64,000 nt of DNA from the NCBI GenBank assembly GCA_963664225.1, contig OY760937.1:3200001-3264000 (forward strand). The letters are read 5' to 3'. Source of the DNA: Verrucomicrobiia bacterium. GTDB taxonomy: Bacteria > Verrucomicrobiota > Verrucomicrobiia > Limisphaerales > UBA1319. Shown piece after piece: positions 1 to 64,000 of this stretch; positions within the stretch are counted from its first letter, which is position 1; every line of letters begins with the position of its first letter. The translations under genes and the position numbers were made by a program. Below the pieces are notes generated by a model. It was not told where the DNA came from. It worked only from the letters and a program-made list of their open reading frames with translations, and searched no databases.

Positions 1-1930
1 GAGACGTACGCTTTTGCATACACAAGTCACTACCCTCGACCAGGTATGGATTGATATTTTTAACTTCAAGAGCCGATGGGCTATGCGGGTCACTGTCGTA
101 GTCCCATATCTTCTTTAGGGATATCTCGCCTTTGCCAAAGCCAATAATGACAACATGGACATGGGCCTTGCCTCTTGCTTCGCTTGTCCATGCAAATGTG
201 CGGTGGGCGAAGTGAATCTTTATATGATACCGCCCGAATAGTTCTCCCCAAAGAATTCCCGGTTGCTCACCTTGGCTAATACTGTTCGTGGAAACAAAGG
301 CGCATCGTGGGCATGCCGTTCCGAGGTATTCGGCCGTCTTGAAATACCAGGCGGTGACATAATCGAGCACGCCAGCCCCTTTAACCCTTCCCCAGATATG
401 ATCCATATCCTCTTTCTGAGAGGAGGTCATCAAATGTTTCCCCACAAACGGGGGATTGCCGAGAATGAAGGCACACTTTTCCGGGGCGATCACGGTTTTC
501 CAGTCGATGCGGAGGGCGTTTCCGCAAACGATGGTGGGGGATTTCTTGAGTGGCAGACGCTGGTAGAGCTGGCCGAAGGCTTCCGAGACCTCCAGATTCA
601 TGAGATGGTCCATGAGCCAGAGGGCGACTTCGGCGATGCGGGCGGGCCATTCCTGAATTTCGATGCCGAACATCTGGTCCACGTCCACCCGGGAAAGGCG
701 GTTGACGTCGTCCAGTGTCATTTCCGTTTGTTTGCCAAAAAGCTCCTTCAACAGGGCCAGTTCCAGACGCCGCAACTCGCGATAGGTGATGATGAGGAAA
801 TTTCCGCAGCCGCAGGCGGGATCGAAAAAGCGCAGGGAGCAAATCTTCTCGTGAAATTCCTCGAGGCGAACGCGGCGGCGATTGGAACGGTCCAGCCTGA
901 TGGTTTCGAATTCGGCCCAGAGGTCGTCCAGAAAGAGGGACCGGACCACCTTCAAAATATCGCGTTCCGAGGTGTAATGGCCGCCGATCTGGCGCCGGGC
1001 TCTGGGCTCCATCACCGCCTGGAATAGAGAGCCGAAGATGGCGGGGGATATCCGGGACCAATCGAAATCCGTGCATTTCAACAGGGCGTCCCGCATGGCC
1101 GAGTTGAAATCGGCAAACCCGAGGTCTTCCGAATAGAGGTCCCCGTTCACGTAGGGGAACGCGGCGAGGGTTTCGTCGAGATTCTTTTGGCGCTGCTCCG
1201 GTTTTTGGTTCAGCACGGCAAAGAGCCTGGCGAGGTGCATGCCCAGATCGGAGCCGTCCGCGCTGGTCCGGTTTTCGAGGTAGAGGCTGAAGGCTTCCCT
1301 CTCGAAGAGGCCGGTATCCTCGGCAAACAGGCAAAAGAGAATGCGGACCAGGAAGCGTTCCAAATCGTGACCGGTGTAGCCGCCGCTGGCCAAGGCGTCG
1401 TGCAAATCACCCATTTTTTCAACGGCCTTGACGTTGATGGGGTCCTGTTCCTCGTATTTGTGCTGTTTGTAACCGGGGATGAACGCGAAGTGGTGAATGT
1501 TTTTGTGGAATTCGGTCAGAGGAAACTCAATCGGCTGGTAAGTTTTCGGGTCCTCCGGCTCGAGGTCGTGGATGGCGATTCTGGCGAAGTCCGAGACGAT
1601 GACGTAGCGGGGGATTTCATTCTGCCGACCGGAATTGGCGAGTTCCTGAATGTATTGGAAGGCCTGCGAACCCGCCCGGCCAAGATCCTTCCCGGCGGAT
1701 TTGTGTTCGGCCAGGAGCATTTTCTTCCAAAAGAGATCGATGTAGCTGAAAGAGCCTTTGAGATTCTTTACGGGTTCCTCGAAGGTGGCGACCAGACGGC
1801 GCTTGAGGCCGAATACGTTGAAAAAATCATCCCAGAAACTTTTGGCTTCGGCGTCCTCCCTGGTTTCAGCCTTCCAATCCTTCGAAAAGACAATGGCACG
1901 TTGTTTTATCTCGTTCCAACTTAAAGGCAT
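1..1930 (-). CDS. MmeI-like type IIL restriction-modification enzyme (endonuclease plus adenine methyltransferase), 3' end runs off the window
   Basis: Absent from the ORF track because no stop lies in the window. Hand translation from ATG at 1930 gives MPLSWNEIKQRAIVFSKDW..., resembling the MmeI N-terminus. Also present: IDLFW..LLAEHKS nuclease-like motif, DPACGCGNFL (motif I), ILGNPPFVG (motif IV), FVSTNSI and NINPYL. Confidence 0.9.
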   Translation of the reverse strand, partial: MPLSWNEIKQRAIVFSKDWKAETREDAEAKSFWDDFFNVFGLKRRLVATFEEPVKNLKGSFSYIDLFWKKMLLAEHKSAGKDLGRAGSQAFQYIQELANSGRQNEIPRYVIVSDFARIAIHDLEPEDPKTYQPIEFPLTEFHKNIHHFAFIPGYKQHKYEEQDPINVKAVEKMGDLHDALASGGYTGHDLERFLVRILFCLFAEDTGLFEREAFSLYLENRTSADGSDLGMHLARLFAVLNQKPEQRQKNLDETLAAFPYVNGDLYSEDLGFADFNSAMRDALLKCTDFDWSRISPAIFGSLFQAVMEPRARRQIGGHYTSERDILKVVRSLFLDDLWAEFETIRLDRSNRRRVRLEEFHEKICSLRFFDPACGCGNFLIITYRELRRLELALLKELFGKQTEMTLDDVNRLSRVDVDQMFGIEIQEWPARIAEVALWLMDHLMNLEVSEAFGQLYQRLPLKKSPTIVCGNALRIDWKTVIAPEKCAFILGNPPFVGKHLMTSSQKEDMDHIWGRVKGAGVLDYVTAWYFKTAEYLGTACPRCAFVSTNSISQGEQPGILWGELFGRYHIKIHFAHRTFAWTSEARGKAHVHVVIIGFGKGEISLKKIWDYDSDPHSPSALEVKNINPYLVEGSDLCMQKRTS

Positions 1931-2093
1931 AACGGTGCTCTTATAGGGGTTAATTTGTTTTTGAGCAAAACATATTCGACCGGTCCCAAGGCGGGGAAAA
2001 TGACCGCAGAGGCAAAGAGGCATGGAGAGACCAAAAAACGGAATATAAACATGGATGGGCAGGATGAGCAGGATTGGGGGATGGGATTTGATT

Positions 2094-2191
2094 CAACGCT
2101 TACAGCGTTGGGATTTCAGGGGACGGGGACCCCGGGTAGCCCTCGGCGGGCAACCCGGGTCTGAATGATTTAATCCCTTCGGGATAATGAG
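2094..2191 (+). repeat. ~98-bp three-hairpin palindromic repeat, copy 1
   Basis: Near-identical to 2960-3059. Hairpins are CAACGCT-tac-AGCGTTG, CCCGGGTAGC...GCAACCCGGG and ATCCC-ttc-GGGAT. Confidence 0.9.
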
Positions 2192-2367
2192 ATGCAAATC
2201 CCGCGCCGCAGTGGTTGATTGGAGATTAAGCGCCACCATATCTGCCAGACTGGAACAGGTCGCGCCACGATTCGGCAATCGTCCCACCCACGCAACCCTC
2301 ATTGGAATGCAATCATCCAACCCCGATCAACCAACCTCAACCGCATTCCGTAATCGCCCCATCCGCG

Positions 2368-2470
2368 CAATCCTGTAGGGATTGCAATCACTCAGCCCCG
2401 GGTCGCGAGGAACGAGCCACCCGGGGTCATCGTCCACCCTCCATAATTTCCCCAACGCTGTAGGCGTTGA
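2368..2470 (-). repeat. Diverged inverted copy of the three-hairpin repeat
   Basis: Same three hairpins in reverse order: CAATCC-tgtag-GGATTG, CCCCGGGT...ACCCGGGG, CAACGC-tgtag-GCGTTG. Lies just upstream of the transposase. Confidence 0.8.
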
Positions 2471-2501
2471 AGCAAATTCGTGAATCGTAAATCCTCGGAG
2501 C

Positions 2502-2957
2502 ATGCCTAAATCCCTTGCAAAGATTCTCGTGCATACGGTTTTCTCAACCAAAGACCGCCGCCCATTTCTTCGTGACAAATTGCTCCGGCAGGAACTGCAT
2601 TGTTACCTTGGAGGCATCCTGGCCCAACTCGAATGCCAGCCCATCCTTTTTGGCGGCGCGGAAGACCATGTGCATCTGCTCTGCGCCTTGTCGCGCACCT
2701 GCGAGGCGTCCGCGATGGTCAGGGAAGTCAAACGCGGATCAACGTTGTGGTTGAAATCAAAAGATCAGACCCTGAACGATTTTTCATGGCAAAACGGCTA
2801 CGGCATTTTTTCAATCGGTTTTTCACAAATTGCAGCAGCGCGCAAATACATCACAGAACAGGAGTGCCATCATCGCAAAATCTCCTTTCAAGACGAATAC
2901 CGCGAATTCTTAAAACGATACGAAATTGAATGGGACGAACGCCATGTATGGGACTGA
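2502..2957 (+). CDS. tnpA: IS200/IS605-family HUH (Y1) transposase, possibly REP-associated
   Basis: 151 aa with HTVFSTK, HUH motif DHVHLL, WQNGY and catalytic YxxxQ (YITEQ). No tnpB nearby. Confidence 0.9.
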   Translation: MPKSLAKILVHTVFSTKDRRPFLRDKLLRQELHCYLGGILAQLECQPILFGGAEDHVHLLCALSRTCEASAMVREVKRGSTLWLKSKDQTLNDFSWQNGYGIFSIGFSQIAAARKYITEQECHHRKISFQDEYREFLKRYEIEWDERHVWD

Positions 2958-2959
2958 TC

Positions 2960-3059
2960 CAACTCCTACAGCGTTGGGATTTCAGGGGGGGCGGGGACCC
3001 CGGGTAGCCCTCGGCGGGCAACCCGGGTCTGAATGATTTAATCCCTTCGGGATAATGAG
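2960..3059 (+). repeat. ~100-bp three-hairpin palindromic repeat, copy 2
   Basis: Direct repeat of 2094-2191 starting 3 bp after the tnpA stop. Degenerate partial copies continue to ~3125. Confidence 0.9.
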
Positions 3060-3217
3060 GTGCCAACCTGGGCAGCGCTTTCCCCGGCAACCTGGGCTGA
3101 ATGATTGCAGTCCGTTCCGGGTTGCACGGAGGATGGGCGGTCACGTGCAGTGCAGGGGGAATTTTGAATTTTGAAGAGATGTCCGACTTTAAATGCCTCT
3201 GCCATACGATGTCCGAA

Positions 3218-3273
3218 CCGGCTGAAGCCGGGACTCCATGCCCCGGAACGCCGGGTCGGGGGACCCGGCCTAC
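3218..3273 (-). repeat. Two REP-like hairpins (GGAG-tagged and GTAG-tagged)
   Basis: Minus strand reads GTAGGCCGGGTCCCCCGACCCGGCG (3249-3273) and GGAGTCCCGGCTTCAGCCGG (3218-3237). Confidence 0.65.
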
Positions 3274-3517
3274 AAGCTGATGCGCCTGAATATGTTGTAC
3301 GCCACGCGCCTTCGTGCGGCATTATATAATGCTGTGCCGCAGGGTTTTATAGAATGGCTGTATGGAAGGATCAAAGGCACAGAGGCGAATGGAAAGCCGC
3401 AGTTGAGGCAAGGACGGTGATTCAAACCGGTGAATGGGTGTGAATAAACGCCTATCATGAGAAAATTCGGGGAAATCCCAAAATATTCCATTTTTCTTTC
3501 AAAATTTGCATAAAAAA

Positions 3518-3542
3518 TGAACTTTTCGCCCGCAGGTTCGTC
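3518..3542 (+). promoter_or_regulatory. Putative ECF sigma promoter of sRNA unit 1
   Basis: TGAAC...CGTC with AAC-N17-GTC spacing, repeated upstream of units 2 and 3. Confidence 0.5.
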
Positions 3543-3549
3543 GAACGTG

Positions 3550-3681
3550 TGGTAATTATACGGGGTATAGGTTGTTTAGAACCGGCGGTTGCTCCAACAA
3601 CAGTCGGGATTAGACATTGGTTAACGGAACAGGTTGTTTGGGTTAAGCGGGCGTCGCAAGGCGTCCGCTTTCCTTTTTTTT
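3550..3681 (+). ncRNA. Putative sRNA, sibling 1
   Basis: 5' hairpin TGTTTAG/TTAGACA enclosing CCGGC/GTCGG and GTTG/CAAC; core GGTTAACGGAACAGGTTGTTTGGGTT at 3619; terminator 3645-3681. The 5' end is estimated. Confidence 0.65.
3645..3681 (+). terminator. Intrinsic terminator
   Basis: AAGCGGGCGTC-gcaa-GGCGTCCGCTT followed by a T-rich tract. Confidence 0.85.
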
Positions 3682-3698
3682 CAGGGGTAAAAGATTTT

Positions 3699-3725
3699 TG
3701 TAACCGAACTGGCTGTGTCGTGTCA
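3699..3725 (+). promoter_or_regulatory. Putative ECF sigma promoter of sRNA unit 2
   Basis: TGTAAC-N17-GTCA. Confidence 0.55.
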
Positions 3726-3732
3726 CTTATTA

Positions 3733-3839
3733 TGGAATGTTTGGTGCTGGCTGTCCTTGTGACATCTGGTTGCAAGCATTGGTTAACGGAACGGGTTGTT
3801 AAGGCTGAGCGGACGTCTTGTGGCGTCCGCTCTTTTTTT
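3733..3839 (+). ncRNA. Putative sRNA, sibling 2
   Basis: 5' hairpin AATGTTTG/CAAGCATT with apical TGTC/GACA; core GGTTAACGGAACGGGTTGTT at 3781; terminator 3807-3839. Confidence 0.65.
3807..3839 (+). terminator. Intrinsic terminator
   Basis: GAGCGGACGTC-ttgt-GGCGTCCGCTC followed by a T run. Confidence 0.85.
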
Positions 3840-3850
3840 GGTGTGGGATT

Positions 3851-3878
3851 TGTAACCTGTCAGGGGGTTGGTGCGTCA
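3851..3878 (+). promoter_or_regulatory. Putative ECF sigma promoter of sRNA unit 3
   Basis: TGTAAC-N18-GTCA. Confidence 0.55.
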
Positions 3879-3885
3879 AAGAAGG

Positions 3886-4010
3886 GTGTACAGTGGTTGT
3901 ACAGGGCAGTTTTCTGCCGGCAGTCCAATTATGACGGCCGGGATTAAACAGAGGTTAACGGAACAGGTTGTTTGGGTTGAGCGGACGTCGCAAGGCGTCC
4001 GCTTTTTTTT
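3886..4010 (+). ncRNA. Putative sRNA, sibling 3
   Basis: 5' hairpin with CCGGC/GCCGG and GTC/GAC, followed by GGGATTAAACA as in unit 1; core at 3953; terminator 3979-4010. Confidence 0.65.
3979..4010 (+). terminator. Intrinsic terminator
   Basis: GAGCGGACGTC-gcaa-GGCGTCCGCTT followed by a T run. Confidence 0.85.
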
Positions 4011-4051
4011 GAGGTTGAACCCCGCCCGAACCTGCCACACACTGGACCCAT

Positions 4052-4774
4052 ATGGGCGCACAATGGAAACAAGCCGGACGTGAAGCAAATGCGCAGAAGC
4101 GCGGCCAGATGGTCGTGAAGCTCGTGCGCGAAATTGTCGTGGCCGCCAAATTGGGCGGCGCGGATCCTGAGACCAACGCGCGCCTGGCGGCGGCCCTGGA
4201 AAAGGCCCGCAAGAGTTCGGTGACTCGGGACACCATCGAACGCGCCATTAAAAAAGGGTCGGGGCAGACGGATGAAAAGGTGGTTTACGAGCTGGTCACT
4301 TACGAGGGCTTTGGCCCGCACAAGGTGCCCGTGGTTGTGGAATGCCTGACCGATAACCGGAACCGCACCGCGCCGGAGATTCGTAATTTGTTCAAGGGCG
4401 GTTCCATGGGCCAGCCCGGCAGTGTCGCCTTTTTCTTTAATCACACCGGTGTGATTGAGGGGACGCACACCGATACCACCCGAGACGCGGAGACGGACGC
4501 CATCGAGGCGGGCGCGCAGGAGGTGGAGCCATTGGAGGCCGATGAAGTGCCCGAAGGCCAGAAGGGCGCGCGGTTCATGGTGGATGCGCGCGAACTGGAC
4601 CATGTGACCAAGGCCCTGAAGGCGGCGGGGTGGAAGATTCTGGCGTCGGAAATCCGCTATGTGGCCAAGAGTTTCCCCGAGCTTTCTGAATCGGCGCACA
4701 AGGAAGTCGCCGCGTTTTTGAATGGATTGGACGATCACGACGACGTTCACCGGGTCTATGCCGCGATGCGGTAG
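4052..4774 (+). CDS. yebC: YebC/PmpR (TACO1) family protein
   Basis: GGADPETNARL, YEGFGP, VECLTDNRNRT and DDHDDVHRVY motifs; 240 aa. Confidence 0.95.
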   Translation: MGAQWKQAGREANAQKRGQMVVKLVREIVVAAKLGGADPETNARLAAALEKARKSSVTRDTIERAIKKGSGQTDEKVVYELVTYEGFGPHKVPVVVECLTDNRNRTAPEIRNLFKGGSMGQPGSVAFFFNHTGVIEGTHTDTTRDAETDAIEAGAQEVEPLEADEVPEGQKGARFMVDARELDHVTKALKAAGWKILASEIRYVAKSFPELSESAHKEVAAFLNGLDDHDDVHRVYAAMR

Positions 4775-5084
4775 GTTTTGTCCCTGCTGGGAAAAGTGGG
4801 TTTGAGGTCGGTGGACTGTTCCCCTCGATCCGGTCGATCGGGCCGGGGCTGCGCGTGATGCCGCGGTCGCTTCGTTTCCAATGAGTTAAATCCCCGGACT
4901 CAACATGCAATAATGCGGGAGGCCCCTCCCCCCAACAAGGGGCGCGTTACATTAAGTTTGATAATGCGCCGACAGCGGTTATAAATGCCGGTCATAAGAC
5001 CGGGTTTAAAACTGTGTGCGCTGGCATTGCATTCAGGATTCCTGATCGTTCAGGAATGGTTCGCCCGGAACAGGATTAGTAATT

Positions 5085-6365
5085 GTGACAACCAGAGCTT
5101 TGAGTTCAGACGAACCCCGCCGGCGCGCGGTCATTACCGGCATCGGCGTAGTGGCCCCCAACGGACAGGATGTGGATACCTTCTGGCGTTCCGTTCGCGA
5201 TGGGCAAAGCGCGGCGGATTGGATCACGCAGTTCGATACAACGGCTTTTGCGAACAAGATCGGGGCGGAGATACGGGATTTCGATTGCACCTGGTTTCTG
5301 GACGCGAAGAAGACGCGGCGCTACGACAAATGCATTAAGTACGCCATTATTGCGGCCGCCAAAGCGGTGAAAGATTCCGGCGTGGACATCGCCGCCATCG
5401 ATGCCGACCGGCTGGGGGTCGTGGAAGGCACAACGGCCAGCGGGTTGGACAGTGTGTTCAAAGCGCACAGGCCGTGGGTTCTGGGCAATCTCAAGAATGT
5501 GAATCCCATTCTTGTCATCAATGGGTTTGTGGGAGAGGGGAGCAGCGCCGTGGCCCTTGAACTGGGACTGCATGCCCATGCGATCACGTTATGCAGCGGG
5601 TGCTGTTCGAGCAATGACGCCATCGGGTACGCATTGGACATGATCCAGGATGACGAAGCCGATGTGATGATCGCGGGCGGGGCGGACGCGCACGTCATGT
5701 CGGAGTTGTGGGCTTGCTTCTCCTCGTTGGGGGTGATGACGGAGCAGAAGGAGAATCCGAAGGGGTCCATGCGGCCCTTTAACCGGCAGCGGGATGGATT
5801 CGTGCTGGCGGAAGGCTCGGTTTTCCTGGTGGTGGAGGAACTGTCGCACGCACTGGCCCGGGGCGCGCGCATTTACGCGGAATTGCTGGCGCATGGACGG
5901 AGTTGCGAGGCGCATCATTCGGTGGATCTGCACCCGGAGGGAGTAGGCACGGTGCGGGCGATGGAGAAAGCGATGAAGAAAGCGCGCCTTGAGCGCGAGC
6001 AGATACAATATATCAATGCGCACGGAACGGCCACCAAGACCAATGACCCGATCGAAACGAAGGCGATCAAGAAATTCTTTGGGGCTCACGCTTATCGCCT
6101 GGCGGTCAGTTCCACCAAACCGATCACCGGCCACATGATGGGTTCGGTGGCTGCAGCGGAAACGGCGATCTGCGCCTTAAGCCTTTTCCACGAGGTTATT
6201 CCGGCGACGATCAACCTTACAGAACCGGCGGCCGGTTGCGATCTGGATTACGTGCCCAATGTGAGCCGGCCTTATCCAATCAAGTATGCCCTGAATCTGA
6301 GCAGCGGGTTTGGAGGGAAAAATTCCTGCCTGGTTCTGGGGTGTTATACCCCGGGCGCAGAATGA
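5085..6365 (+). CDS. fabF: Beta-ketoacyl-ACP synthase II (FabF family)
   Basis: AVITGIGVVAP, active-site Cys region CSGCCSS, INAHGTAT, STKPITGH and SSGFGG. Confidence 0.9.
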   Translation: MTTRALSSDEPRRRAVITGIGVVAPNGQDVDTFWRSVRDGQSAADWITQFDTTAFANKIGAEIRDFDCTWFLDAKKTRRYDKCIKYAIIAAAKAVKDSGVDIAAIDADRLGVVEGTTASGLDSVFKAHRPWVLGNLKNVNPILVINGFVGEGSSAVALELGLHAHAITLCSGCCSSNDAIGYALDMIQDDEADVMIAGGADAHVMSELWACFSSLGVMTEQKENPKGSMRPFNRQRDGFVLAEGSVFLVVEELSHALARGARIYAELLAHGRSCEAHHSVDLHPEGVGTVRAMEKAMKKARLEREQIQYINAHGTATKTNDPIETKAIKKFFGAHAYRLAVSSTKPITGHMMGSVAAAETAICALSLFHEVIPATINLTEPAAGCDLDYVPNVSRPYPIKYALNLSSGFGGKNSCLVLGCYTPGAE

Positions 6366-8527
6366 ATTTTTACGTAATCACCACGATCACGGCGGCGATT
6401 TTTCATCTGCTGCTGGTTGGATTCGTCCTCAGTCAGAATCTTCGTTCGAGCGTCAACCGCGTTTACGCCTTTTGGGGCGGGACATTGACGCTGTGGAATC
6501 TGGTCTGCTACATGAAGTACCAGGCCTATGTGAACCACAACGAACATTCGGGCCGGATATGGCTTCAATTCGTGCATCTGAGTGTCATAATGTTGCCCCT
6601 CGCATTTTACCACCTCTACTTCCTGATCGCTCGCGTCAAAAAACCGATGGTGCTGGGCGCGTTTTATTTCGTGACCGCATGTTTTGCGGTCAGTGTCTTT
6701 ACCCCTTATTATATTCGCAGCATTTATGGAACGCCGTTTGGCTATGTCGTCAAGGGAGGTCCGGCGTTCTATTTGTTCATGGTGGCCTATTTCATCGTCG
6801 GAATTGTCACGATTCCGGTTCTTTATTTCCATCAAAAGAGACTCGCGCCCATGCACCGCAACCGGCTGCGTGCCCTGCTTTTGGCTTTCACCATGTTCGT
6901 CCTGTCAGGAATGCACGACATGGTGCTGGTCCTGGGCAAGACAAAATACCCGTTGTTGGGATTCCAGATTTATCCGGTGGGAAACCTGACAGCGATTTTT
7001 TTAGGCCTGGTGGTGGCGTATAGCGTGCTTCAACATCAAATGTTGAACGTTCATGTGACCTTGAGCCGGTTTGCGGCGCAATTAGTGCGGGTGATGTTCA
7101 TCTTCTTATTGGGCCTTCTTTGCCTCATGATTATGTATCTCATTGCGCCGGCCAAATTCTCACCGTTCTCCTTATTCAGCGGGTTGTTTGTCCTGCTCGT
7201 TTCAGCAACGTTAACGTCGGTTTTGTTTCCGCGTTTTTTTGGCAAGGGTGAGGAGACGCTGGAACGCCGGATTTTGGGCGACCGCTTCGAATATCAGGAT
7301 CGGGTGCGCGGATTTATTCAGACGATTCCGCTATACGCCGATTCGGAGCTGCTGATTTCCGACCTGCACGGTCTGTTGGTCAACACCATGGGGGTGAAGA
7401 CCTACCAGATCATTCTCCTGGATGAGGCCAGGCGGGAGTTCTCGATGTTCCGGGCCGAACCGCCCGCGTTGCACGATAAAATCCCGGGACTGAGCCTCAA
7501 TTCGCCCATTTTCCACTTTTTCCAGAGCTCCAATGCCGATTTTCTGGCCTATAAACTCGCCTATGCGCTGCCGGGGGAGACGGAGGTCGAGCGGAACGCG
7601 CGCAAAGTGCTCGTGGAATACGATCCGGAATTCTGTTTTCCACTCACCGCCGAGGGCATGCCTTTCGGCCTTTTGCTGATTGGCGAAAAAACGTCCAGCG
7701 AACCTTATACCACCCAGGACATCAAACTCCTGGTCGAAATGGTTAAGAACCTGGGTCTGGTGCTCAACCAGATCCGGCTCAAGAAGCAGATTCTTCTCAG
7801 TGAGGAAATGGAATTGATGGGCACGATGTCCCGGGGGATCGCCCATGATTTGAACAACCTCCTCACTCCCGTATTCACCTATCTGCAACTGGCCGAGTCG
7901 GGTTTCCAATCCGAGGAAATGCGCACGGATTTGCTTCCCTCAGCCATGCGCAACACCCAGGCGATCCGCAATTACGTGTCCGAGGCGCTGTTTTTCTCCA
8001 AGACGCAGAGGCTCCAACTGCAACTTGTGCCATTGGACAAAGTGGTTCAGGCGGCGGTGGCGCTGGCGCAAAGGAGCTTGAAGGAAAAGGGGATCGCCCT
8101 ATCTGCGGAGACTCAGCCGGGGATCGAATTGGAAATTGACGAAGTGCTGATTCAGCGGCTGATTGGGAATTTGATCAGCAACGCCATTGACGCCTCCGCT
8201 GAAGGAACGAGAATCACAGTCCAGGTGCTGCGGCTGGGAAAAACGGAGGCCGCGCGGGATTGGTATCGGCTCTGCGTTTCCGATCAAGGCGAGGGGATCA
8301 GCCCGGAGAATCTAAAGAAAGTGATCACTCCCTACTTCACAACCAAGGACTTGGGGAGCCAGACGCGGGGCTTTGGATTGGGGCTTGCCATTTGCCGTAA
8401 AATCGTGCATCTCCATGGAGGACAATTAACTATCGAGAGCGAGTTGCACATTGGCACCAAAGTAAATGTGGATTTACCAAGTCGGCAAATGATCCAACCC
8501 GATGTGGCTGTTGCCGCTAAAGCATGA
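6362..8527 (+). CDS. Membrane sensor histidine kinase (multi-TM N-terminus, GAF, HisKA, HATPase)
   Basis: Start taken at ATG 6362 (ATGA overlap with the fabF stop). About 8-9 hydrophobic helices; IAHDLNNLL, NLISNAIDA, DQGEGI, YFTTK and GFGLGL boxes. Confidence 0.9.
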   Translation: MNFYVITTITAAIFHLLLVGFVLSQNLRSSVNRVYAFWGGTLTLWNLVCYMKYQAYVNHNEHSGRIWLQFVHLSVIMLPLAFYHLYFLIARVKKPMVLGAFYFVTACFAVSVFTPYYIRSIYGTPFGYVVKGGPAFYLFMVAYFIVGIVTIPVLYFHQKRLAPMHRNRLRALLLAFTMFVLSGMHDMVLVLGKTKYPLLGFQIYPVGNLTAIFLGLVVAYSVLQHQMLNVHVTLSRFAAQLVRVMFIFLLGLLCLMIMYLIAPAKFSPFSLFSGLFVLLVSATLTSVLFPRFFGKGEETLERRILGDRFEYQDRVRGFIQTIPLYADSELLISDLHGLLVNTMGVKTYQIILLDEARREFSMFRAEPPALHDKIPGLSLNSPIFHFFQSSNADFLAYKLAYALPGETEVERNARKVLVEYDPEFCFPLTAEGMPFGLLLIGEKTSSEPYTTQDIKLLVEMVKNLGLVLNQIRLKKQILLSEEMELMGTMSRGIAHDLNNLLTPVFTYLQLAESGFQSEEMRTDLLPSAMRNTQAIRNYVSEALFFSKTQRLQLQLVPLDKVVQAAVALAQRSLKEKGIALSAETQPGIELEIDEVLIQRLIGNLISNAIDASAEGTRITVQVLRLGKTEAARDWYRLCVSDQGEGISPENLKKVITPYFTTKDLGSQTRGFGLGLAICRKIVHLHGGQLTIESELHIGTKVNVDLPSRQMIQPDVAVAAKA

Positions 8528-10527
8528 AAACGTTGCTGGTCCTGGGGAAAAACCCCGCGCTTGCCGCCTCCTTAAGGACGGTGCTGGACCCGCAAGCTTA
8601 TCGTGTTCTGGCCAAAGGCGAGGTGTGGGAGGCGGAGCCGCTTTTACGTCCCGGATTGATCGATGCCTTCGTGTTGGACGCCGACCAATCCTCGATGCAG
8701 CCCCTGCACATGGTCCAGAGGTTGCGCCGGGCGATCACCGGCTGCCCGATTTTTATTTTCACCGAGTCCCAGCCGTGGACCTGGGAGGAGGAAGCGTATC
8801 TCGAAGGTGTCAATCAGGTGCTGACCAAACCGCTGAGGGGCCGACTCTTTAACGCCATCCTTGAGCGACTTTGGGCAGCGACGCCGCCCCCCGTGAGCGG
8901 CGCCCTTCCGACGGTGAAAGCCCCCGAACGGGCGGAGAGCGATCCGGCCCAGAGCATGAGCCACACGCTGGGTGTGTTGCGGGATTTCTCCGCGGTATTA
9001 AGCCACAGCCTCTGTTCGGAAGCGCTGCTCAAGCAGTTCCTGCTGATGCTGCGGGAGATCATGGGGGTGAATCGGGCGGCGATATTCCTGCGCCAGCCGC
9101 CCCCCTCGCTTAATCCCACAGGGGATCCGGGCGAGGACCGCCAGATGCCTTCGGCGTGCGCGATCGGCATTGCGCCCGAATTTCTGCAGCACTTTGCGTT
9201 ATCCCTTGAGGCGGGCATTGGCGGCTATGTGTTCCGCAGGGGGCGCATTTTAAAGAGTCAAAGCGAGGATGCCCTGCGGGATGTGGAACTGCAAAAGGAG
9301 TTTGAATTGCTGGGGGCGCAGGTGGCGATTCCGATCCTGGACCGCGAATCGCTCATTGGGGTGGCGGTGTTCGACAGCCCGCTCACGGGAGAGCCGTTCA
9401 CCAACGAAGTGCTGGCGCTGGCTTTTCATTTGCTGGAGCAATTGGGCCTGGCCATCAAGAATAGCTGGCTTTACGACCAGCTTTCCGCCAATCACGAGAT
9501 GATGACGGACATCCTCAGCCAGCTGGCCAGCGGCTGTGTGGTGGTGGGCCGCAATCTCGAGATCCTCCATGCCAATCGCATGGCCCGCTCCCTTTTCTCG
9601 CAACGGGAAGGCTACGTGCTGGCGCTGGACTTTTGCGAATTGCCCCAGACGCTGGGAAGCAAGGTTTTCGAGGTGCTCAAAACCGGCAAGGCCGCCCCTT
9701 CGTTCAAGTATCGTCAAAATCAAGGGGGCGAGAAAATTTTCGAGATTCTCATCAGTCCTTTCCACCGGCGCAATGCCAACTCGCCAAGCGCCGCATTGGT
9801 GCTGATCGAAGATGTCACGCAGATCGAGCGCACGAAGGAGCTGGAGATCGAGTCGGCCAATCTGCGTCTGATGGCCGGCATGTCCGAACATCTGGCCCAC
9901 GAAATAGGCAATGCCCTGGTGCCCGTTTCCACGCATCAGCAGCTCCTCAACGAACGTTGGTCCGATCCCGAGTTTCGCGACAGCCTCAACCTTGCCATGG
10001 GCGACAGTGTTCATCGCATTGGGCGCCTGGCCCGGCAAATGTTGTATCTGTCCCGGGACAAGTTTGAAAAGATGGAGTCGATTCCTCTCGAATCGCTCAT
10101 TTCCGAGGCCTTTGCGGTGGCCCAAAACAACCAGAGCGCCAGGCAGGCGAAATTGGTGTTTGAGAAGAGAGAGTCCTTCACTCTGGCCGGGGATAAAGCC
10201 GCGTTAAGGCACGCGCTATCGGAAATCTTGCTCAATGCCATTCAGGCCAGCCCGGAAGCTCCCGAGGCCCGCATTCGCATTCACCGGGGCACCAACGGCC
10301 ACAGCCAGCTCGTCCAGATCGAGGTCCGGGATGGCGGTCCGGGATTCACCGCGGACGCGATGCGCTGCGCCCAGCAACCCTTCTTCTCAACCCGCAATGT
10401 TGGAGTCGGCCTGGGGTTGACTGTCAGCCGCAAGATCATCGAGGGCCACCACGGGATACTCGATGTGGGCAGTGGAGAAACAGGCGCCAATGGCATCGTA
10501 TGCGTGTCCCTGCCCGTCAAAATCTGA
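8524..10527 (+). CDS. Cytoplasmic hybrid histidine kinase (receiver-like, GAF, PAS, HisKA, HATPase)
   Basis: Receiver-like N-terminus (FVLDAD...LTKP); LAHEIGN, NAIQA, DGGPG, FFST and GVGLGL; ATGA overlap with the previous gene. Confidence 0.9.
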   Translation: MKTLLVLGKNPALAASLRTVLDPQAYRVLAKGEVWEAEPLLRPGLIDAFVLDADQSSMQPLHMVQRLRRAITGCPIFIFTESQPWTWEEEAYLEGVNQVLTKPLRGRLFNAILERLWAATPPPVSGALPTVKAPERAESDPAQSMSHTLGVLRDFSAVLSHSLCSEALLKQFLLMLREIMGVNRAAIFLRQPPPSLNPTGDPGEDRQMPSACAIGIAPEFLQHFALSLEAGIGGYVFRRGRILKSQSEDALRDVELQKEFELLGAQVAIPILDRESLIGVAVFDSPLTGEPFTNEVLALAFHLLEQLGLAIKNSWLYDQLSANHEMMTDILSQLASGCVVVGRNLEILHANRMARSLFSQREGYVLALDFCELPQTLGSKVFEVLKTGKAAPSFKYRQNQGGEKIFEILISPFHRRNANSPSAALVLIEDVTQIERTKELEIESANLRLMAGMSEHLAHEIGNALVPVSTHQQLLNERWSDPEFRDSLNLAMGDSVHRIGRLARQMLYLSRDKFEKMESIPLESLISEAFAVAQNNQSARQAKLVFEKRESFTLAGDKAALRHALSEILLNAIQASPEAPEARIRIHRGTNGHSQLVQIEVRDGGPGFTADAMRCAQQPFFSTRNVGVGLGLTVSRKIIEGHHGILDVGSGETGANGIVCVSLPVKI

Positions 10528-10651
10528 GTGGAAGGCCGAAATCCGCCCAGGCTCCAGCGAACGGTGAATCTGCCGGGGGCGAAAGAAGCCGTTCCTCCAG
10601 CCGCCAGCGGTTGAGACCGTGGTTCACCCGTGTCGGTTCCAACTTCGACTT

Positions 10652-11866
10652 ATGAAAAACCTTGTTTTCGCCTTTTTAATGGGGACCTTTGCTGTTGGCG
10701 CCGCCGATTCGGCCACGCCGCAATTGGAAGTGCCAAAGAATCTTTATTCCCAGTGGTCCAATGGGCCTTCGGCAGCCCCATCCTTTTTCCCGATTGCCGT
10801 CTGGCTCCAATCCCCGGCCAACGCGCCCCAGTATTTGAAAGCGGGGTTCAACACTTTCGTCGGCTTGTGGAACGGCCCGACCGAGGAGCAACTGGCCACG
10901 CTCAAGAAGCACGGGATGAAAGTCATTTGCGACCAGAACGAAGTGGGTCTGAAGCATCTGGACGATCCCATCATCATCGGCTGGATGCATGGGGATGAGC
11001 CGGATAACGCGCAATCCCTGGGGTCGGATCACGGTTATGGACCGCCCATCCCGCCCTCCAAGATCATCGCCAATTACCAACGGATACGTGCGGCCGATCC
11101 GTCACGGCCGGTGATGCTCAACCTGGGGCAGGGTGTGGCGTGGGATGGCTATTACGGACGGGGCGTGCGCACCAACCATCCGGAGGATTACCCCGAATAC
11201 ATCAAGGGCTGCGACCTGGTTTCGTTCGATATTTATCCCGTGACGCACGAATCCCCCCAGGTGGCGGGCAAGCTCTGGTATGTTCCGCAGGGCGTGGAGC
11301 GCCTGAACGGCTGGAGCCGGGGAACGAAAGTCGTCTGGAATTGCCTGGAATGCACGGCGATTGAAAGCACCACCCACAGGCCCACACCACAAAATCTGCG
11401 TTCCGAGGCCTGGATGTCCCTGATTCGCGGTTCCCGGGGGCTCATTTATTTTGCGCATGAATTCAAACCGAAATTCGTGGAGGCGGGATTGCTGAAGGAT
11501 CCCGAAATGCTGGCTGCGGCCACCGCCCTGAATCATCAAATCACCTCGCTAGCCCCCGTTCTCAACAGCCCGTCACTGCCGGGGGCGGTCACCGTTCAGT
11601 CGCGCAATGCGGAGGTGCCCATTGCCGCAATGATCCGACGCCTGGATGGGGTGACTTATGTATTCGCAGTTGGCATGAGGGATGGCCGCACCGAGGCGGA
11701 ATTTCAGTTACGGGACCGTACCGGCGAAACGCCTGTGGAAGTCCTGGGAGAAAACCGCAGTCTTACCTCCAGGGACGGACGGTTCACCGACGCCTTCGGC
11801 CCATGGGATGTGCGGATTTACAGGCTTGGGGACCGCAGCGCGTCCGCAGGGTCTGGAACAAAGTAA
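10652..11866 (+). CDS. Exported putative glycoside hydrolase (TIM-barrel, clan A-like)
   Basis: Signal peptide MKNLVFAFLMGTFAVGA; GWMHGDEPD and SFDIYP motifs; C-terminal beta domain. Confidence 0.7.
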   Translation: MKNLVFAFLMGTFAVGAADSATPQLEVPKNLYSQWSNGPSAAPSFFPIAVWLQSPANAPQYLKAGFNTFVGLWNGPTEEQLATLKKHGMKVICDQNEVGLKHLDDPIIIGWMHGDEPDNAQSLGSDHGYGPPIPPSKIIANYQRIRAADPSRPVMLNLGQGVAWDGYYGRGVRTNHPEDYPEYIKGCDLVSFDIYPVTHESPQVAGKLWYVPQGVERLNGWSRGTKVVWNCLECTAIESTTHRPTPQNLRSEAWMSLIRGSRGLIYFAHEFKPKFVEAGLLKDPEMLAAATALNHQITSLAPVLNSPSLPGAVTVQSRNAEVPIAAMIRRLDGVTYVFAVGMRDGRTEAEFQLRDRTGETPVEVLGENRSLTSRDGRFTDAFGPWDVRIYRLGDRSASAGSGTK

Positions 11867-11938
11867 TCGGAACATGGAGAGTTTCCGCGTCGAAACTTCC
11901 CGCTTGTCCGTTGTTCGCGCATCGGCACAATAACGGGC

Positions 11939-12244
11939 ATGGCACAGATGGATTGCATTGCGGCGTTAAAGGCATTGGGCGAGGCCAATCGCCTGCGTAT
12001 CCTGCGCCTGCTGCTTAAAAGCGAGCTTGACGTTAACGGTATCGCCGAGACGCTGGCCATTTCCCAATACAACGTCTCCAAACATTTGCGCGTGTTGCGT
12101 GAAGCCGGATTTCTCGAAATGAAGAAACAGGGCCAGCAACGCCTCTATTCCCTCACCCCATCCTTGCGGGCGCATCTGGCGCACAACCGCAATGTATTGC
12201 GGCTGGATTGTTGCACGTTCGATTTTGACAAGCTGCCGCAGTAG
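11939..12244 (+). CDS. ArsR/SmtB family transcriptional regulator
   Basis: ALGEANRLRIL...SQYNVSKHLRVLREAG HTH; C-terminal CC. Confidence 0.92.
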   Translation: MAQMDCIAALKALGEANRLRILRLLLKSELDVNGIAETLAISQYNVSKHLRVLREAGFLEMKKQGQQRLYSLTPSLRAHLAHNRNVLRLDCCTFDFDKLPQ

Positions 12245-12252
12245 CCGATTCA

Positions 12253-12283
12253 AGCTATTGCAAATAAGTTGGTTGCAATAGCT
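12253..12283. promoter_or_regulatory. Perfect AT-rich inverted repeat, candidate operator
   Basis: AGCTATTGCAA-N9-TTGCAATAGCT. Confidence 0.5.
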
Positions 12284-12435
12284 CCACCCTCCGGGTTCCT
12301 CCGTGGCTAACTTTACAAACCGGGCATCATGGATTACTGTGAGCGTGGCAGTTAATTGAGATCGATCGTGCCTCCGGCGGTTTTCCCGCCTTTGGAATGA
12401 ATTCCGGTTTCGTTGGGATTGGAAATGGAAATATT

Positions 12436-12843
12436 ATGAAGACAATGGCTCCAGTGAACCCTGCAAAGAAAGCGGCTCCGAAATTAGGGGTAAAGCCTGC
12501 GGCATCGGTTGCGGCGGCTCACCTGAAAAACCGCGGCATAACCCCGCTACTCGGGAAGAAATTGATCCCTGTGGTCAAAAGCCATGTCAAGATCGCCAAA
12601 CCTCAGCCTCCCCAGATCGAAGACCGCGAGGAACCCAAGCCATTGCTCCAGTGGCCTGCGGACGCTCTTTTGCGCGAGACGACCCGTAACCTGATGGCCA
12701 TTAAGAATGCCGGGGTCGAATACGAGAGTATTGGAGATTATTTTAACAGCGGCGATCTCGCCTACCAATTGCAGGAAATCCTGCGCAATATCCAGGAGCT
12801 GAGCCGCAAGACTCAGCGGATTCGCGAAGCAAAGAATTCTTAA
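12436..12843 (+). CDS. Hypothetical protein with Lys/Ala/Pro-rich N-terminus and helical C-terminus
   Basis: Only sizeable ORF in the gap, with plausible composition; start uncertain. Confidence 0.6.
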   Translation: MKTMAPVNPAKKAAPKLGVKPAASVAAAHLKNRGITPLLGKKLIPVVKSHVKIAKPQPPQIEDREEPKPLLQWPADALLRETTRNLMAIKNAGVEYESIGDYFNSGDLAYQLQEILRNIQELSRKTQRIREAKNS

Positions 12844-12937
12844 CAGCCGCTTGGAGTAGGATTTTCAGGAGTGATTCAATGCTTGGCCTGTTCTTGGATG
12901 GGCCGATGTGTTTATGCCCATCGTAACAGCCACCACT

Positions 12938-13351
12938 TCATTCCCCTGAAACCTGTTTGCGGAGTTTCTTTTTGAACGAATTGTGGGATTTGTTCGCAAG
13001 AATGCGCTCCTTGGCGCTGCGGCTGCGGCCACGTTTTTGGCGACGTAGTTTCTCCTTTTCAGAGCGTGCAGCGTCGGCCCGTTCGCGTCGGATCGCCTCG
13101 ATTTTATCAAGGAGCAGACTGCGCGCAAGCAGGCGGTTCAATCCCTGCTGGCGGGTGGTTTGACACTTCACCTGCAGACCCGTCGGCAGGTGGGTCAACA
13201 TGACGCAGGTGGAGGTCTTGTTCACGTTTTGGCCGCCGTGGCCGCTGGATCTCACAAACGTCTGCCGCACGTCGGATTCCGACACCCCCAAAGTTTCCAT
13301 GCGGTGCAGGATCTGCGCCTCCTTGTCTGGAATGGTTTTTGCGTCGTTCAT
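12938..13351 (-). CDS. Short GGQ peptide chain release factor-like protein (ArfB/C12orf65-like)
   Basis: RSSGHGGQNVNKT...HLPTG...CQTTRQQ and a long basic C-terminal tail; 137 aa. Confidence 0.9.
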   Translation of the reverse strand: MNDAKTIPDKEAQILHRMETLGVSESDVRQTFVRSSGHGGQNVNKTSTCVMLTHLPTGLQVKCQTTRQQGLNRLLARSLLLDKIEAIRRERADAARSEKEKLRRQKRGRSRSAKERILANKSHNSFKKKLRKQVSGE

Positions 13352-14481
13352 GATTGCTCCCCATATTTTGGCTGGCGGACTTTGTAGGTCAGCAGTGGAC
13401 AGAGCGTGGCCACCACCTCGATCAATCCGGCATCCACCAGCGCGCCAATGACGGTCTCGATCTTCTTATACGCCACCGGCGCTTCCTCATACAGCAAATC
13501 GCGATCCTCACAGATCACCCGGCTGCCCAACTCGGTTTGCACCAACTGTTCCGGGCGAAACCGGTCGCGCACCCGGGCACGCGTATCACCCCGGGTCCAC
13601 TTGCGTCCAGCCCCATGGGCCAGCGACCAGCCATGGGCGGCGCCATCGCCCAGCGGCTTCACCAGATAGCTCAGGGTTCCACGGGAACCGGCAATGACCA
13701 GCACCGGAGCTTCGGAAGGGGTCGCGCCCTTGCGATGAACGCACAAGGTCCGGTCTCCCTCGCGCCGGAGTGTCAGGCTGTTATGGCAACTGTCGCAAAC
13801 CAGTTTGTGGCCGCCACCCATCTGCTCCATCCAGCGCCGGGCAATCAGGGACCGGTTGCCTCGCGCCCAACGCACCGCCTGATCATGCTGTTCCAAATAG
13901 GTCCGGGCATCCCCGGAATCCAGGGGAACGCCTGCCGCCGCATGCTTCTCCACATAGCCGCGCAAAATGGATTCCCCTAAACCGCGCGAACCGCTGTGCA
14001 CCAGCAAACATATTCGATCCTTGTCCAATCCCAATTGTTGCCACACCCCGGGCGAATCCACCGATTCGATGCGCTGCAATTCAGCAAAATGGTTCCCGCC
14101 GCCGATGGTGCCCAGGCTCGCGTCAAAAGGGGTTTCCGTGATGCCTTCATCCTGACGCCACTGGTCCAACAACCCTTCCCAGGGGGATTCCAATCCGCTC
14201 AAGCGTCCGGCCCATCGGTCGAGTTTGACTTTGCGCAAAGGGATATCGGTCTGCCAGAAACCCATGCCGCAGCCGATGTCGTTGCCGATCAGGTAGGGAT
14301 AAATCCGGTCCGCCGCCACAAATGCCGCGCCCACCGGGTGGCCTTTGCCGGGATGCAAGTCAGGCAGTCCAACGGCCAGCACCATTCCCTCCAGCAGTGC
14401 GGTTTGTTCGAGTTGTCTGACGGCTTCGCCTTCCATCCAGACCTTGGAGGAGGCGATGAGACGCACGTGATTAGTTTGCAT
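13348..14481 (-). CDS. rtcB2: RtcB-family RNA ligase, RtcB2 (release-factor-coupled) type
   Basis: VWMEGEAVRQL, PDLHPGKG, GNDIGCGM, GTIGGGNHFAE, HSGSRG, HRKGA, SLAHGAGRKW and EEAP motifs. Confidence 0.9.
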   Translation of the reverse strand: MQTNHVRLIASSKVWMEGEAVRQLEQTALLEGMVLAVGLPDLHPGKGHPVGAAFVAADRIYPYLIGNDIGCGMGFWQTDIPLRKVKLDRWAGRLSGLESPWEGLLDQWRQDEGITETPFDASLGTIGGGNHFAELQRIESVDSPGVWQQLGLDKDRICLLVHSGSRGLGESILRGYVEKHAAAGVPLDSGDARTYLEQHDQAVRWARGNRSLIARRWMEQMGGGHKLVCDSCHNSLTLRREGDRTLCVHRKGATPSEAPVLVIAGSRGTLSYLVKPLGDGAAHGWSLAHGAGRKWTRGDTRARVRDRFRPEQLVQTELGSRVICEDRDLLYEEAPVAYKKIETVIGALVDAGLIEVVATLCPLLTYKVRQPKYGEQS

Positions 14482-14818
14482 GAGAAAATTGAAATTGATT
14501 GTCGGGAAATGGAAAAACGAAAGGGTCACAAACTGCGAACGCAGTTGTTTCCTGAAGAACCAAACTTAAATTACTATCACCGAAAATGGATGTATTGCGC
14601 CCTCAATGTGAGACGACGGCACCCACTTTGCAAGCCAATATTTGACAGGCATTGAAATTGGGGCGCAGGACAAAATTCTTCCTGGAGGATCTTTGTCGAA
14701 CAACTCACTCCAACTCCCCGCTCGTGCCATGTTCAGATGTCAGGGCGAGGGAGAGGACGTGCGCGGTTGGTTGATTCGGTGGCGGCCTGTTATGGAAAGG
14801 GGCGACGCGTCATCGGGT

Positions 14819-15859
14819 TCATTGTTGTGCGGCGCGCGCCTTCACCAGGTCGAGAACAAAGATGCCGTGGCCGACACCAGCGGCCTCGCGCGAGTTGGCC
14901 ATCTGAAAGGCAATGAACCGGCCATCGTCGCTCACGACGGGATTCGACGCCTTGTACCCGGGATAGTCGCTGAAATAAGTGAGCCGTTCATAAGCGCCGC
15001 TCCCGTCGAGTTTGAGCTTCCACAAGTCAACACAACCCGGACCCTTGAGGTTTTGTTTGTCGCATTCGACGAGCGTGTATTCACCGTCCGGGAAAATGCC
15101 CTCGGGCTCGTCATATTGGCGGAGGGCATTGGAATAATTGATGACTTTCTTCGTCACCAAGTCGATCCCGGCGACCTCCGTGGCTTGGTAACCGTAAGCG
15201 CTGAAGGTCAGTTCGCGTTCTTCGGGCGGCCGGTAGTTCTGCGTCTCCAGTGTGCATTTGAAGGGAAGATCGCGGCTGTCAATGATGAGTCGCTGGTTTG
15301 CCAGTTGGGGCGTGCCGTCCTTGTAAACGATGTCCGCCTCCTGCATGCGTGAGCTTCCTGCCGGCATCTCGTCCGGATATTCGTCGGCGACGTGCGTCCA
15401 TGCGATGTGCTGACGTTTGCGGGAGACTGCCGGGCCTTCCGAGCATTTGGTGCCCAGCGGAACAGCGGGTTTCGTCCCGGTCTTTTCAAGAACGTAAAGC
15501 CAGCACTGCACCCGCGCGTCGCCCGATTTTTTTGGTTCAAAATTCTCGGGGCCGGAAAGCAGGATGTCGCCGTTGGCGAGGTAGAGGGCGCGTGTGTAGC
15601 CGTGGTGCGGGTAGTGGGCGGTGCGGTTGCGAATCCGCATCGTCGCGAGGTCAAGCTCCATGGCGTCGCCGAAAGTTTTCGACAAGAACAGGATGTGCTG
15701 TCCGTCGTGCGACCAATCGGCCCGTTCGCCAAACCAGGTCACCTGGCGGATGTGCGGCGGCAAATGGTCGGCGGGGCTATCGCCCGGCGCAGGATCGGCG
15801 GCGAACAGAACGGGAAGGACACCCAGCCAGGCGGTGAGGGCCAGATACAGTGGTTTCAT
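14819..15859 (-). CDS. Exported TolB-like beta-propeller protein
   Basis: Signal peptide; PD40-like repeats (ADWSHDGQHI, IFPDGEY, VVSDDGRFIAF). Confidence 0.75.
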   Translation of the reverse strand: MKPLYLALTAWLGVLPVLFAADPAPGDSPADHLPPHIRQVTWFGERADWSHDGQHILFLSKTFGDAMELDLATMRIRNRTAHYPHHGYTRALYLANGDILLSGPENFEPKKSGDARVQCWLYVLEKTGTKPAVPLGTKCSEGPAVSRKRQHIAWTHVADEYPDEMPAGSSRMQEADIVYKDGTPQLANQRLIIDSRDLPFKCTLETQNYRPPEERELTFSAYGYQATEVAGIDLVTKKVINYSNALRQYDEPEGIFPDGEYTLVECDKQNLKGPGCVDLWKLKLDGSGAYERLTYFSDYPGYKASNPVVSDDGRFIAFQMANSREAAGVGHGIFVLDLVKARAAQQ

Positions 15860-15906
15860 ACTTTGTTTTCAGGTGATAAAGGTTCAATGAAATCGCGGCG
15901 AACGGT

Positions 15907-18096
15907 TCACAGGTCAATGGCCACGACCTCATGGTCCAGAATGGCCGGCACCGTGACGCACAGGTATTCGCCAGAGTGCCCGGCACGAACACTTTTCCCG
16001 GCGGCCAGAAGCTGGACCTTTTTGGCCCGCGTTCCGTCGGGCAGACGCACGCGGACCTTCTGTTCGCCGATGGGAATGAGTTCGCGCACCGGTCCCTTCA
16101 TCATCATCGGGTTTGTGAGGTTGACCAGATGAACGGTGAGGGAGTTCTTTTGCCGCCACAGGGTGACGTCCAGGACACCGGGGCCGGTGACGGTGACGGG
16201 GGGCGGTTCGTTCGTGGCCCAGGTCACTGCGTTGCGAAGGAGCTTTAAGTGATCCACCGAAAGGACTTCCCAAAACGTGCGGTCGATATCCCACGGAAAA
16301 TAGGCCACCCGCCCTGCGCCCAGCTCACGGAGATAGACTTGCGGCACGTCGGTCTTGAGCACGCGCGGATAGACCTGCTCCATCGGGAGGTCGGGGTACG
16401 AGGGGATCAGCGTGAGCGGGGGATTTGGAAAGGGCCGGGCGGCCTGGACCTCGACGCAGCGCACGCCATTGATGATACGGGTAGCGTCCTCCAACCCGGC
16501 CAGAAGCGGATGGCGCCGGCCCGTCGCGGGATCGGATTCGAGCCGCAGATAGGAATTCTGCATCGGGCCAGTGATACTGCCTTTGAAGTTGACTCCAAAG
16601 AGGTCGGCCAGGCCGAAGTCTTTTCGCTTCACCCCCCATTCGTCGTAAAGGCTCGTTTCATAGGTGGCGATGAGGCCGCCGCCCCGTTCAACAAACGCGT
16701 GGAGCTGCGCGCATTGCGATTCGGAAAGGGCGGCAATGTCCGGCAGAATGAGCGTCTTGAACGGGCTGATGTGCGCCTGGTTGAGCAACCGGTCATGCAC
16801 CATTTCGAACGGTATGCGCGACTCGATGAGCGCCTGATACCAGCCCAGCGCGTGATCCTCGGCACGGCCACCGTGAAACCATGCGGTTTGCTGCGAATAA
16901 ACGAGGCCGACGCGCGCGAGGGGACGCTCGTTGCGCAGGTATTTCTCCCAGCGGGCGTAGCGGCGGTAAAGATCCTCCACCGGTTTCAGCCAGCGTTCGT
17001 CATGGAGAACGCCGGAAAACTTGGTGAACCACGGGCGCAGGTCATTGGCGACACCGTCCGCCACCCAGAGACGAATCTCCGCTTCGTTCTGCACGCTATC
17101 CTTCCAGCGGTAGGGTTCCTCGACGCCCACGCTGAAGATGCCGACGATGGGTTTGCGGCCCATGGTGGCGCGGAATTCCTTCCCGTTTTTACCGTTGAGC
17201 CACGGGGCCGCGAGACCCCGGCGGGCCTGTCGGTCCGCAATCAGGGTGGGTGCGATTTCGCCGATGCGTTGCATGTCGAGCGCACTGGTCGCGCCGCCGC
17301 CGGTGTTCGGGATGACGCACGAGTCGGGATTGATTTTGCGGACCTCGGAGTCCCACAGGCGCCACAAGTCAAAGAGCCTTTGCTGGTTCCAGAGAATGTA
17401 GGCCCGCCGCGCTGGATCCTGTGGATCACTGGTGCGGGGCAGCTTGTGCCCCGATGCGGTTTGGAAGTTCTTCTGGCAATGCTCGCAATAGCACATCCCG
17501 GAGCCGTCCCAGCGGTTGATGAATATGGCGTCCACGCGGTAGCGGGACATGATCTCCTTATGCACATCGGTCATGAACTCGAAGTTGTAGGGGCCGAGTC
17601 CGCAGGTCACCCACATCTCTGGAGAGGCCCAGTGCCGGCGTGGCCTGCCCGCCGCGTCCACCGCGATCCAATCCGGGTGGGCCGCCTGCACCTCGTTGTA
17701 GGTCGCGTGGGGGTCGGTGCGGGCGATGACAACCATGCCCAGCTTCCGGCAGCCGGCGACGAGATCGCCAAAAACGTCGCGGTCGCCCAGCCATGCGCTG
17801 CGATGATGGAACGGCACCTTTGTTGGATAATAGGCGACACATCCGCCCGCGCTGAGGCAGACGGCGTCGGAGCGGGTTCGCTTGAAATAGTCGAGCCAGA
17901 ACTGGATGTCGAACTTGCCCGGGTCATCTTCGACGAGGGTCAGCTGTGCCCAGCGCATGGGCTTGTCCACCCAACCCGGTGTGGGCGCGGCTGCGGCGAT
18001 CATTTCCGCGCCGCTGAGCCGGGTCCACGACAGTTCTCCCAGGGCGACTGTTGCGCCAGCGACACTGACGGTTTTCAAGAAGCTTCGACGATTCAT
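15907..18096 (-). CDS. Tat-exported putative glycoside hydrolase (GHL6-like with beta-galactosidase trimerisation-type domain)
   Basis: MNRRSFLK Tat motif; TIM-barrel-like N-terminal half with CYCEHC; LILPDIAALS...FVERGGGLIAT GATase-like domain. Confidence 0.8.
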   Translation of the reverse strand: MNRRSFLKTVSVAGATVALGELSWTRLSGAEMIAAAAPTPGWVDKPMRWAQLTLVEDDPGKFDIQFWLDYFKRTRSDAVCLSAGGCVAYYPTKVPFHHRSAWLGDRDVFGDLVAGCRKLGMVVIARTDPHATYNEVQAAHPDWIAVDAAGRPRRHWASPEMWVTCGLGPYNFEFMTDVHKEIMSRYRVDAIFINRWDGSGMCYCEHCQKNFQTASGHKLPRTSDPQDPARRAYILWNQQRLFDLWRLWDSEVRKINPDSCVIPNTGGGATSALDMQRIGEIAPTLIADRQARRGLAAPWLNGKNGKEFRATMGRKPIVGIFSVGVEEPYRWKDSVQNEAEIRLWVADGVANDLRPWFTKFSGVLHDERWLKPVEDLYRRYARWEKYLRNERPLARVGLVYSQQTAWFHGGRAEDHALGWYQALIESRIPFEMVHDRLLNQAHISPFKTLILPDIAALSESQCAQLHAFVERGGGLIATYETSLYDEWGVKRKDFGLADLFGVNFKGSITGPMQNSYLRLESDPATGRRHPLLAGLEDATRIINGVRCVEVQAARPFPNPPLTLIPSYPDLPMEQVYPRVLKTDVPQVYLRELGAGRVAYFPWDIDRTFWEVLSVDHLKLLRNAVTWATNEPPPVTVTGPGVLDVTLWRQKNSLTVHLVNLTNPMMMKGPVRELIPIGEQKVRVRLPDGTRAKKVQLLAAGKSVRAGHSGEYLCVTVPAILDHEVVAIDL

Positions 18097-18102
18097 ATGT
18101 GT

Positions 18103-19389
18103 TTACGCCGTCACCGGTCGGTGTTTCTTAATGAATTCAGGATCGATTTCCACGCCCAGTCCGGGGCCGGTCGGCACCTTGATCTTTCCGCCCACGATCT
18201 TCAGCGGCGAGGTCTTGCACTCAAAAGGCACGTTGGTGCCCAGCCCCTTGAACTCATGATGGGCACCGGCATTGGGCAGCACGGAGACGAGGTGACTGTT
18301 GTACAGGAAGCCCAGGCCGCCTCCGGACATGTGTGGGACGATCGATTTGCCGAACGCCGCCGCCATGCGCCCGACCTTCACGGATCGGATGAGGCCGCCG
18401 AAGTAGTAGCTGTCCGGCTGCACAATCTCGATGGCGTCATTGGCGATCAGCCAGCGGAAGTTGACAAAGCCCTGGTCCTGCTCGCCGTTGGCGATCGGAA
18501 TGGTCAGGGCGTCGGCCACCTTCTTGATGGCTTCGAAGTCATCGTACATCACAGGCTCTTCAAAATAGGCATACTTGTTTTCCTCGAGCAGCTTGCCCAC
18601 ACGGATCGCCTCGTCCACCTCATAATAGCCATTCGCGTCGGCATAGAGCGCCATGTCGCTCCCGAAAGTCTCCCGGAGCAGGGGGATCAAACGTTCGCTC
18701 TTTCCCACGGGACCCGTGGCGCGCATGTCGGTGGTCATGAACATCAGGCAGCCCACCTTGATCTTGAGTGCCTTGGCGTCGTATTCCGCCACGGCCTTCC
18801 TGATCCGATCGAAGGTTTCCTCCAGGGGGCGCTCCCGCCATTCGGTCGCCACATAGACGGCGACTTCCGGATGATGAATCTGACCGATCAACTGGCCGAG
18901 CGATCGTCCGGCCATGCGCCCGAGCATATCGAGAATGGCGAACTCGAGGGTCGCCAGCGGCAGCCCGAGGGAGATTCCATTGTAGCGGAAGTTGAACCCG
19001 TAGATGTAAACCTTCTCCAGAATCAGATCCAATTCGCGGGCATCCTTGCCCAGGAAAAATGGGCGCAGGTTCTGAAGAAATATCGGATAGAGCAGGCTCA
19101 TGCCGCTGTGCGCGACCGAAATGCCCTCAGCGCCGTCAGCCGACCGGACGCGGCACAGGTAGCTGTTTTCCGACCGGAGCAGTTCGACGCTTTGAATGAT
19201 GACGGGGCTGGTGAACAGCTCCTTTTTCAGCACAGGCTGACGAAGGATTTCGAGAAGCCTGGCCTGCCTCGCTTCGACGTCCTGCAGGCGGACGCGGCCC
19301 GCACTATCCGCCCCGCGCGAGGACAGGGAAACCAGTGGCGAGGCCAGCCCTGCGGCTGCTGCCGTTGAGAGGAATTTTCGTCGGTTCAT
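18103..19389 (-). CDS. Tat-exported mandelate racemase/muconate lactonising enzyme family protein
   Basis: MNRRKFL Tat motif; KIKVG, DANG, EEP, GEQ, VQPD and GPGLGVEID enolase-superfamily motifs. Confidence 0.92.
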
Positions 19390-19409
19390 AAATCGGGTTC
19401 TGCGTTTTA

Positions 19410-22073
19410 TCAGCGCTGCAGCTTCACCACTACGTAAGGCGTCTCCTGGTTCAGGTCGGGATGGATGCCGCCGTTGCCATCGTTGTCCATCGCCTCGATG
19501 AAATACATGATGTCCCAGGTCGGAGGGAGATCAGCCAGGGGGATGACCGCTTGATACCGGCCTTCCACACCAGTGGGAAGCATGGACACGGTGCGGTAGT
19601 CCTGATGCTGGTTGACGCTGCGAAAACGGAGACGCACCCACTTGACCCCGGCTGGATCGCGCACTTCGGCGGTAATGGTGAGTGGCATGCCGGCCGGGGC
19701 GGCAAGGACGGGCTGGTGCAATACCTGAGGCGGCGTCCCGTCACCCGCGATGGTGGAAGGCTGAAAGCGAGGCGCGGACCTGGCTGCGGGATTGGGCTTC
19801 AAATCGCGCCGCATTCGATCCAAAGTGGCCAGGCCCTTTTCGAGCGCCGCCAGCTCATCCTTCCAATGTCCGCAAAGGTCGGCGCCGCGCACGCCCATCA
19901 TGAGGTCATTGGTGTAAAAGTCTCCCGCGGCCGCCACGAGTTGCCGCCACGCTTCGATGGCGTTCCGCTCCTCCGCGATCGCTTCATCGAGAGCCTTCGC
20001 GTCCTTGCTCCGCTCGAACAGGCGGAAGTTGACGGCGGCGGTGATTCTGCGCGAGTGATAGAGCGCCAGGTTGGCAAGAATCTTAAGATCCGTGAGCGTG
20101 GACTCGAGTTCCCTGCCACCGCGGGCGTCCTTGTGTTGCCCGGCCCCGGCCACTGCGGAGGTGATTTCGGCCGCGGTCTGCGCGAACCAACGGCTGTTCG
20201 CGCCGGGCCGTATCTTCGCCGTTTCACCGCCATCGAGGAGCAATTGCGCCTCCTCGTCGAAGCTGGCGAACTGCTGAATGTCACTGCCCTCGGCGCGCGC
20301 GTAGGCAGGCAGGTCGCCGAGCCGCTGTTTCTCCGCCCAACCGCGGGTCATGGGGAAGCTACCATACGGGTAGCACGAAGCGACAATGCGGGGCAGCACC
20401 TTGCTGGCCTGGTGCAGACCTTGCTCGATGAAGGGGGCGGATGCCTGGCCAAAGCGCCTTTCGAACTCCCGCTGCCAGATTTCCGACGGTGAGTCGGGGT
20501 TGTAGCCCAACCGGCCGAACACCTGGAAGAAGTGCCAGTAGCGCTCGAACTCGTATTGGTAGTAACGGTGCGGCGGCGTCAGCAAGTCGAACGGTTTTGC
20601 GTCGTGCGGCTGGGCCTCCATCTTGGTGCAGAGCGGTTCGTTCACCTCGAAACCGGCGCCGTCGTAGAGGCGGGTGCTTTCGACAAAACGGCGCGCGTAA
20701 TCGGGATCCCCCCACAACAACACGCGCGCGGTGCCGCCGTTCCACAGGCGCCACAGCATCTGGTAGCGTTGCGGGTAACGCAGCATGTCCGCGTAAGAGT
20801 GGCGGCGGTCAAACTGGTTCTCGCGGTTGACGTGGGTGGGATGAAACGGCAGCCCCATTTGTTCCATCCAATACTTGGTGGTGATGCGAAACGGCACACC
20901 CACCGCCAGGGCGCTCTCGATGACTGAGTCGGGCAGCCCCTTGGCCCGCAAATCGAGTCGCAGGTTTGGAGCCTCTTTTTTCATCATCTGGAACACGTCG
21001 CGCCAAAAAACCTCCTGCTCGCCGGCTTTCAGGCCGGATTCGTCATGCATGCGGAATTGAATGGCATCGAGCGCCGGGACCTGCTTCACAAACCGGGCGA
21101 GCGCGGCCTGGGTATAAGGGACGAGATTCTCCGCCGTTACGCCCCAAACCAGGCCGGGCGTGGGCTGTCTGGTGGCTGCATCCGCTCCGGGAATGCCACC
21201 GCCCTGCACACCGCCGCGATAGATGTGGTCCCAAATCCCCACGGTGAACTTCACGCCGCGGTCGTGCGCCATCTGGATGAGCCGGTTCAGCGCCCCGAGG
21301 TTGCGCTGTTGCTGTTCCGGCGTCAGGCCCACCATCCGCACGCCGGGGAATCCTTCCACGTCGAAGAAGTAAGGGTAGCACGGCGCCAGAAAGCCGCCGT
21401 TTTCATAACCGAAAATCACCACCAGCGAATTGAACCGGTTTTGCGCCAGCACATTGAGATACCGCGCCCAGTAGGCTTCGTCGAAAAACCGGCTTTCCCA
21501 ATACGCCCGGTTAAAGGTGTAGATGGAGAGCGCCCGCTCGGACGCGCAGGGCTTTTCCTCCACGTCCCGGACCTCGCTAAACGGTTGCTCCGCCGACGCC
21601 GCCCAGCCAACCCGGTCTGCGACGTCCAGCAGCGCATACATTAACCCGCGTGGGTCGGCCCCGACGATCAGGAGGACGGTTTGGTCGTTCCGGCTGAACT
21701 TGCGGATTAATAGCGACTCCGGTGTCTTTGGAAACGGGAGCTTCAATTCGGTCAGGAGGGTCGCCGTTTCTCCGATGTCCGATGTGAGGCTGGCGATGAC
21801 CACGAATCGGCCATTGGCGCGTTGGAACGAGGCGGCTTCCGCCAGCGATACCCCTTTCGCCTGTAGGGCTTCCTTGAGCTTGCTCAGGCCATGCTGGATG
21901 GGCTTCGCGGTATCGGCACGGATGACCAAGGAGACCAGCGGAGCGTCGGCGGCAAATGTTGCAGGTGGAAAAATGGCCAGAAGAGAGAGCACACCAAAAG
22001 CGACGGGCAAGATGCGTTTCAAGATGGCTGCAATGGGAGTCACAGCCGGATTCAAGCAGGGGCTGGAAAACAT
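19410..22073 (-). CDS. Large exported protein, putative carbohydrate-active (GH67/GH115-like N-terminal domain)
   Basis: Signal-peptide-like segment; [12 protein letters not shown] motif; C-terminal Ig-like domain; start uncertain. Confidence 0.7.
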
Positions 22074-22287
22074 GGCAACTGTTTTGAAGGACGGGCGGAC
22101 GGCGAAGCGCGCGGCCTTTTTTGGTCTTTTCCCAATACAGATGAAACCACATCCCGATTTCATGCCTTTTGCCAGCTTTTCGATCGGCAAAATGCGGGAT
22201 TTTGAAGCTGTAGGGGTACGCAAAAGCGGCGCCGTTTCCAGCGCCGCATCTGAGGATGGGTTTTTTTTATATGCGATACTAATTCGC

Positions 22288-23301
22288 TTATTTCAAAATC
22301 GGACGAAGAACAATGTTCCGATATTCAATTCCAGCGTGATCTCCCTGCAAATAAATTGGACCCGGCTTGAACTCATCAGACCAGAGGGCGCCGCCTGTGC
22401 AGCCCAGGAGGGGTTGGTTATCGATGATTTTTTTGCCGTTCAGGATCACCGTGGCATGACGGTCGCAGAGGGTGATTTGCACGGTCTGCCGCTCGCCTGC
22501 GGGCTTTTCAGCCGCCTCAGTGGGGGTTAAACGGCTGTAAATGGCGCCCATATTATGGGAATCGACCGCATGGCCGTAAGTATCGGCCACCTGGCACTCA
22601 TAGATGCCGCGCAGGTAAATGCCGCTGTTGCCGTTCTTGGGAACTCGGGCCTCGATATTGAGCTGGAAATCCTCAAATTCCTTTTCCGTGCGCAAATTGC
22701 CGTAGTTTTTGTGGGGTTTACCCTCTTCCTGGGCGGGATCGTTGATCAAAATGCCGTCTTTGACGCTCCATCCATTGGCCTGATTTTCATCGGTTAACTT
22801 CCAACCTGAAAGGTCTTTATCGTTAAATAACTTAATCGGGTCGCCGAATTTCACATTATTCAGGTCCGGAGCGGGCGGAACGGCCGGAATCCGTTTGCCG
22901 GTGAATTCCTCCCGGGTGATGCCTTCGCCGTTTTCGTTGAGGTGGAGGATAACGAGATTGATTTGGTCACCATCGACTTTTCCGGTGATCAAATCGGTGA
23001 ATTGCTGGGTGCGGACCACTTTGCCGCTTTCATCTTTGCGCTGCACCTGCCGGGTGCGGGAAACGTAAATGGCGTCACGATCGAAGACGACACTGGAGGC
23101 GGGTTCCACGCTGCCGCCGCCCCAGAGAACGCCGGCATCGTACCAGCCTTTTTCCTGGGTGACGCCCAGCCAGCCGGCGCCGCCGCCCGGGATGGTCAGG
23201 GCCCAGCGCCCGATGAAGGGGTTTGAATTATCCGCGGCGAGAACTGCGCCACCGGCAAGCAGCAATGCGCCCGCGATCGAAGCAAGGTGTTTCATAGACA
23301 T
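22288..23301 (-). CDS. DUF1080 (3-keto-disaccharide hydrolase-like) exported protein
   Basis: LFNDKDLSGW, GNSGIYLRG and GPIYLQGDH...YRNI motifs. Confidence 0.9.
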   Translation of the reverse strand: MSMKHLASIAGALLLAGGAVLAADNSNPFIGRWALTIPGGGAGWLGVTQEKGWYDAGVLWGGGSVEPASSVVFDRDAIYVSRTRQVQRKDESGKVVRTQQFTDLITGKVDGDQINLVILHLNENGEGITREEFTGKRIPAVPPAPDLNNVKFGDPIKLFNDKDLSGWKLTDENQANGWSVKDGILINDPAQEEGKPHKNYGNLRTEKEFEDFQLNIEARVPKNGNSGIYLRGIYECQVADTYGHAVDSHNMGAIYSRLTPTEAAEKPAGERQTVQITLCDRHATVILNGKKIIDNQPLLGCTGGALWSDEFKPGPIYLQGDHAGIEYRNIVLRPILK

Positions 23302-23464
23302 GATGGAGTTTGTTATTGCGGATTATTAATGCCACAGGTTCCGGGATTGGGCAAGGAAGGAAGCGGGTGCATGAAATTCACATGGATGGACAGGATGCAC
23401 AGGATGCACAGGATAAAAAGGGATGTTGGTTCGCAAAAACATCCATGCTTGAATTCCTTCCGAT

Positions 23465-26400
23465 TCAGAGCGCCAGCAGGAGCTTTTTGATCTCTTTTAG
23501 GCGCGCAGAGGCGGTTTTCTTGGTCATGCGCGGAAATTTTCCGGACATCATGATGTAATCCTTGTTGCGCTTGAGCATCAATTTATCGAGGCGCGTTTCA
23601 ATTTCAGAAACGCCCTTCCCGGCGGCCAGGATTTTAAGTTCGGCAATGCTCAGCAGCAGTTCCAGCGATTCGGGCAATGGACCGAAACGATCACGGCACT
23701 CGTTTTTGAGGGCGGACAGGGATTCCTGATCGTTGGCCTGGGCGAGTTTGCGATAGATTTCCACGCGCTGGCGGTCGTCGGGCACGTAGTCATACGGCAC
23801 GAATGCCGCCGCATGGCGGACGGGCACCGGAGTGTCGATGGCGCGGGCGGAGGGTTCGGAATGCCAGGTGGCCACCTCGCGCGGAATCGAGATTTGGTCT
23901 TTGGACTGAACAGCCGGTTTCTCAGCTTCTTCCAGAGCCGGGATGCCCGGTTGGAGGTGGATGAAATCGATGCGAACGGAGACATCGATTCGTTTCTTGA
24001 CCGGCTCGCCTTTCAGGGCGCTGACGCTTTGCTTGAGAAGCTGGCAATAGAGCTCGAAGCCCACGGCGGTGATGTGACCGCTTTGCTGGGGGCCCAGGAG
24101 GTTGCCCGCGCCGCGAATTTCCAGGTCGCGCATGGCGATCTTAAATCCGCTGCCCAGGCTCGAGTATTGCTTGATGGCGCTGAGGCGTTTCCGGGCGTCC
24201 GAGAGCAATCCGGCATGTCGGGGCAGGAGCAGGTAAGCGTAGGCCTGATGTTTATAGCGGCCCACGCGCCCGCGCAATTGGTAAAGGTCGCTCAGGCCGA
24301 AGCGGTCGGCGCGGTCGATGATGATGGTGTTTGCGTTGGGAATATCCAGGCCGCTCTCGATGATCGTGGTGGAGACGAGCACATCAGCCTGGCCATTGAT
24401 GAACTGGGACATGATGTCCTCAAGTTCGTCGCTTTCCATCTGGCCGTGGCCCACAACCAGTCGCGCCTGCGGAACCAGCGCGCGAATGCGGTCGGCAACA
24501 ATGCCGATGGTGGCGACTCGATTGTGCAGGAAAAAGACCTGACCCTGGCGGTTGATCTCGCGCAGGATGGCGTCCCGAATCACGCGCTCGTCGTAGGCAA
24601 TGACCTGGGTTTCCACCGGGAGGCGGTCATGCGGCGGCGTCTCGATGGTGCTCATGTCACGCGCTCCGGTCAGGGCCAGATAGAGCGTGCGCGGAATGGG
24701 CGTCGCGCTCAGGGTCAACACATCCACGAGATGGCGCAGACGCTTGAAACGTTCCTTGTGGAGCACGCCGAAGCGCTGTTCCTCGTCGATCACCACCAAT
24801 CCGAGGTCCTTGAAAGTGATGTCGTCCTGAATGAGTCGGTGTGTGCCGATGACCACGTCCACCGCGCCGCTGGCCAGGTCCTGGACCGCGCGCTTTTGCT
24901 GGGCGCGGCTGCGATAGCGGGAGAGCAGTTCGATGCGCACCGGGTAATCGGCCATGCGCTCGCGAAAGGTGTTGAAATGTTGTTGCGCGAGAACCGTGGT
25001 GGGAACCAGCACCGCGGCTTGTTTTCCACTCATCACGGCCTTGAACACGGCGCGCAGGGCCACCTCCGTTTTGCCGAAACCGACATCGCCGCAGATGAGC
25101 CGGTCCATCGGCTTGGGATTCTCCATGTCGGTCTTGGCATCGAGAATGGCTTTGTGCTGGCCGGGGGTTTCCTCGTAGAGAAAGGAGCTTTCGAATTCCC
25201 GCTGCCAGGGGGTGTCGGGAGGAAATGAATGGCCCATTTGCGCGGCGCGCGCCGCTTGAATGGAGAGAAGCTCCGAGGCCAGATCGCGAACGGCGTGCTC
25301 GGCCTGAGCCCGGGCCTTGGCCCAACGCGCGCCCCCGAGCGTGTTCAGCGGCGGACGGACCTTGCCCGCGCCCACGTATTTGCCGACGAGGTGGGCTTCC
25401 GTCACCGGGACATAGAGCTTGGGCGGCTCCTGATCGGGGCTGCTCGCGGCGTATTCGATTACCAGGCATTCCTGGCCCTGGCCCGGTTCCTTGCGGAGGT
25501 TGACATCCTCACCGCGCCGCCGCGTGGCGTTGAAGGGCATGACCTGTAGGCCGCAATACCGCCCAATGCCATGCTGCAAATGCACGACATAGTCGCCTTC
25601 CTCGAGTTCTGTAAAATCGATTTCCAGGGCGGATCGGGTGACCCGGGCCTGCGGCGACTTGAGCCTCCGGGCCGAGGGTACCCGGTAGCGTCCGAACACC
25701 TCGGCATCCGTCACCACCACCAGCCGGGTGTCGTCAAGCAGAAAACCCCGGGAGAGCGTTCCAATGAACGTCTCCATGGGTTCCATCTCGGGCGACGACT
25801 CGGGGTTGCCCAGACCGCATTCCGCCCAGACTTCCTTGAAGCGCTGCAGTTCTCCGGCATTGTTGCAGAAGACGCGCACCGCATACCCCTGGCGGCTCCA
25901 CCGATGAAGTTGCGCGAAGAATTCGAGGCGCTGCGCCTCGGCCACTTGCGGATCCGGCGCTTGCACATCCATGGGTCGATAGGCATCGAGGCTGGTCATG
26001 GCCATGTCCTCGTTTTCCATAGCCAGTTCGCTCAATTCAACCGCGGTCGATCCATTGGCCTCGAAGCGTTCGCGCGTCTGGCTCCAGGGAATGTAAAAAG
26101 CATCCTTCACCGGAATCTGGGCCTCGTACAGCGCGGCCTGTTCCTCCAGCAAATCCGGTTCGAGCAACAGAATAATCGAATTCGCGGGCAGGTAGTCCGT
26201 GAACGCACCAAGGCCCTCGATGGGACGCCCCTGTTCGCGGGCCTGGATTTCCACCTGGCGCAGCAGGCCCAGTTCGCCGCCGGGCGGGAGGAGGATTTGT
26301 TCAAGAGGCCCAATGGACATCTGCGTGGAGGGATCGAACCAGCGCAGGGATTCCAATTCGTCCCCGAAGAATTCGAGGCGCACGGGTTGCGCGGCCGTGA

Positions 26401-27064
26401 TGGGATAAATATCCAGAATGCCCCCGCGCAGGGAAAATTCGCCCGGCTGGGTGACCTTGGCCTCCGGCTCATAACCCTGTTCCTCGAGCCAGACCGCCAG
26501 TGTCCCCGGCTCGATGTGTTCCGCGCGCGCGACGGCCCGGGTGCGATCACGCAAGGCCCCGGGTGAAAACGTACTCTGCATCAGGGCGGAAATCGTGGTG
26601 ACGATCACGGGCGCGGATGTCGATGGCGCGGTCAAATCCACAGGGGATTGAAGACTCAACAATGCCGTGAGTGTGTTGAGGCGGTCGCTGATGACATCGA
26701 TGTGGGGCAGCTTGCCTTCATGCGGCAGGTTTTCCCACGCGGGATAAAAAAAGGCGGCGTGTGAGGAAGCGGCGTTCGCGGCGGTGACTTCTGCAGGGGA
26801 CGAATCGAGAAACCGGAGCCAGTTTTCAACGTCCTGCTGGAGGATTTCCTGGGTCTTGCGGCCGGTGGTCACGGCCATGATGGCGCGGTCCGGAAATTGG
26901 TGACGCAACACGGCGCACAAAAACGGCTGGGCTCCCGTGCTGACTCCGCCCAGGGACAAAAGTCCCCCATTCTCCATGCGCCGCAGCAAATCCTGCACAG
27001 CGGGAGATTTCAATGCGCGTTCGATCAAAGCGGCGCCATCCGCGTTTGGACGGTTCTGCGCCAA
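23465..27064 (-). CDS. mfd: Transcription-repair coupling factor
   Basis: GEFSLRGGILDI, VVHLQHGIG, MDRLICGDVGFGKT, DEEQRFG, QLRGRVGR and TRCF C-terminus. Confidence 0.97.
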   Translation of the reverse strand: MAQNRPNADGAALIERALKSPAVQDLLRRMENGGLLSLGGVSTGAQPFLCAVLRHQFPDRAIMAVTTGRKTQEILQQDVENWLRFLDSSPAEVTAANAASSHAAFFYPAWENLPHEGKLPHIDVISDRLNTLTALLSLQSPVDLTAPSTSAPVIVTTISALMQSTFSPGALRDRTRAVARAEHIEPGTLAVWLEEQGYEPEAKVTQPGEFSLRGGILDIYPITAAQPVRLEFFGDELESLRWFDPSTQMSIGPLEQILLPPGGELGLLRQVEIQAREQGRPIEGLGAFTDYLPANSIILLLEPDLLEEQAALYEAQIPVKDAFYIPWSQTRERFEANGSTAVELSELAMENEDMAMTSLDAYRPMDVQAPDPQVAEAQRLEFFAQLHRWSRQGYAVRVFCNNAGELQRFKEVWAECGLGNPESSPEMEPMETFIGTLSRGFLLDDTRLVVVTDAEVFGRYRVPSARRLKSPQARVTRSALEIDFTELEEGDYVVHLQHGIGRYCGLQVMPFNATRRRGEDVNLRKEPGQGQECLVIEYAASSPDQEPPKLYVPVTEAHLVGKYVGAGKVRPPLNTLGGARWAKARAQAEHAVRDLASELLSIQAARAAQMGHSFPPDTPWQREFESSFLYEETPGQHKAILDAKTDMENPKPMDRLICGDVGFGKTEVALRAVFKAVMSGKQAAVLVPTTVLAQQHFNTFRERMADYPVRIELLSRYRSRAQQKRAVQDLASGAVDVVIGTHRLIQDDITFKDLGLVVIDEEQRFGVLHKERFKRLRHLVDVLTLSATPIPRTLYLALTGARDMSTIETPPHDRLPVETQVIAYDERVIRDAILREINRQGQVFFLHNRVATIGIVADRIRALVPQARLVVGHGQMESDELEDIMSQFINGQADVLVSTTIIESGLDIPNANTIIIDRADRFGLSDLYQLRGRVGRYKHQAYAYLLLPRHAGLLSDARKRLSAIKQYSSLGSGFKIAMRDLEIRGAGNLLGPQQSGHITAVGFELYCQLLKQSVSALKGEPVKKRIDVSVRIDFIHLQPGIPALEEAEKPAVQSKDQISIPREVATWHSEPSARAIDTPVPVRHAAAFVPYDYVPDDRQRVEIYRKLAQANDQESLSALKNECRDRFGPLPESLELLLSIAELKILAAGKGVSEIETRLDKLMLKRNKDYIMMSGKFPRMTKKTASARLKEIKKLLLAL

Positions 27065-27383
27065 GCGGGTTCAAACTCGCACGGAGACGGCGGATTCGTC
27101 AAGCGGGGTTGCAGGAAGGCAAAAGTGGCAAACCGCACTTTGAAAAACACGTCTCCGGCACAGTGCGGCCCGGACGACTTTTTCTCCCTGACTCTTCTAT
27201 CTGGTTGAATGAAACGGGATTGGGGTTAGGATGGATTGTCGAAATCGATATGAATTGGCGGGTGGCAGATTGGCGAACCTGGATCGCCGGGAATGGGTAT
27301 GGCGTCGAACGCGTCCCTTATGCAAGAGATGCAACAGATGCAGCAGTGAGAAATGGCGCGACCGAAACGCGTCTTGTAGTTTC

Positions 27384-28283
27384 ATGACATCGGAAAATCC
27401 ATTTGTGCCTGTTGAAAAAGCCCCGGAATCTCATTCCCCGGCCTCATCGAATGTCGCGCCCAAGCCCGACGAACCGCAGGCCTGGCAGCCGCTGACCTTC
27501 GGGGGCGTGGCGCGTTTTGCGCGGGCTCATCTCGCGCGCATTTACCTGATGCAGATTCTGTTTGCCGCAATCAGCGGCGGGGTGTGCATCTGGTTTTTTG
27601 CCACGGCATGGTCCCCGGTGATCGGAGAGGCCATCCGGCAACTGCCCGAACAGGGCGCGTTAAATCGGGGCGTCCTGGAGTGGAAGGGTCATTTCCCTGT
27701 GCGTTTGGCGGCCTCCGCCCATGTGAGCATTGCCGTGGATCTGGACGTTTCGATGCCGGACGCGGAGGTGGGGGATTGGGTGTTTGTCTTCAACCGCAAG
27801 GAGATTCTGGCCTCTTCAATTTTCGGTGTCTTCGCCGCATCGTATCCAAGGGAATGGAGTTTTCCCGTGAACCGGCCATATCTCGAGCCCTGGTGGGGCG
27901 CGCATAAGCCCTTCCTTCTTGCGGGCATTGGCGTGGCGGTGGGTGTGGCACTGCTGGTGTGCTGGATGATCATGAGCCTGGTCTATGCGCCGGTGGTGCG
28001 CCTGGGGGCATTCATTCTGGACCGAAAACTTTCCATGTCCGGCGCGTGGCGACTGGCCATGATGGCGTTGATGCCCGGATCGCTTTGGGTCTGTGTCAGC
28101 CTGATTCTGTATGAGACGCGCACCCTCGAGATCATCGGCTTTCTCGCCGCTTACATCCTCCATTTTATCGTGGGCTGGGTGTATGTGACCGGCGCGCTCT
28201 ACAACCTCCCGAGCTCGATTTCCAGCGCTGAGGCTAATCCATTTGACGCCAGTGCGTCACCGCCGGCCGAGCAGAACCTTTAA
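27384..28283 (+). CDS. Hypothetical membrane protein
   Basis: Several hydrophobic helices; start taken at ATG 27384. Confidence 0.75.
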   Translation: MTSENPFVPVEKAPESHSPASSNVAPKPDEPQAWQPLTFGGVARFARAHLARIYLMQILFAAISGGVCIWFFATAWSPVIGEAIRQLPEQGALNRGVLEWKGHFPVRLAASAHVSIAVDLDVSMPDAEVGDWVFVFNRKEILASSIFGVFAASYPREWSFPVNRPYLEPWWGAHKPFLLAGIGVAVGVALLVCWMIMSLVYAPVVRLGAFILDRKLSMSGAWRLAMMALMPGSLWVCVSLILYETRTLEIIGFLAAYILHFIVGWVYVTGALYNLPSSISSAEANPFDASASPPAEQNL

Positions 28284-30083
28284 GTTCATGAACGCCGTGG
28301 TCATGGCCTCGCGGTCCGCCTCCCGATATTTCTCGGGCAGATAGCGCCGGTCCGAGCACGACAGAACCGCGGCCAGTTCCTGAAGCGCCAGAAGATTCGG
28401 GTCCAGTGGATCGATGAACGATCCGGCGGCCGCTTCAAAGTCCTCCAATTGCACGTCCGTGTCCCGCTTTGCGAGAACGGCGCGTTCCTGCGCGCGGACG
28501 AGCACCGCTTCCGTGTCCGAGCCGGTCAGCGGGCGGGTGCCCAGTTGCGCGCGTATGAAATCCTTCACCGGATCGGACAGGGCGATTTTTCGGGAACGCG
28601 CCACCGTGGAGAATAGTTCCAGCACCTCGTCCGGCGTTTGCGCGGGAAACAGCGGGATGCTCAAGCCGAAACGACCCTGGCGTTTCATGTCGATGGCCAG
28701 CAGGTCCGGGCGCGAAGTCATGGCGATCCACAGCTCGCGGCCCCGCAGCGAGGAATCGCCGATGTGCGCCGCGAACGTGGCGAAGACCCGCCCCGAAATG
28801 CCGCTGTCGTCGCTGCCTCCCTCGCGGGTGCCGAACACCGCGTCCGCCTCGTCCACCACCACAATGACAGGCCCCAGCGCGCGGATGGTCATGAGGATGC
28901 GCATTTGCTGGAGCTCCGTATCGCCCACCCATTTGGAGCGAAACTCGCCCAATTCCATCACCGGCAACCCGCATTCCGCCGCAAAACAATCCACAATGAA
29001 CGACTTGCCCACACCCACGCGTCCGGGCAGCAGCGCGCCGCGTTCGAGCACCTCGCGTTTGCCGTTTTTGATCAGCCATGCCAACTCGCGCAACTTAATC
29101 TTCGCCGCCGCGTGCGTGGCCACGGAATCCAGATTAATGCCGGGCTTGGGATTCTTGAACCGCACCAATCCCTGGCAGAATTCCTCGATCAGCCGCTTTT
29201 TGCCCGACGCCACCTGAGCGGAGGTAACCCGCACGCCGTTGCGCACCGCTTCGGCCAGCAAATGTTCGATTCGCAGCAGGTTCAAGCCGGACAACTGCAC
29301 GGCCAGTTCCTCCAGCGTGTAGTCCGACCATTCCGCCGCTGGCTTGCCATCGACCAACCCCTTGATCGTGTCAGATTGGAGGAATCCCGTGCGCTCCTCG
29401 GCGTCCGGCATGTCGATGTCGATCTGGGCCACATGCGGATTTTGAAGCAGGTCGGCGTTGAGTTTTCCGGCGGATTCGGCCACCAGGAACACCCCCACGT
29501 CCAGCCGGCGCATCTCCGGGGATGCCGCCCATTTGAGCAGCGTGACCAGCGCCATGCGTTCGTCGTTGCTCGCATAGGCGTCCGTGGCCGACGGGATGAT
29601 TTTCTCCGCAAAATCGATCACCAGCGTGACGCCGCCGTCCTTTTCCTCGGCCATGCGCATGAAAAACCGGCGCAGCACCGGGGCCAGCTTGATGAACTCG
29701 CGCGGCGGTCCCTGCGACCGAAAGCTCGTATTCTCCACCTGGTCATAGATTTCCAGCCACGCGAAAAAGCGCTTCTGCATCGCGGCAGAGCCGAACGTCA
29801 ACCCGTCACCGATATCGTAGAATAAAAGAAACTCGCGCTCGGGAAATATCCGTCGCGCCAGAAAAGTCTTCAGCGGGACATAGGTGGGGCCATTGCCATC
29901 CTGAACGGGAAACACATCATAGATGTTCCCATGCAGCACGAAGAGGGAATAAGTCCCGGCGTTCCAGCGTCGGGCCAGTTCGAGAGCCCAGCCCCGCAAC
30001 GGCAGCCGCGTGGGAGCAATGGCTGTCGGCGCGGGTTCAATCTTGACTGGCGCGACGGTCTTTGCGGAATTTTCCTGTGTCAT
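28257..30083 (-). CDS. AAA+ ATPase (degenerate N-terminal module plus active C-terminal AAA domain)
   Basis: Walker A GRVGVGKS, SKWVG pore loop, Walker B VVVDEAD and TSRPD...KRQGRF. Confidence 0.9.
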   Translation of the reverse strand: MTQENSAKTVAPVKIEPAPTAIAPTRLPLRGWALELARRWNAGTYSLFVLHGNIYDVFPVQDGNGPTYVPLKTFLARRIFPEREFLLFYDIGDGLTFGSAAMQKRFFAWLEIYDQVENTSFRSQGPPREFIKLAPVLRRFFMRMAEEKDGGVTLVIDFAEKIIPSATDAYASNDERMALVTLLKWAASPEMRRLDVGVFLVAESAGKLNADLLQNPHVAQIDIDMPDAEERTGFLQSDTIKGLVDGKPAAEWSDYTLEELAVQLSGLNLLRIEHLLAEAVRNGVRVTSAQVASGKKRLIEEFCQGLVRFKNPKPGINLDSVATHAAAKIKLRELAWLIKNGKREVLERGALLPGRVGVGKSFIVDCFAAECGLPVMELGEFRSKWVGDTELQQMRILMTIRALGPVIVVVDEADAVFGTREGGSDDSGISGRVFATFAAHIGDSSLRGRELWIAMTSRPDLLAIDMKRQGRFGLSIPLFPAQTPDEVLELFSTVARSRKIALSDPVKDFIRAQLGTRPLTGSDTEAVLVRAQERAVLAKRDTDVQLEDFEAAAGSFIDPLDPNLLALQELAAVLSCSDRRYLPEKYREADREAMTTAFMNLKVLLGRR

Positions 30084-30123
30084 GGTTTCGTGCTTTGTTG
30101 CCCTTTGCGAACTCGATCCTCCA

Positions 30124-31083
30124 TCAGCGTCCGCCTTGCGCCGTGCGCGAACGCGCGCTGGCGGCATTTGGAATGGGTTTTGCGATCACCGGCGGCACCA
30201 CGGTCTGGTAGCCAATTCGCACATCCGTGGCGGGCATGTCCCCGGCCAGATCCTTGAACTCGTCCAGCTCGGTCAGCCACTTGTTGGTCTGGTCCAGGTG
30301 CTCCACCGTGGCATCAATGCGCGCGGTCAGGCTCTCGGCGTTCCGGGTGGCCACGGCGTCGGCGCGAATGAGCTTGATCTGCTGGTCCAGACGCTCCTGT
30401 TCGGAAACGGCGAGATCGAGATTTTCGTGAGCCTGTTGCACCCGTTGCAGACGCTTGTGCAGGACTTCGAGACGTTCCATCCGGGATTCAAGCAGACGCT
30501 GGCGCGAGTCCACGGCCGGACCGCCACCCTTGGCCTTGAGGGCATCGACCTCGGCGCATAGGGTTTTGGCCTCCGCCTCGGCCGCGGTGACCAGTGCGGG
30601 CACGTCGTCACGACGTTCGGTTTCCAGAAAACGCTCCAGGGATTCCTCGATGCACAGCAGCCGCAGATAGGTCCACATCAATTCATCGAGCTTGCGCAGG
30701 CGCGGATCGGTGTTGGGATCGCTGGATAGGGGATTATCCGCGCTGGCCTCCTCGATGTCTCGGCACACCCCGGCGAGCGCATTGTAGCGTTCCCGTCCGG
30801 ATTGGCCTAGCGCACCCAGCAACGCCTCGCGCTTTTGAACAAAGACGGCAATCTGGGCCATGGCCTCGGCGCGTTTTTGCTGTTCGTCGCGGCGGTTCAC
30901 CCACCCCTTGAAGAAGGGCATCTCCGGCAGGTAAATCCATCCCAGGGCGTAAATGGTGGCCCCGGCGATCAATCCCAGCGCGCTCGCACTCAAAAAGCCA
31001 GCCCCCAGCGTCACCAATCCCAGCCAGACATGGTGCGGGCTTTTTAAAAACTCACCGTGGTAATTGGGCGGTTGTTCGTCCAT
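30124..31083 (-). CDS. Membrane-anchored coiled-coil hypothetical protein
   Basis: Two N-terminal hydrophobic helices followed by long E/R/Q/L-rich helical segments. Confidence 0.8.
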   Translation of the reverse strand: MDEQPPNYHGEFLKSPHHVWLGLVTLGAGFLSASALGLIAGATIYALGWIYLPEMPFFKGWVNRRDEQQKRAEAMAQIAVFVQKREALLGALGQSGRERYNALAGVCRDIEEASADNPLSSDPNTDPRLRKLDELMWTYLRLLCIEESLERFLETERRDDVPALVTAAEAEAKTLCAEVDALKAKGGGPAVDSRQRLLESRMERLEVLHKRLQRVQQAHENLDLAVSEQERLDQQIKLIRADAVATRNAESLTARIDATVEHLDQTNKWLTELDEFKDLAGDMPATDVRIGYQTVVPPVIAKPIPNAASARSRTAQGGR

Positions 31084-31265
31084 GCGTTGTTAACGCAAGA
31101 TAATTTACAAGAAAAGGCGGCCTGTGGCCATGCTTTTTCTCACTGGCCTGAATCTAAGCCGGAGCGGGGCCGGGCGCGACTACAGCCTGAGGGCCGTTTT
31201 GTAACGGGCTCGGAGTGCTGGAAAGGGATGTCACGCGAAGCGGCGAAGGCGCGAAGTGGATTAAA

Positions 31266-32797
31266 CCCGAACTCCGAAGTTAGGTCGGTTTTTTTAGGGA
31301 ACCGCTAACCCCTCCGGTCATATTCCGCCCCCTCCGAAAGCTTGCCGGGCTTCCGGTGGCACCAACTTCGGCGACGCGCTTTTCAACCAGTTCAACGTGG
31401 TTTCTATCAACGGCTTGTGTTTAGCCAGTCCACCCCAGGCCGCCGAGAGCCTCACCACCACATCACGCCCCATCGTTCCCAAGAGGGCTCCCGCCAGAAA
31501 AACCGTCGTCCGCAATGTTCCTGGCTGGCGGTATGGCTGGGTTGGAGTGGTCTGATGCTGGTAAAGACTCAGCAGGTTGAATGTGAAGAGCACCGCCAGA
31601 AACGCCGACTCGGTGGCGAAAAACGATTTCAGGCAAAAACCGTTGGCAGCCAGATCATTCTTCAGCTCCTCGATCCGCTGCTCGATGGTGGCCCTTCCGT
31701 TGTAGTCCCTCCACAGTTCCAGCGCGCCTTCACTTCGGTTGGTGACGCACACTCGAAAGGTGTAACCGGGCACATCAATGAGCTTGCGACCCAGAGCCTC
31801 CTTGTCTTCCCTGATCCGCTCCCGCAGCACCACGAATCGCCGGGCAGTGGACCAGCCAAAGAGTTGGGCTCTAAACTCCCCCACGGCATGATTTTCATCG
31901 ATGGCTTTCCAGTTCTGGATTCCCACGCAATGGTATTTGATCGTGGAGGTCATGCGCGCCACCACAATGTAGGTTAATTTGCGCATTTCCAAAAACGTCA
32001 CTAACGCCTCATCGAAGAACCCGCTGTCGGCACGCACGCACCGAATCCACGTTCCCTCGGGCAACAGGGCCAATGCCTCCTGCAAAAACGGCACCACCCC
32101 GCGCGCGGCTCCGGTGTTGCCGCTGCGCAACCATCCATGCAGGATAAACGGCGCTTCGGCCAGCACCGCCAGGAGCGGATGATGGCTCTTGCGCCCCTTG
32201 CGGCGTGGATTGTACCCCTTGGCAGCCCCCTCCTGCGAACCCTCCCGGCAGAACACGGTCGAATCCAGATCCAACGAGAAGCCTGCCTTGGGGCAGGCCA
32301 GCAGATTGAGCAGCCATCGCCAGAGCGGTCGCCAGAACGCTTCGATGTGGCCCTGGCCAAAGTGCAGGAAGAAGTTGCGGATGGTGTCATCGCCCGGGAA
32401 ACGTTCCATCCCCAGCATGGCGTGCAGAACATGATCGGCACGCAGCCACTGACAGTGGGCAAAGCGGCGTGCTCCCGCCACCACAGATACGATAAAACTG
32501 GTCAGCGTATGGGCTAGAGGAATGGCATTAGGTGAAGTGGGCGCGGCAAACGGCAAGCACCGCTGCACCGCCTGCGCATAGCCGATCTGACCCAAAAAGG
32601 TTATGAATGAAGCCAGACCGCCGAAGGGGGTTATGGCCTTGGGAGTCTCATCCAGATAGAGCTTGGCTTGGCCGAAAAGAGCGCTAATTTCGACTGGGGT
32701 CGTTTTGTGCGAGTCTGAAGCGGGCTTGTTTAGCATCAAACCCTATTGCCTCAGAAGGTTGCGCATTGCGACCTCTTTTTCTATCTCGGAGTTCGGG
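31266..32797 (-). mobile_element. IS1380-family insertion sequence, 1532 bp
   Basis: Terminal inverted repeats CCCGAACTCCGA / TCGGAGTTCGGG; 5-bp direct repeat TTAAA at 31261-31265 and 32798-32802. Confidence 0.92.
31318..32739 (-). CDS. IS1380-family DDE transposase
   Basis: TPFGGL, LDLDST, GYNP, RADSGF and YNGRATIEQRIEELK motifs. Confidence 0.93.
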   Translation of the reverse strand: MMLNKPASDSHKTTPVEISALFGQAKLYLDETPKAITPFGGLASFITFLGQIGYAQAVQRCLPFAAPTSPNAIPLAHTLTSFIVSVVAGARRFAHCQWLRADHVLHAMLGMERFPGDDTIRNFFLHFGQGHIEAFWRPLWRWLLNLLACPKAGFSLDLDSTVFCREGSQEGAAKGYNPRRKGRKSHHPLLAVLAEAPFILHGWLRSGNTGAARGVVPFLQEALALLPEGTWIRCVRADSGFFDEALVTFLEMRKLTYIVVARMTSTIKYHCVGIQNWKAIDENHAVGEFRAQLFGWSTARRFVVLRERIREDKEALGRKLIDVPGYTFRVCVTNRSEGALELWRDYNGRATIEQRIEELKNDLAANGFCLKSFFATESAFLAVLFTFNLLSLYQHQTTPTQPYRQPGTLRTTVFLAGALLGTMGRDVVVRLSAAWGGLAKHKPLIETTLNWLKSASPKLVPPEARQAFGGGGI

Positions 32798-33006
32798 TTA
32801 AAACAACCTCTGAATCTCAAATGATGCCTCACAACGACGCTCCTTATCCCGTCCCATCCTGCAATCCTGTCCTTTTTATCTTCTTCGCGCCTTTGTCTGA
32901 ATCGGTTCATATTCACGATCCCGTATATTTCCATTGCCAGAATTAGACGGCGGAGCATGATGTGAATACGCATTGTTCGCCGGGAGTCAATGACTCAGGA
33001 GTTATT

Positions 33007-33687
33007 ATGAAATATTCCATCCACATGGCGGTCGTTTTGTTGCTGGCAATGTCCGCATGGACGCACGGGCAAAATCAAATCGTTATCAGAATGCCAAAAG
33101 CTCCGGTCGATCAGGTGTTTGCATTCTATCGAGATTTTAACACGAACACCGCCTTGGTCCTTTCTTCGCAATGGGCCGGAAAGCCTCCCAAAACGGTTAC
33201 TCTGGTGACCGATAAACCGGTCGAGCGGGCGAGCGCCACCCGGTTGGTTGAGGACGCATTGGAAAAGCAGCACGGCATTAAGTTCCGCCACGTCAGTCTG
33301 GAGGAGGCACTGGCCTTGGACATGATCGCTCTGAGTGGAAAGGACACGGTTCTGGCCGTGTCGCTGCCCCCGTTTCCGAAACATTCATCGGCTGACGCAA
33401 GCAATGAAGTCCGCTCCATTTCTTTTTCCCGCGCATCCCTGGAGCAGGTCGGTAATTTCTACGAAACCCTATCTGGCACACGGGTGATTTATGACGAGTA
33501 TTTAGCCCCACACAATGGATCCATGGTAATCGATCTGAAGGTCACTGGCCCCATGACGAAGGAGACCGCTCGGAAGCTCCTGGATATGACTCTGGCCATG
33601 CAAGCCGCCATCAAGGTGAGTCACGATCAGTCCGGCCAAACGCTATGGTCATGGGATGTGCTTTGCCGCGCGCCGAAGGCAAAATGA
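33007..33687 (+). CDS. Exported protein with two secretin N0-like domains, paralog 1
   Basis: Signal peptide; PVDQVFAFY...LVEDAL and SLEQVGNFYETLSGTRVI...MTKETARKLL segments resemble GspD N0 (recognised by eye). Confidence 0.65.
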   Translation: MKYSIHMAVVLLLAMSAWTHGQNQIVIRMPKAPVDQVFAFYRDFNTNTALVLSSQWAGKPPKTVTLVTDKPVERASATRLVEDALEKQHGIKFRHVSLEEALALDMIALSGKDTVLAVSLPPFPKHSSADASNEVRSISFSRASLEQVGNFYETLSGTRVIYDEYLAPHNGSMVIDLKVTGPMTKETARKLLDMTLAMQAAIKVSHDQSGQTLWSWDVLCRAPKAK

Positions 33688-34031
33688 TTCCCAGTGAACC
33701 TGTGAAAGTCCTTATCGTCTGCGCTCAAAATAAGATTCGGAGCGTCACCGCCGAGAAGATGTTTTCGGGCTCGCCGCATTATCAAGTCCGGTCGCGCGGC
33801 GTCTCCAGGAACGCGCGTGTGAAGCTGACCGCAGGAGATATCGGCTGGGCGGATATCATTTTCGTGATGGAGAAGGATCATAAGACCAGGATCGTGAACG
33901 ATTTCAGGGAAGAGGTGGTTGGCAAAAAGATCGTTTGTCTGTTCATCGAGGACATTTACGTGCCCATGGAAAACGCGTTGATCGAGGAGTTGCGATGCAA
34001 GCTCGCGCCTTATCTTCAGGTGCCTGAATGA
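33684..34031 (+). CDS. Small LMW protein-tyrosine-phosphatase-like protein
   Basis: P-loop VCAQNKIRS and WADIIFVME; ATGA overlap with the upstream gene. Confidence 0.88.
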   Translation: MIPSEPVKVLIVCAQNKIRSVTAEKMFSGSPHYQVRSRGVSRNARVKLTAGDIGWADIIFVMEKDHKTRIVNDFREEVVGKKIVCLFIEDIYVPMENALIEELRCKLAPYLQVPE

Positions 34032-34321
34032 CGGAAAGCTATCACGGAACCGATTCTCACGCGAAGACACGCAGGGGATAAAAAGGACAGGATGACAGGA
34101 TGGGAACAGGATAGGAGGTCCATCCGCAGATGAACGCGGATTAGCGCACAGACGAAACCGCGATCGAATGCGAAATCGTCGGCTTCGCGTGATACAAAAT
34201 CATTTCCTTCGAGCAAATCGCTCAAACCCGTGATCTTCGATATTTCCATTGCCAGAAGTGGATGACGGTGCAGTATGTGAACACACATTGTTCGCCGGGA
34301 ATCAAAGTCTCAGGAGTTATT

Positions 34322-35014
34322 ATGAAGTATTCGATCCATATTGCGGTCATTTTGTTGTTGGCATCGTCCGCGTGTGCAAAGAGGGACGTTCAAATGTCCA
34401 TCCGATTCCCAAATACTCCCGTCGATCAGGTGTTTGCATTCTATCGAGACTGCAACCCGAACACCGTCCTGGTCCTTTCGTCGCAATGCGCCACAATGGA
34501 GAAAAAAACCGTTAATATAATGCCCGACAAGCCGATGGACCGTTCCAGCGTTATCCGGTTGATCGAGGACGAATTGGATAAGCAGCATGGCATTAAATTC
34601 CGCCACGTCAGCCTGAAGAAGGCACTGGCCTTGGATACAATCGATTTGGGAAGAAAGGAAACAGTTCTGATCGTATCTCTGCCCCCGCCTCCGAAACAAT
34701 CATCGGCTGGCATGAGCAATGAAGTCCGCTCCATAAGGTTCCCCTCCACTACTCTGACGGAGATCAAAAAATACTATGAAGGCCTATCGGGGACCACGGT
34801 GCTTAATCTGGGGAGTGGCATGCAACCGCTATCGATCATGCAGTTTAAGCTGAATGCCGATGGCCCCATGACGAAGGACACGGCTTTGAAGATACTGGAC
34901 ATCGCCCTGGCCGTGCAGTCGCGCATCAAGGTGAGTCACGATCAACCCGGCCAGACGGTGTGGTTGTGGAGTTACATCCCGCCACTCAAAGTAAAATGGT
35001 TCTTCTGGAATTAG
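34322..35014 (+). CDS. Exported protein with two secretin N0-like domains, paralog 2
   Basis: Colinear with 33007-33687 (MKYSIH, PVDQVFAFYRD, KQHGIKFRHVSL, SNEVRSI, GPMTK, IKVSHDQ). Confidence 0.7.
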   Translation: MKYSIHIAVILLLASSACAKRDVQMSIRFPNTPVDQVFAFYRDCNPNTVLVLSSQCATMEKKTVNIMPDKPMDRSSVIRLIEDELDKQHGIKFRHVSLKKALALDTIDLGRKETVLIVSLPPPPKQSSAGMSNEVRSIRFPSTTLTEIKKYYEGLSGTTVLNLGSGMQPLSIMQFKLNADGPMTKDTALKILDIALAVQSRIKVSHDQPGQTVWLWSYIPPLKVKWFFWN

Positions 35015-35168
35015 CGGGGGGGGGTATTTTGCAGTCAATCGAGGGCAAATGGGGAAAGAACCAATGAGAATGGGATTTCCGACAGCAGGGGCGTGAGTGC
35101 TGGGGCGCAGAGCTCGCAGCCCTGCCCATTTAATTTCGTTTTGATAAACCAGTGGTTGCGGCATGGCC

Positions 35169-35573
35169 TTAAATGACCGGCAACAAATTGACCCATTTGG
35201 GATGGAGCGCGGCGAAGGCGGCGTCCAGCGTGGCCACTTTGCCGCCGCGACGGCGGGCCAGTTCCGCCAGCCAGGCATCCGTGATCTGCCTGGGTCCGGT
35301 AAGCAAATGGTGCGGAACATCAAGATAGTTGAAACCATCGTCCCAGAAATGGTGTTTGGGGTGGTTGACAACCGCCTTGAGAGTGGCCCAGGCCGCCTGC
35401 GCCGAGCCGTCAACGGCCATTTGCATGTGCAATCGCAGGAGCGTGCCCTGGGTCACGGCGCAGGTTGCAAAAGGTGCCGACCTCCCGCCAAACCAGTTGC
35501 AGCAGCGTTCATGGTGAACATGATTTCTCAAAACCAGCGCGACCAGCACATTCCCATCCAATAGCTCAGTCAT
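35169..35573 (-). CDS. vapC: VapC-family PIN-domain toxin
   Basis: LLDGNVLVAL, QITDAWLA and ATLD motifs; 134 aa. Confidence 0.92.
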   Translation of the reverse strand: MTELLDGNVLVALVLRNHVHHERCCNWFGGRSAPFATCAVTQGTLLRLHMQMAVDGSAQAAWATLKAVVNHPKHHFWDDGFNYLDVPHHLLTGPRQITDAWLAELARRRGGKVATLDAAFAALHPKWVNLLPVI

Positions 35574-35824
35574 GATTTCCAGTGGCGCAGGGTTTCCGCT
35601 TCTTCAGCCTGGGCAACGTCTTCATCGGTAACCTTCTGTTTGCAGTCCACCACCGGGAGTCCCGTCCTGGAACTCCGTTTGCCACCCGTGCCGGGTCCGC
35701 TGCGGGCTTCATTAACCCGATGCAGCAACTTGTTCACGGCGGCGCTGATGGAGCAATCCTCGGCAATGGCCAGCGACTTGGCCATCCGGTGCAGGTCATC
35801 ATCCAGATTGATCGTCAGTCTCAT
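35570..35824 (-). CDS. vapB: VapB-type ribbon-helix-helix antitoxin
   Basis: MRLTINLDDDL...SISAAVNKLL; overlaps the vapC start by 4 bp. Confidence 0.85.
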   Translation of the reverse strand: MRLTINLDDDLHRMAKSLAIAEDCSISAAVNKLLHRVNEARSGPGTGGKRSSRTGLPVVDCKQKVTDEDVAQAEEAETLRHWKS

Positions 35825-36173
35825 GGGGATAATATGGTGCGTTGGTGCGTTGGTGTCAATGTGGAGACAGGGAACGGGTGGGTCCATTCCGATTTGGGTG
35901 CATGACAGAATTTCTCGATAAAAAAAGAACTCTTGATGAACCCCCTCTCTCCGGCTCTCTCCCCCCTCGTGCCAATTCAGGTTTTGGGGCGAGAGTGACG
36001 AATCGCGCGATCGGTATTTTGGACAGGCTGTGTTCATTCGCCCCAAGCACTTCCATGTCGTTTTTAACGCCTCTTTCCATTCCTGAAGAATTTTGTCCTG
36101 CCCCTCCAATTTTTCCTCCTCCAATTTGGCCATTGACGCCGCCGGTGGTTTCTGGGGATTTTAGTGCTGACTT

Positions 36174-37772
36174 ATGGCTAAAATGCAACGAGCGCTGCTT
36201 TCCGTATTTGATAAAACCGGATTGATCCCGTTCGCCCAGGCGCTGGCGGAAGAGGGCATCGAATTGATTTCCACCGGCGGCACGGCCAAGGCCCTGCGCG
36301 AGCACGGATTGACGTGCACGGACCTGAGCGATTACACCGGGTTCCCGGAGATGCTGGATGGACGTGTCAAGACGTTGCATCCCAAGGTTCACGGCGGCCT
36401 GCTGTTCATCCGCAACAATCCGTCCCACGAGGCGGCTGTGGCCAAACACGGCATCAAACCCATCGACCTGGTGGTGGTGAACTTGTATCCCTTTGAGCAA
36501 ACGGTTTCCAGGCCGGGCGTGACCCTGGCGGAGGCCATTGAGAATATTGACATCGGCGGCCCCTCGATGCTCCGCAGCGCCAGCAAGAATCATGAGAGCG
36601 TGACGGTGCTGATGGATCCGGCGGATTACCCCACCGTGCTGGCCCAGATCAAGGCCACGGGTAACACGACCCTCGAACTGCGCCGCAAACTCGCCGCGCG
36701 CGTTTTCGCCCGCACCTCGGCCTACGACGCCGCCATTGCGGCTCACTTGATCAAGGTGTTCGGTGCGCAAAGTGCCGTTCCCGCCGCCACCGCCCCAGAA
36801 GCCGTCGCGGTCAAGCCGGTCAGCGTGATGCCCGCCAGTCTGGTTCTGGATATTCCCCAGGCCCAGGAATTGCGTTACGGGGAAAATCCGCATCAAAAAG
36901 CGGCGCTCTACGGCAATTTCCAACAGTATTTCCAGCAGATCCACGGCAAGGAACTTTCTTACAACAACATCCTGGACCTGACGTCTGCCGCGCAGCTCAT
37001 TGCCGAGTTCACGGGCGAGTTGCCCACGCTGGCCATTCTCAAGCACACCAATCCCTGCGGCATGGGGCAGGGGCCCACGCTCAAGGACGCGTGGGACAAA
37101 GCCTTCGCCACGGATCGCCAGGCGCCCTTTGGCGGGATCATCGCGGTCAATCAGGTGCTCGACGGACCCTGTGCCGCCGTGATTGCCGAGATTTTCAGCG
37201 AGGTCATCATCGCTCCCGATTTCAGCACCGAGGCCCTGGACATTTTGCAGAAGAAGAAAAACCTGCGCCTCATCCGCATCATCAAGGATATCCGCACCTC
37301 CCGTCCCTTCGATCTGCGCAGCGTGGGCGCGGATTCGTATCTGATGCAGGAGCGGGATTTGAAGACCGTCAAGGAATCCGAGCTGACCGTCGTGACCCGG
37401 CGCGCGCCGACCGCCGCCGAACTGCGCGCGCTGCTCTTTGGCTGGCGCGTGGTCAAGCATGTCAAATCCAACGCCATCGTGTATGCGGCCGCGGACCGGA
37501 CGCTGGGCATTGGCGCGGGTCAGATGAGCCGGGTGGATTCCAGCCGCATCGCGGTGTGGAAGGCCGGTGAAGCCAAACTCTCGCTCAAGGGCAGCGTGAT
37601 TTGCAGCGACGCCTTTTTCCCATTCCCCGATGGTTTGATCGCCGCCGGAGAAGCGGGAGCCACGGCGGCCATTCAGCCCGGCGGTTCCAAGGGCGACAAG
37701 GATGTCATTGCCGCCGCCGACGCACGGGACATGGCCATGGTCTTTACCGGTTGCCGCCATTTCCGGCACTAA
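36174..37772 (+). CDS. purH: Bifunctional AICAR transformylase/IMP cyclohydrolase
   Basis: RALLSVFDKTG, GRVKTLHP, IDIGGP, LRYGENPHQ, KHTNPCG, SDAFFPF and RHFRH. Confidence 0.98.
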   Translation: MAKMQRALLSVFDKTGLIPFAQALAEEGIELISTGGTAKALREHGLTCTDLSDYTGFPEMLDGRVKTLHPKVHGGLLFIRNNPSHEAAVAKHGIKPIDLVVVNLYPFEQTVSRPGVTLAEAIENIDIGGPSMLRSASKNHESVTVLMDPADYPTVLAQIKATGNTTLELRRKLAARVFARTSAYDAAIAAHLIKVFGAQSAVPAATAPEAVAVKPVSVMPASLVLDIPQAQELRYGENPHQKAALYGNFQQYFQQIHGKELSYNNILDLTSAAQLIAEFTGELPTLAILKHTNPCGMGQGPTLKDAWDKAFATDRQAPFGGIIAVNQVLDGPCAAVIAEIFSEVIIAPDFSTEALDILQKKKNLRLIRIIKDIRTSRPFDLRSVGADSYLMQERDLKTVKESELTVVTRRAPTAAELRALLFGWRVVKHVKSNAIVYAAADRTLGIGAGQMSRVDSSRIAVWKAGEAKLSLKGSVICSDAFFPFPDGLIAAGEAGATAAIQPGGSKGDKDVIAAADARDMAMVFTGCRHFRH

Positions 37773-37798
37773 TACAACCAAAGCCGCTTTCGAAATAC

Positions 37799-37878
37799 CG
37801 GTAGGGCGAGGCTCCCGCCGAGCCATCATATTATGTCGGCTTGTCGAAGAAAGGCTCGGCGGGAGCCTCGCCCTACCG
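37799..37878. repeat. Inverted pair of GTAG-type REPs (REPIN-like)
   Basis: CGGTAGGGCGAGGCTCCCGCCGAGCC (37799-37824) and its exact reverse complement (37853-37878). Confidence 0.85.
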
Positions 37879-38002
37879 TGCTCATGCGCCGATAACAGGC
37901 GGGTGCGGATGAGTCCGTCGCGTGCTTTTCGCGTTGCAGGCCCCGCGTCCACTTGCGGCTTGTATAAATGGCTTCAATGTATTATTCTCCAAGGCAGGAT
38001 AT

Positions 38003-39175
38003 ATGAATTACAGCATTTCGCACCGCTCGGCGGCGCTTTCACCTTCATTGACACTGGCCATCGATGCAAAGGCCAAGCAGATGAAGGCCGATGGTTTGGA
38101 TGTGGTCGGCTTTGGCGCCGGCGAACCTGATTTTGAAACCCCGCAACACATCAAGGACGCGGCGGCGGCGGCTTTGGCCGCAGGATTCACCCGTTACACG
38201 CCCAGCAGCGGAATACCGGAGCTGCGCCAGGCCGTGGTGGACAAGTTAAAGCGGGATAACGGCCTGACTTACAAAGCCTCCCAGGTGATCATTTCCTGCG
38301 GCGGCAAGCATTCCTGTTACAACACGATCCTGGCCACCTGCGAGGAAGGGGACGAGGTCATCATTCCATCCCCCTACTGGCTGAGTTATCCGGAGATGGT
38401 GAAGCTGGCCGGGGCCACCCCGGTGATTGTGCCCACCACCGACAAGACGGAGTTCAAGGTCACGCCGGACCAGCTCCGCGCGGCGATCACGCCCCGGACG
38501 AAGCTCTTCATTTTCAATTCACCCAGCAACCCCACCGGCTCGCTCTATTCCGCCGCGGAAGCCAGGGCGCTGGGGGATGTCTGTGTCGAAAAAGGCATCT
38601 ACATCATGAGCGACGAGATCTACGAGAAGCTCGTCTATGATGGAGCCACGCATACCAGCATGGGCTCGTTTTCGCAGGCGCATTTCGAGCACACCATTCT
38701 GGTGCATGGCCTGGCGAAGGCTTACGCCATGACCGGCTGGCGCCTGGGTTACCTGGCCGCGCCGGAGCCGATCGCCAAAGCCATCGACGCCATTCAGAGT
38801 CACAGCACGAGCAATCCCTGCTCCTTCGCGCAAAAAGGCGGCGTGGCCGCGCTCAACGGTCCGCAGGATCACATGCCCGTGTGGCTCGCCGAGTATTCGC
38901 GCCGGCGCAGTTACACCCACAAGCGGCTCAACACCATTCCCGGCATCAGTTGCGTGAATGCCAAGGGCGCGTTCTATCTGTTTCCGAACATTTCCAAACT
39001 GGGGCTTTCATCGACCGAATTTTGCGCAAAATTGCTCGAGCAGGAGAAGGTGGCCGCCGTTCCCGGTATTGCGTTTGGCGCGGATGAATACCTGCGTCTC
39101 AGCTACGCGACGAGCATGGCGAACATCGAAAAAGGCCTGGACCGCCTCGAAAAATTCGCGCGCGCGCTGGCCTGA
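38003..39175 (+). CDS. aspC: PLP-dependent class I/II (aspartate) aminotransferase
   Basis: GAGEPDF, NSPSNPTG, SDEIYE and AKAYAMTGWRLG. Confidence 0.93.
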   Translation: MNYSISHRSAALSPSLTLAIDAKAKQMKADGLDVVGFGAGEPDFETPQHIKDAAAAALAAGFTRYTPSSGIPELRQAVVDKLKRDNGLTYKASQVIISCGGKHSCYNTILATCEEGDEVIIPSPYWLSYPEMVKLAGATPVIVPTTDKTEFKVTPDQLRAAITPRTKLFIFNSPSNPTGSLYSAAEARALGDVCVEKGIYIMSDEIYEKLVYDGATHTSMGSFSQAHFEHTILVHGLAKAYAMTGWRLGYLAAPEPIAKAIDAIQSHSTSNPCSFAQKGGVAALNGPQDHMPVWLAEYSRRRSYTHKRLNTIPGISCVNAKGAFYLFPNISKLGLSSTEFCAKLLEQEKVAAVPGIAFGADEYLRLSYATSMANIEKGLDRLEKFARALA

Positions 39176-39199
39176 CCGAAGGCTTGACCGTCCGGCGAT

Positions 39200-40222
39200 T
39201 TACAGCGCCCAACTCGGGAGGACCTCCGCGTCCAACGGGGTGGGCGCTTCGCCTTTCAAACATTTGCGCTCCGCCAGGACGCCGATCATCGCCGCGTTAT
39301 CCGTGCAGAAACTCCCCGAGGCCAGACGCAATTTGATACCCTCCTTGCGGCAGGCGAGATCCAGATCCGCACGAAGACTGCGGTTGCAGGAAACCCCGCC
39401 GGACACCGTGACGCACCCGACCTTTAAACGGCGCGCGGCCTGGAGGGTTTTGGCCACGAGGGTATCCACAATCGCAGCCTGCGCGCTGGCGCACAAGTCG
39501 AAGAGACGCGCGTGATCCTCCATGATCTCCGGGTGATCCCGGAGAAAATAGCGCACCGAGGTCTTCAATCCGCTGAAGCTGAAATCATCCTTGCCATCAC
39601 GAATCATGGGGCGCGGGAAATCATACGCATCGCGGTTTCCCTTTGCGGCCAAACGATCCATTTGCGGCCCGCCGGGATAGGGCAGGCCGATCATTTTCGC
39701 GATTTTATCGAAGCACTCGCCTGCCGCATCGTCCACCGTCGATCCCAGCACCAAATGGTCCAGTTCGGCCCGAACATGCACGAGGAGCGTGTGTCCGCCG
39801 CTGACAATCAGGGAAACGGAGGGTTCGAATGCGGAGAAATCCGAGTGCGGTGGATCGCCGGTGATCCAGGCCGAATAAAGATGCGCTTCGTGGTGATTGA
39901 CGCCGAAGAGCGGTTTATTCAGGACGAAAGCCATGGATTGCGCGGCCTTGAACCCGGTCATCAGCGCATTGGGCAGACCCGGCCCGCGCGTGACCGCAAT
40001 GGCGTCGAGGTCCTCCACGGAGGTGTCTGCGGATTTGAGCGCCGCCCGGGCCACGGGCATGAGGTTGCGCAGATGCTCCCGCGCCGCCAGTTCTGGAACC
40101 ACCCCTCCGTATTCCGCGTGAAGGGCGATTTGGGACGAGATCACGTTCGAGACGACCCACCCGTCCCGGATCACTGCGGCGCTGGTTTCGTCACACGATG
40201 TTTCCAGGGCCAGCAGCCTCAT
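39200..40222 (-). CDS. tsaD: tRNA threonylcarbamoyltransferase subunit TsaD
   Basis: ETSCDET, GGVVPELA, HHEAH, VSGGH, DDAAGECFDK and CTDNAAMI. Confidence 0.97.
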   Translation of the reverse strand: MRLLALETSCDETSAAVIRDGWVVSNVISSQIALHAEYGGVVPELAAREHLRNLMPVARAALKSADTSVEDLDAIAVTRGPGLPNALMTGFKAAQSMAFVLNKPLFGVNHHEAHLYSAWITGDPPHSDFSAFEPSVSLIVSGGHTLLVHVRAELDHLVLGSTVDDAAGECFDKIAKMIGLPYPGGPQMDRLAAKGNRDAYDFPRPMIRDGKDDFSFSGLKTSVRYFLRDHPEIMEDHARLFDLCASAQAAIVDTLVAKTLQAARRLKVGCVTVSGGVSCNRSLRADLDLACRKEGIKLRLASGSFCTDNAAMIGVLAERKCLKGEAPTPLDAEVLPSWAL

Positions 40223-41550
40223 TTGGAGGCCACTTTTTTGGTCATGCCCGTCGAGCGTTCGGAGTAGATCAAAATGCCCTTGAGCAATTCCTCGGCCCGG
40301 TCCAGTTGGACATCGCGGAGCTCGCGCACCGCCGCGCGCCGTTTATCGTCGAATCCCTCGTAAGCATCCACGCCGCCGGGCAGCCGCTTGATGATCAACG
40401 CCTCTTCGTCCTCGGGCGTAATGGGAATCTCGATATCCGGCGTGATGCCGCGTTCATGAATGACGCGATGGCTCGGGGTGTAATACTTCGCCGTGGTCAA
40501 CCGCAGGGCCGAACCATCGGGCATGGGCAGGATGCTTTGCACCGAACCTTTGCCAAAGGATTGTTCGCCCACGATGATGGCGCGCTGGGGCTTCACGTCC
40601 TGAAGGCAGCCGGCCACGATTTCCGAGGCGCTGGCGCTGCCGCCATTGACCAATACCACCATCGCCAGGGAGGCGGCCGGGTAATCCCCATTGCTCCGGG
40701 CGCGATATTCGGATTTGCGGGGCGCCATGCGGCCCTCAGTGGTCACCACCAGTTCGCCCCGCGGCAGGAAAAATTCGCACACCTTGACCGCCTGATCGAG
40801 CAGGCCGCCCGGGTTGTTCCGCAGGTCCAGCACCAATCCCCGCATTCCGTGGGCCTGGAGCTTCTTCAGCGCGGCCTCCAATTCGGTCGCGGTCGGCTCG
40901 TTGAACTGGGTCAGCCGGATATAGCCGATTTTATTTTCGTCCACCGGGAATTCGCGTCTCCCGTTGATGTCCTTGACGGTATCCACCTTGATGACCGCCC
41001 GGTTTAATTTGTAATCCTTGGTGACACCCGAGCTGGGCCGGAAAATCGAGATCGTGACCTCGGTGCCCGGTTCACCGCGCAATTTCTTGACCACATCCTG
41101 CATCGATAGTTTCTCTGTGCTTTTGCCTTCGATCTTGACCAGCCGGTCCCCGGATAGAATTCCCGCATTGAAGGCGGGGGTCTCATCCATGGGCGTGATG
41201 ACGGTCAGGAAACCATCCCGCAAACCAATCTGAATGCCCACGCCGCCGAAAGCGCCTTCGGTGTCTTTCTTCAACTCGTCGAATTTCACCGGCTCCATGA
41301 ATTCGCTGTGCGGATCCAGCGTGCTGATCATTCCCCGCAGCGCGCCGTAAATCAGGTCCTGGTAGCTCGTCTTGTCTCCGTCCACATAATCGTCGCGCAC
41401 GCGTTCCAATACGCGTGTAAACAGCTCCAGATTATCGTAAACGGCATTTTTGTCCGCCGCCTGGGCCGAGCCATAATAGAGATGCGCGCCCCAGAACAGG
41501 TTCAGCCCGAGGACCGTCATGACGACGACGTAAAGAATTCGTTTTTTCAT
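40219..41550 (-). CDS. ctpA: S41 carboxyl-terminal processing protease
   Basis: LDPHS, PDZ domain, DLRNNPGG, SASASEIVAG and GKGSVQ. Confidence 0.95.
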   Translation of the reverse strand: MKKRILYVVVMTVLGLNLFWGAHLYYGSAQAADKNAVYDNLELFTRVLERVRDDYVDGDKTSYQDLIYGALRGMISTLDPHSEFMEPVKFDELKKDTEGAFGGVGIQIGLRDGFLTVITPMDETPAFNAGILSGDRLVKIEGKSTEKLSMQDVVKKLRGEPGTEVTISIFRPSSGVTKDYKLNRAVIKVDTVKDINGRREFPVDENKIGYIRLTQFNEPTATELEAALKKLQAHGMRGLVLDLRNNPGGLLDQAVKVCEFFLPRGELVVTTEGRMAPRKSEYRARSNGDYPAASLAMVVLVNGGSASASEIVAGCLQDVKPQRAIIVGEQSFGKGSVQSILPMPDGSALRLTTAKYYTPSHRVIHERGITPDIEIPITPEDEEALIIKRLPGGVDAYEGFDDKRRAAVRELRDVQLDRAEELLKGILIYSERSTGMTKKVASK

Positions 41551-41756
41551 ACCACTTCCGTCGCAGCCCATTGAGCCATATCTCAAGGCTGCCACCGCGC
41601 GAAACCCTATTGCGATCCCGCACTCTTCCCTGACATTAAAGGCCCCCCTTCAGTTATTCAAGGGCAGGATTCGTTCCGCGCGCTGAAAGGGCTCAGGACA
41701 AAGTTCTCCAGCAACCAGAAAAAGACCAAAAAATGTCAATGGAGTATATAGGGTGA

Positions 41757-42605
41757 CCGGTGTCTTCGGAGCGCCGGTCTCCTGACCGGCTTACGGTGTT
41801 CTCGAACCCAACGTTTTCAAATGCCCCGCGATTCCCGCACGCCGGTGTCTTCGGAGCGCCGGTCTCCTGACCGGCTTACGGTGTTCTCGAACCCAACGTT
41901 TTCAAATGCCCCGCGAACCCCGCACGCCGGTGTCTTCGGAGCGCCGGTCTCCTGACCGGCTTACGGTGCTCTCAAACCCAACGTTTTCAAATGCCCCGCG
42001 AACCCCGCACGCCGGTGTCTTCGGAGCGCCGGTCTCCTGACCGGCTTACGGTGCTCTCAAACCCAACGTTTTTAAATGCCCCGCGAACCCCGCACGCCGG
42101 TGTCTTCGGAGCGCCGGTCTCCTGACCGGCTTACGGTGTTCTCAAACCCAACGTTTTCAAATGCCCCGCGAACCCCGCACGCCGGTGTCTTCGGAGCGCC
42201 GGTCTCCAGACCGGCTTACGGTGTTCTCAAACCCAACGTTTTCAATGCCCCGCGAACCCCGCACGCCGGTGTCTTCGGAGCGCCGGTCTCCTGACCGGCT
42301 TACGGTGCTCTCAAACCCAACGTTTTTAAATGCCCCGCGAACCCCGCACGCCGGTGTCTTCGGAGCGCCGGTCTCCTGACCGGCTTACGGTGCTCTCAAA
42401 CCCAACGTTTTTAAATGCCCCGCGAACCCCGCACGCCGGTGTCTTCGGAGCGCCGGTCTCCTGACCGGCTTACGGTGTTCTCGAACCCAACGTTTTCAAA
42501 TGCCCCGCGAACCCCGCACGCCGGTGTCTTCGGAGCGCCGGTCTCCTGACCGGCTTACGGTGTTCTCGAACCCAACGTTTTCAAATGCCCCGCGATTTCC
42601 GCATG
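41757..42605 (+). repeat. Tandem array of ten 85-bp units, each with a GGAG-tagged REP-like hairpin
   Basis: Units start at 41757, 41842, 41927, 42012, 42097, 42182, 42266, 42351, 42436 and 42521. Hairpin GCCGGTC-TCCT-GACCGGC; no unique spacers. Confidence 0.97.
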
Positions 42606-42681
42606 CTGGTTCAGTCGTTGCCGCAAAACCGATTTAAATTCAGCGCACGGCCATGGCTCTTTTCCACACTCCTGGATTTTG

Positions 42682-43542
42682 TCATGCTCCCTTGACCCAC
42701 CGCGCGCGGATTTTCTGCTCCACGTCCTCCTGGAACTTGCGAATGTAACCGGTGACGTATTGAGCCGGATCCAGGCTGGCGTCACTGACCAGGGGCGTGA
42801 GGTCCATGGCAAACGTCAGGTGCGTGGCCTGGTCCACACCATGGGGTTCCAGGAAGGTGGCGTTGGCGCGTCGCCGGCCCAGAACGGCCAGATCATAACG
42901 TTTGCCGCCGGAGATTTGCGAATCGAACACCCCGGAAAGCGCGGCCGAGAGATTCTCCCGCGCGCTGACATCGAGCAGGACCTTGTCGGCATCGTGCAGC
43001 CAGTCGAGCGCGCGCCAGATTTCGCAGCCATATACTTTCCCCGGGCGCTGCCCGGCGGGAAGCGCGCGCAGGGCCTGAACCACGGCGGCGGCCACGGCCA
43101 CATGCGTTTCGTGCTTGTCGGCCAGGTTATGCGTATAGACCACGGAGGGACGGGCTGCGGAGAAAATCGCGATGAGATCGTTCTTCAAGGCGGCATTGGT
43201 GGCGTCCTTCAATTCCGCGCTGGAGTAGTCGAGCTGGAGCATCGCCGCGTAATCGCCGATCTGGGCGGCGTCCCGCTGCTCCCGGCGTCGCACCACCTGC
43301 ATCTGCGCGTCGGTAAAATCCGCATACGGCCCGATGCGGGAACTGCCCGCGCCATTGGTGCAGGTGACCCCCGCGAAACGGGCTTCCGTCTTGCGGTAGC
43401 AGGCCAGAATGCCGTGAATCGCCATGAACTCGAGATCGTCCTGGTGGGCTCCCACGCCAAGATGCGTGGCGCGGTTCAGCGCCTGGGGAAACGGAGCGCC
43501 GTCCGGCGCGTAAAGATCCGCTGTCGCATGATATAATTTCAT
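42682..43542 (-). CDS. PIG-L/LmbE family N-acetyl sugar deacetylase
   Basis: GAHQDDLE, RRREQRDAA and DKHETH motifs. Confidence 0.9.
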   Translation of the reverse strand: MKLYHATADLYAPDGAPFPQALNRATHLGVGAHQDDLEFMAIHGILACYRKTEARFAGVTCTNGAGSSRIGPYADFTDAQMQVVRRREQRDAAQIGDYAAMLQLDYSSAELKDATNAALKNDLIAIFSAARPSVVYTHNLADKHETHVAVAAAVVQALRALPAGQRPGKVYGCEIWRALDWLHDADKVLLDVSARENLSAALSGVFDSQISGGKRYDLAVLGRRRANATFLEPHGVDQATHLTFAMDLTPLVSDASLDPAQYVTGYIRKFQEDVEQKIRARWVKGA

Positions 43543-44981
43543 GATTTTAAAATTCTCGGATTTCCATTCTGATGGCTGATGGGCGGGAGGCTCGCGGCGG
43601 CGAAGGCCTGGCCCACGCGCCTGCTGCGTTCATCGGGCACCACCAGCGCCACGCGATCCTTAAACTCGGGAAACGCCTTGTCAAGCACCGCTCTCGCCTT
43701 GGCGATGATGACGTCCCCGCCGGCCCCGGAGGTCACCCGGCCCAGAACCAGCAGATTGTCGAATTCATAGAATCCGGCGTAAAGCGGGATCGTGTAGCCA
43801 AGATACACGCCGATGGTTTCGTAGATTTTTTGCGCCGCCGGATTTCCCCGCTCCATCAGTTGCTGCACCTCCTTGAGGCGTTCGGGCAATCCCATTTCCG
43901 CCGGGAACGTGAGTCCTGCGGCCGGCGCGAGCTTGTTGACCGCCTGCTGGGAGAAATACTGCGCCCCCACCCCCGCGTCGCCGGACCATTCGTCCACAGC
44001 CGCCCCGGGATTCAAATCCACGGGCGCAAAGGCCAGTTCGGTGAGCCGGCCCGTCAGATAGCCCCGGCGGTCCAGGTATCCGGCGGCCTCGCTCGATCCC
44101 ATCGCCACGCCAAGCACGCCGTGTTTTTCCAGCGACATCGCCCCGGCCAGCGCCGTGACATCGCCGTCATTGAGCACTTCCAGGGGGACATTCCACTGCT
44201 TCCGCAATTGCAGAAACATGGGGCGCACGCTGCGGTCGAATTCGGTCTGCGGCACCGCACGGAAAAGGGAGGCCGCCATGATCTGGTTGTCGATGATCAC
44301 GCCGGCGGAACTCCCGCCAATGGCATCGACGCGGGGAAGGTGCTCCGCGGCGGTTTTCAGCCCCTGGTTGATGAGCTTGTAGTGGTATTGGGGATCGGCC
44401 TGATCACGCGGATTCCATGGAATTTCAGCGCTGAACACCAATTCGCCATTCTTCACGGCAGCCAGTTTGTAATCGCTGGCCCCAAGATCGAAACCGATGC
44501 GGCATCCGTCCAGATGACCGCCGAGCAAAAGCCCGGATTCCCTGGCTTCGGGCACGTCGTGCGGCGCCACCAGGGCGGTGGTAAACACCCGCTGGTAGGC
44601 CCGGGACATGAATTCCGCGTCGAACCCCCGCGCGCCCCCGATGCGGTAGGCCGCCAGGATGGGATCGCAATAGGCTGCGGGACCGGACAGGGTCAGACTC
44701 CAGCCGCCCCAGGCCCAGAGGAGGAATTTGACAACCCGTTCAATGAGGCGCGCCACTTCCGCGTCGTTCGCGGTTCCCGGAGGCGGGGTTTCCAATTCGT
44801 AACGGCTGACCATTTCCCCGGCGCGCTCGACAGCGATGATGACACGCTCGCGGCCCGGCAGGTCGCGAACCGCGTTGCGGAGGTTGTTCAACCCCAAAAT
44901 CATGGGTCGAAACCCGGCATCCAGCGGAGCGCCAACGGCGGGCGTCCCCAATTTTATATATGGCAAATGCGATTTATCCAT
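43539..44981 (-). CDS. ROK-family sugar kinase with N-terminal extension
   Basis: IGFDLGASD, NDGDVTALAG and GVAMGSSEAAG; start taken at ATG 44981. Confidence 0.88.
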   Translation of the reverse strand: MDKSHLPYIKLGTPAVGAPLDAGFRPMILGLNNLRNAVRDLPGRERVIIAVERAGEMVSRYELETPPPGTANDAEVARLIERVVKFLLWAWGGWSLTLSGPAAYCDPILAAYRIGGARGFDAEFMSRAYQRVFTTALVAPHDVPEARESGLLLGGHLDGCRIGFDLGASDYKLAAVKNGELVFSAEIPWNPRDQADPQYHYKLINQGLKTAAEHLPRVDAIGGSSAGVIIDNQIMAASLFRAVPQTEFDRSVRPMFLQLRKQWNVPLEVLNDGDVTALAGAMSLEKHGVLGVAMGSSEAAGYLDRRGYLTGRLTELAFAPVDLNPGAAVDEWSGDAGVGAQYFSQQAVNKLAPAAGLTFPAEMGLPERLKEVQQLMERGNPAAQKIYETIGVYLGYTIPLYAGFYEFDNLLVLGRVTSGAGGDVIIAKARAVLDKAFPEFKDRVALVVPDERSRRVGQAFAAASLPPISHQNGNPRILKS

Positions 44982-45264
44982 GGTGGATTTAATCCTTGAA
45001 GGCCTCGCATCGCGGCAATGTCCATGCGCATGAACATCCGCATGCAAGGCTTTCAATTCTCACACTTACCCTTTGAAACTTCTTTTGGCGAGAAAGAAAA
45101 AATGACTTCCGACAGGCCTGTCTGCGGGTTCCATTCGGGGCCGGGTTGACACGCCCGATCAAGTCATTAAAGTCGGCGTTGACGCCTGCGGTTTTGAGGG
45201 CGGCGCCGCAGTGCGGAAACCTTGGAATGTTTGAAAACACCAAAGCAGGAACAGGAGCCATGAA

Positions 45265-45816
45265 ATGAACGATTTACCGGCCAAACCCGGCAACCAGGCC
45301 CGCGGGACGGACTTGGGCAATTCCGCCGCGTTATGGAAGCTGCTCTGGGATTTCGATCCCAATGGATTGCTCGTGCTCGATGACGCGATGCGCATCATCC
45401 TGGTCAATCCCGCCATGTGCCAGATGTTGAAAACGAAGCGCGAACGGCTTGTGGGCGAGCTGGCCATCGATTTCCTGGACGACATTTCCGATTTCGAGCA
45501 CGCCTTTGTCACGCAGGAGGAAGTGGTGGGACCGGAGGCGTCCTATCCCCGTTTCGATCTCTACGCCCGGAAGGTGATTTTTCCCGTTCCGAACGAGAAG
45601 GTGGTTGCCGGCATTTTTGTCGATCTGACACACGAATGGAAACAACAGAGCCAGCTCGAGGTGTTGCGCTCCCGGACGGCGCAGGAAGTCCGCAATGTGG
45701 TCGATAAGCAAATGCGGGTGGCCCAGGAGATCGCCGGCCTGCTGGGCGAAACGACCGCGGAGACCAAGGTAAGTCTGCTCCGCCTGCTGGACCTGCTGCG
45801 CCCGGATCATGAGTGA
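45265..45816 (+). CDS. Stand-alone PAS-domain protein with HfsB/HydS-like C-terminal helix
   Basis: PNGLLVLD...VNPA PAS start; C-terminal VVDKQMRVAQEIAGLLGETTAETKV. Confidence 0.85.
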   Translation: MNDLPAKPGNQARGTDLGNSAALWKLLWDFDPNGLLVLDDAMRIILVNPAMCQMLKTKRERLVGELAIDFLDDISDFEHAFVTQEEVVGPEASYPRFDLYARKVIFPVPNEKVVAGIFVDLTHEWKQQSQLEVLRSRTAQEVRNVVDKQMRVAQEIAGLLGETTAETKVSLLRLLDLLRPDHE

Positions 45817-46978
45817 GAAACCCATATTTTACGAGGTTTTTCCCCTCAGCCTGAAGCGCCAGGGAGAGGAAGTCTGCGGGGACCAGGTCAAGCTGTTCCG
45901 CACGCGCGAAAAGACCATCATGGTTTTATCGGACGGCCTGGGCAGCGGCATCAAGGCGACCATTCTGGCCCGGCTCACCACTGAAATCATCGTCACCATG
46001 CTGCGGGCCGGGGCTCCGTTGGACGAGGTCATTCAAACGATCGTGGGCACCCTGCCGACCTGTCGCGAGCGCGGTCTCGCCTACGCCACGTTTGTCATTC
46101 TTCAAATCCAGCACGCGAATGGGCGGTTCACCCTCGTCAGTTTCGACAGCCCGCCGCCCATACTCTTGCGCCGCCGCCAGCCGCGGCTCCTGGAATCCCG
46201 ATGCGAAACGTTGTCCGGCAAATCCCTGTGCTTCAGCGAAGGGGTTCTGGAGAGCGGGGACTTCCTGGGATTAATGAGCGACGGTGTCTTGTACGCCGAT
46301 AAAGTCCCCACGATGAACCAGGGCTGGGGCTGGTTCGAAATCGCGGCCTGCCTTTCAAAAACGGCCCGCAACGGCATGAGCTCCGCCGAACGCCTCGTGC
46401 AGGCGGTGATGAATGAGACCCAAAAACGATACGGCGCGGCCGTTGGGGACGATGCCACTTTCGTTGGCGTTCTGGCCCGGAAACCCCGTCGGCTCGCCGT
46501 TTTCACTGGTCCGCCCACCGATAAAAGCCGGGACGCGGCCTGTGTGGAAAGGCTGTTGCAGTTTGAGGGCCGGCGCGTGGTCTGCGGCGGAACCACCGGC
46601 AATATCGTCGCGGAATATTTGGGCGAGGTCATTCACACCGATGAAAGCACCGCGCGGGAGGGCATTCCACCCGTGGGCGATCTGCCCGAAGTTGACTTGA
46701 TCACGGAAGGCATCCTCACCATGGCCCGGACTCTGGAACTGCTTAAAGACAGCGGCGGCAGCGCGAGCCATCTCCCCGTGGACCGCAATGGTGCCGTCCT
46801 CCTGGCGCGCAAACTTCTCCAGGCGGATTCGATTCTGTTCCTGGCGGGTGAAAGCGTGAATCCCTTTTATCAGAACCCGCAGTTGCCCCGCAGCATTTCC
46901 ATCCGGCGAAGCCTGGTGACCCAGTTGGCGGAGGCGCTCATTCGCTTCCAAAAAGAGGTGACGGTCGAGTGGCTGTAG
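45809..46978 (+). CDS. SpoIIE/PP2C-family serine phosphatase (HfsC-like)
   Basis: CGD, LSDGLGSG, MSDGV and GDDAT motifs; C-terminal FTGPP...VVCGGTT domain. Confidence 0.9.
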   Translation: MSEKPIFYEVFPLSLKRQGEEVCGDQVKLFRTREKTIMVLSDGLGSGIKATILARLTTEIIVTMLRAGAPLDEVIQTIVGTLPTCRERGLAYATFVILQIQHANGRFTLVSFDSPPPILLRRRQPRLLESRCETLSGKSLCFSEGVLESGDFLGLMSDGVLYADKVPTMNQGWGWFEIAACLSKTARNGMSSAERLVQAVMNETQKRYGAAVGDDATFVGVLARKPRRLAVFTGPPTDKSRDAACVERLLQFEGRRVVCGGTTGNIVAEYLGEVIHTDESTAREGIPPVGDLPEVDLITEGILTMARTLELLKDSGGSASHLPVDRNGAVLLARKLLQADSILFLAGESVNPFYQNPQLPRSISIRRSLVTQLAEALIRFQKEVTVEWL

Positions 46979-47166
46979 AAATCCGCTCGCCGCATTGTCA
47001 CTGCGAATGGGACAGACATTTCACCGCATGAACCTTTGAAAACGACTGCTATAAATATCGCAAACCAGCAGGCTCGACTCGTGTTCGACGCAAAGGTGAA
47101 CCCGAGTCGGCCGCAGGGATAATCCAACGACTTTCATTCCATGGAAGATCGAGGGATCGCAAAACT

Positions 47167-48603
47167 GGGGCTGTAAAAATAATTGTGTAAGTGGCCTGAG
47201 AGAGATGAAAGGATTAACGACATGGCCATTACCGATGAAGTGCTAAACGAACTGCTTAAAGATTATCAGAAGCCCGAAGATTTATTGGGCAAGGATGGGA
47301 TCTTCAAGCAACTGCAGAAGCGGCTGCTGGAGAAGGCAATGGGAGCGGAGTTGACGGTACATTTGGGTTACGACAAGCATGACCCGGCGGGCCGCAACTC
47401 GGGCAACTCGCGCAACGGCACCAGTCCCAAGACCCTCAAGGGAGAGTTTGGTCACCTGGAGCTGGCGACGCCCCGGGATCGCAACGGAACCTTTGAGCCG
47501 CTGATCGTGGCCAAGGGGCAACGCCGGTTCGAGGGATTTGACCAAGCGATCCTCAGTCTGTATTCGCGTGGCATGACGACGCGGGAGATTGAAGGGCACC
47601 TGTTGGACATATACGGGGTGGAGGTGTCGCCGACTCTGGTCTCGCAAGTGACCGAGGCGGTGTGCGCTGATGTGAAGGTCTGGCAGGACCGACCACTGGA
47701 GGAAGTTTACCCCATTGTCTATTTTGATGCGCTCTGGGGCAAGGTGCGGCAGGACGGTCAGGTGGCCAAGGTGGCGGTGTATCTGGCGCTGGGGATCACG
47801 ATGACCGGGCAGAAGGAGGTTCTGGGCATGTGGGCGGCTCACAGTGAGGGGGCCAAGTTTTGGCTGCATGTGCTGACGGAGCTTAAAAACCGGGGAGTAA
47901 AGGACATCTTTATTGGCTGCGTGGATGGGATTAAAGGCTTCCCTGAAGCGATGGAAACGGTCTTTCCGGCGACCCAGGTGCAGCTCTGCCTGGTGCACAT
48001 GGTGCGTAATTCGCTCAGCTACGTGGGATGGAAGGAGCGCAAAGCGGTGGCCGCCGATTTGAAGGCGATTTATCGGGCGGCGACGGTGGCCCAGGCCGAG
48101 CAGGCGCTGGAGGCTTTTGCCCAAAAGTGGGACAAAAAATACCCATCGATCAGCAAGAGTTGGCGGGCGCACTGGCCGGAACTGATCACGTTTTTGAAGT
48201 ATCCTGAAGAGATCCGCAAAGCCATTTATACGACCAATGCGATTGAGTCGGTGAACCGATCGCTGCGTAAAATCACCAAGAATCGGGGCGTTTTTCCAAA
48301 CGAGGAATCCCTGCTCAAACTCTATTATCTGGCGCTGGAACGGGCGGCCAAAAAGTGGACCATGCCCATCCACAATTGGGGCCAGGCGCTGAACCGATTT
48401 GCCATTGAATTTGGGGACCGGATGCCCCAGTTGGCTTGAGCCGCCATGAAAACTGGATACGCAAGCCCATTTAACCGCAGGGGGCGCGAGCTAAGGCTCA
48501 AAGCTCGCCCCCTGCTGGTTCTATCTCGCTGCGAAAACGCAGGGAGTCATAACAACAAAAAACAAAACTAAAAAATCACTTACACAGTTTTCTTTACAAA
48601 ACC
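47167..48603 (+). mobile_element. IS256-family insertion sequence, 1437 bp
   Basis: 27-bp imperfect inverted repeats GGGGCTGTAAAAATAATTGTGTAAGTG and (reverse complement) GGTTTTGTAAAGAAAACTGTGTAAGTG; 8-bp direct repeat GCAAAACT at 47159-47166 and 48604-48611. Confidence 0.93.
47222..48439 (+). CDS. IS256-family (mutator) transposase
   Basis: NSRNG, PRDRNGTFEP, YFDA, LKNRGV, QLCLVH and YTTNAIES. Confidence 0.96.
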   Translation: MAITDEVLNELLKDYQKPEDLLGKDGIFKQLQKRLLEKAMGAELTVHLGYDKHDPAGRNSGNSRNGTSPKTLKGEFGHLELATPRDRNGTFEPLIVAKGQRRFEGFDQAILSLYSRGMTTREIEGHLLDIYGVEVSPTLVSQVTEAVCADVKVWQDRPLEEVYPIVYFDALWGKVRQDGQVAKVAVYLALGITMTGQKEVLGMWAAHSEGAKFWLHVLTELKNRGVKDIFIGCVDGIKGFPEAMETVFPATQVQLCLVHMVRNSLSYVGWKERKAVAADLKAIYRAATVAQAEQALEAFAQKWDKKYPSISKSWRAHWPELITFLKYPEEIRKAIYTTNAIESVNRSLRKITKNRGVFPNEESLLKLYYLALERAAKKWTMPIHNWGQALNRFAIEFGDRMPQLA

Positions 48604-48639
48604 GCAAAACTGGATTAAACTGGCAAAATCGTCCAGTTT

Positions 48640-51468
48640 GTGATACTGATTTCCACTGTGAAGCCACCAGGTGAAGTACCCCCGGCCAACCTTGGGCCAC
48701 CTTATCGGCGGCCGTTTGAAGAGGTGCTCGCCTCATTTGGCACGGACCCGCAGCGCGGGCTGAGCGATGCCGAGGCCCGGGCCCGACTCGGGCAATATGG
48801 GCGCAACGAGTTGGCTACCGAAAAACGGGTGCCGGGCTGGAGGAAATTCCTCGCGCAGTTCGGCGATGTGCTTGTCATCCTGCTGCTCGTAGCCGCCGCC
48901 ATCTCCGCCGCCCTCTGGCTGGCGGAACGCAAATCATCCCTGCCCTACGAATCGATCGCCATCATGGCCGTCGTGCTCCTCAACGCGATCATGGGCTACA
49001 TTCAGGAATCCCGCGCGGAATCGGCCCTGGCTGCGTTGCGCCAGATGGCCGCGGCGCGCGCGAACGTCATGCGCGATGGCGAGCGGCGCAGTATTCCGGC
49101 CGCTGAGATTGTCCCCGGCGACCTCATCCTCATCGAGGAAGGGGACACCGTTCCAGCCGATGCGCGCCTGATCCAATCTTCAGTGCTCCAGACGGCGGAA
49201 TCAGCTCTGACGGGTGAAAGCCTGCCCGTTTTCAAGGAGATCGATCCTGTGCCTGGCGAGGCCGGGGTGGGGGACCGCCTCAACATGGTCTTCAGCGGCA
49301 CGGCGGCGACTTACGGGCGCGGCAGTGCGGTGGTCACGGCCACCGGAATGCAAACCGAAATGGGGCGCATCGCCGTCATGTTGAAATCGGCTCCCAACGA
49401 AACCACACCCCTGCAAAAGGAGCTCGCCAGGGTCGGCAGGCGGCTGGGCCTTGTCGTCATTGCCATCGCCGCGGTGATGAGCGTCACAATAATTCTCGTG
49501 GAACACGTCCGCGGCCTTTCCGCCCTGTTCGATGTCCTCATCCTCGGGGTCGCGCTGGCCGTCGCAGCCGTCCCGGAAGGCTTGCCGGCGGTGGTGACCG
49601 CCGTGCTGGCCCTGGGTGTCCAGCGCATGGCCAGGCGCAAGGCCATCGTGCGCCACCTCGCGGCGGTCGAAACCCTCGGTTCGGCCAGTGTCATCGCCTC
49701 CGATAAAACCGGCACCCTCACCAAAAACGAAATGACCGTGCGCGCCGCGGTCACCGCCAGCGGGCGCGTGAGCTTCTCGGGCACGGGTTACACCCCGGAG
49801 GGTGAAATCCAGGTGGAAGGCGGTTCCCCGTTGGAAGGCGCGCTCCGCGTGGAATTGCGCCGCGTGCTGACCGTGGCGGACCGCGCCAGCAACGCCGTGC
49901 TCCAGGAGCACGACGGACGCTGGTCCGTCCAGGGCGACCCCACCGAGGGCGCTCTCCTGGTCGCAGCCCGCAAAGCCGGGCTTGAGGATGAAACACTCGA
50001 CGCGCGTTTCGAACGCGTCGCCGAAATCCCTTTCTCCTCAGCGCGGAAGCTCATGAGCACCATCCACACGGACTCCGACCAGCAGGAGCGTTTGCTCGTC
50101 TTTACCAAGGGCGCGCCGGATGTGCTCGTTTCGCGCTGTTCCCAGGAATTTGCAGGCGAGGAGGTCCGGCCTTTGAGCGACCAGCGGCGCGCGGAGATTT
50201 TGCAGGCCAATGACGATCTTGCCGGCCAGGCGCTGCGCACGCTGGGCGTTGCCGCGCGCATTTTGCCCGCCAATGCCCTCGAACACGAGCAGGCGGATGA
50301 GCATCTGGAACACAAGCTGATCTTCCTGGGCCTGATCGGCATGATCGATCCGCCTCGCGAGGAGGCGAAAATCGCCGTCGCTCGCGCCAAAAGCGCTGGC
50401 ATTCGCCCGATTATGATCACCGGCGATCATCCCAAAACCGCCGCGATCATTGCCACCGAACTGGGCATCTGCTCGGACGGGCGTGTCATTACGGGCGCAG
50501 AGTTGGAGAAAATGTCGGATGAGGCCCTCGCCTTGAAGGTGCCGGATGTCTCGGTTTTCGCCAGGGTCAATCCCGAACACAAGCTGCGCATTGTCAAGGC
50601 CCTGCAAGCCAGCGGCGCGGTCGTGGCGATGACCGGAGACGGGGTCAACGACGCCCCGGCCCTTAAAACTGCGGACATCGGCATCGCCATGGGCATTACG
50701 GGCACCGATGTCTCGAAAGAAGCCGCTGACGTGGTGCTGATGGACGACAACTTCGCAACAATCGTGGCGGCGGTTGAGGAAGGACGCGCCATCTTTGACA
50801 ACATCCGCAAGTTTCTCCGCTATCTGCTCTCTTCGAACATGGGCGAAGTTTTGACCATGTTCTTTGGCGTCCTCCTGGCAAATAAAATCGGTCTGCACGC
50901 CGAAAGCGGCAAGCTGATGCTTCCGCTCCTGGCCACGCAGCTTCTGTGGATCAACCTGGTGACGGACGGCGCGCCGGCACTCGCCCTGGGCGTCGATCCC
51001 GCGGACGACGGACTGATGAACCGCCCGCCGCGCCCGCCGGGTCAGGGTGTCATCACAGGCCGGATGTGGGCGGAAATCTTTTTCATTGGCGCGATTATTG
51101 CCACAGGCGCGCTGCTGGTGCTTGATGCCTCCCTGCCCGGGGGCGCGATCGAAGGTACGGGCAGCGTGCGCTACGCCCAGACAATGGTTTTTACCACCCT
51201 GGTATTCTCTTCGCTCCTCACTGTGTTCGTGGTGCGCACTCCGGAGAAAAGCGCGTTCCACGGTTTCTTCCGAAATCGCTGGTTGTGGGCCACGCTTGGC
51301 CTGTCCCTCGCGCTTCAGGTGGCCGTGATTTACGTTCCTTTTCTTCAAAAGGGTTTTTCGACCGTCAGTCTGAGTCTTGCGGATTGGTCCCTATGCGCCC
51401 TGGTCTCCAGTTCGTTGTTGTGGCTGAGCGAATTGGCCAAGATCATCCTCCGCAAAACCGCGAAATAA
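48640..51468 (+). CDS. Cation-translocating P-type ATPase (type II, Ca2+-like)
   Basis: TGES, PEGL, DKTGTLT, KGAP, TGD, GDGVNDAP and LWINLVTD; start uncertain. Confidence 0.95.
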   Translation: MILISTVKPPGEVPPANLGPPYRRPFEEVLASFGTDPQRGLSDAEARARLGQYGRNELATEKRVPGWRKFLAQFGDVLVILLLVAAAISAALWLAERKSSLPYESIAIMAVVLLNAIMGYIQESRAESALAALRQMAAARANVMRDGERRSIPAAEIVPGDLILIEEGDTVPADARLIQSSVLQTAESALTGESLPVFKEIDPVPGEAGVGDRLNMVFSGTAATYGRGSAVVTATGMQTEMGRIAVMLKSAPNETTPLQKELARVGRRLGLVVIAIAAVMSVTIILVEHVRGLSALFDVLILGVALAVAAVPEGLPAVVTAVLALGVQRMARRKAIVRHLAAVETLGSASVIASDKTGTLTKNEMTVRAAVTASGRVSFSGTGYTPEGEIQVEGGSPLEGALRVELRRVLTVADRASNAVLQEHDGRWSVQGDPTEGALLVAARKAGLEDETLDARFERVAEIPFSSARKLMSTIHTDSDQQERLLVFTKGAPDVLVSRCSQEFAGEEVRPLSDQRRAEILQANDDLAGQALRTLGVAARILPANALEHEQADEHLEHKLIFLGLIGMIDPPREEAKIAVARAKSAGIRPIMITGDHPKTAAIIATELGICSDGRVITGAELEKMSDEALALKVPDVSVFARVNPEHKLRIVKALQASGAVVAMTGDGVNDAPALKTADIGIAMGITGTDVSKEAADVVLMDDNFATIVAAVEEGRAIFDNIRKFLRYLLSSNMGEVLTMFFGVLLANKIGLHAESGKLMLPLLATQLLWINLVTDGAPALALGVDPADDGLMNRPPRPPGQGVITGRMWAEIFFIGAIIATGALLVLDASLPGGAIEGTGSVRYAQTMVFTTLVFSSLLTVFVVRTPEKSAFHGFFRNRWLWATLGLSLALQVAVIYVPFLQKGFSTVSLSLADWSLCALVSSSLLWLSELAKIILRKTAK

Positions 51469-51785
51469 AAACCGTCCCCTCCGGGACGCCGCTTCCGGGC
51501 GCCATTGTTTCCGAAAATCCGCCATCCGCCTCCTGTTTCATGCCTCCACGCCATCCCTGCTTTAGGGGATACCGCCAGTCCGCACTTTCAGGCTATCCTG
51601 ACGAGAATAGATATGATAATCAGGCTCCGAACGATGAATCGCATTCCAAAGTCCGCCTGGCTGATTCGAATTGGAGATTGGATGGCCAATACCGCCAATA
51701 CCGCCAATACCGGCGTCATTGAATGGCGCGGGTAATAGCGAATCCATGCTCCGGCCCGGTGGACGAATGCAATAATCAAGGAACC

Positions 51786-53198
51786 ATGCAGACAATAGCC
51801 GGATCAGCAGAAAGTAAGACAGAGAATCGCACAGGCGCCGGCCAGACCCAGCGCGGGCCCTTGGCGATCATGACGATTTTATTCTTCATGTGGGGATTCA
51901 TGACCGTCTGGAATGACGTGCTCATCCCCCGGTTCAAGGAGGCCTTCACTCTCAGTTATTTCCAGGCGATGCTCGTCCAATTCGCCTTTTTCGGGGCCTA
52001 CGGCATCGGTTCGCTCATTTACTATGTCATTTCGATGGCCTCCGGCGACCCGATCAACCGGATTGGCTATAAAAACGGCGTCATCATTGGTCTTCTCATA
52101 TCGGCCTTTGGCAGCGCGCTATTTTATCCGGCCGCAGTCCTGACCTCGTATCCGTTCTTCCTGATCGCGTTATTCATTGTCGGGCTTGGGTTTGCAATGC
52201 TGCAAATTGCCGCCAACCCCTACGTCACGATCCTCGGCCCGGAACGCACCGCGTCGAGCCGGCTGAACCTTTCTCAAGCGTTCAATTCCTTCGGCACAAC
52301 CATCGGTCCCATCATTGGCGGCTGGCTCATTTTCACTTTTTTCATGACCAAGGACTCGCACGGGGCCGACTCGGTGAAGGTGCCCTATCTCTGCTTTGCG
52401 GGAGTCCTGGCGATGCTGGCGGTGTTCTTCAAATTCATGCATCTGCCCAATTTCGTTAACACGGACAAAATCGAACGCGGCGGCTCCGCCCTCAAGCACC
52501 CCCATACGATGCTCGGCATGGTGGCCATCTTCATGTATGTCGGCGGCGAGGTCACGGTCGGCAGCGCCCTCATCAATTATCTGGCCCTGCCCAAGCTCGG
52601 CAGTCTGGACCACACGGCGGCCAGCAAGTTCCTGGCGTTTTATTGGGGTGGTCTGATGATCGGCCGGTTCATGGGATCCTTTGCATTGAGCGACATGCGC
52701 AAATCGCTCAAGAATACTTTCGTGGCACTGGTGCCGGTGGTGGCCTTTGCCACCGTCTGGGTGGTTTCGGGCAGGGAAAACGCGATGCACATGGGACCCG
52801 CACTGGCCGTTTTGCTGGTCGCCTTTTTCCTCGGTGAAGCCAGCGCCCACCGCATGCTTGCCTTGTTCAGCAGCATCATTATCGGTTTGCTGCTGACCAG
52901 TATGGCCACGTCCGGCGAAACCGCCAAATGGGCCATTCTGGCCGTCGGTCTGTTCTGCTCCGTGATGTGGTCGAACATTTTCTCTCTGGCCATCGAAGGG
53001 CTTGGGCCGATGAAGAGCCAGGCCTCGTCGCTCCTGGTGATGGCGATTATTGGAGGCGCGGTTCTGCCGCCGTTGCAGGGGGCCATTGCCGATCATTATG
53101 GCATCCAGACCTCTTTTATCGTGCCGATGCTGGCTTTTGCTTACGTCGCTTTTTACGGGATTTACGGGTATCGGGCGGGGCGGACAGTGACAACCTGA
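51786..53198 (+). CDS. Sugar MFS transporter (FucP/GluP family)
   Basis: FFMWGF, QFAFFGAY, QIAANPYV, SRLNLSQAFNS, YVGGEV and MAIIGGA. Confidence 0.93.
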   Translation: MQTIAGSAESKTENRTGAGQTQRGPLAIMTILFFMWGFMTVWNDVLIPRFKEAFTLSYFQAMLVQFAFFGAYGIGSLIYYVISMASGDPINRIGYKNGVIIGLLISAFGSALFYPAAVLTSYPFFLIALFIVGLGFAMLQIAANPYVTILGPERTASSRLNLSQAFNSFGTTIGPIIGGWLIFTFFMTKDSHGADSVKVPYLCFAGVLAMLAVFFKFMHLPNFVNTDKIERGGSALKHPHTMLGMVAIFMYVGGEVTVGSALINYLALPKLGSLDHTAASKFLAFYWGGLMIGRFMGSFALSDMRKSLKNTFVALVPVVAFATVWVVSGRENAMHMGPALAVLLVAFFLGEASAHRMLALFSSIIIGLLLTSMATSGETAKWAILAVGLFCSVMWSNIFSLAIEGLGPMKSQASSLLVMAIIGGAVLPPLQGAIADHYGIQTSFIVPMLAFAYVAFYGIYGYRAGRTVTT

Positions 53199-53304
53199 CC
53201 GGTTTTAGCTGGATACCAGTATCTGGGAAAAGTAAATGCCGCCCGACGCGGCGTCAGGGAAGCACTGTGCGGATAGCGAATCGTTGTCCGGGAATTTTTA
53301 ACGC

Positions 53305-54600
53305 ATGAAAAAGCACTTATTATCAATCCTCTGTTACGGCTTTTGCCTGGCCTCGCTGATGGGCCAGAGTAAACACAGTCCGTCCTCGCAATATCCCACC
53401 TACGAGGGCCGTGTCATGTGCGGCTATCAAGGCTGGTTCCGCGCGCCCGATGACGGCGCGAAGGAAGGCTGGGGGCATTACAGTCTGCGCGGCAAATTCG
53501 ATTCCACCAACGTCCATCTGGATTTCTGGCCGGACGTCTCGGAATATGAAAAGACCCACGCCACGTCCCTCACGAATCAGGACGGCACCACCGCCCGGGT
53601 CTTCAGTTCCTGGGATGCCAGCACGACCGATCTCCATTTCCGCTGGATGCAGCAATATGGAATCGACGGTGCCTTCATGCAGCGGTTTTTCGGCGTCACA
53701 CGCAACGAGCAGGAACGCCGCAAGAATCGCGTGATCCTCGGGAACGCCCTGGCCTCTTCCAAAAAATACGGCCGCGCGATTGCCGTGATGTATGACCTCT
53801 CCGGTCTCCGCACCGAGGGCGAGGATTGCTCCTCGATCATCCAGGACTGGAAGGAACTCGTCGATGAGTTGAAAATCACTTCCCAGGGCGCCAACCAGAC
53901 CTACCTTTACCACAAGGGCAAACCACTGGTGGCCATCTGGGGATTGGGTTTTCCCGATCGCTCCTACAACATCCGCCATATTGGAATGGATAAGCTGATC
54001 GACTTCCTCAAGAACGATCCTCAATACGGCGGTTGCGCCGTCATGCTCGGCGTCCCCAATTATTTTCGCGACTTGAATGTCGATTGCCTCCCCGATCCTT
54101 ATCTCCACGAATTGATCGCGTCGGCGGATATCGTCATGCCCTGGACCGTCCAGCGCTTCACGCCGCTGGTGCATGCTGAACCCGCACGCTATGCGGCGCA
54201 GGTAGAGGCCGACCTGGCCTGGTGCGCCACCAAAAAAGTGGACTACGCGCCCTGTGTTTATCCCGGCTTTAGCTGGCACAATCTGGGCAAGGCCGAGTTT
54301 GCCGGCGGCCCGATCCTCAATCAAATCCCCCGCCAGAAAGGTGCCTTTTATTGGAACCTGATGAGCGGAGCCATTCAATCCGGCGCGAAAATGATCTACG
54401 TGGCCATGTTCGACGAGATGGATGAGGGAACGGCCATTTTCAAATGCACCAACAAACCGCCGCTCGGCCCCAAGCTATGCGACTATGAAGGCATGCCCTC
54501 CGACCACTATCTGTGGTTGACCGGCATGGCTGGAAAAACTCTGCGCGGCGAGATTCCTCTTTCAACCAAATTGCCAGTTCGGGACGCTCAATCCAAATAG
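53305..54600 (+). CDS. Exported GH71/99-like glycoside hydrolase
   Basis: Signal peptide; GYQGWF, HFRWMQQYGIDG, YDLSG, PGFSW and AMFDEMDEGTAIFK. Confidence 0.85.
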   Translation: MKKHLLSILCYGFCLASLMGQSKHSPSSQYPTYEGRVMCGYQGWFRAPDDGAKEGWGHYSLRGKFDSTNVHLDFWPDVSEYEKTHATSLTNQDGTTARVFSSWDASTTDLHFRWMQQYGIDGAFMQRFFGVTRNEQERRKNRVILGNALASSKKYGRAIAVMYDLSGLRTEGEDCSSIIQDWKELVDELKITSQGANQTYLYHKGKPLVAIWGLGFPDRSYNIRHIGMDKLIDFLKNDPQYGGCAVMLGVPNYFRDLNVDCLPDPYLHELIASADIVMPWTVQRFTPLVHAEPARYAAQVEADLAWCATKKVDYAPCVYPGFSWHNLGKAEFAGGPILNQIPRQKGAFYWNLMSGAIQSGAKMIYVAMFDEMDEGTAIFKCTNKPPLGPKLCDYEGMPSDHYLWLTGMAGKTLRGEIPLSTKLPVRDAQSK

Positions 54601-54608
54601 ACACTTCC

Positions 54609-55886
54609 ATGAAACTACTCACTCACTCACTCGCGGCGCTCTTTGCCGCCACTCTCTTCGTCGCGGCCGCGCCAACCCCGGACCAGTATTCCGTGCGTGA
54701 TTTCGGGGCCGTCGGAGACGGAACCACCGACGACACCGCCGCGTTCCAGAAGGCGCTCGACGCCGCACGACAGGCCGGTGGCGGCGTGGTCTATGCCCCG
54801 CGCGGCAATTACTTCTTCGCCGGTCATCTCAATGTCCCCGCTGCGGTGACCTTGAAAGGCGTCTGGGAATCGGTTCCCTCACACGTAGGGTTGCGCGATC
54901 GTGGCGCGGCCAAGCCCACCGATGATGGCACCACATTCCTGGTCACCGAAAACGAGGGCAAGGAAGACGGCCCGGCGTTCATCACTTTAAATAACAACAG
55001 CACTCTCAAAGGCGTGGTCCTCTACTATCCGAAACAGGACACCGATGCCGAACCGAAGGCCTATCCATGGGCCATTGCGATGCGCGGCAAAAATCCCGCA
55101 GTCCTTGCCGTCGAGTTGCTCAATCCTTACAACGGCATCGATGCCGCCCACAACGAGCGCCACCTGATTCGCGATGTCTCCGGTCAACCCCTGCGCCGGG
55201 GCATTTTCGTCGATGACATCTACGACATCGGCCGCATCGAAAACGTCCACTTCAATCCCTGGTGGAGCATGAAACCCGTTCTCTTCAAATGGCAGCAGGA
55301 GCACGGTGAGGCCTTCATCTTTGGCCGCAGCGACTGGCAATACGTTTTCAACACCTTCTGCTTCGGTTACCAGGTCGGTTATCATTTCATCAAAACGACG
55401 GCGGGCGTCTGCAACGGAAACTTCCTGGGCATTGGCGCGGATGATTGCTTCACCGCCATCAATGTCGAAGCCAGCGCGCCCTTTGGCCTGCTGATCTCGA
55501 ATGGCGAGTTTGTCTCCTTCCACGGTCCCGACCCCACAATGGTCGAGGTCGGCACGAACCACACCGGCACCGTCCGCTTCGCGAACTGCGCCTTCTGGGG
55601 TCCCTGCAATCAAATCGCCAAAATCGCCGGACGCGGCACGGTGGGCTTCAGCGATTGCACCTTTGTTCAATGGGACACCAAAAAAGAAGGCCGTCACGCC
55701 ATTGAAGCCGTCAGCGGCACTGTGCTGGTCCGTGGATGCGAATTCCGCGAGGACAAGCCCCAGATTCGACTCGGCGAAGGCGTCCGTCGTGCCGTCATTT
55801 CCGACAACGTGGTCATGGGAACACTGCGCCTGACCAACAACAGCAAACACACCGTGACGGTCAACGGCAATGCCGGCGATCAATGA
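54609..55886 (+). CDS. Exported right-handed beta-helix (pectin lyase fold) protein
   Basis: SVRDFGAVGDGTTDDTAAFQKALD motif after a signal peptide. Confidence 0.88.
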   Translation: MKLLTHSLAALFAATLFVAAAPTPDQYSVRDFGAVGDGTTDDTAAFQKALDAARQAGGGVVYAPRGNYFFAGHLNVPAAVTLKGVWESVPSHVGLRDRGAAKPTDDGTTFLVTENEGKEDGPAFITLNNNSTLKGVVLYYPKQDTDAEPKAYPWAIAMRGKNPAVLAVELLNPYNGIDAAHNERHLIRDVSGQPLRRGIFVDDIYDIGRIENVHFNPWWSMKPVLFKWQQEHGEAFIFGRSDWQYVFNTFCFGYQVGYHFIKTTAGVCNGNFLGIGADDCFTAINVEASAPFGLLISNGEFVSFHGPDPTMVEVGTNHTGTVRFANCAFWGPCNQIAKIAGRGTVGFSDCTFVQWDTKKEGRHAIEAVSGTVLVRGCEFREDKPQIRLGEGVRRAVISDNVVMGTLRLTNNSKHTVTVNGNAGDQ

Positions 55887-55918
55887 CAAGTTGACCCATC
55901 GAACCCGATTCCAGCGTT

Positions 55919-57487
55919 ATGAAGAATCCATCCAATCCCACCTTGCGGAAAGCGTTCGCCCCAGCCCTGGCGCGGACCGCCCTCGTCGCTCTGGCCTCGC
56001 TCACTCTTTGCGTGACCGGCCTCGTCGAAACGCTGCATGCCGCGGAGCAATCCGCGCAGACCGTGGCATCCGCGAACTTCGCAGGCGCAAAGTCGGACTG
56101 GCATGGATTCGATCGCTACGACTATCTGATGGATGAGGCGGACCTGAGCATCAAGCCCGCCGATGAAAAGGTCACGGGCGAGGTTGCGGGCCAGCGCCGC
56201 TGCATTGTGGTCACTCCGAAAGTGGCGGAGCCCGGCAATCCCTGGTCCTGGCGCGGTTGTTACTGGGACCACGAACCGCAGACGGAAATCGAGTTGCTCA
56301 AGCGCGGTTTTCACATTGCCTACATCACGGCCAACACCAATCTGCGACCGGATAAAAAATGGGACGCCTGGTATGCGTTCCTCACGGAGAAGCACGGGCT
56401 CTCCCGCAAGCCAGCCTTCATTGGCATGAGCCGGGGCGGCGAATTCGGTTACACATGGGCCACCGCCAATCCCGACAAGGTCACCTGCATTTACGCCGAT
56501 AACCCGGGCGCCAACCGCGAAGTCTTCTCCAGACTCGTTGACCTGGCCACGAACGATGTGCCTCTGCTGATGGTCTGCGGCAGCATCGATCCGATATTGG
56601 GACTCGTCGCGTTGCCTGTTGAGAGAATCTACCAACAGTTCGGCGGCAGGGTTTCCATGATGATCAAGGAAGGCGAGGGTCATCATCCGCACAGTCTGCG
56701 CGATCCCATGCCCATCGCGGACTTCATCACGCAGAGTTTTCAAGCGACCCCCGTCACGCCGCCCGACTTCGTGGGCGCAAAGTTCAGAAGGACCTCTTTC
56801 TACAGCACCGAGAGCTCCTATCGCCATTATCCGAAGGAAGGCAACTACATCACCTGCCGCGGACCGTTGTTCTCGGAATGTTACAACCGTTACGCCTTCG
56901 AGCTGAACGGTGTCGAGGGAACCATCAATGTCATCGCGCCCCGCAAGGCTGCCGCAGGCAATCCCTGGGTGTTCCGCACCGGTTTCGTGAGTTCGAGTGC
57001 GATGGTGGATCTGGCTCTCCTGGCCAATGGCTATCACATCGTCACCGGCCCGGTTCCCTACAATGCCGACGGCCCGATCCCCGCGCATTGGGACGCCGTT
57101 TATAAACACCTCACCGACCACGGTTTCTCCAGCAAGCCCGTGATGGAAGGCGCTGGCGGAGCCGCTGGCGACGCATACGCCTGGGCCATCGAGAACCCCG
57201 ACAAGGTCTCCTGCATCTACGCCGAGAATCCTGTGATGCGCAGCAAAATGTCGAAATCGGTCCTGCTCGATAACCTCGCCCCATTGGCCAAGGTCGGCGT
57301 TCCCATCATGCACGTTTGCGGCAGCCTCGATCCCTGGCTTCGCGACAACACGCTCGTGGTTGAGAAACGCTACAAGGAGCTCGGGGGTCAGATCAGCGTC
57401 ATCGTCAAGGAAGGCGAGGGGCATCTGCCCACCGGTCGCAGCGATCCCATGCAGGCCGTCGAATTCATCACCGGCAAGGCCAGGTAA
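55919..57487 (+). CDS. Exported alpha/beta hydrolase with internal domain duplication
   Basis: Two repeats of GNPW...G(F/Y)H...YxWAxxNPDKVxCIYA...CGSxDP...KEGEGH; GMSRG in the first repeat. Confidence 0.85.
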   Translation: MKNPSNPTLRKAFAPALARTALVALASLTLCVTGLVETLHAAEQSAQTVASANFAGAKSDWHGFDRYDYLMDEADLSIKPADEKVTGEVAGQRRCIVVTPKVAEPGNPWSWRGCYWDHEPQTEIELLKRGFHIAYITANTNLRPDKKWDAWYAFLTEKHGLSRKPAFIGMSRGGEFGYTWATANPDKVTCIYADNPGANREVFSRLVDLATNDVPLLMVCGSIDPILGLVALPVERIYQQFGGRVSMMIKEGEGHHPHSLRDPMPIADFITQSFQATPVTPPDFVGAKFRRTSFYSTESSYRHYPKEGNYITCRGPLFSECYNRYAFELNGVEGTINVIAPRKAAAGNPWVFRTGFVSSSAMVDLALLANGYHIVTGPVPYNADGPIPAHWDAVYKHLTDHGFSSKPVMEGAGGAAGDAYAWAIENPDKVSCIYAENPVMRSKMSKSVLLDNLAPLAKVGVPIMHVCGSLDPWLRDNTLVVEKRYKELGGQISVIVKEGEGHLPTGRSDPMQAVEFITGKAR

Positions 57488-57536
57488 ACAAGTTCGAGGC
57501 TTGATGTTTCATGCCCATTAGAATGAGAATCCGAAA

Positions 57537-58766
57537 ATGATAACCCTGACTACATTGGTTGCGAGTAATGCGATTTTCGGAACACACTATTTTAAGCGGT
57601 TCGTTGCGCTGGCGTCAGTCTGTACTTTTATTCTAGTTGGCGCGGAAACCATTCGCGCCGACGGGCAATATGTGAAAGCGGAACCACCCCGGCCCAGATG
57701 GGGTGGAAATGCGGTTCGCGCGCAGAAGTCCTGCATTCCAAAAGTTGCTGATATCGAAGCGGTCAAGGAAGTCAAAAACATCATCTTCATGATTGGCGAC
57801 GGCATGGGTATTGCGACCACTTACGCCGCCATGTCCTCGGTCGATCATCCGCTCAATTTCGAGCGTTTTCCTGTGACTGGTTTGCAGAAGACCTTCTCGG
57901 CGGATAATTTCATCACCGATTCCGCCGCGGCCGGGACGGCTCTGGCCAATGGCAAAAAGACTCAAAATGGCGTGATCGGTTTGGATGCGAAGAAAAATCG
58001 CACGAAGTCCATTCTCAAGCTCGCGCAGGAGCACAACCTGGCAACGGGCCTGATCGCGGTGACGTCCATCACGGACGCCACGCCCGCAGCCTTTGTGGCG
58101 CATGTGTCCAACCGGACCAATCAGGAGGCCATTGCCATGGACATCATGTATTCAGGCGTGGATGTCTTTGTCGGCGGCGGTTACAACTATTTCGCCAAGC
58201 GTTCCGACAAGCTCAACCTGCTGGATGGTCTTGTGGCCCGCGGATACGAGGTGCACACCAACATGGCGAAGGTCGGCAAATCCCATGCAACGAAACTCGC
58301 CGCGCTGGTCGCTCCCACACAGTGTGCCTACCGCCTGAAAGGCAGGGGGGACATGCTCCCGGTCGCCTCCGCCAAGGCCATCGAGATTCTGAATAAGAAC
58401 ACCAACGGTTTTTTTCTCATGATCGAGGGATCGCATATCGATCACGGCGGCCATGACAACGATGCAAAGGTGCTCGTGGATGAAGTCCTCGATTTTGACG
58501 AAGCCCTCGGCGTTGCGCTTGATTTTGCGAAGGCGGACGGCCACACCCTCGTGGTGGTCACGGCCGATCACGAAACCGGTGGGGTGACCATTATAGGCGG
58601 GGATATGAAGAAGCATACCGTTAAATTGAATTTCTCCACCAAGGGCCACACGGCCGTCATGGTTCCCGTCTATGCCTTTGGACCGGGCGCGGACAAGTTC
58701 ACGGGCATTTATGACAACACTGCGTTGATTGGAAAACTGTCGAATAGTTACGGATTCAGCCAGTAA
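57537..58766 (+). CDS. phoA: Alkaline phosphatase
   Basis: IGDGMG, TDSAA, DATPA, IEGSHIDHGGH and TADHETGG; start uncertain. Confidence 0.93.
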   Translation: MITLTTLVASNAIFGTHYFKRFVALASVCTFILVGAETIRADGQYVKAEPPRPRWGGNAVRAQKSCIPKVADIEAVKEVKNIIFMIGDGMGIATTYAAMSSVDHPLNFERFPVTGLQKTFSADNFITDSAAAGTALANGKKTQNGVIGLDAKKNRTKSILKLAQEHNLATGLIAVTSITDATPAAFVAHVSNRTNQEAIAMDIMYSGVDVFVGGGYNYFAKRSDKLNLLDGLVARGYEVHTNMAKVGKSHATKLAALVAPTQCAYRLKGRGDMLPVASAKAIEILNKNTNGFFLMIEGSHIDHGGHDNDAKVLVDEVLDFDEALGVALDFAKADGHTLVVVTADHETGGVTIIGGDMKKHTVKLNFSTKGHTAVMVPVYAFGPGADKFTGIYDNTALIGKLSNSYGFSQ

Positions 58767-58857
58767 TGCATTTGTAGTATGGAGGGGTCCGCTTATGCGA
58801 TGTGCATGGTCAGGCCCCAATGACCGCCGACTATCCGGATGTATATAGCTCATTCCT

Positions 58858-60609
58858 ATGAATACCTGGACAAATCACCTCCGGCTCGAAAATAGATCCC
58901 GCACAACAGGGCGTGCGCGTCTCCTCACGCTGATGGCACTGGCGGTTTGCGCCTGTGGTTTTGTCGCCTCTCTTTACGGCGCTGAATCCCCCGCGCAGGA
59001 CAACGCCGCCGCTGCGGTCGAAGGCGTGAAAACGCAATGGCCGGGCGGTTTCGATCGTTACGACTACGTGATGGATGCGCAGTCTCTGGCCGTCAAGCCG
59101 TTCGGCGACGGCAATGCCAAAGGTCTTGCCCGCTGCGTGGTCGTGGTTCCAAAGAAGGCCATTACCGGCAAGCCATGGTCCTGGCGCGAGTTCTACCCGG
59201 AGCACCCGTCCCAAGCGGAGATGGAACTGCTGGAGCGAGGTTTTCACGTTGTCTATACTACTGCAGCCTCGCCTGAGCAGCACGAGGCGTGGCGCGCGTT
59301 TATAACGAATAAATACGGATTGGCAAAGAAGCCGGTCGTCATGGGCACGAGCCGGGGGGAGCTTAAAGCCGGCACCGCAAAGGTGAACCTGACCCCGGAG
59401 GATACGAAGCAGCCTGTCCATGACAAGGTCTTCGGGCGTGTCCTGGTTCTGGAGGTCAACGGCGAGCGCGTGGCGTTTGTCTCGGTCGATCTGGGCATCT
59501 ACACCAGCCCGCATCTGGTCGCGTCCTGCAAGGAGAAGTATGGCATTTCACAGATGGTTCTCAGTTCCTCCCATACGCATTCGGACCCGGGCGGCAGCTA
59601 TAAGGCCTTTTACGAGGAACAGATCACGCAGGCGGTGGAGGCGGCGGTCAATAACATGTTCCCCGCAAGGATTTCCGCCGGCCACCGGAGTTTTCCCCAA
59701 CTGGGTTTCAATCGTTTGATCGTGCGTGAAGACGGCCACGCCAGGGAATCCTGGTTCTCCGACGATCACTACACCTCCGAAAATCCCGAGCGCATTCCCT
59801 TCGGTCCGGTCGATCCGGAAGTCGGCGTCATCAAAGTCGAGGACCTGTCCGGCCAGCCCCGCGCCATCATCATGAATTACGCATGCCACGCCGATGTGGT
59901 TTGCCAGAACTACGCCATCTCAGCGGACTACCCGGGAGCCGCCGCAAAGTATGTGGAGGAGGCCTTCGGGAACAACCTGAACTGCCTCTTCGTTCAGGGC
60001 GGCGCGGGTAATATCGAATCCTTGATCATCAGCTCGCGCCGTACCGGTCCCGACGATCCGTTCCAAACGGACTACTCAACCATCGATAGAGTGGGCAAGC
60101 TATTGGCTCATGAGACGATTAAGCTGGCGAAGACGTTGAGCCCGAAATCGACAAATGAAACAAATGTCCGGTTCATGAATGACTCGCTCAAGTTTACCGG
60201 CCGTTACGACAAGGATGCGGAATACGATATCCATATCTCCACCCTTGTGATCAATGACGATATCGCCATTGCCACTTTCCCCGGCGAGCCATTCATCCAG
60301 CTCCAGCTCGAATGGAAGAAGAAGATGGAGGGGTTCCATCCATTCCTCTTCGGCTACACATGGTATGAGGGCACATGGCCCAATTATGTGCCGGACATCA
60401 AATCCGCCGCCGCCGGAGGTTATGGAGCCGATATCGACGGCCCCAAAATGATCGAGGTCGGTTCCGGCGAGGCCATCATGAACAAGCATTTCGAGAATGT
60501 GTTCAGGCTCACCGGATTCATGCGCGAGGCCTCGGGACCGTCGGGTTTTGTCCCCGGTGTCCGTTGGAATGTCACGCCGGTTCCACGCGAGACAATCAAT
60601 CCTCAATAA
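58858..60609 (+). CDS. Exported fusion of a partial alpha/beta hydrolase domain and a neutral ceramidase-like domain
   Basis: N-terminal part is homologous to 55919-57487. It continues with LKAGTAKVNLTP, SHTHS, NYACH, ISADYPG, QGGAGN and PGEPF. Confidence 0.8.
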   Translation: MNTWTNHLRLENRSRTTGRARLLTLMALAVCACGFVASLYGAESPAQDNAAAAVEGVKTQWPGGFDRYDYVMDAQSLAVKPFGDGNAKGLARCVVVVPKKAITGKPWSWREFYPEHPSQAEMELLERGFHVVYTTAASPEQHEAWRAFITNKYGLAKKPVVMGTSRGELKAGTAKVNLTPEDTKQPVHDKVFGRVLVLEVNGERVAFVSVDLGIYTSPHLVASCKEKYGISQMVLSSSHTHSDPGGSYKAFYEEQITQAVEAAVNNMFPARISAGHRSFPQLGFNRLIVREDGHARESWFSDDHYTSENPERIPFGPVDPEVGVIKVEDLSGQPRAIIMNYACHADVVCQNYAISADYPGAAAKYVEEAFGNNLNCLFVQGGAGNIESLIISSRRTGPDDPFQTDYSTIDRVGKLLAHETIKLAKTLSPKSTNETNVRFMNDSLKFTGRYDKDAEYDIHISTLVINDDIAIATFPGEPFIQLQLEWKKKMEGFHPFLFGYTWYEGTWPNYVPDIKSAAAGGYGADIDGPKMIEVGSGEAIMNKHFENVFRLTGFMREASGPSGFVPGVRWNVTPVPRETINPQ

Positions 60610-60881
60610 CATTCACTCAAGGCAGGTAATATTATGAAAAGCGATAGTATTCTTCTGGCCGGACTTTTGATGTTCAGCGCCAGAGCAACCGCCGTGACGT
60701 TCGTGGTGGGGCGTGCAGTCCTCTGCGCGCCGCCCATCCAACCCCACGCATCCAACAAATCCACGCGCGCGCAAATGATCCCCCCTCACCATCGCCAGAA
60801 GGGGAATTTCCCCGGGCTCTACTGGCCAACGGATGATTACCCGTGCAAACCCTATCAGGGAGGCGCCATTAGATGACCTTT

Positions 60882-61304
60882 CTATGCGGCATCACATTTG
60901 TCCCCGCCCGGCTTCACGTATTTCGCCAGATAAAGAATCCCCGCTCCGCCGATCAAGCAGGCGGCGGTGTCGGCGTAAAAGGGAAATGGCGGCAGGGACA
61001 ACCTCACACCATGAACCAATAAAATGGCCCCCTCAACCAACATCAGAGCGCCGAACCAGGGAATGGCTGCGTAATATTTCTGAGGTTTCAGCATCAGAAT
61101 AAAATACCAGCAACCCACAAGCGCGAATGCCCCGGAAGCCATGCGGAGCCAATAATCCAGCATCCGGTCATATTCAATCGGCTTTGCACCCAAGCCTTCT
61201 AATGCCTGCGAAGCCGCCGACCAACTCAGGAAGACGCCAAAGATTGACACCCCCCACGCAAAGGCTGAAAAACCAAGAAATAACCTCAGCAATCGAACGT
61301 GCAT
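60882..61304 (-). CDS. Small hypothetical membrane protein (about 4 TM)
   Basis: Four hydrophobic helices in 140 aa. Confidence 0.7.
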   Translation of the reverse strand: MHVRLLRLFLGFSAFAWGVSIFGVFLSWSAASQALEGLGAKPIEYDRMLDYWLRMASGAFALVGCWYFILMLKPQKYYAAIPWFGALMLVEGAILLVHGVRLSLPPFPFYADTAACLIGGAGILYLAKYVKPGGDKCDAA

Positions 61305-61474
61305 AACGTCAGTATTCGGAAGTCCACATTATTCGACTCGGTATGGGTCACGGAGAAAAAATGCCAGACATTTCGGTTGCGTGACAACATAAAAAGCCGG
61401 GATTGCACCAGCCCGAGAATTCGGCGCGCCCATTCGGGTGCAAATCAGTTTTCTTCAGAATACTCAAAAAGGAT

Positions 61475-61574
61475 AAATGCCAGTGGAGTATGGAGGGTTA
61501 ATGCTGTCTTCGGAGTGCCGGTCTCCTGACCGGCTTAACGCGCTCTTGAATCCAACGGTTCCAAACGCGCCGCC
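61475..61574 (+). repeat. Single diverged copy of the 85-bp array unit plus its leader
   Basis: TGTCTTCGGAGTGCCGGTCTCCTGACCGGCTTA, preceded by AAATGCCAGTGGAGTATGGAGGGT, which is similar to 41731-41754. Confidence 0.85.
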
Positions 61575-61669
61575 CTCCGAGCCATCGTCCCCCTGCCAGG
61601 AATGCCCTTCCCGGTTGCCCCCATGATAAGAGGCTTTCCTTATCGGCCCGCAGGCACTAAATATCTGGC

Positions 61670-62851
61670 ATGACGATTTCCGAATTACTGTCGGACGAGG
61701 CGCTGAGGCAGCGTGAATTTCCGGTGACACGCGAGAAAGTCTTTCTGGCGCATGCCGGGGTTTGCCCATTGCCGGCGCGGGTGGCGGGCGCCATCAGCGC
61801 CTACGCCGGCCAATGCACGCTGGGCGATCAGGAGACGCTGGTCCCGGCGTTTCGCATGAACACCACGCGGGAACTGGCCGCGCGGCTGCTTCATGCGAAA
61901 GCCTCGGAAATCGCCTTCGTCGGGCCCACATCGCTGGCGCTGAGCTTCGTGGCCACAGGCCTGCAATTCAAGCGGCACAACAATGTGGTGGTCTATTACG
62001 ACGATTACCCCTCGAACGTTTACCCCTGGATGGCGCTGTTCCATAAGGGCGTGGAAGTGCGTTTCCTCAACATTCGCGAGGTGGGCAAGATTCGTCCCGC
62101 CGATATCATCGGACAGGTGGACGAACAGACCCGCGTGGTGGCCCTGGCCTCGAATCATTTTGTGACGGGATACCGTCCCGACTTGAATGCCATTGGCGCG
62201 GCGCTGCACGACCGGGGAATTCTGTTTTGCGTGGACGGCATCCAGACCCTGGGCGCTTTTCCGACCACGGTGGAGAACATCGATTTTCTGGCGGCGGACG
62301 CCCACAAATGGATGCTGGGGCCTTGCGGCGCGGGCATTCTCTACGTGCGCGAGTCGTTGCAGGACTCGCTGAAACCGCAGGTCCACGGTTGGAATAATGT
62401 CCAATGCCCGGATTTCATTGCGCAACCGGAATTGGCGTATCAGCCGGGCGCCCGGCGCTACGAGGCCGGTTCCACGAACATCCTGGGCCTGGTGGGACTG
62501 CATGCGGCTCTGGAATTAATCGAGGAAATCGGGGTCGATAACATTGCGGCCGAACTTCTGCGCAAACGGGAGTGGCTGGTGCCCGCGATTCTGGAAACCG
62601 GGTTCAAGGTTCTCAACACGAACACCCCGCCGTCGGCCATGAGCGCCATCATCGCCCTTTATAATCCGGATCAGGACATGGCGGCGCTGCATCGCAAACT
62701 CGAGGAGGCCAGGATCATCACCTCGCTGCGTTCGACGCGAAATGGCCACAAGTATGTGCGCCTCTCGCCGCATTACTACAACACGGATGAGGAATTGCAC
62801 CGCCTGATCGCAGCCCTCAAAGAATTCAACGCCCAGCCTCCAAAAACCTGA
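61670..62851 (+). CDS. Class V PLP-dependent aminotransferase (cysteine desulfurase-like fold)
   Basis: FLAHAG, VDGIQ, DAHKWMLGP, YEAGS and RLSPHYYN. Confidence 0.92.
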   Translation: MTISELLSDEALRQREFPVTREKVFLAHAGVCPLPARVAGAISAYAGQCTLGDQETLVPAFRMNTTRELAARLLHAKASEIAFVGPTSLALSFVATGLQFKRHNNVVVYYDDYPSNVYPWMALFHKGVEVRFLNIREVGKIRPADIIGQVDEQTRVVALASNHFVTGYRPDLNAIGAALHDRGILFCVDGIQTLGAFPTTVENIDFLAADAHKWMLGPCGAGILYVRESLQDSLKPQVHGWNNVQCPDFIAQPELAYQPGARRYEAGSTNILGLVGLHAALELIEEIGVDNIAAELLRKREWLVPAILETGFKVLNTNTPPSAMSAIIALYNPDQDMAALHRKLEEARIITSLRSTRNGHKYVRLSPHYYNTDEELHRLIAALKEFNAQPPKT

Positions 62852-62860
62852 TCACGCCAC

Positions 62861-63931
62861 ATGCGCGTTGTCCTCGAAAATGTGAGCCACGCCCTCGGCG
62901 CCACTCCGGTGCTCGACGGGGTTTCGTTTGCGATCGAGGATCACGAATTGTTTTTTCTCCTGGGCCCATCGGGTTGCGGCAAGACCACCCTGCTCCGACT
63001 GGTGGCCGGATTTTATCAGCCTGACAAGGGCCGCATTCTTTTTGGCGACCGCGAGATGAACGGTGTTCCCCCGCACCATCGCAACACGGGAATGGTGTTC
63101 CAAAACTACGCGCTGTGGCCGCATTTGACCGTGGCCCAAAACGTGGCCTACGGGCTGGAGGTCCGCGGCATGAGCGCCGCGCAAAAACAGGAGCGCGTGG
63201 CCGATGCGCTGGGCATTGTGCAGATGGAGGCCTATGCGGAGCGCTCGCCCAACCAGCTCTCCGGTGGCCAGCAGCAAAGGGTGGCCCTGGCGCGGGCGCT
63301 GGTGGTTCAGCCGGATGTGCTCCTGCTGGACGAACCGCTCTCGAACCTCGACGCCAAGCTGCGCCTGGAGATGCGCGAGGAAATCCGGCGCATTCACGCC
63401 CGCACCCGCATCACCACGCTCTATGTGACGCACGACCAGAAGGAAGCCCTCTCGATGGCCGGGCGCATGGCGGTGATGCGCGCCGGACGCATCGAACAAA
63501 TCGGCCCGCCGCGCCAGCTCTACCGTTCGCCTGCGAACCGGTTCGTGGCGGATTTCATGGGGGAAACCAATTGGCTGTCCGGCACCGTGACCCAGGCGGA
63601 CGCAAATGGTTTGTCCATACAAACGGGGGCCGGGATATGGAGGGCATCCGCACGGGATGGCATTCAAAAGGGCCAGAAGGTATGGATGGGATTTCGCCCG
63701 GAAGCAGCCCGTCTGGTTGAACCGGGGAATGGCAGCGCGAGTGCCGTCATTGAGGAAACCACGTTTCTGGGCGAGATCGATCAATACCAATTAACCCTTG
63801 CTCCAGACACGCGGATCAAGGTCTTTGAGCAAAACGCCCCCGAGGGCCGCCAGCCGGGCGCCACGGTTTGTGTCCATGTCGCCCCCGAGCATCTCATGAT
63901 CTTCGCGGCGGAAGAACAATGTAAGGTTTGA
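62861..63931 (+). CDS. ABC transporter ATP-binding subunit (Fe3+/polyamine type) with TOBE domain
   Basis: GPSGCGKT, LSGGQQQR, LLLDEP and VTHDQ. Confidence 0.95.
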   Translation: MRVVLENVSHALGATPVLDGVSFAIEDHELFFLLGPSGCGKTTLLRLVAGFYQPDKGRILFGDREMNGVPPHHRNTGMVFQNYALWPHLTVAQNVAYGLEVRGMSAAQKQERVADALGIVQMEAYAERSPNQLSGGQQQRVALARALVVQPDVLLLDEPLSNLDAKLRLEMREEIRRIHARTRITTLYVTHDQKEALSMAGRMAVMRAGRIEQIGPPRQLYRSPANRFVADFMGETNWLSGTVTQADANGLSIQTGAGIWRASARDGIQKGQKVWMGFRPEAARLVEPGNGSASAVIEETTFLGEIDQYQLTLAPDTRIKVFEQNAPEGRQPGATVCVHVAPEHLMIFAAEEQCKV

Positions 63932-64000
63932 TGACCACATCGAAACAACAAACCCGGAGGGTTTGGAGAAATTAGCCGGTGGTTGAGCGAAGCGACACCA

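Follow-up and report, generated by a model that had tools for sequence, protein, structure and literature searches.

The three small non-coding units that stand in tandem in the genome of a Verrucomicrobiia bacterium (Limisphaerales; assembly GCA_963664225.1, contig OY760937.1) are, on balance, probably paralogues of a trans-acting small RNA (sRNA) gene that is found across the order, and each unit is, from its sequence organization, very probably a stand-alone sRNA gene. Our best reading is that these siblings would act by base pairing, independently of Hfq, and would feed two ECF stress responses. Judging from the comparison with relatives, this locus appears to be new in its triplication, in its remodelled core and in having two copies that switched to a second ECF motif, and it yields a candidate sigma factor for each motif.

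Results

Three units with a common core

The window, that is, the whole stretch of DNA that was analysed (64,000 nucleotides), contains GGTTAACGGAAC at 3619, 3781 and 3953, as the initial annotation had reported, and no other match with up to one mismatch. Shuffled sequences held 0.2 matches on average and none of 100 reached three. When the source genome was scanned (G000; 5.78 Mb, a single contig, 96% complete), the 20-nt core, with up to three mismatches, was found at these three sites only. Between units, identity is 43-57% in the 5' domains, 95-100% in the 20-nt core and 67-89% in the tail and terminator. The core of unit 1 ends in the intact family tail GGTTGTTTGGGTT, and that of unit 2 has diverged to GGTTGTTAAGGCT, with four positions altered that the family keeps at 86-90%. 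Logan contigs from three of four public runs (two samples, possibly including the source sample) cover 3221-4800 with no differences, and the triplet is therefore not an artefact of this assembly. The features are collected in Table 1.

Table 1. Features of the sRNA locus (positions in the window) and candidate sigma factor genes (positions in the source genome, G000)
Feature	Position	Strand	Description
Unit 1 promoter	3510..3542	+	A-rich upstream tract; -35 TGAAC (3518-3522); 16-nt spacer; -10 CGTC (3539-3542)
sRNA unit 1	3550..3682	+	~130 nt; start inferred from promoter; 5' hairpin 3573-3616; single-stranded core 3619-3644; terminator hairpin 3645-3670 and U tract
Lineage-specific core 5' half	3619..3631	+	GGTTAACGGAAC-R; also at 3781 and 3953; stands in place of family GGAGGTTnnGTTT
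Family-conserved G/U-rich element, putative seed	3632..3644	+	directly 5' of terminator; also 3966-3978; diverged at 3794-3806
Unit 2 promoter	3698..3725	+	-35 TTGTAACC, -10 TGTCA; ECF-B type
sRNA unit 2	3732..3839	+	~108 nt; hairpin 3736-3780; core 3781-3806; terminator 3807-3832 and U tract
Unit 3 promoter	3850..3878	+	-35 TTGTAACC, -10 CGTCA; ECF-B type
sRNA unit 3	3885..4010	+	~126 nt; hairpins 3887-3903 and about 3909-3950; core 3953-3978 (identical to unit 1 core); terminator 3979-4004 and U tract
ECF-A gene	G000 612797-613330		adjoins hisB; followed by a weakly zf-HC2-like anti-sigma candidate
ECF-B1 gene	G000 2128692-2129285		B motif just upstream
ECF-B2 gene (ECF-B1 paralogue)	G000 2102654-2103244		

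The hairpin and T tract that had been noticed at the end of each unit were detected as terminators on the plus strand in all three (3645-3670, 3807-3832 and 3979-4004). Likewise, the statement that no open reading frame spans the units held, as no plus-strand frame common to the three was found; a small-ORF reading was discarded on this ground and because the frame of the post-core bases varies among homologues. With a terminator and a predicted ECF-type promoter of its own for each unit, the proposal of three stand-alone non-coding units is upheld. The 5' hairpins fared less evenly: their arms appear in the minimum free energy folds where the initial annotation had placed them (3573/3610, 3736/3773 and 3917/3937), and the folding z-scores of whole units, terminator included, are -2.96, -3.68 and -3.25 (units 1, 2 and 3), whereas those of the 5' domains alone are weak (-0.8, 0.0 and -1.8), and the hairpins turned out to be dispensable in the family (see below).

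Just upstream of the trio, palindromic repeats (window 2040-2480 and 2880-3320; up to 75 genomic copies) flank an IS200-family tnpA (2502-2957) in a RAYT/REP-like arrangement. Upstream of the repeats lies an MmeI-type restriction-modification gene (2-1930, minus strand), which is unlinked to the sRNA family.

An order-wide, single-copy family

BLAST of the region against 60 relatives recovered the 3' part of the units, in homologous loci that show the same succession of a promoter, variable hairpins, a G/U tract and a terminator. The pattern GGTTGTTTGGGTT-N0-8-GCGGRC occurs in 53 of 301 genomes of the order, versus 4 for the reversed control. We made a covariance model (R1) of the 3' module from 34 sequences. 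In 150 genomes of the order, 68 sites scored 40 bits or more with this model, three of them in the source genome and one in each of 65 others; this search of relatives, proposed at the outset together with a covariation check, thus found one strong copy in 65 of the 149 other genomes. The triplet was found in the source genome alone and the family is single-copy elsewhere. Units 1, 2 and 3 score 60.5, 49.8 and 65.8 bits, with a model built from 34 of the sequences that it scores, unit 1 among them. Among 149 genomes from other orders of the phylum, no hit was strong (best 31.6 bits, mostly terminator-only matches), and the family pattern had no match in viral contigs.

The pool of homologous loci comprises 94 non-self loci, at least one of which is counted twice and a few of which are weak hits that are possibly non-homologous. 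Per position, GTTTGGTTGTTTGGGTT is conserved at 74-99% in these loci, and the G/U element corresponding to 3632..3644 at 78-99%. The family-wide seed is GTTTGGTTGTTTGGGTT, and not GGTTAACGGAAC. The initial annotation had taken the invariant GGTTAACGGAAC for the kept seed; it is private to the source genome, and it is in the neighbouring G/U tract that the family is conserved. Indeed, AACGGAAC is present in 0 of the 94 loci and the 5' half of the trio's core was not found in nine other genomes of the family. Exact matches to the core of the trio were obtained at 21 loci in GTDB genomes and 5 in metagenomes; these were set aside, being at chance level and none having the terminator architecture. 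The conservation across the 94 loci therefore indicates that the trio has retained GGTTGTT from the family tract, with the full tail still present in units 1 and 3, and that the 5' half is its own.

In the terminator, 99.4% of cells are paired and five of ten pairs have two-sided changes; none of 500 shuffles was as high, relatedness being uncontrolled in this comparison, and the covariation check was therefore positive as well. Furthermore, among the 84 homologous loci with a promoter there are 13 short forms, in which the -10 box is at most 35 nt from the seed. These minimal natural forms, of roughly 55-75 nt, consist of the G/U tract and the terminator, which implies that both the 5' hairpins and an AGGAGG block are dispensable.

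There is no fixed downstream gene in the family and the neighbours vary. At 33 of 54 distinct loci, the sRNA is flanked by a divergent beta-CASP nuclease gene, whose orthologue in the source genome lies 28 kb before the trio. Upstream of this orthologue, where relatives bear the sRNA, the source genome has a stretch (G000:C1:3175530-3175900; the trio is 28 kb off) that presumably resembles the 5' part of a group II intron. We rejected a yebC riboswitch or attenuator, the element being present in 0 of 29 yebC loci, and also a linkage to yebC, which lies within 1.5 kb in 0 of 69 sRNA loci (54 distinct); on both counts the family is not cis to yebC.

No named family had been recognised in the initial annotation, and the Rfam searches gave no match. 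With Rfam 15, the best score in window 3000-4600 was 23.4 bits and all scores were below the gathering threshold; 12 loci (7 of them homologues) returned tRNAs only, and 10 further homologous loci nothing at E<=0.1. One related observation was made elsewhere in the source genome: the 3' end of an ftsZ-like gene (G000:C1:4148361-4148435, plus strand) carries GGTTGGTTTGGTTTGTTTGGGTT directly before a terminator. This is close to the canonical family seed (27 bits), and the locus is possibly a 3'-UTR-derived sibling.

Two promoter types and their candidate sigma factors

The spacer between AAC and NGTC is 16-17 nt in all three unit promoters. The ECF-type promoter initially ascribed to each unit is therefore present, but its type differs between unit 1 and units 2 and 3, and the single ECF regulon that had been proposed for the trio was not sustained. 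The A motif (TGAAN-N16/18-NGTS) precedes 84 of the 94 homologous loci, with TGAACA as the -35 variant in 50 of the 84 and TGAATA, the exact one of ECF-A, in 7; the B motif (GTAAC-N16/17-NGTC) precedes 0 of the 94. Unit 1 has the A motif and, by this sequence comparison, is the copy that retains the ancestral family promoter. Units 2 and 3 have the B motif in the form TTGTAACC-N15/16-YGTC, of which there are only 5 matches in the source genome, 2 of them in the trio.

ECF-A is present in 144 of 150 genomes. Its self-promoter, TGAATA-N16/18-CGTC, was found at 29 of 33 loci, versus 1 of 33 at wrong spacing, and the relaxed A motif lies 5' of 37 source-genome genes, versus 13 and 17 at wrong spacings. 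By itself, TGAAC-N16/18-CGTC shows no enrichment 5' of genes in the source genome (7 versus 3 and 11 at wrong spacings), and a scan of this genome with a PWM from the sRNA promoters gave no clear regulon. We consider it likely from these motifs that unit 1 and the ancestral gene are transcribed by ECF-A; as the commonest sRNA -35, TGAACA (50/84), is one base off the TGAATA of ECF-A, another sigma factor may be the one involved. Two other genes (G000 5009685 and 4242485) were dropped as candidates for the ancestral promoter, having no consistent A motif upstream in five relatives. The RpoS-like gene, considered as a candidate as well, has this motif in some relatives. A sigma cascade is hinted at by the RpoS-like group 2 sigma factor genes of some relatives (L183, L321, L326, L327), which follow an A-type ECF motif.

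For ECF-B1, the B motif was found as self-promoter at 24 of 30 best orthologue loci, and in 13 genomes it adjoins an ECF-B2 gene of the same orientation. The raw count of the B motif in 61 genomes was 150, versus 123 in the reversed control. Of the 51 genomes in which it had hits, 30 were examined at their first hit, with gene starts and signal peptides taken from a custom heuristic caller. A signal-peptide gene lies within 130 nt at 15 of these 30 loci (opposite strand, 2/30; random, 3%) and at 2 of 25 strict A-motif loci. Five of the 30 precede a conserved anti-sigma-like gene, the anti-sigma orthologue; in the source genome the motif also precedes a Spy/CpxP-like periplasmic gene (below the cut-off) and a Porin_5 gene. 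Transcription of units 2 and 3 by ECF-B is, on this evidence, quite probable.

Both ECF-B operons run from the ECF gene to a small membrane protein and then to a periplasmic helical protein with weak LTXXQ/CpxP similarity. These ECF/anti-sigma-like/Spy-CpxP-like operons (G000:C1:2101841-2103244 and 2124203-2129285; L298, L299, L302-L304) have a common GTAACC-N16/17-NGTC promoter. The former has an internal promoter copy just before the anti-sigma gene and the latter runs on into MacAB-type efflux genes. The layout matches that of ECF111-type operons, which consist of an ECF, a one-TM anti-sigma factor and an LTXXQ/heavy-metal periplasmic protein in the covered entries of the PMC7826278 supplement, the third gene here having weak LTXXQ or CpxP hits. 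The promoter reported for ECF111 is TTGAACCT/GTCTAAA and that of ECF-B has TGTAACC, and Verrucomicrobia are not listed for ECF111 in the parts of PMC7826278 covered. The main text of that source, as far as covered, has no Verrucomicrobia entry; its supplement was covered by search term only, and a matching ECF group may be among its other entries.

Other elements stand behind similar promoters. A second non-coding element of ~170 nt (L178:1530-1715, plus strand, and the matching stretch of L185, minus strand) follows the same TTTGAACA...CGTCT promoter; the two copies are ~82% alike in genomes of two different families, end in a hairpin and contain complementary blocks that suggest nested pseudoknots. 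This element was not found in the source genome, and 6S RNA was rejected as its identity for want of an Rfam match. The strict form TTTGAACA...CGTCTGA also occurs 5' of homologous transposase genes in three genomes (L186, L191, L195), which we take from their features to be IS66-like.

Target searches and RNA-binding proteins

With accessibility-corrected helices, the top 100 predicted targets of the family seed included 21 signal-peptide genes against a mean of 18 in 14 shuffles, one of which is identical to the seed; the core of unit 1 gave 19 among its top targets against 15 +/- 4. Plain duplex energy, without accessibility, enriched no target class. The 13-nt complement before ATG gave 22 non-self hits in 251 genomes against 21 control hits. 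Among k-mer complements compared with permutations, AACCCAAA reached 13 against a permutation mean of 5.7, as one of ~120 k-mers tested, and the controls were unbeaten. Target enrichment showed nothing beyond what base composition gives. When the three units are taken together, the best individual hit is a helix of 15 bp that covers the start codon of G000 4342543-4343304 (-19.3 kcal/mol; shuffled seeds reach -22.6), whose product we take to be RsmE-like from its sequence features.

Shine-Dalgarno motifs are rare in the source genome (155 of 3817 genes, versus 86 in a control window). A/C-rich hexamers mark the 30 nt before start codons, with AAACAA on top, and upstream sequence of this A/C-rich kind is complementary to the G/U tract. 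Searches of this 96%-complete, single-contig genome gave 0 matches for hfq and proQ, and csrA was not found. Four RRM genes are present; RRM proteins of Bacteroides reportedly bind RNA broadly.

Discussion

The features expected of an ECF-dependent, trans-acting sRNA are found together in this family: a conserved ECF-type promoter 5' of the RNA (84 of 94 loci and the three units), an intrinsic terminator, no conserved ORF and no fixed downstream gene. Based on our results, we propose that the ancestral sRNA gene would have been transcribed by ECF-A, an input that unit 1 would keep, and that, after duplication, units 2 and 3 would have come under ECF-B1 and/or its paralogue ECF-B2. Under stress, the G/U-rich strand could reduce translation by pairing with translation-initiation regions that are A/C-rich, with no need for Hfq, ProQ or CsrA, and the remodelled 5' half of the core, with the altered tail of unit 2, could shift the target set. 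Action by pairing with mRNA is likely, in our analysis; that the targets would be mainly envelope mRNAs is conceivable but doubtful.

Other explanations have to be weighed against this pairing model with two sigma inputs. One ECF sigma factor could read all three promoters, which would make the trio a dosage amplification within a single regulon. The two motifs do have AAC, a 16-17-nt spacer and NGTC in common, and the three units retain 95-100% identity in the 20-nt core. There is also a precedent in ECF235/YlaC, with TGTAAC predicted and TTGAAC as the experimentally used promoter (covered entries of the PMC7826278 supplement), from which one sigma factor might read both motifs. We nevertheless find this improbable, given how cleanly the motifs are partitioned: ECF-A loci have the A motif in 29 of 33 cases and the B motif once, ECF-B1 loci the B motif in 24 of 30 and the A motif once, and the homologous sRNA loci the A motif in 84 cases and the B motif in none. 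The downstream genes differ as well, with a signal-peptide gene at 15 of 30 B-motif loci versus 2 of 25 strict A-motif loci. It is also unlikely that the G/U single strand serves as a decoy that titrates an RNA-binding protein (an RRM protein, bS1 or a cold-shock protein). The low complexity of the seed, the four RRM genes and the lack of a target set above shuffles would fit with a decoy, but each RNA has a single tract rather than motifs repeated in loops, no CsrA is found in the genome, and the minimal form of seed plus terminator is like that of base-pairing sRNAs such as RybB. Moreover, three diverged copies have retained a remodelled 12-nt stretch, which fits with a gain of new pairing partners. 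A CsrB/RsmZ-type decoy in particular was rejected, with no CsrA, one GGA per core and no repeated loops.

The AGGAGGT that lies just 5' of the G/U tract in many long homologues suggests a sponge, whose main partners would be other non-coding RNAs (a CCUCC-type sRNA, for instance) bound by way of the AGGAGG block; as this block is only 46-66% conserved and is missing from the minimal forms and from units 1 and 2, we hold a sponge to be very improbable. We give as little weight to the view that units 2 and/or 3 are decaying duplicates, or that the trio, having no function of its own, is a repeat by-product of the palindromic repeats and the IS200-type transposase nearby. This view could draw on the restriction of the triplet to the source genome, on the adjoining IS200-family tnpA with repeats that reach 75 genomic copies, and on the changes in unit 2 at 4 positions that are 86-90% conserved in the family. 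However, the units are not repeated elsewhere in the genome, the palindromic repeats stop near 3320, the core is conserved far above its flanks, two diverged copies have a near-perfect promoter of which there are 5 genome-wide, and the terminators are intact in all units. Finally, a type III antitoxin or CRISPR-like array was discarded, since each unit has its own promoter and terminator, the homologues are single and the neighbours are tnpA, MmeI-like and yebC; so was an Hfq- or ProQ-dependent sRNA, neither gene being found in the genome.

Among known systems, GcvB also has a G/U-rich seed, and, like GcvB, the G/U tract here could mask A/C-rich upstream regions. GcvB silences ACA translation enhancers (PMC3879156, in the part covered); there is no homology between the two, and GcvB is Hfq-dependent. 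The units are like the enterobacterial sigma-E sRNAs MicA, RybB and MicL, and like FoxI/FoxJ of Fusobacterium (PMC11005410, in the sections covered), in being stand-alone sRNAs with a conserved ECF promoter and as the proposed non-coding arm of a stress response; as in Fusobacterium, the host is without Hfq, ProQ and CsrA. Unlike either, they have no sequence or Rfam match and the siblings carry two distinct ECF motifs; the seed is G/U-rich here and a C stretch in FoxI/FoxJ (same sections of PMC11005410). The repression of outer-membrane proteins seen with sigma-E-type sRNAs is unsupported here by the target scans. In our analysis, the trio would resemble both groups in action and is a member of neither.

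As sibling sRNAs, the units are comparable to OmrA/OmrB, PrrF1/PrrF2 and AbcR1/AbcR2, which are also tandem duplicates with a conserved core and terminator and a diverged body. The siblings RfrA/RfrB have differential RpoS input, according to the covered part of PMC4211561, and the inputs of the trio may differ in a similar way. Unlike these siblings, there are three copies in one genome of an otherwise single-copy family, two of them moved to another ECF promoter type, and their common core is remodelled as compared to all 94 homologous loci. Our literature search, whose coverage left out many subscription papers and the motif-survey supplements, found no Verrucomicrobia sRNA/ECF/RNA-motif description.

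In conclusion, our results describe a conserved sRNA family of a large bacterial order and, for the same order, part of an envelope-type regulon and two predicted ECF motifs, for which candidate sigma factors are proposed. Tentatively, and as a possible rather than a probable reading, the locus could record a rewiring of the stress network, in which the seed of a conserved, ECF-A-driven sRNA was remodelled, the sRNA triplicated and two copies recruited to a second, envelope-type ECF regulon; the new seed would then answer to two sigma factors, and the family would cover A/C-rich initiation regions without Hfq in a Shine-Dalgarno-poor bacterium. The trio represents a compact natural test of how sibling sRNAs may gain inputs, by promoter swap, and outputs, by seed change, and also of how an sRNA may work without Hfq or ProQ and with little use of Shine-Dalgarno sequences.
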